Virus record (IMG/VR): IMGVR_UViG_3300031857_000104
Reading direction: 5' to 3' (one strand)
DNA: 20,000 nucleotides
Source of the DNA: an uncultured virus (IMG/VR IMGVR_UViG_3300031857_000104)
Lineage: Duplodnaviria; Heunggongvirae; Uroviricota; Caudoviricetes
The position numbers and the translations under genes are program-made. The notes beneath the pieces were generated by a model. That model was not told where the DNA came from. It made no database searches and was given only the letters and a program-made list of their open reading frames with translations. Positions 1 through 20,000 of the stretch are shown piece after piece (position 1 is the stretch's first letter; every line of letters begins with the position of its first letter).

Positions 1-1
1 A

Positions 2-499
2 CTGTGTGCCGGAGAAAGTAAAACTGTGGTTTACACTTCACAGTCGGGGGGTGATGGATCAAACGTATGGACAGTTAATGGTACACCATATTTAACAGAA
101 GATTTAACATATACTTTTGACGCTGCCGGTATATACAATATTGTAATAAGAAGAGAAAACGGTCCGTGTTATGTTGAACAAACATTACAAGTTGTTGTTA
201 CTGATTGTCCAGGTGTTATTTATTGGGTTCCAAATTGTTTTACACCTGACGGTAATGAACATAACCAACTATTTGGTCCCGTAATGAGTGAAGGATATGA
301 CATTAACGGTTTTCAATTTTTAGTATTTAATAGGTGGGGAGAAATTGTATGGGAATCACAAGACCCTAATGGTAGATGGGATGGTCTATATCAAGGTAGA
401 ATTTGTACAGACGGTGTTTATATTTGGAAACTAACCTTTAATGTTTTTGGAAATGACGGTAAAATTACAGATCACGGACATTTAACTATCTTGAGGTAA
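2..499 (+). CDS. 5'-truncated protein with an Ig/PKD-like segment and a C-terminal gliding-motility-associated (CHU_C / T9SS type-B sorting) domain
   Basis: The frame is open from position 2 (LCAGESKTVV...), so the true start lies upstream. The C-terminus has the CHU_C signature YWVPNCFTPDGNEHNQLF...FLVFNRWGEIVWES...WDG...DGVYIWKL...GHLTILR. Confidence 0.85.
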   Translation: MCAGESKTVVYTSQSGGDGSNVWTVNGTPYLTEDLTYTFDAAGIYNIVIRRENGPCYVEQTLQVVVTDCPGVIYWVPNCFTPDGNEHNQLFGPVMSEGYDINGFQFLVFNRWGEIVWESQDPNGRWDGLYQGRICTDGVYIWKLTFNVFGNDGKITDHGHLTILR

Positions 500-667
500 T
501 TCTTTAATCATACCCATTTCAATTAAATTTTCAATAGACTTATTTTTAGGCGCCTTTAAATAATAGTTATCACCATCATTTCTAAAAAAACACCATCCTG
601 ATAAAACCGTATTTAAATGATTATACGTTTCTTTATCTTTTACTTTATATGTTTTTAATCCCACCAT
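482..667 (-). CDS. hypothetical protein (61 aa)
   Basis: ATG ORF with protein-like composition, overlapping the end of 655..1236 in an operon-like arrangement. No competing + strand ORF. Confidence 0.65.
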   Translation of the reverse strand: MVGLKTYKVKDKETYNHLNTVLSGWCFFRNDGDNYYLKAPKNKSIENLIEMGMIKELPQDS

Positions 668-1236
668 CTTTCAATTTTTTGTTCTAATAATTTAAATAAT
701 AATTTTCTTGCCTTTTCTTGGTTATGTCTTGCAACGAAATGACAGAGAGTGTCTTTTTCTAAATCGTTACCTTTTTCTTTTAAGACTTTTCTAACACTTG
801 ATGGATATTTTTTCAAAAACTCGTCATAGTTTTCACTTAAAACAGTCTTTTTAATTTCTTTTAAATTTGGGTTATCTTCAACAGGAATAAAATCAAATTC
901 AGTTTCACTATAATCAAGATGTTCCATACCGTAATATTCTTCTTTTACCCTTTCAAGTAAATTAAGTACAATTGTCATATCACGGTTATCTCTATCAACT
1001 TCAGTGTGTCGATTCGCGTAGACAATTTCCTGTCTTTGAAACTCTATCTTTTTTTGTAGTATGTTGTAGATATACCAACCATCCCAATCTTTATCTTTGT
1101 ATAAAGTTGGCATCCATTTGAATATGTTTTTTACTCCTGTTATAAAGTAACGTATTCTCCAATGTAAGTTTCTCCACAACCAATTTCTATCCCAAGCAGA
1201 ATCATTTGGTACTATCAGTTTTTTGTAATTTTTCAT
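655..1236 (-). CDS. hypothetical phage protein (193 aa, Trp-rich N-terminus, ends ERWWD)
   Basis: Long ORF filling the region, in a tightly overlapping minus-strand cluster. Confidence 0.85.
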   Translation of the reverse strand: MKNYKKLIVPNDSAWDRNWLWRNLHWRIRYFITGVKNIFKWMPTLYKDKDWDGWYIYNILQKKIEFQRQEIVYANRHTEVDRDNRDMTIVLNLLERVKEEYYGMEHLDYSETEFDFIPVEDNPNLKEIKKTVLSENYDEFLKKYPSSVRKVLKEKGNDLEKDTLCHFVARHNQEKARKLLFKLLEQKIERWWD

Positions 1237-1420
1237 TTTGATCTTCTTTGTATTGCAAATATACAGAAAAAATCATTAAAAAGTTAACAAAAACACATAA
1301 AAAAATTTCTAATAAATAATGCCAATCTACTTGAGTCATAGAAAAATGTGTACCAAACCACATAAATGAACCATACTTATTCATTATTTGTACTACTAAA
1401 TACTTCAAAAATTTAATCAT
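1202..1420 (-). CDS. small putative membrane protein (72 aa)
   Basis: Hydrophobic segment YLLEIFLCVFVNFLMIFSVYL. Overlaps the start of the next gene. The true start is uncertain (several Met). Confidence 0.55.
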   Translation of the reverse strand: MIKFLKYLVVQIMNKYGSFMWFGTHFSMTQVDWHYLLEIFLCVFVNFLMIFSVYLQYKEDQNEKLQKTDSTK

Positions 1421-1445
1421 AACGTTACTATTACATTTATAATTA

Positions 1446-1456
1446 TATTTATTTAT
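1446..1456 (+). promoter_or_regulatory. TATTTAT motif (doubled, TATTTATTTAT), putative late promoter
   Basis: Directly abuts ATG 1457. The same motif recurs in all larger intergenic gaps. Confidence 0.55.
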
Positions 1457-1741
1457 ATGAAAAAAAATCTAAAGGAGTTAAATCCCGAACTTGAACCTGG
1501 AGATAGAATCATATTAATTTATATGGACGATTACACAAACCCAATACCTTTAGGTTCAAAAGGTATTGTACACGATGATCCAGAAACATATAAATTAAAT
1601 AGACCAACATTTTCAGGAAAAGGTTGTGGTTATGCTTACTACGTTACCTGGTATGATGATGAAGGTAATTATATAGGTAAGATGCCGTTAGAACCTGATG
1701 ACGATAGTTGGATTTTTGATAAAGATTATTATAAACAATAA
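1457..1741 (+). CDS. DUF4314-like small beta-barrel protein
   Basis: PGDRIILIYMDDYTNPIPLGSKGIV...YYVTW...DSW resembles the DUF4314 pattern (G.R..L..MDD...P.P.G..G.V). Confidence 0.65.
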   Translation: MKKNLKELNPELEPGDRIILIYMDDYTNPIPLGSKGIVHDDPETYKLNRPTFSGKGCGYAYYVTWYDDEGNYIGKMPLEPDDDSWIFDKDYYKQ

Positions 1742-1753
1742 AATAAATAAATT

Positions 1754-2281
1754 ATGAGAGGTTATTCTACAATGTCTGACGAAGAAAGACAACAAATTAT
1801 TAAACAACATGCACAAGTGTATGATGGATACGCAACAGGTAATGTACCATCTAATATGACACCATTAACAGTTTATGACGCCGCAAGAGATAAAGAAGGT
1901 GTTACTGTAAATTCTTTTGGTGATGTAAAACATTATACAAATCATAAAATAAATGAAATTGCTGCTAAAAATTTACATTACGATGAAATTGACCCGGCAT
2001 ATGAATTTGATTCAGGAGGGCCTGGTGATCCTAATTTAGGTTACAATGTTTATAATCAAACAAAACCAGCATATGATTTTGATTCAAAAGGACCTATAGA
2101 CCCTTTTTATGGTGGTGGGACGCAAACAGGTTTTGAAGGACATGATGAGGATTCTGACGACGATTTTGAATTTGATATGATTGATTTTCAAGACTATATT
2201 GAAGGTGAAGATACTGAAAACATAAACGAAAGTGTATATAAAACTTTAGACATGTTTAAACGATTTAAAAAATATAACTAA
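1754..2281 (+). CDS. hypothetical acidic protein, putative internal virion protein
   Basis: 175 aa ORF with leader SDEERQQIIKQH, internal repeat PAYEFDSGGP/PAYDFDSKGP and C-terminal INESVYKTLDMFKRF. Confidence 0.8.
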   Translation: MRGYSTMSDEERQQIIKQHAQVYDGYATGNVPSNMTPLTVYDAARDKEGVTVNSFGDVKHYTNHKINEIAAKNLHYDEIDPAYEFDSGGPGDPNLGYNVYNQTKPAYDFDSKGPIDPFYGGGTQTGFEGHDEDSDDDFEFDMIDFQDYIEGEDTENINESVYKTLDMFKRFKKYN

Positions 2282-2583
2282 TGGAAGTTATTGAAATAAT
2301 ATCACATTATATTGATAAGACCCAAAATTTAATAATTGTTGAGTTTAAAATGCTTGGGGACGATGATGATATGATTAGAGAAGATTTTATTGAATACTCT
2401 TTTTATGAAGAATTTGGATTTGATAATTCAAAAGATTTTAAAATTTTTGAAGATGTTATGGAAGAAGATGAGTGGGAAGACGATCAGTATGATTATATTA
2501 ATGATGACCATAATCTATTATCTTTTTTAAATGAATATTATATAGTATTTCCTAAAAAAATACCTAAAGCAGAAATTAAATAA
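2281..2583 (+). CDS. hypothetical acidic protein (100 aa)
   Basis: TAATG stop/start overlap with the upstream gene, suggesting translational coupling. Confidence 0.8.
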   Translation: MEVIEIISHYIDKTQNLIIVEFKMLGDDDDMIREDFIEYSFYEEFGFDNSKDFKIFEDVMEEDEWEDDQYDYINDDHNLLSFLNEYYIVFPKKIPKAEIK

Positions 2584-2586
2584 ATT

Positions 2587-4149
2587 ATGAAATTTATAAC
2601 AGAAATAAGAAGAATAAAATCTTTAATTAATATTTTTGAAAACACAGAAAAAATAAACTCTACAGCAATAATCGGCGATAAAATTGCTTATTATTTAAAT
2701 AACGATACAGATAATGAATACTCAGAATTAATTGATAATGATATGGATTTTGAGAAGTTATTAAATAATGTCTTTAGTTATGATAAAATTAACCCACAAG
2801 TAAGTAATGTTTTTATTTCTATTGGATCTAAAGATTTTTTTGATCCTGATTTAGATATTAAAACTTTGGTTTCTAAATTAGAAGATATTTTTCCAAATGC
2901 ACAATTTTATTTAATTAAAGGGTATATTGACGCATTAGAGTTTAATTTAGATAAAAATAACAGAGAAATGATTGAAGATAATTCTGTTACTTTTTTTAAA
3001 ATGTTTGCTGCCGATAGAATACCAACAATTGGTAATCACTCAATTATTGGTAACGGTGTTTTAGAAAGAGGTGAAGAGTTATTAATTGATTTAGAAGAAA
3101 TTATAGATCAATACAGTGAAGATTTTGAAATAACTAAAATAGAAGATAATAATGAAATAGAAATAAAAAATGAGTTTATTGATTTAGATATTGATGATGA
3201 CACTGATTTTGATACAATATATGAATTTTTATCAAATATTGAAAAAATGATAAAATCAAAAAATGTATATAGTATTGATTTAAAAGATAAATATTTAGGT
3301 GATGTTGAGTTAATACAAATTGCTTTAAAATTTTTAGAGGTTCCATTTTCTGAATCATTAGAAATTAATGGTAAGTTTGACAATAAAACAAAAATGGCAG
3401 TAGAACAATACCAAAATTTAAATTCATTAAGTAGGACCGGTATTGTTGATTTTGAGACATTAGAAGAAATTTTTTATGATCTAAAAATGAAAAGTTTTGA
3501 TGATGAAGATTTAGGTAAATTTATGGGTAAATTAGATGTGGAATTAAAAACATATGTACCAGACGATATAGATTTAGAAGAATTATGTGATAGAATTATT
3601 GATAATATTGAAGGTGGTTATGCAAATGAAGTTCATTTTGCTGATGCTGCAAGTAAGGCCAAAGAAGCCGATATGAAACAAGCCTTTTTAAATTCAGGCG
3701 AAACAATGTTTGGAATCGACAGAAAAAATGGACCAACAATGACTGAATTTTGGGAGTTAGTTGATGAAAATAGTGGTTGGGCTGAAGAATCTGCAGACAA
3801 AGAAAAATGGTCTCATGGTTATATGGGTGGTGACATTGAAGATGAATTAAGAGAATATGTTTATGAATGGGCAATACCAACATTTGAAGACTTTAAAAAT
3901 AAAAAATTAGATTCAGAAGCGAAAAAATTAGTTGAGGAAGATGAACGTATAACCATCCATTTACTTTACGCTGTATGGAATGGAATCGTTTTCTTTAATC
4001 ATTTTGCGAATGTTATTAATTCGGCAGTTTCAGAAGGTATTACAGATAGAGATGAGTTATGGAAAGTGGCTTTAGATTCAAGAAAAAACCATTCAAATGG
4101 TGCGGTTAGAAATAGCGCACCAAAAATAGAAAAAATAGCTAATATGTAA
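2587..4149 (+). CDS. multidomain putative virion-associated peptidoglycan hydrolase: degenerate SGNH-like domain + PG-binding domain + GH108-like lysozyme
   Basis: SGNH-like blocks IIGDK and VFISIGSKD. PG_binding_1-like DVELIQIALKFL...INGKFDNKTKMAVEQYQ...TGIVDFETL. GH108-like IIDNIEGGY...GETMFGIDR. Confidence 0.7.
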   Translation: MKFITEIRRIKSLINIFENTEKINSTAIIGDKIAYYLNNDTDNEYSELIDNDMDFEKLLNNVFSYDKINPQVSNVFISIGSKDFFDPDLDIKTLVSKLEDIFPNAQFYLIKGYIDALEFNLDKNNREMIEDNSVTFFKMFAADRIPTIGNHSIIGNGVLERGEELLIDLEEIIDQYSEDFEITKIEDNNEIEIKNEFIDLDIDDDTDFDTIYEFLSNIEKMIKSKNVYSIDLKDKYLGDVELIQIALKFLEVPFSESLEINGKFDNKTKMAVEQYQNLNSLSRTGIVDFETLEEIFYDLKMKSFDDEDLGKFMGKLDVELKTYVPDDIDLEELCDRIIDNIEGGYANEVHFADAASKAKEADMKQAFLNSGETMFGIDRKNGPTMTEFWELVDENSGWAEESADKEKWSHGYMGGDIEDELREYVYEWAIPTFEDFKNKKLDSEAKKLVEEDERITIHLLYAVWNGIVFFNHFANVINSAVSEGITDRDELWKVALDSRKNHSNGAVRNSAPKIEKIANM

Positions 4150-4179
4150 TTTATTACTTTTTTTTATTTAATTGTTGTG

Positions 4180-4190
4180 TATTTATTTAT
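4180..4190 (+). promoter_or_regulatory. TATTTAT motif (doubled), putative late promoter
   Basis: TATTTATTTAT directly before ATG 4191, identical to the context at 1446-1456. Confidence 0.55.
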
Positions 4191-4493
4191 ATGGATGATT
4201 TAAACGAAAATATTAAAAGAATAAAAAAGTTAATGAAGGTTGAATCTGAAATAGATGAGAGTGAGATTAGCGAAGAAGGTGAAGGTGGTGAATCCACTGG
4301 AGGATCTACTGGTGGTTCTGGTTATCCTACAGTTAAAAAACATTCTGACACATATCAAACACAAAGAGGTAAAGCAAATACCTTAGATATGAAAACAAAA
4401 TGGGAAAGTGGTTTATCTAGAGGAAAGGCTAATACCTTAGATATGAAAACAAAATGGGAAAGTGGAAGAACGATGGGGTCAACAGGACCTTAA
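4191..4493 (+). CDS. small low-complexity putative internal head protein with a tandem 18-aa repeat
   Basis: Leader MDDLNENIKRIKKLM, an acidic/Gly-rich linker, and RGKANTLDMKTKWESG twice. Confidence 0.8.
   Translation: MDDLNENIKRIKKLMKVESEIDESEISEEGEGGESTGGSTGGSGYPTVKKHSDTYQTQRGKANTLDMKTKWESGLSRGKANTLDMKTKWESGRTMGSTGP
4365..4465 (+). repeat. in-frame tandem repeat, 54-nt period
   Basis: 35 nt identical at 4377-4411 and 4431-4465 (aataccttagatatgaaaacaaaatgggaaagtgg). Confidence 0.95.
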
Positions 4494-4505
4494 AATTTAT
4501 GTTGT

Positions 4506-7500
4506 ATGAATAATTTAGACGAAACGATAAAAAGAATATTATTAAACATGAATTACGACTCAAGAAAAACCTTGAGCGAAAATACATCCGCATTAGAAAA
4601 ATACGTTTTACTTGAAGATCCAAAAGTTCAAGCACCTATGAGCGAGCTTAATTCGATGAATATGTATCAAATAATGGCTTTTCAGTATTGGGTTTGGACA
4701 AAGGTTGATAAAAATCTTGACACCACACCTGGATTATCTGGTGAATATAATAAAACAAAATATAGTTCTATATTATGTAGTCAACCTTGTGCTTCCGTTA
4801 AATTTGATATACCTGGTAATACTGAAATTGAAATACCTGGAGCAATTGATGGGGGAATTGGTGAATTGACAAAAAAGGCATGGACTACTTATGGAGAATT
4901 ATATAAAAAATCGTACCCTAATTGGTCAAAACCTTTACCTGAAGATAAATTTTACTTGTGGGTTTTAGGTAAAACAGCACCTCTTAGTTCAATGCAAGAA
5001 ATTAAAAATTTTCAAAAATGGTTTTTAGAACATTATGAAAAGAAAAAACCTGATGCAAAAGGTTTGGTTAGTTCAATGTTATGTTTACCAAATGCTTCAT
5101 GTACCGTATCACAAGCAGTTGATGGATATTGGGATCATGGTACTAAAAATGCTTGGGTTACTGCCGGTACAAAATACAAAACCGAAATTAATACCAAGGC
5201 TTGGTATAAAGAAGAAGTTTGGACAGTTGAATTGCAAGCAGAATATGATAAACAACAAGCATTAGTTGATGAATCTAATAAACAGAAAAAATCACTATCT
5301 AAAATAAAAAGTTTTTATGAAAATCCATCAGGATGGAACGGAGTTGCCGCAAGAGATGGTGAAAACCCAAGATATACAAACGTAAATGATAGTACGTATT
5401 GGAAAGAACAGTCTTATCTGGTCGATTATCTACATAATGGGTGGGGTTGGAATTATAACACTTTAGTTTATCCCGCACCTGTAGCATATACTAACAAAGA
5501 AATAAATGAAATTTATAGTATTTTAACTCAAAAATTCATACAAAACTATAGGGGAGAATGGGTCGATAGGGCCACTTTTAATAAAGAAAAAGATGACCTA
5601 GAAAAAGAACAGATAAGAATCAACAGTAAAGAACGAGATAATACTAATGTTATTCTTCCTAGAACAAAAATAAGAGATGAATTTTTTGGACCAAAACCAA
5701 CACCCCAAGAAGTTTTGTACGCCGAAGATTTAAAAAGACAAATGTTAAAATTTAATAATGATTTATCAAAACAATCAACATTAATACCACAATATTGTAA
5801 ACCTATTATGTTAACAGACGGTATAAAAAATCAATACGGAGATTTTATTCATAGAAAATATATTAGCCCAAGTGAGATTTGTTTAGAAGCTGGAGGGTTA
5901 TGGGCATATCAAATTGGGGATAATGTAAAATGTGGTTGTAGAGATCAAACTGCACCAAGTATTAATTATCCTATAATCACTAACGTAAGATATATAAATT
6001 ATGTTAAAAATACTATTGATATTGTTCCTCAAACTTTACCAGAAGCTAAAGTTATATTAGGATTCCAAACTGAGGCAAGAAAACCTTTTGACCCTGAAGA
6101 CATAAAAGATTGGGCAAAACTTGTGACTGAGGTCACAATGCCACTAACATTTGTGGTTATTCTTGCGGCACCATTGTTAGGTGTTGGTGCGTTGACTGCT
6201 GAAGCAATTTTATTGAGTTTTGATTTGGCTGACGCCGTCGCTTACATGATTTTAGGTGACCCATATGCTGTAGGACTCTCTTTAACTGCCGGAATTATCG
6301 GATCACCTAACCTAATAAAACAAATACCTTCAATTGGTAAATTTACAAATGGTGACGCCGGATCAATGAAAGAATTTATTAAGAAATTTTCTGACTTTTT
6401 GGAATCAAAGGGAGCCAAATTTTCCGAAATGTCTACGGTCGCTAAAGAAATTATTGAAAACAGTACAGCAATTAAAGCACTAGTAAATACTAATTTTGCC
6501 AAAAAAATAAAACCAACTGTAAAACTTGCAAAGAATGCGGTTGAAAGTGCAAAACACCAAACAAAATTAATTAAACATGTTATTGGTATGAGTGCAGAAT
6601 CTTATGGTGATTTTATTAAATTTGTTTTATTTACAAAAAATGCACCTATTAGTATTTTTAGAAATTTAGTTTTAAATTTTGTGGCACCATTTATCACATG
6701 GGACGTATTAGCATATAATTTAGGTTTTTGTAGAAAAATGGATATGAGTGAAGTTGAAAAAATGTATAATGAGGCAGTAAAAATTGAAAATAAAATGGCT
6801 AAATCAAACATAAGGACATTAGTTAAAAATGAATATGGGAATCTTGTTGTTTCAGATTTATCGCCTTTACAATTGACTGAAGAAGATAAAAAAATACTTG
6901 ATTCTAAACCTTGGAAACTTTTTGTTTATTTTGCAAATACTATAGATAAACTACAAATGTTTACAAATACCTGTGAAGGTCTTAAATCTTTAGAAAAGGT
7001 TAAAGAATTAATGAAACAACAGGGAACCGATGTCATAAGTAAACAATTAGATGAACTAATTGGTAGTTTTAATAATAAAATAAAAAATGAGTTAGAAGAA
7101 GAAAATTTTGATTCGTATTCACCATCAAAACCTTTTGATGAAAAAATATATTACATACAATTAATTTTAATTGAATTTTTAAATGACCATCCAGATATTA
7201 ATAATTATAAATATATCGATTACGAAGTTTCTGAAGTACCTTTACCTGATAAAACACCTTTAATAGATAAAGCAGGAATTAAACCTGATCCACAAAAACT
7301 TCAAGCAGATAAAGAAAAGGCGGATAAAGAAAAAACTTTGGTGGATTATAGTAAGTACTCAAATACGCAATACGGTAGTTTAGATGGAGAAACAGAATCC
7401 GCTTTACGTATTTTTAAAGTATATTCAGGTTTAGAAAAAAGAGGAGATGTTTTATCTACACCTGTTTTAAACCAAGTAACTGTTAATAAGTTAATAGATT

Positions 7501-7769
7501 ATTTAGAAACAAACCCTGAAGAATTATTAGATCCTGTAGGTATTGATTTTGGTGATGAAGAAAAATTAAAACAATTTTTTAGAAAATTAAAAAAGGAATC
7601 TGAAAAAATTGAAGTTGTTGAGGTCAAACCTGAAGCAGAAGAGGATTTAATTACGGAGGCAGAAAAAATGGATAGTAAACAAAAAGAAAAATTTATTAAA
7701 GATAATCGCATAGATACACTATATAGTGCGGAGGATTTATATGACTCGATTAAAAAATTAAAACAATAA
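4506..7769 (+). CDS. large putative internal virion/ejection protein with degenerate PG-binding-like repeats and a hydrophobic membrane-insertion segment
   Basis: 1087 aa. Leader MNNLDETIKRILLNM. Two FQxW...DG...TKxAW units. Hydrophobic stretch LTFVVILAAPLLGVG...GLSLTAGIIG. C-terminal IQLIL...GSLDGETESAL is PG-binding-like. Confidence 0.65.
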   Translation: MNNLDETIKRILLNMNYDSRKTLSENTSALEKYVLLEDPKVQAPMSELNSMNMYQIMAFQYWVWTKVDKNLDTTPGLSGEYNKTKYSSILCSQPCASVKFDIPGNTEIEIPGAIDGGIGELTKKAWTTYGELYKKSYPNWSKPLPEDKFYLWVLGKTAPLSSMQEIKNFQKWFLEHYEKKKPDAKGLVSSMLCLPNASCTVSQAVDGYWDHGTKNAWVTAGTKYKTEINTKAWYKEEVWTVELQAEYDKQQALVDESNKQKKSLSKIKSFYENPSGWNGVAARDGENPRYTNVNDSTYWKEQSYLVDYLHNGWGWNYNTLVYPAPVAYTNKEINEIYSILTQKFIQNYRGEWVDRATFNKEKDDLEKEQIRINSKERDNTNVILPRTKIRDEFFGPKPTPQEVLYAEDLKRQMLKFNNDLSKQSTLIPQYCKPIMLTDGIKNQYGDFIHRKYISPSEICLEAGGLWAYQIGDNVKCGCRDQTAPSINYPIITNVRYINYVKNTIDIVPQTLPEAKVILGFQTEARKPFDPEDIKDWAKLVTEVTMPLTFVVILAAPLLGVGALTAEAILLSFDLADAVAYMILGDPYAVGLSLTAGIIGSPNLIKQIPSIGKFTNGDAGSMKEFIKKFSDFLESKGAKFSEMSTVAKEIIENSTAIKALVNTNFAKKIKPTVKLAKNAVESAKHQTKLIKHVIGMSAESYGDFIKFVLFTKNAPISIFRNLVLNFVAPFITWDVLAYNLGFCRKMDMSEVEKMYNEAVKIENKMAKSNIRTLVKNEYGNLVVSDLSPLQLTEEDKKILDSKPWKLFVYFANTIDKLQMFTNTCEGLKSLEKVKELMKQQGTDVISKQLDELIGSFNNKIKNELEEENFDSYSPSKPFDEKIYYIQLILIEFLNDHPDINNYKYIDYEVSEVPLPDKTPLIDKAGIKPDPQKLQADKEKADKEKTLVDYSKYSNTQYGSLDGETESALRIFKVYSGLEKRGDVLSTPVLNQVTVNKLIDYLETNPEELLDPVGIDFGDEEKLKQFFRKLKKESEKIEVVEVKPEAEEDLITEAEKMDSKQKEKFIKDNRIDTLYSAEDLYDSIKKLKQ

Positions 7770-7826
7770 AAAAATAAACAATAATATTGTATATCGTATA
7801 AAGATTAAAAAAGTTTAATTTATTGA

Positions 7827-7833
7827 TATTTAT
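7827..7833 (+). promoter_or_regulatory. TATTTAT motif, putative late promoter
   Basis: GATATTTATA upstream of ATG 7848. Confidence 0.55.
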
Positions 7834-7847
7834 AAAAAAATAATATA

Positions 7848-10460
7848 ATGGATAAAAATTTAATATCAGAAATACATAGGATTCATGAAATGATGGGAGT
7901 TAAATCTAAAAATTTATTAATGGAGTCTAGTTGCCCATTTTGCGTTAAGTTTTTAAAAGAAATTGATGACTTAATTGATTTACTTAAAAAAAATGATTTA
8001 GATTTAGCGGGTTTTACTTCTAAAATCGATGAATTAGAACGTAAAATTGATGACATGGCGTTATCTATTAATGAAAAAACTGCTTTAAAAACAAAAATAC
8101 AAAAAGCTAAAAGTACCGGTATTACTGATGGAGATACTTTTAGAAGTTTATTGAAACAAGAATTTGATAATACTGATCAGTTTGGTGTAAGACAATCATC
8201 CGCATTGGACTCTGCGGATGCTACAAAAATAGATACTGTTGCAGTAATGAAAGATCCAGAAACCGCACAACTTTCATTTAATTCGCCTAACTCAAAAAAA
8301 GAACTAGCAGAAATAGAACTATCTTTTACAAAGGCAGAAACTGAAATTGATTATAAAAAAGCGTTTTCTACTTTAGACGATGTTGCTAATTTTTATGACA
8401 ATTATTTTAGAGAATTACTAATAAAAAAAGGATATCCTAAAGAATTTATTGATAATTATGTTTCTATATGGAGAAACTGGGTTAAAAATAATGAAACATT
8501 AAAAAAATGGTATAGTACACCAAACGAATTAAAAAAATCGCCAGCAGAAGGTGGTAGTGGAGCACCTATACAAAGAACAATAGTTGATGCGGACCAAGTT
8601 GATGATCCATACAGACAGGGTCCTTTTTTTCAAAAAGAGTATTTACGAGATAGTGAACCTGAAATATACGATAAGTATAATGGAATCATTAAAAAAAATG
8701 GTGTAGATGTAACAGACGGAGAAAGAAAATTACTTGATGATTTAGAAAAGTGGAAAAATGGAGAAAATGTGGATTTTACTCAGTATAAAAATAAAAATGT
8801 TAACCAAGAAGAAGTACCAACTGTAAATGCCACAGATTTTCTTAGAACCCAAGAAACAAAAAATCCTGGATTTTTATCTAAATTTGGTGACTCGTTTTTT
8901 GTTCCAAGTTTTACTAAAACAGTTTCCGATATTATTAGATCTTATTTTGGTACCAAAAGTTCTGATGTATATAGATTAGAAGTTGAAAAAAGTTTAAATA
9001 AACTTATTATGGATTTTGGACCTAAATTTGACGCCGTTTCAGGTAAATTAGTTGGTAAAAATGTTGATGAAGTTGCTAATGTTGTTAGACAATTGTTAAT
9101 GGATTTAAAATTGTCCAAAAATACTAATGAGTCTTGGGGAGAATTATGGCAAAAAATTGAAGACTCCTTGAGAATAAAAGGTCAAGAAATGGGTATAACC
9201 AATATTGATGAGTTTATTGGTTTTATAAAAAAAGGTGGTGGTGAAAAAGGTACAGATTACAAATCAACTATAGAGTATTTTTTAAAAACCATGGATGAAA
9301 TTGAAAATACCCCTCAATTATTTAAAGTGTTTGGTGATAGAAGATGGGCGTTAAGTAGTGGTATGTCTTTTTCTGATTGGAATCCTCTTAAAAAATTATT
9401 TAAAGAATTTACCGACGAATTTGATAATAAAGTTATTAAAAATTTTAAAAGAAGAGACACTCCTGGGTTTTTTAAAGGTTTATGGGGAATAGTTTCAACG
9501 GTAACCTCACAAGGTAGTGGTTTATTACTATACGCGGCACCAAGAAAAATTCAAACAATAATTAAAGATTTAAGATTTATGGGAATAACAAATAATAATC
9601 TTTTAAAATCTTTAATTAATACTTATATATCTATGTGTGTTTTGAGTTTAATTTTGGTTCCGTTAGCAACCGCTGTTATGACATTTTTTGCAACACTACG
9701 AGCAGAGACAGGTCTTGATTGGTCTGAAGCTTCAGAAAATTTTTGGCAGTCAGGATATAATACGTTTATTGAAAAAATAACAAGTTTAAGTGTTTTAAAC
9801 CCTTTTGGTGGTTGGTCTCCCGCATATGAAATAGGGAAGGCTATTTGGAACAGATCTTGGAAATCGCCTAAAAAAGTTGCTGAGGAAAAAAGAGAAAAAT
9901 GGAGAAAGGAAACGGAAAAACTAAAAAGTGAAACAATTAAAAAATTAGATAAGAATGCTGAAAATAAATTTAATGAATTACCTAATGATAAACAACAAGA
10001 AATTTATAGAAAATTAAATTACGATATTTTGACTAACGCGTTAAAAACAAATAACCTTTATAACCAACTAACTAGTGAAGAAGCAAAATTAATTTCACGT
10101 AGACTTAAATTTAAACCTTCTTTAGACAGAGAAGCTAGAACAAATGCACTATCCGATTTTAATGATTTGAGTTTTGAAAATGTTACAGATTTTGAGAATT
10201 TTAAAAAAACAGTGGATGAAAAAAAATTAGATAAGGGTGAAGTTATTGGTAATATGGTATTAGTTGGGTCATCTGGTAAAGAATATTTGGTTAGATTTGT
10301 AGATGAATCCACTAAAAATTTAATAGTTGATCCTGAAAACAAATATTTATTAGATGGTCATTTTGCATGGATAAAACCTGATTTTAATTCTATATTTATT
10401 GGAACTAAAGAAACGGGTTATTCACTAAAACAGTTTGCACAACAATATAAAAATTTATAA
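7848..10460 (+). CDS. large helical putative internal virion/ejection protein with one predicted transmembrane segment
   Basis: 870 aa. Leader MDKNLISEIHRIHEMMG...LLME. TM-like YISMCVLSLILVPLATAVMTFFATL. Confidence 0.65.
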   Translation: MDKNLISEIHRIHEMMGVKSKNLLMESSCPFCVKFLKEIDDLIDLLKKNDLDLAGFTSKIDELERKIDDMALSINEKTALKTKIQKAKSTGITDGDTFRSLLKQEFDNTDQFGVRQSSALDSADATKIDTVAVMKDPETAQLSFNSPNSKKELAEIELSFTKAETEIDYKKAFSTLDDVANFYDNYFRELLIKKGYPKEFIDNYVSIWRNWVKNNETLKKWYSTPNELKKSPAEGGSGAPIQRTIVDADQVDDPYRQGPFFQKEYLRDSEPEIYDKYNGIIKKNGVDVTDGERKLLDDLEKWKNGENVDFTQYKNKNVNQEEVPTVNATDFLRTQETKNPGFLSKFGDSFFVPSFTKTVSDIIRSYFGTKSSDVYRLEVEKSLNKLIMDFGPKFDAVSGKLVGKNVDEVANVVRQLLMDLKLSKNTNESWGELWQKIEDSLRIKGQEMGITNIDEFIGFIKKGGGEKGTDYKSTIEYFLKTMDEIENTPQLFKVFGDRRWALSSGMSFSDWNPLKKLFKEFTDEFDNKVIKNFKRRDTPGFFKGLWGIVSTVTSQGSGLLLYAAPRKIQTIIKDLRFMGITNNNLLKSLINTYISMCVLSLILVPLATAVMTFFATLRAETGLDWSEASENFWQSGYNTFIEKITSLSVLNPFGGWSPAYEIGKAIWNRSWKSPKKVAEEKREKWRKETEKLKSETIKKLDKNAENKFNELPNDKQQEIYRKLNYDILTNALKTNNLYNQLTSEEAKLISRRLKFKPSLDREARTNALSDFNDLSFENVTDFENFKKTVDEKKLDKGEVIGNMVLVGSSGKEYLVRFVDESTKNLIVDPENKYLLDGHFAWIKPDFNSIFIGTKETGYSLKQFAQQYKNL

Positions 10461-10468
10461 AAAAAGTT

Positions 10469-11335
10469 ATGAGTAAAAGATTTGATGAAGATAATTACAA
10501 ACATTGGAAGGACACTTTCAAGTTTCAGTCTTACGATGAAGAAAAGGCAAAATATAAAGACGTTAAAATTAACATGGAAGATGTAATGGATAGAATTGAC
10601 CATTACAGAAAAAAATATGATGAAGATGACGCTTTTGTTAGGGCCGTTATAGATACTCATGAAAATGTTGTTAAAATTATGTTCACCAAAGATTTGGCTC
10701 ATTTAACTGAAGGTGTTTCTTTATATGGTTTTGCTTCTGTATTACAAAATTTAAGAGAAGGTAGAGGTGAAATGGAAATTTGGTCAGTTTCTAGACCTGC
10801 CGATGGTAACTGGTTTTTAGTTAAAGGTTCTTTTACTAAAAAAGAGTTAGCAAATATGAATTTACATAAAAAAGAACCAAGAGATAAAGAAACAGAAAAA
10901 GAAGAGAAACCTGAAATTGGTTTAAAAAAAAAAGAAGAGACGGCAGTAGAAAAACTAAAAACTAATGAGGTTTCTGGTTTAGAAATGCTTCCTGTTAAAA
11001 TTAAACAAAAGGTAAGAGAAAAAATGGCTAAGGGTTGGACTACTGAAACACCCTATTCTTTTTTTAATGACTTTTATACTGAAAGTGATATTAATTCAGT
11101 TTTTAACGATAAGATTAAAATTTATAAGTTAAAACCAACCTATGAATTTTTTAATTCTTTAAAAGAAAATTCAGCAAAAATAAGTTTAAAAAGAGGGTTT
11201 TGTAGGTCAATTTATTTGGCCAAAAATGATTCAGATATTAATGATACTCACCAAAAAATTGTTGATCATATTTTAGATAAATGTGAACAAAAATACAACG
11301 GAAAAATAGGTATTTATAGATCTTCTAACATTTAA
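10469..11335 (+). CDS. hypothetical protein (288 aa)
   Basis: Long ORF 8 nt after the upstream stop. No recognised domain. Confidence 0.85.
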   Translation: MSKRFDEDNYKHWKDTFKFQSYDEEKAKYKDVKINMEDVMDRIDHYRKKYDEDDAFVRAVIDTHENVVKIMFTKDLAHLTEGVSLYGFASVLQNLREGRGEMEIWSVSRPADGNWFLVKGSFTKKELANMNLHKKEPRDKETEKEEKPEIGLKKKEETAVEKLKTNEVSGLEMLPVKIKQKVREKMAKGWTTETPYSFFNDFYTESDINSVFNDKIKIYKLKPTYEFFNSLKENSAKISLKRGFCRSIYLAKNDSDINDTHQKIVDHILDKCEQKYNGKIGIYRSSNI

Positions 11336-11348
11336 TAATTTTAGTAAA

Positions 11349-11355
11349 TATTTAT
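11349..11355 (+). promoter_or_regulatory. TATTTAT motif, putative late promoter
   Basis: AATATTTATTATAA directly before ATG 11361. Confidence 0.55.
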
Positions 11356-11360
11356 TATAA

Positions 11361-13778
11361 ATGAAAAATTTTTTGAAAATATCTCAAGAGGAAAAAAAAT
11401 ATATCCTTGAAAAATATTCTTTATTAACTGAAGACGATAAGTATGGTTGCATAAAAGGTGATTGTAAAAATGGGTACGGTGAATTTAGATATGAAAACAC
11501 AAAAAACAAACCTGTTTATTGTGAATATTACAAAGGTAATTATGTAAATGGAAAAAGGGAAGGTCAAGGTACATTAATGTTTTCAAACGGAGATATTTTT
11601 TCAGTTAATTTTAAAAATAACGAAGTAAATGGTCAAGGTATTTATAAATCCAATAACGGTATTGTTTATGATGGAAAATGGAAAGATGTTAATGATGACT
11701 CAATACCATTAGAAACCGATACAGAATTTAAAGTATTTTGGCCCGATAGTTTGGGTGGATGCACATATATTGGTGTTTACACCGACCATGGTATGGATGG
11801 TGAAGGTGTTTTAAAGTTTCCTGACGGAACAAATTATACTGGAACTTTTAAACAAACTGACTTTAGTTCTAAAATTCAATTTGACGGTATTGATTCTAGA
11901 AATTCGTCTTCAATATGGACTGATGATTTAAAAGATTACCATAATAATCCACCTACTGATGAAGAAGAGGTTGTTGATGATGAAGAGGTTGTTGATGATG
12001 GTCCTGTTGAAAACATTTTACAAGTTACAGAAGGATTAAGAAAAAATTGGAAGGGTTGTAAAGTACCGAATGATGATCCTAAATATGACTTTACGGGTCT
12101 TGGCGGAGGTAAAGACTACGGATATTTTACTCAAATGCCTGAACTTGGTTATGCTAAATTTAAAGGCCAAATTGATGGTAAAGAAGTGACTATTGAATAT
12201 GGTTGTTTTGATAAATTTAAAATAGTAAGAGGTAGAGAAACTGGTGATAGGGGTAGTTTTGAGGGTGAGTATTATACTGAAGACACTGAAGGGTTTTTTA
12301 AAGGTGACGAAACTAAAGCAAATAAATTTGCATTAGGTGAGTTAAAAAATTCACCTGAATATGATTTTTATAGTAATACTTGGATATATTTTGGTTATTT
12401 TACTGATGGTAAAATAAACGGTGATAATAGTAAAATACCAGGACTTAAATCAGATAAATCAGAGTATGGGAAAATAACATTTAACGATAATAACACTTAT
12501 TCTGGTGATTTTGTAAACTCCAATATTAATGGTAATGGAACTTTTACTTTTAGTAATGGAATGGTTTTAAGTGGGTTCTTTACTACTAAATCAGAGGCCG
12601 ACGGGGACGTTATTAGTGTAAATCTTACTGAAACATATAAACAAAAATACGGTTTAACAAGAATAGAAGACATTTTTGATTTTAATGAAACATATGACCC
12701 AAATAAAAAACCTAACCCACAAAGTGATACGATAGGAGCAATAAAAGTCTCAACTTTAAAAGGTAAAACATACTATAAAATAAAGTTAGAAAGTAAAATA
12801 ACTGGTAAATCTAAAGAGTTTGAAAGTTTAATTGGTGGCGTTTTTATACGAATTACAAATAAAGAAGATAAAAAGATTTTTTTTGAAACAACTTCTGACG
12901 TAAGTGGTAATTTTGAAATACGAAATATACCTTTTGGTGAATATAATTTAGATTTTCTTAGAGGTGATAAAAAATTTGGTTTTGTTTTTGAAAAAGATGA
13001 TTATAAAATAAGTAAAGATACTCATACAGTTAATGTTAAATTAGCAGGAACTAAACGATTAGTAAAGGATTTAAACCGAGATATAAAAATTTATGATAAA
13101 TCAACAACTAATGAGTACGGTAAAACTCAAACAAGTGATGGTACTGAAACATTTGATATTCTTTCAATGGATGGGGATGAACTTTATGAATACTTAGAAT
13201 CATATTTAAATACAAACCAAAAAGATAGAGAGTCATGGATTCAAGATTTAGTTGCTGGTAGATTTGAAAAAAAATATGGTGAGGTTACGTCAAAAGAAGC
13301 TTGTTTAAGAGAATTTAAAAGTTATGCTGATATCATAAGAAAAATCACTAAAAATGAAATTGATCCTGAAAAAATAAAACAACCCGGAAATGATCTACAA
13401 CCAACAAAAAATTATTTAAAACAATGTTTAAAAACTTATGGTAAAGATATTGTTGATAAAGATGATGTTAAAATAGTTGTAAATCCACCAGGAGAAGCGT
13501 ATGAATTAGGTGTAAGATTGGAAAATAAAATTTATTCAGATATTTATAATAAAACCTCTGATATGGGTATCTACAGTTCAATTAGAAAAGTCCTTAAAGA
13601 ACAAAAAACAACTAATAATATTGAAAATAATATCATTAAAAATAGGTTAAATTTTATTTACGAAAGTTCTGATTATTATGATTTAAAATTTAATCTCTTA
13701 AAAGAATCTAAAGAATTGATAAAAAAAGGTTATAACGAAAATATGGTTAAAAATTACTATAAAAAACTATTAAACTAA
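11361..13778 (+). CDS. MORN-repeat protein with a carboxypeptidase-regulatory-like beta-sandwich domain
   Basis: GCIKGDCKNGYG, YKGNYVNGKREGQGTLMFSNGD and YSGDFVNSNINGNGTFTFSNG are MORN-type. ETTSDVSGNFEIRNIPFGEYNL is CarboxypepD_reg-like. Leader ISQEEKKYILEKYSLLTE. Confidence 0.8.
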   Translation: MKNFLKISQEEKKYILEKYSLLTEDDKYGCIKGDCKNGYGEFRYENTKNKPVYCEYYKGNYVNGKREGQGTLMFSNGDIFSVNFKNNEVNGQGIYKSNNGIVYDGKWKDVNDDSIPLETDTEFKVFWPDSLGGCTYIGVYTDHGMDGEGVLKFPDGTNYTGTFKQTDFSSKIQFDGIDSRNSSSIWTDDLKDYHNNPPTDEEEVVDDEEVVDDGPVENILQVTEGLRKNWKGCKVPNDDPKYDFTGLGGGKDYGYFTQMPELGYAKFKGQIDGKEVTIEYGCFDKFKIVRGRETGDRGSFEGEYYTEDTEGFFKGDETKANKFALGELKNSPEYDFYSNTWIYFGYFTDGKINGDNSKIPGLKSDKSEYGKITFNDNNTYSGDFVNSNINGNGTFTFSNGMVLSGFFTTKSEADGDVISVNLTETYKQKYGLTRIEDIFDFNETYDPNKKPNPQSDTIGAIKVSTLKGKTYYKIKLESKITGKSKEFESLIGGVFIRITNKEDKKIFFETTSDVSGNFEIRNIPFGEYNLDFLRGDKKFGFVFEKDDYKISKDTHTVNVKLAGTKRLVKDLNRDIKIYDKSTTNEYGKTQTSDGTETFDILSMDGDELYEYLESYLNTNQKDRESWIQDLVAGRFEKKYGEVTSKEACLREFKSYADIIRKITKNEIDPEKIKQPGNDLQPTKNYLKQCLKTYGKDIVDKDDVKIVVNPPGEAYELGVRLENKIYSDIYNKTSDMGIYSSIRKVLKEQKTTNNIENNIIKNRLNFIYESSDYYDLKFNLLKESKELIKKGYNENMVKNYYKKLLN
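11964..11999 (+). repeat. 18-nt in-frame tandem duplication (EEVVDD x2)
   Basis: gaagaggttgttgatgat twice, in an acidic linker. Confidence 0.9.
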
Positions 13779-13779
13779 T

Positions 13780-13912
13780 ATCGCAATGCCATCTGCGATT
13801 AATAAGGTGAATGGCTGGATTTTTGAGTAGTTTCTTAAATCCATAAACCTTAAAGAAAGGGAGGTGTTCCAAAATCTAAGAAAGGTGTTCTGAAAAGAAC
13901 ACCTTTTCTTTT
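13780..13912 (+). ncRNA. candidate structured RNA / 3' UTR element carrying a complement to the Bacteroidota 16S rRNA 3' end
   Basis: Stems ATCGCA/TGCGAT, GCCAT/ATGGC, TAAGGT/ACCTTA and TGGATTT/AAATCCA, then AGAAAGGGAGGTGTTCCA, then a terminator. GC-richer than the other gaps. No known family recognised. Confidence 0.45.
13881..13912 (+). terminator. Rho-independent terminator
   Basis: Perfect 11-bp stem AAAGGTGTTCT / AGAACACCTTT with a GAAA tetraloop, followed by TCTTTT. Sits between the internal-protein block and the tail block. Confidence 0.85.
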
Positions 13913-13919
13913 ATAATGG

Positions 13920-13926
13920 TATTTAT
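13920..13926 (+). promoter_or_regulatory. TATTTAT motif, putative late promoter
   Basis: Lies immediately downstream of the terminator and 5 nt before ATG 13932, where a re-initiating promoter would be needed. Confidence 0.6.
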
Positions 13927-13931
13927 GTAAT

Positions 13932-14714
13932 ATGGAATTTAATATCAAAAAAGGATCCACCTTACCATTTATTGAAGTTGCTTACTTAAAAGACGGAAAC
14001 AAAGACTATAATTTTAGTAATACCAATTTAAGTGAGTCAACAATATATTTTTATATGAAAAATATTGATACCGATACGTATAAAATTGCTAAAAGTATTG
14101 CGACATATGATAGTGTTAATAATAAAATATATTACCAATTTACAAAAAAAAACACTTCAGATGTTGGAAGGTATGAAGGAGAATTTAAAGTATATAATGA
14201 ACAAGGGTTAATTGAATTACCTTTAAAAGAAAAAATTTATATAAATGTTTTACCTTCATTTAGTGATTCTAGATTTTGTTGCGGTTCTAATAGAAATATA
14301 GGTCCCGTACCAATACCAACACAAACACCAATACCAACACCAACTCCGACACCTACACCAACATCTACACCAACACCAAGTGTAAATGGGTTCTACTACG
14401 GTAAATTTAATAGTATATCAATAACAAGTGGTGATGTTGTAAGTAATTTAACATTTGTAACAGCAAATAATGCGGTTAATAGTTATGTACCATTTGGTAC
14501 AGGGTTAGGATATGGGTATACAATCATACCAACATTATTTACCCAACCAACAGAATTTATAGATAGTACTGCTGGTTGTACAGGTATTCAAATACCGACA
14601 AACAATATTGGTCAAGTGACAATAAATAATATTAATAATGTTCCTGTAACTTATAACGTTTACAGGACATTCTTTAGGTTCAACGGAACATTAACAAGTT
14701 GGATGTGTGATTAA
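13932..14714 (+). CDS. BppU-like baseplate/tail protein with a Pro-Thr linker
   Basis: N-terminal FNIKKGSTLP...IYYQF...TSDVGRYEGEFKV...LP resembles the BppU N-terminal domain. It is followed by a (PT)n linker and a beta-rich C-terminal domain. Confidence 0.65.
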   Translation: MEFNIKKGSTLPFIEVAYLKDGNKDYNFSNTNLSESTIYFYMKNIDTDTYKIAKSIATYDSVNNKIYYQFTKKNTSDVGRYEGEFKVYNEQGLIELPLKEKIYINVLPSFSDSRFCCGSNRNIGPVPIPTQTPIPTPTPTPTPTSTPTPSVNGFYYGKFNSISITSGDVVSNLTFVTANNAVNSYVPFGTGLGYGYTIIPTLFTQPTEFIDSTAGCTGIQIPTNNIGQVTINNINNVPVTYNVYRTFFRFNGTLTSWMCD

Positions 14715-15292
14715 TGGGTACATTTAGTTTATCAGGAGGAGTTGAGGTTGTAGGTTTTATTTCACCTACAGATCCGCAGGATACATATCCTGTTATTGAC
14801 CCATTATATGGTATTGATGGGTTTAGAAATGTTGATAGTTTAATTGAATTAAATAACATTCCTGAAGAAAGAAGAAGGGCGGGGATGGTTGTCGGTGTCA
14901 GTGGTGGTACTGAATACTATAAACTTAATTCTTCACCTTGGAATTACACCATAAGTGATTGGTCTAATTTTAATCCTGGTGGGTCATTTACAGGTGGAAC
15001 AGGATCATGTTTAACTGACCTTGTTATTGAAAACTTATATTCTTGTGATACAGGAATAACAATACATAATGATTTTATTCCCGTAACCGATAATACCATT
15101 AATATTGGTACACCAATAAGAAGATTTAGAGATATAAATACAGTTAGTGGTACAACAACAGTATGGACGGCAACTACAAGTGTATACACACCTAATTTAG
15201 ATTTAGGTTTAGATAGTTTAGGTAACAGTAGAATAATAACAGCAAATAACTCAATAATACAAGATGATACATTAAATGGTGGTGCATTTTGA
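14714..15292 (+). CDS. tail fibre-associated structural protein
   Basis: TAATG coupling. Fibre-type motifs IPEERRRAGMVVGV and IPVTDNTINIGTPIRRFRDI. Ends DTLNGGAF. Confidence 0.65.
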   Translation: MGTFSLSGGVEVVGFISPTDPQDTYPVIDPLYGIDGFRNVDSLIELNNIPEERRRAGMVVGVSGGTEYYKLNSSPWNYTISDWSNFNPGGSFTGGTGSCLTDLVIENLYSCDTGITIHNDFIPVTDNTINIGTPIRRFRDINTVSGTTTVWTATTSVYTPNLDLGLDSLGNSRIITANNSIIQDDTLNGGAF

Positions 15293-15302
15293 AAGTAAAT
15301 AA

Positions 15303-15309
15303 TATTTAT
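15303..15309 (+). promoter_or_regulatory. TATTTAT motif, putative late promoter
   Basis: AATATTTATT upstream of ATG 15324. Confidence 0.55.
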
Positions 15310-15323
15310 TAAAAAAAGTAAAA

Positions 15324-16460
15324 ATGGCAATAAGAAATACAAAATTTGTTATAAAAAACAATCAAAACTCCGCAGCACCTTTTTCAGGAGCAACTCTTTT
15401 GGTTGGTGAACCTATAGTTAATACCGCAGCGGGTATTATGATGTTTTCTGGGGTTACTTCAGGAACAAACGATTGGACACCTGCGGGTACAGGTGGAAAC
15501 GCAAACTTTTTTGAGGTCGGGTCCAATCTTTACGATTTAAGATTAAGAAATAGAATCACTAAATACGAAGGGCTTTCAGGTTCACAACTTGACGGTAAAA
15601 TACTATCAGGTACGTCACAAGGTTTAATACTTGTTGATTCTACTGAAATAAATGGTATTAGTGCCTTCACATATAACTCACTAACAAACACATTTACAAT
15701 TTTTGATAGTAACGGTACTGAGTATCCGGCAACTATTTCTTCAGTTTCTGGTTTAACAGTAAACGGTGATTTAAGTGTATCAGGTTCATCAGTATTAAAT
15801 TTTTTAACCGCATCTACAATAAGTGCAACAACAATTAACGTTAATGACATTAATTCAAATGGTAACAATAATTTTAATAATTTAACGGTCACTGGTAACA
15901 CTTCATTACAATCAACTTCCGCAACAACCTTCAGTGCAAATAGTGTAAATATTGGGTCGTTAGGATCTAATAGAGTCGTATATACAACAGGTTCAGGACA
16001 ATTAACAACTGAAAGTAATTTCACATATGATGAAGGCACCGATACTATGGGTGTTAATAATATTGAGGCGGCAGGGGACGTAACGATTCAGGGTAGTTTA
16101 ATCGTGTTTGGGCCTTCAGTATCAGCATTTACTTCAAATCTTTATGTAGAAGACCCAAATATCACTCTCAATTATAATCCAACGGGAAGTACAACATTAA
16201 CATCTATAGGTGCCGGTTGGACCATACAAGACGGTTCAGGAATATCAAATACCGCAACCACACTTAATATCGGTAAATCCTATTTAAACGCTAATTTATC
16301 ACCAAATACAGAATATACCGCAGACACAGGAAACGAAAATAGAAACTTTTTTACACAATTAGGAGACATCATAATTAGAAATACAAACTACGACCCAAAC
16401 TCACCTAATGGTGTTAGAGTTTTGACAGAAAATGATACTTTAGATGGAGGTACGTATTAA
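15324..16460 (+). CDS. putative tail fibre protein
   Basis: Ser/Thr/Gly/Asn-rich with LLVGEPIVNT, LTVNGDLSVSG, LYVEDPNITLN and a C-terminal LDGGTY. Confidence 0.7.
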   Translation: MAIRNTKFVIKNNQNSAAPFSGATLLVGEPIVNTAAGIMMFSGVTSGTNDWTPAGTGGNANFFEVGSNLYDLRLRNRITKYEGLSGSQLDGKILSGTSQGLILVDSTEINGISAFTYNSLTNTFTIFDSNGTEYPATISSVSGLTVNGDLSVSGSSVLNFLTASTISATTINVNDINSNGNNNFNNLTVTGNTSLQSTSATTFSANSVNIGSLGSNRVVYTTGSGQLTTESNFTYDEGTDTMGVNNIEAAGDVTIQGSLIVFGPSVSAFTSNLYVEDPNITLNYNPTGSTTLTSIGAGWTIQDGSGISNTATTLNIGKSYLNANLSPNTEYTADTGNENRNFFTQLGDIIIRNTNYDPNSPNGVRVLTENDTLDGGTY

Positions 16461-16462
16461 AA

Positions 16463-16469
16463 TATTTAT
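16463..16469 (+). promoter_or_regulatory. TATTTAT motif, putative late promoter
   Basis: AATATTTATT right after the upstream stop, followed by two hairpins before ATG 16515. Confidence 0.55.
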
Positions 16470-16477
16470 TTTATAAA

Positions 16478-16519
16478 AAGGTTATATAACCTTAATTAAA
16501 CATAAGTCATACATATGGC
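16478..16519 (+). promoter_or_regulatory. tandem hairpins in the 5' leader, the second including the start codon
   Basis: Perfect 16-bp palindrome AAGGTTATATAACCTT (16478-16493) and GTCA-TACATA-TGGC (16506-16519, one G-U pair). Confidence 0.5.
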
Positions 16520-18902
16520 AAATAGACAGAACACATTACTCTTAAAGAGATCAAATGTTATTGGAAAATTACCACCCTTGAGTGGTCTAACATTAGGAGA
16601 AATGGCTCTTAATACTGCCGATGCCAAATTATATTCACTTTTTACATCAGGAACAACAGGCGCAACCGAAGTAAGAGAAATTGGTTGGAACAGAATCCAT
16701 AGAACTGGTGATACTGTTACCGGTGACTTTAATTTTTTTGGTGATATATCTATTAGTGGTTCATCTTTACCTAATGGGTACGCATTGGCAGTTACAGGAG
16801 ACACCGATTTTAAAAGTGATGTTTATGTTGAAGGGGATATATATTTTAGTGGAGATGTAATAACAACAGGTTCTACTATTATTCAAAATGGTTTGACAGC
16901 AAATACGATATACACTGACTATATTGATTTTAATTTAACTGCTACTTCTGTTCATAACGAAGGAAGACTTAATTGGAATGATGACACAAAAACATTAGAG
17001 ATTGATACAGAAGTTAATGATTTTAGTGTTGAAATTGGTCAAGAAAATGTTGTTAGAGTTTCAAATAAAACAGGTAATTTATTAACAAAAGGTACGTTAG
17101 TTTTTATAACGGGTGGTACTAACAATAGACCAACAGTGACCTTAGCTAGTAGAGACGCCGAAAGAACATCAGCAAGAACATTAGGGTTTGTTGGTCATAA
17201 TATTGACCCTAACGCTGAAGGGTATGTCGTTACTTATGGTTTATTAAGAGATATTAACACAATTGCATATACGGCAGGAACACAACTTTATTTATTTACT
17301 GGTGGTACATGGACAAATGAAAAACCAATTGCTCCTGACCATGATGTTAGAGTTGGTGTGGTTGTTAGACAATCTTTAGGTGCGGGTATTATATTTGTGA
17401 CGGTTCAAAACGGGTACGAGTTAGATGAAATACACGATGTTAGAATTAGTGGATTAACTGCTGGTGATTTATTAGTGCAAAGTTCTTTTAATAGTAAACC
17501 CGTTTGGGTAAATACAAAAACATTACCAGGAAATTACACTATATCAGGAAATACTACACATATTGGTAATTTTAATATTACGGGTAATTCAACTCAATTT
17601 GGTACATACACTCATAGTGGAGATACTTTCATTACAGGTAATACTAATCAAATAGGTAATTTTACTATTACAGGAAATACAACACAAAGTGGGGACACGA
17701 CACAATTAGGTAATTTTCACATAACAGGAAACACAAGTCAAATAGGTGTTTATAGTCATAGTGGAGATACTATCATTACTGGCAACACAACACAATTAGG
17801 TGATATAACTTTAACAGGAAACACAACACAGTTTGGTATATATACTCATAGTGGAGACACTTTCATTACAGGTAATACAACACAAATAGGAAATATAGCA
17901 CTATCAGGAAACTCTTTTATTACAGGGAATACAACGCAAAGTGGGAATACGTCACATACGGGTAGTACAAGTCAAATTGGGGATGTTTCATTAACCGGTA
18001 ATACGGATCAATTAGGTTATTTATATATTATTAGTGCGACAACCGGCTGTACACTTGCCGTAACAGGTAATACTTGTTTAAATGGAGATGTTCAAGTTAT
18101 TGGTAACCTTAGTTATCAAGGGGATTTAAATGTAACAGGTAACACCTCTTTGATTGGTGATACCTTTATTAGTGGGTCGTCACTTTCTGGTGAATGTGCT
18201 TTATATGTTAATGGTAATGTCTGTATTGATGGTGACGTGACAATTAGTGGTGATACCTTTATGTCAGGTGATTTTTGTATGAATAATATGAATAGCACTG
18301 GACAAACAGGTACAAATTGTTTTGACACTTCTTTAATACCAACGGGGACAACAATAATACACCAATTTCAATCAGAAGGGGGTGTTTTTGCTCATTTAGG
18401 AGATTTAGCAACAGGTGAACCAAATTCCAGAGGGTTTACGTATTTTGAAAATAATACCGTTTTAACTTCGTTTGTTGCGGTTGGGACAGGGGTATATACT
18501 CCCGTTATTGGTGCGCCTCAAACAGTTGGAGGATATGCTAATTTATTTATTGTTACTACAGGTGCAACAACCGCCACAACAAATAAATTAACATATAACT
18601 ATCCACCAGCGTCTGGTACTAGTTTTACTTATTTGAAATTTACCGTGTCTTTATCTGTTGAAGTTGCACAAAATCAACAATTAACTTTTCAAATACAAAG
18701 AACAAGGGGAGTATCCGTAACAAATATACCAATAGGTATGAGTATAACACCAAACGGTAATTCGGCAAATGGTGTATCTTTTAATGGTATTGCTGAAGCG
18801 CTACATCTAGACGAGTTTGTTCTTGTTGTTAGAAATGCTACTGGGTCGGGGGGGTCTAACTCAGTAAGAATAACCGACGTATCATTTTCAATGTTTACTT
18901 AA
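16515..18902 (+). CDS. long tail fibre protein with an Mtd/hyaluronidase-like N-terminal domain and ITGNTTQxG repeats
   Basis: N-terminal LLKRSNVIGKLP...LTLGEMALNTADAKLY. ELDEIHDVRI repeat motif. Long run of (I/L)TGN(T/S)xQxG repeats. Beta-rich C-terminal head. Confidence 0.75.
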   Translation: MANRQNTLLLKRSNVIGKLPPLSGLTLGEMALNTADAKLYSLFTSGTTGATEVREIGWNRIHRTGDTVTGDFNFFGDISISGSSLPNGYALAVTGDTDFKSDVYVEGDIYFSGDVITTGSTIIQNGLTANTIYTDYIDFNLTATSVHNEGRLNWNDDTKTLEIDTEVNDFSVEIGQENVVRVSNKTGNLLTKGTLVFITGGTNNRPTVTLASRDAERTSARTLGFVGHNIDPNAEGYVVTYGLLRDINTIAYTAGTQLYLFTGGTWTNEKPIAPDHDVRVGVVVRQSLGAGIIFVTVQNGYELDEIHDVRISGLTAGDLLVQSSFNSKPVWVNTKTLPGNYTISGNTTHIGNFNITGNSTQFGTYTHSGDTFITGNTNQIGNFTITGNTTQSGDTTQLGNFHITGNTSQIGVYSHSGDTIITGNTTQLGDITLTGNTTQFGIYTHSGDTFITGNTTQIGNIALSGNSFITGNTTQSGNTSHTGSTSQIGDVSLTGNTDQLGYLYIISATTGCTLAVTGNTCLNGDVQVIGNLSYQGDLNVTGNTSLIGDTFISGSSLSGECALYVNGNVCIDGDVTISGDTFMSGDFCMNNMNSTGQTGTNCFDTSLIPTGTTIIHQFQSEGGVFAHLGDLATGEPNSRGFTYFENNTVLTSFVAVGTGVYTPVIGAPQTVGGYANLFIVTTGATTATTNKLTYNYPPASGTSFTYLKFTVSLSVEVAQNQQLTFQIQRTRGVSVTNIPIGMSITPNGNSANGVSFNGIAEALHLDEFVLVVRNATGSGGSNSVRITDVSFSMFT
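17530..18270 (+). repeat. degenerate coding repeat array (TGNTTQxG units, 6-aa sub-period)
   Basis: Recurrent acagg(t/a)aa(t/c)ac and catagtggaga(t/c)ac at DNA level. YTHSGDTFITGNT recurs at protein level. Boundaries are approximate. Confidence 0.8.
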
Positions 18903-18913
18903 TTTTTATTATT

Positions 18914-19540
18914 ATGAAACTACAGGCATATATATTAAATGGAAAACCTTTAACAGAATATTATAGTTGGTCATCAGGGGACGTTAACGGAATAGAGTTC
19001 ATTGTTGACAACATAATTCAAACAAATTATCAAGACGTTAGTTCTATTACTAATTGGGACAACTACGGTAGTAGATTGAAAGATTACAATTATATAAGAG
19101 AACAAATAAAAGAAATAACAAATTTAATAGGATTTAATAATCTTTCTTTTGAAGAAAAGGTAATTTCATCAAAATACTTTGTTGTTGGAAAATCAGAAAG
19201 AGATAGTGTTATGTCCGAAAATGTGCAATATGAATTTTGGGACACATTGGTAACGAATTCACAACATTCTAGATTTATTAGGTGGGAACATGCAAAAAAA
19301 TACATATCATACGTATTATCACCAATTAATTCATCTGATTTAGCAAAATCAACATCTGAACTTTGTAATGACTACATCAATTATAATATTATAACAAAAG
19401 TAAAAGATGGTATATCAGGTCTTTTTGATTATTTGAAAGGTGAAGGTGATTTTACAACAAACGGATACCCATCTAAATATTATTGGACACAACAAAATCA
19501 AGATAAGTTAATTGATATATTAGAAAACGGTAACTACTAA
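18914..19540 (+). CDS. hypothetical protein downstream of the tail fibre (possible fibre assembly factor)
   Basis: 208 aa ORF 11 nt after the fibre gene. Function is inferred from position only. Confidence 0.7.
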   Translation: MKLQAYILNGKPLTEYYSWSSGDVNGIEFIVDNIIQTNYQDVSSITNWDNYGSRLKDYNYIREQIKEITNLIGFNNLSFEEKVISSKYFVVGKSERDSVMSENVQYEFWDTLVTNSQHSRFIRWEHAKKYISYVLSPINSSDLAKSTSELCNDYINYNIITKVKDGISGLFDYLKGEGDFTTNGYPSKYYWTQQNQDKLIDILENGNY

Positions 19541-19555
19541 TTATCTATTTCGCTA

Positions 19556-19562
19556 TATTTAT
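19556..19562 (+). promoter_or_regulatory. TATTTAT motif, putative late promoter
   Basis: TATATTTATT upstream of ATG 19576. Confidence 0.55.
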
Positions 19563-19575
19563 TAAATAAAAGTAG

Positions 19576-20000
19576 ATGGCGAATAAAAAAATCTCCGAAT
19601 TACCGTATATTAATAGTGGTAAAATATCAGGTAACACTTTAGTTCCTTTGGTTACTTATTTCAGTGCAACTACGGGTGATACTGTCCACACATATACGTC
19701 AGATTTTCAATCATATATTTTAAGTGGTCAAACAATTACAGGTGGAACATATAATTCCACATCAGGAAATATAACATTATTCAATAATACAGGTGGTACT
19801 ATCACAATATCGGGGGTAACTGGTTCTACGGGCACTTCTGGTACAAGCGGAATTGACGGAACGTCAGGTATAAATGGAACTAGTGGAATTGACGGAACGT
19901 CAGGTACGAGCGGTACATCAGGAATTGACGGAACGTCAGGTACGAGCGGTACATCAGGAATTGACGGAACGTCAGGTATAAATGGAACGTCAGGTACGAG
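19576..20000 (+). CDS. 3'-truncated collagen-like (G-X-X) fibre protein, not in the ORF track
   Basis: Manual translation: MANKKISELPYINSGKISGNTLVPLVTYFSATTGDTVHTY...GVTGSTGTSGTSGIDGTSGINGTSGIDGTS..., open to the window end. Confidence 0.85.
   Translation, partial: MANKKISELPYINSGKISGNTLVPLVTYFSATTGDTVHTYTSDFQSYILSGQTITGGTYNSTSGNITLFNNTGGTITISGVTGSTGTSGTSGIDGTSGINGTSGIDGTSGTSGTSGIDGTSGTSGTSGIDGTSGINGTSGT
19849..20000 (+). repeat. 36-nt period coding tandem repeat (GIDGTSG[TS/IN]GTS)
   Basis: ggaattgacggaacgtcaggta starts at 19849, 19885, 19921 and 19957. Confidence 0.95.

Follow-up and report, generated by a model that had tools for sequence, protein, structure and literature searches.

A conserved phage element with an extended Shine-Dalgarno sequence and no start codon: a candidate RNA mimic of the rpsU initiation region of Bacteroidia

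Ribosomes of the Bacteroidia hide their anti-Shine-Dalgarno (ASD) sequence, and to our knowledge the sole known use of that sequence in these bacteria is the autoregulation of ribosomal protein bS21 through one extended Shine-Dalgarno (SD) sequence on rpsU. Many aquatic phages of Bacteroidia hosts encode bS21. In the cry3A mRNA of Bacillus thuringiensis, the STAB-SD, an SD near the 5' end that belongs to no gene, is thought to bind 30S subunits and blocks decay from the 5' end. The extended SD of the rpsU (bS21) mRNA in Flavobacteriales and other Bacteroidia has been the subject of several reports (PMC7797042, PMC9976891, PMC13000453, PMC13000457). In F. johnsoniae, and as a rule in other Flavobacteriales, no gene but rpsU carries an extended SD, and ribosomes that lack bS21 make use of it (PMC9976891). 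The 13-bp SD-ASD helix clashes with bS21, 65% of the replete 70S complexes on rpsU mRNA being without that protein (PMC13000457). McNutt et al. further speculated that phages with bS21 encode products aiding bS21 exchange and that rpsU autoregulation serves as a counter-defence (PMC9976891). Freshwater Bacteroidetes myoviruses that encode bS21 were described by Chen et al. (PMC9723584), the accessible part of whose paper mentions no orphan SD or RNA partner and brings up Shine-Dalgarno sequences only in two background mentions and one reference entry. Outside the Bacteroidia, the alphaproteobacterial small mRNAs rreB and rreR have been described, with rreB given as 165 nt long with a 17-nt SD, strong 30S binding and poor translation (PMC5711450). 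We found no report in the literature of an orphan extended SD in phages. Here we describe such an element; a preliminary description of it had cited the hidden ASD and the extended SD on rpsU as host-side background, and both are in print (PMC9976891, PMC7797042, PMC13000457).

The DNA analysed is a 20,000-nt stretch of an uncultured member of the Caudoviricetes (IMG/VR IMGVR_UViG_3300031857_000104), hereafter the window. Its G+C content is 30%, and its row of plus-strand genes is a phage tail region, with gene matches to tail-fibre and collagen-like proteins (PHROG, Pfam), a peptidoglycan-binding domain and MORN repeats. An ORF inside the virion-gene region (2-499) carries a CHU_C type IX secretion sorting domain (E 5.7e-11), a Bacteroidota-specific signal that points to Bacteroidota. 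The element occupies a 153-nt gap between an 805-aa gene (11361-13778), whose stop codon it directly follows, and a 260-aa gene (13932-14714); every gene nearby lies on the plus strand. As first described, an SD-like box is followed by ATC-TAA and a strong terminator with no ATG between them, and a terminator scan calls the same hairpin (match at 13880-13907), which has the G+C-containing stem and U run of an intrinsic terminator and begins 7 nt after the box. ATG, GTG and TTG are absent at start-codon spacing behind the box, the only GTG (13864) lying within it. The features are collected in Table 1.

Table 1. Features of the element and of the start of the downstream gene (window coordinates)
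Feature	Position	Strand	Composition	Basis or remark
5' domain with hairpin A	13780-13815	+	ATCGCA 13780-13785 / TGCGAT 13794-13799	Two-sided changes in 5 of 6 pairs (7 sequences)
Candidate H-type pseudoknot		+	Hairpin A loop GCCAT 13788-13792 with ATGGC 13811-13815	3' strand just 5' of hairpin B
Hairpin B	13817-13842	+	GGATTT 13817-13822 / AAATCC 13837-13842	Conserved GTAG in loop
Single-stranded linker	13843-13877	+	ATAAACCTTAAAG-box-AAAATCT	Nearly invariant; unpaired in MFE and centroid folds
Box sequence	13854-13871	+	AGAAAGGGAGGTGTTCCA	Read from the window
Extended SD within the box	13854-13870	+	16 bp with 16S tail GGAACACCUCCUUUCU, G13859 bulged	-26.2 kcal/mol; top tail-pairing site
Sequence after the box		+	AAATCTAA directly after AGAAAGGGAGGTGTTCCA; ATC 13874-13876, TAA 13877-13879	
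ATC-TAA	13874-13879	+	Where rpsU leaders have ATG	9 nt after GGAGG
Intrinsic terminator	13878-13913	+	14-bp stem, one bulged U, GAAA loop, T run	Terminator scan; covariation
Terminator arms		+	Left AAGAAAGGTGTTCT 13878-13891; loop GAAA; right AGAACACC-T-TTTCTT 13896-13910; then T run	
TATTTAT motif and ATG (13932) of the 260-aa gene	13920-13934	+	TATTTAT 5 nt before ATG	TATTTAT invariant in alignment A3

Several further observations concern the surroundings. GGAGG occurs 10 times on the plus strand of the window and its complement CCTCC not once, which may reflect avoidance of ASD-like sequence in mRNAs or merely purine skew. A terminator-like hairpin also lies within the 805-aa gene (12333-12358). 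The 260-aa protein contains a Thr/Pro-rich (PTPTPT) linker (14300-14380), and a second such linker is found in the gene upstream of a distant relative of the 260-aa gene (L002 3830-3970). Read in frame past the stop of the 805-aa gene, positions 13776-13802 give YRNAICD. The homologous residues in the relative L001 (3850-3888), FRNAVGG, are coding and form the C-terminus of another upstream gene; in some relatives, therefore, coding sequence reaches into the 5' hairpin of the RNA, and the gene upstream has been exchanged.

The gap very probably specifies a structured plus-strand RNA that ends at the terminator. It folds better than its shuffles (z = -4.2), and in an alignment of seven sequences (A1) 97.3% of the cells in three helices are paired, with 11 pairs changed on both sides, a figure reached by none of 500 shuffles. 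In a broader alignment of 41 distinct sequences (A3), hairpin B and the terminator are paired in 91.3% of cells against 84.1% after shuffling, with a covariation score of 0.267 against 0.143 (none of 500 as high) and only 47-61% pairing in slid controls. Hairpin B has two-sided changes in 7 of its 10 pairs among the 41 sequences, and in 3 of 6 pairs among the seven, where all cells are paired; the terminator stem has them in 4 of 14 pairs, with 97.7% of cells paired (41 sequences). G-U pairs occur in all helices and would be C-A mismatches on the opposite strand, which identifies the plus strand as the RNA strand. For the 5' domain we propose a pseudoknot as a candidate only: a scripted stem-plus-loop-pairing fold was recovered in 36 of 40 relatives, with differing helix sequences and with the 3' strand abutting hairpin B in most, and its shuffle control discriminates weakly (observed 39 of 40; shuffles average 29.6 and reach at most 36). 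MAFFT misregisters hairpin A in L244.

Between these helices the linker is held open and hardly varies. Its columns are invariant in both A1 and A3, the flanks having been preset by the search pattern of the metagenome scan described below; in independent scans, the 10 element-bearing loci retain ATCTAAGAAAGG in all 10 cases and CATAAACCTTAAAG in nine. Rfam at gathering thresholds gave no match. The best match in E-value mode, to the Bacteroides small RNA BTnc060 (RF04184; 26.1 bits, E=0.03, against a threshold of 228.9), was rejected: it is carried by the A-rich linker and the terminator, and the BTnc060 model has no SD core.

The element is present in 10 IMG/VR contigs. The preliminary description had put forward conservation in syntenic relatives as a check, and the element is conserved there: in eight contigs (G001-G004, G406-G409) it stands upstream of a homologue of the downstream gene; two more diverged contigs (G416, G419) also bear it. 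A metagenome scan, anchored on the flanks only with the box left free (and thus blind to relatives with altered flanks), returned 45 loci in 39 distinct versions. Box and terminator are always adjacent in the relatives seen, and ATC-TAA is present in every element-bearing one. The element is absent near more distant relatives of the downstream gene (L002, L263, L265), which makes it a feature of one clade, and a distant-mode search of the INPHARED cultured phages with a 3.3-kb query gave no match. Scans of viral contigs with short words were of little use, two 14-mer scans returning mostly chance matches or ordinary SDs of other phages and an 18-mer scan returning six matches, two of them chance. 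In four relative contigs (230 kb in total, both strands), the element is single-copy and is the strongest tail-pairing site in each.

The preliminary description had given a 16S tail typical of Bacteroidota and had proposed that the box matches it except for one extra G. The 16S 3' ends taken from 26 sampled Bacteroidia genomes show that this tail is real: 12 end in GGCTGGAACACCTCCTTTCT, whereas eight carry GGAATACC, two GGACCACC, one GGATCACC and three other variants, the host tail types contrasted being GGAACACC and GGAAUACC. With the 16-nt tail taken from L306 for duplex calculations, the box pairs with all 16 tail bases and leaves one G bulged, at -26.2 kcal/mol. This lies outside the background, both in the window, where 24-nt segments on the two strands average -4.0 kcal/mol (sd 2.5) and the runner-up site, inside a gene, reaches -19.5, and in 20 Markov-shuffled 20-kb sequences, whose minima range from -15.7 to -21.3 kcal/mol. 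It also exceeds the duplexes of three sampled rpsU leaders with their own tails (-17.0, -21.0 and -21.8 kcal/mol). One observation counts against a tail-pairing function: the match requires the bulged G, and none of the sampled host tails has the extra C that would abolish it; the exact 18-mer has five matches in the sampled genome contigs, all in coding sequence.

Measured against the rpsU-type extended SD, the element thus exceeds the complementarity of at least 13 nt to the 16S tail (16 bp with the L306 tail), but where a start codon about 8-11 nt downstream and an rpsU ORF would be expected it has only ATC-TAA and no ORF. A strong SD precedes rpsU in 5 of 30 sampled Bacteroidia genes, with 9-11 nt from GGAGG to ATG, and the distance from GGAGG to ATC in the phage element and its relatives is 8-9 nt. 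A BLAST search of the element against 401 Bacteroidia genomes gave chance-level matches only, the best (E 3.6e-5) being a coding-sequence match already met with the 18-mer, which rules out a recent copy of a host leader. The claim that no gene start in the window has an SD also holds: none of the 15 starts has one upstream, and the best tail duplex among them is -8.7 kcal/mol.

The flank-anchored scan left the box free to vary. The core GG[A/G]GGTGTTC never varies in the 45 loci. Among the 14 paired positions free in the search pattern, four vary by transition, three of them from A to G opposite U and one from C to T opposite G, and each of the four retains a wobble pair with the tail, whereas none of the eight positions at which a transition would break the pair varies (P = 15/1001 = 0.015, a value that depends on four variable columns in related sequences). 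A single transversion, A to T in 5 of 41 sequences, breaks a distal pair, and the tail duplexes of all box variants lie between -20.3 and -26.2 kcal/mol. This wobble-only variation is consistent with selection to preserve pairing with a constant external partner. The right arm of the terminator was considered as that partner and rejected, as it varies freely (GGAATACC, GAACACC, GGGACACC, GGATACC, GAGTCACC) and in step with the left arm, without any accompanying change in the box. The constraint thus indicates a partner that is invariant and lies outside the element, for which the 16S tail is the obvious choice. Conservation is as high in the flanks as in the box itself, so function may need more than SD pairing. 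The arm variant GGAATACC, found in many relatives (L274 3018-3035), is identical to the tail variant of Chitinophagales-type 16S (GGAAUACCUCC), probably by coincidence.

How the RNA would be produced is suggested by a recurrent motif. ATATTTAT occurs in the window nine times on the plus strand, six of these copies 4-45 nt before a gene start, and twice on the minus strand; in the four relative contigs, 44 of its 99 occurrences lie at most 25 nt upstream of an ORF start. On the plus strand of the window, (A)TATTTAT stands at 1445, 7826, 11348, 13920, 15302, 16462 and 19555, in each case 0-45 nt before a gene start. (A)TATTTAT is probably a phage late promoter or initiation signal, and we take it to be reminiscent of the T4 late promoter. 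The copy at 13920 reads as a separate expression signal for the 260-aa gene. In 13 of 40 relatives, a copy of ATATTTAT also directly precedes the 5' domain, at a distance of 55-74 nt from the linker, and there the element resembles a small RNA gene, about 135 nt long and under the signal used by the late genes. The window has no ATATTTAT close by, so an RNA here would form the 3'-terminal part of the 805-aa gene transcript. Three small lake metatranscriptomes gave no reads on this stretch, a result that weighs neither for nor against transcription. Of the two possibilities raised initially, a late transcript end or a small RNA, the small RNA fits the relatives with the promoter-like motif better, and the mRNA 3' end fits them less well.

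Additionally, the element keeps company with phage-encoded bS21. Nine of the 10 element-bearing IMG/VR contigs encode it. Co-occurrence with phage rpsU, which the preliminary description had suggested examining, was borne out in the set identified without using bS21, where Pfam Ribosomal_S21 (PF01165) is found in seven of eight contigs; bS21 was seen neither in the eighth, G003, a fragment estimated to be 32% complete, nor in the window, likewise a fragment. It was found in none of six related contigs lacking the element, all of them fragments and three of them possibly unrelated phages sharing only the leader motif. A search starting from bS21 recovered the element in 2 of 12 contigs, 20 kb from bS21, and most of the other 10 contigs end short of the expected place. 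The contigs behind all these counts are relatives, and the counts are not independent. The phage bS21 gene itself has an A-rich leader without an SD and with TATTTAT in front, and lies 20-35 kb from the element. The phages match in kind the freshwater bS21 myoviruses of PMC9723584: contigs estimated at 13-43% completeness and 39-128 kb in length, bS21 on the strand opposite to the structural genes, and an origin in lake metagenomes.

We judge it somewhat more probable than not that the RNA functions through pairing with the 16S tail. The best single explanation, to which we give about an even chance, is that the RNA imitates the initiation region of host rpsU without its start codon and engages the 16S tail, either as a decoy or to evict bS21. 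Positions 13780-13913 would encode a structured non-coding plus-strand RNA of about 135 nt, in which two 5' helices and the terminator hairpin would hold out a 35-nt single strand whose centre is a start-less copy of the extended SD that Bacteroidia hosts reserve for rpsU. From transcription and 30S binding to every downstream consequence, what follows is what we infer from sequence and comparison. The RNA would pair with the 3' tail of host 16S rRNA and, with no start codon at the P-site position, the resulting RNA-30S complex would be a dead end. It would thereby compete with host rpsU mRNA for 30S subunits with a free tail and cut the resupply of host bS21, and it may also pull the tail from its pocket and displace bS21, favouring the loading of phage bS21. 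Against this reading, normal Bacteroidia ribosomes hide the tail, which would limit binding to a minority of subunits if the RNA did not displace the tail on its own. A decoy or bS21-exchange role as such is possible rather than probable. Its fullest version, in which the phage RNA acts as a bS21-swapping factor that frees 30S subunits for phage bS21, outcompetes rpsU mRNA and blocks the autoregulatory resupply of host bS21, is unlikely; lacking a start codon, the RNA would then release the 30S, which would be reloaded with phage bS21.

Other readings of the same features account for part of them. The box might be the sensor of an attenuator, in which a 30S or 70S anchored there would cover about 15 nt past the P site, including the 5' arm of the terminator (13878-13891), so that the hairpin would be blocked, transcription would proceed into the tail-fibre genes, and read-through would report the number of free-tail subunits. 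The geometry is suitable, since the left arm begins 4 nt after the ATC, the box and the terminator are never found apart, and the box resembles a duplicate of that arm, AAGAAAGG(GAGG)TGTTC. We consider such a device improbable all the same, because a conserved TATTTAT 5 nt ahead of its ATG gives the downstream gene a signal of its own, because 30S binding would have to keep pace with RNA polymerase over about 30 nt of transcription, and because 13 of 40 relatives have the unit as what seems to be a small RNA gene in its own right. With leader-peptide attenuators the element has in common that a ribosome beside the terminator arm could decide termination; it differs in having neither a leader ORF nor an antiterminator alternative, given that the alternative pairing of box and right arm also makes a hairpin before the U run.

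Equally improbable, in our estimate, is an RNA 3'-end or stability module whose hairpins and terminator protect the upstream mRNA, the SD likeness being either a by-product of a duplicated purine-rich arm or a STAB-SD-like stabiliser. The position after the stop codon of a long gene suits this reading, as does the partial direct repeat of the terminator left arm in the box, and the STAB-SD offers a precedent for an SD that starts no gene. However, the four inserted nucleotides that make the SD core never change, whereas the arm supposed to be their source does, the variation in the box is wobble-compatible with the tail, and the complementarity spans the full 16 nt of the tail.

Slightly further down the scale we place a non-ribosomal partner, be it a host or phage RNA with a GGAACACCUCC-like sequence or a protein. 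Conservation of the flanks CATAAACCTTAAAG and ATCTAAGAAAGG on a par with the box, together with the elaborate fold of the 5' domain, speaks for such a partner, but the plus strand of the whole window has no CCTCC, and the 16S tail is the only known invariant host partner of such length.

A real initiation site, either a minimal start-stop (AUC-UAA) or another tiny non-AUG ORF translated by bS21-less ribosomes, is more doubtful still. The ATC lies 8-9 nt past GGAGG, close to the 9-11 nt of the ATG in sampled rpsU leaders, and ATC-TAA is kept in all element-bearing relatives seen; yet AUC is a very poor start codon, no frame is conserved (TAA at 13914-13916 in the window closes the frame that is open in L001 and L245, and indels separate the relatives), and ATC-TAA overlaps the base of the terminator stem, an overlap that could account for its conservation. 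Two related candidates were rejected: extension of the downstream protein at its N terminus, for which the frame is open in L001 and L245, is prevented by the same TAA in the window and by frame-shifting indels elsewhere, and service of the downstream ATG by the box through compaction of the hairpin would leave 32 nt even after its removal. A minus-strand RNA mimicking the 16S tail itself, raised in the preliminary description on account of the resemblance of the reverse complement to the tail and compatible with a terminator that scores on that strand too, is barely credible, given the C-A mismatches to which the G-U pairs of all three helices would turn, the plus-strand orientation of all nearby genes and a promoter-like motif on the plus strand. 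A minus-strand 41-aa ORF (13747-13872) was likewise rejected, as it diverges exactly at the covarying hairpins and is shorter in L244.

If the bS21-swapping reading were true, no RNA before this one would have been known to change the protein composition of a ribosome. A conserved, start-less and even longer SD in phages with bS21 is a concrete candidate for the bS21-exchange product speculated about in PMC9976891. The RNA is short enough for use in the F. johnsoniae ribosome system, for which wild-type, bS21-truncated and ASD-ablated ribosomes exist. Should it merely stabilise an mRNA end, it would still be an uncatalogued, well-defined phage RNA family.

Like the rpsU extended SD, the phage box can pair along almost all of the 16S tail (over 13 bp in F. 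johnsoniae and 16 bp in the phage) and is embedded in A/U-rich flanks; it occurs once per genome, with a similar P-site spacing, in a lineage whose other genes have no SDs. It differs in lacking a start codon and ORF, in being followed at once by a terminator, in being phage-encoded and far from an SD-less phage bS21 gene, and in forming a longer and stronger duplex (-26.2 against -17 to -22 kcal/mol for the three sampled leaders). With the STAB-SD it shares an SD that starts no gene and for which action by 30S binding is proposed. The STAB-SD, however, is a Bacillota element in the 5' UTR of a long mRNA, whereas the phage box stands just before a terminator (7 nt on) in an RNA of about 135 nt or in a 3' UTR, and a separate signal serves the next gene. 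Outside the Bacteroidia, the nearest analogue to have been characterised is rreB, a small RNA with a long SD (PMC5711450). The SD complementarity of at least 16 nt that marks rreB and rreR is present in the phage element too, without the conserved small ORF that follows it there, since the phage element has no start codon or conserved frame; according to the same source, rreB encodes a 14-aa peptide from a GTG start, is chromosomal and meets host ribosomes with an exposed ASD (PMC5711450), whereas the phage RNA has no start codon at all.
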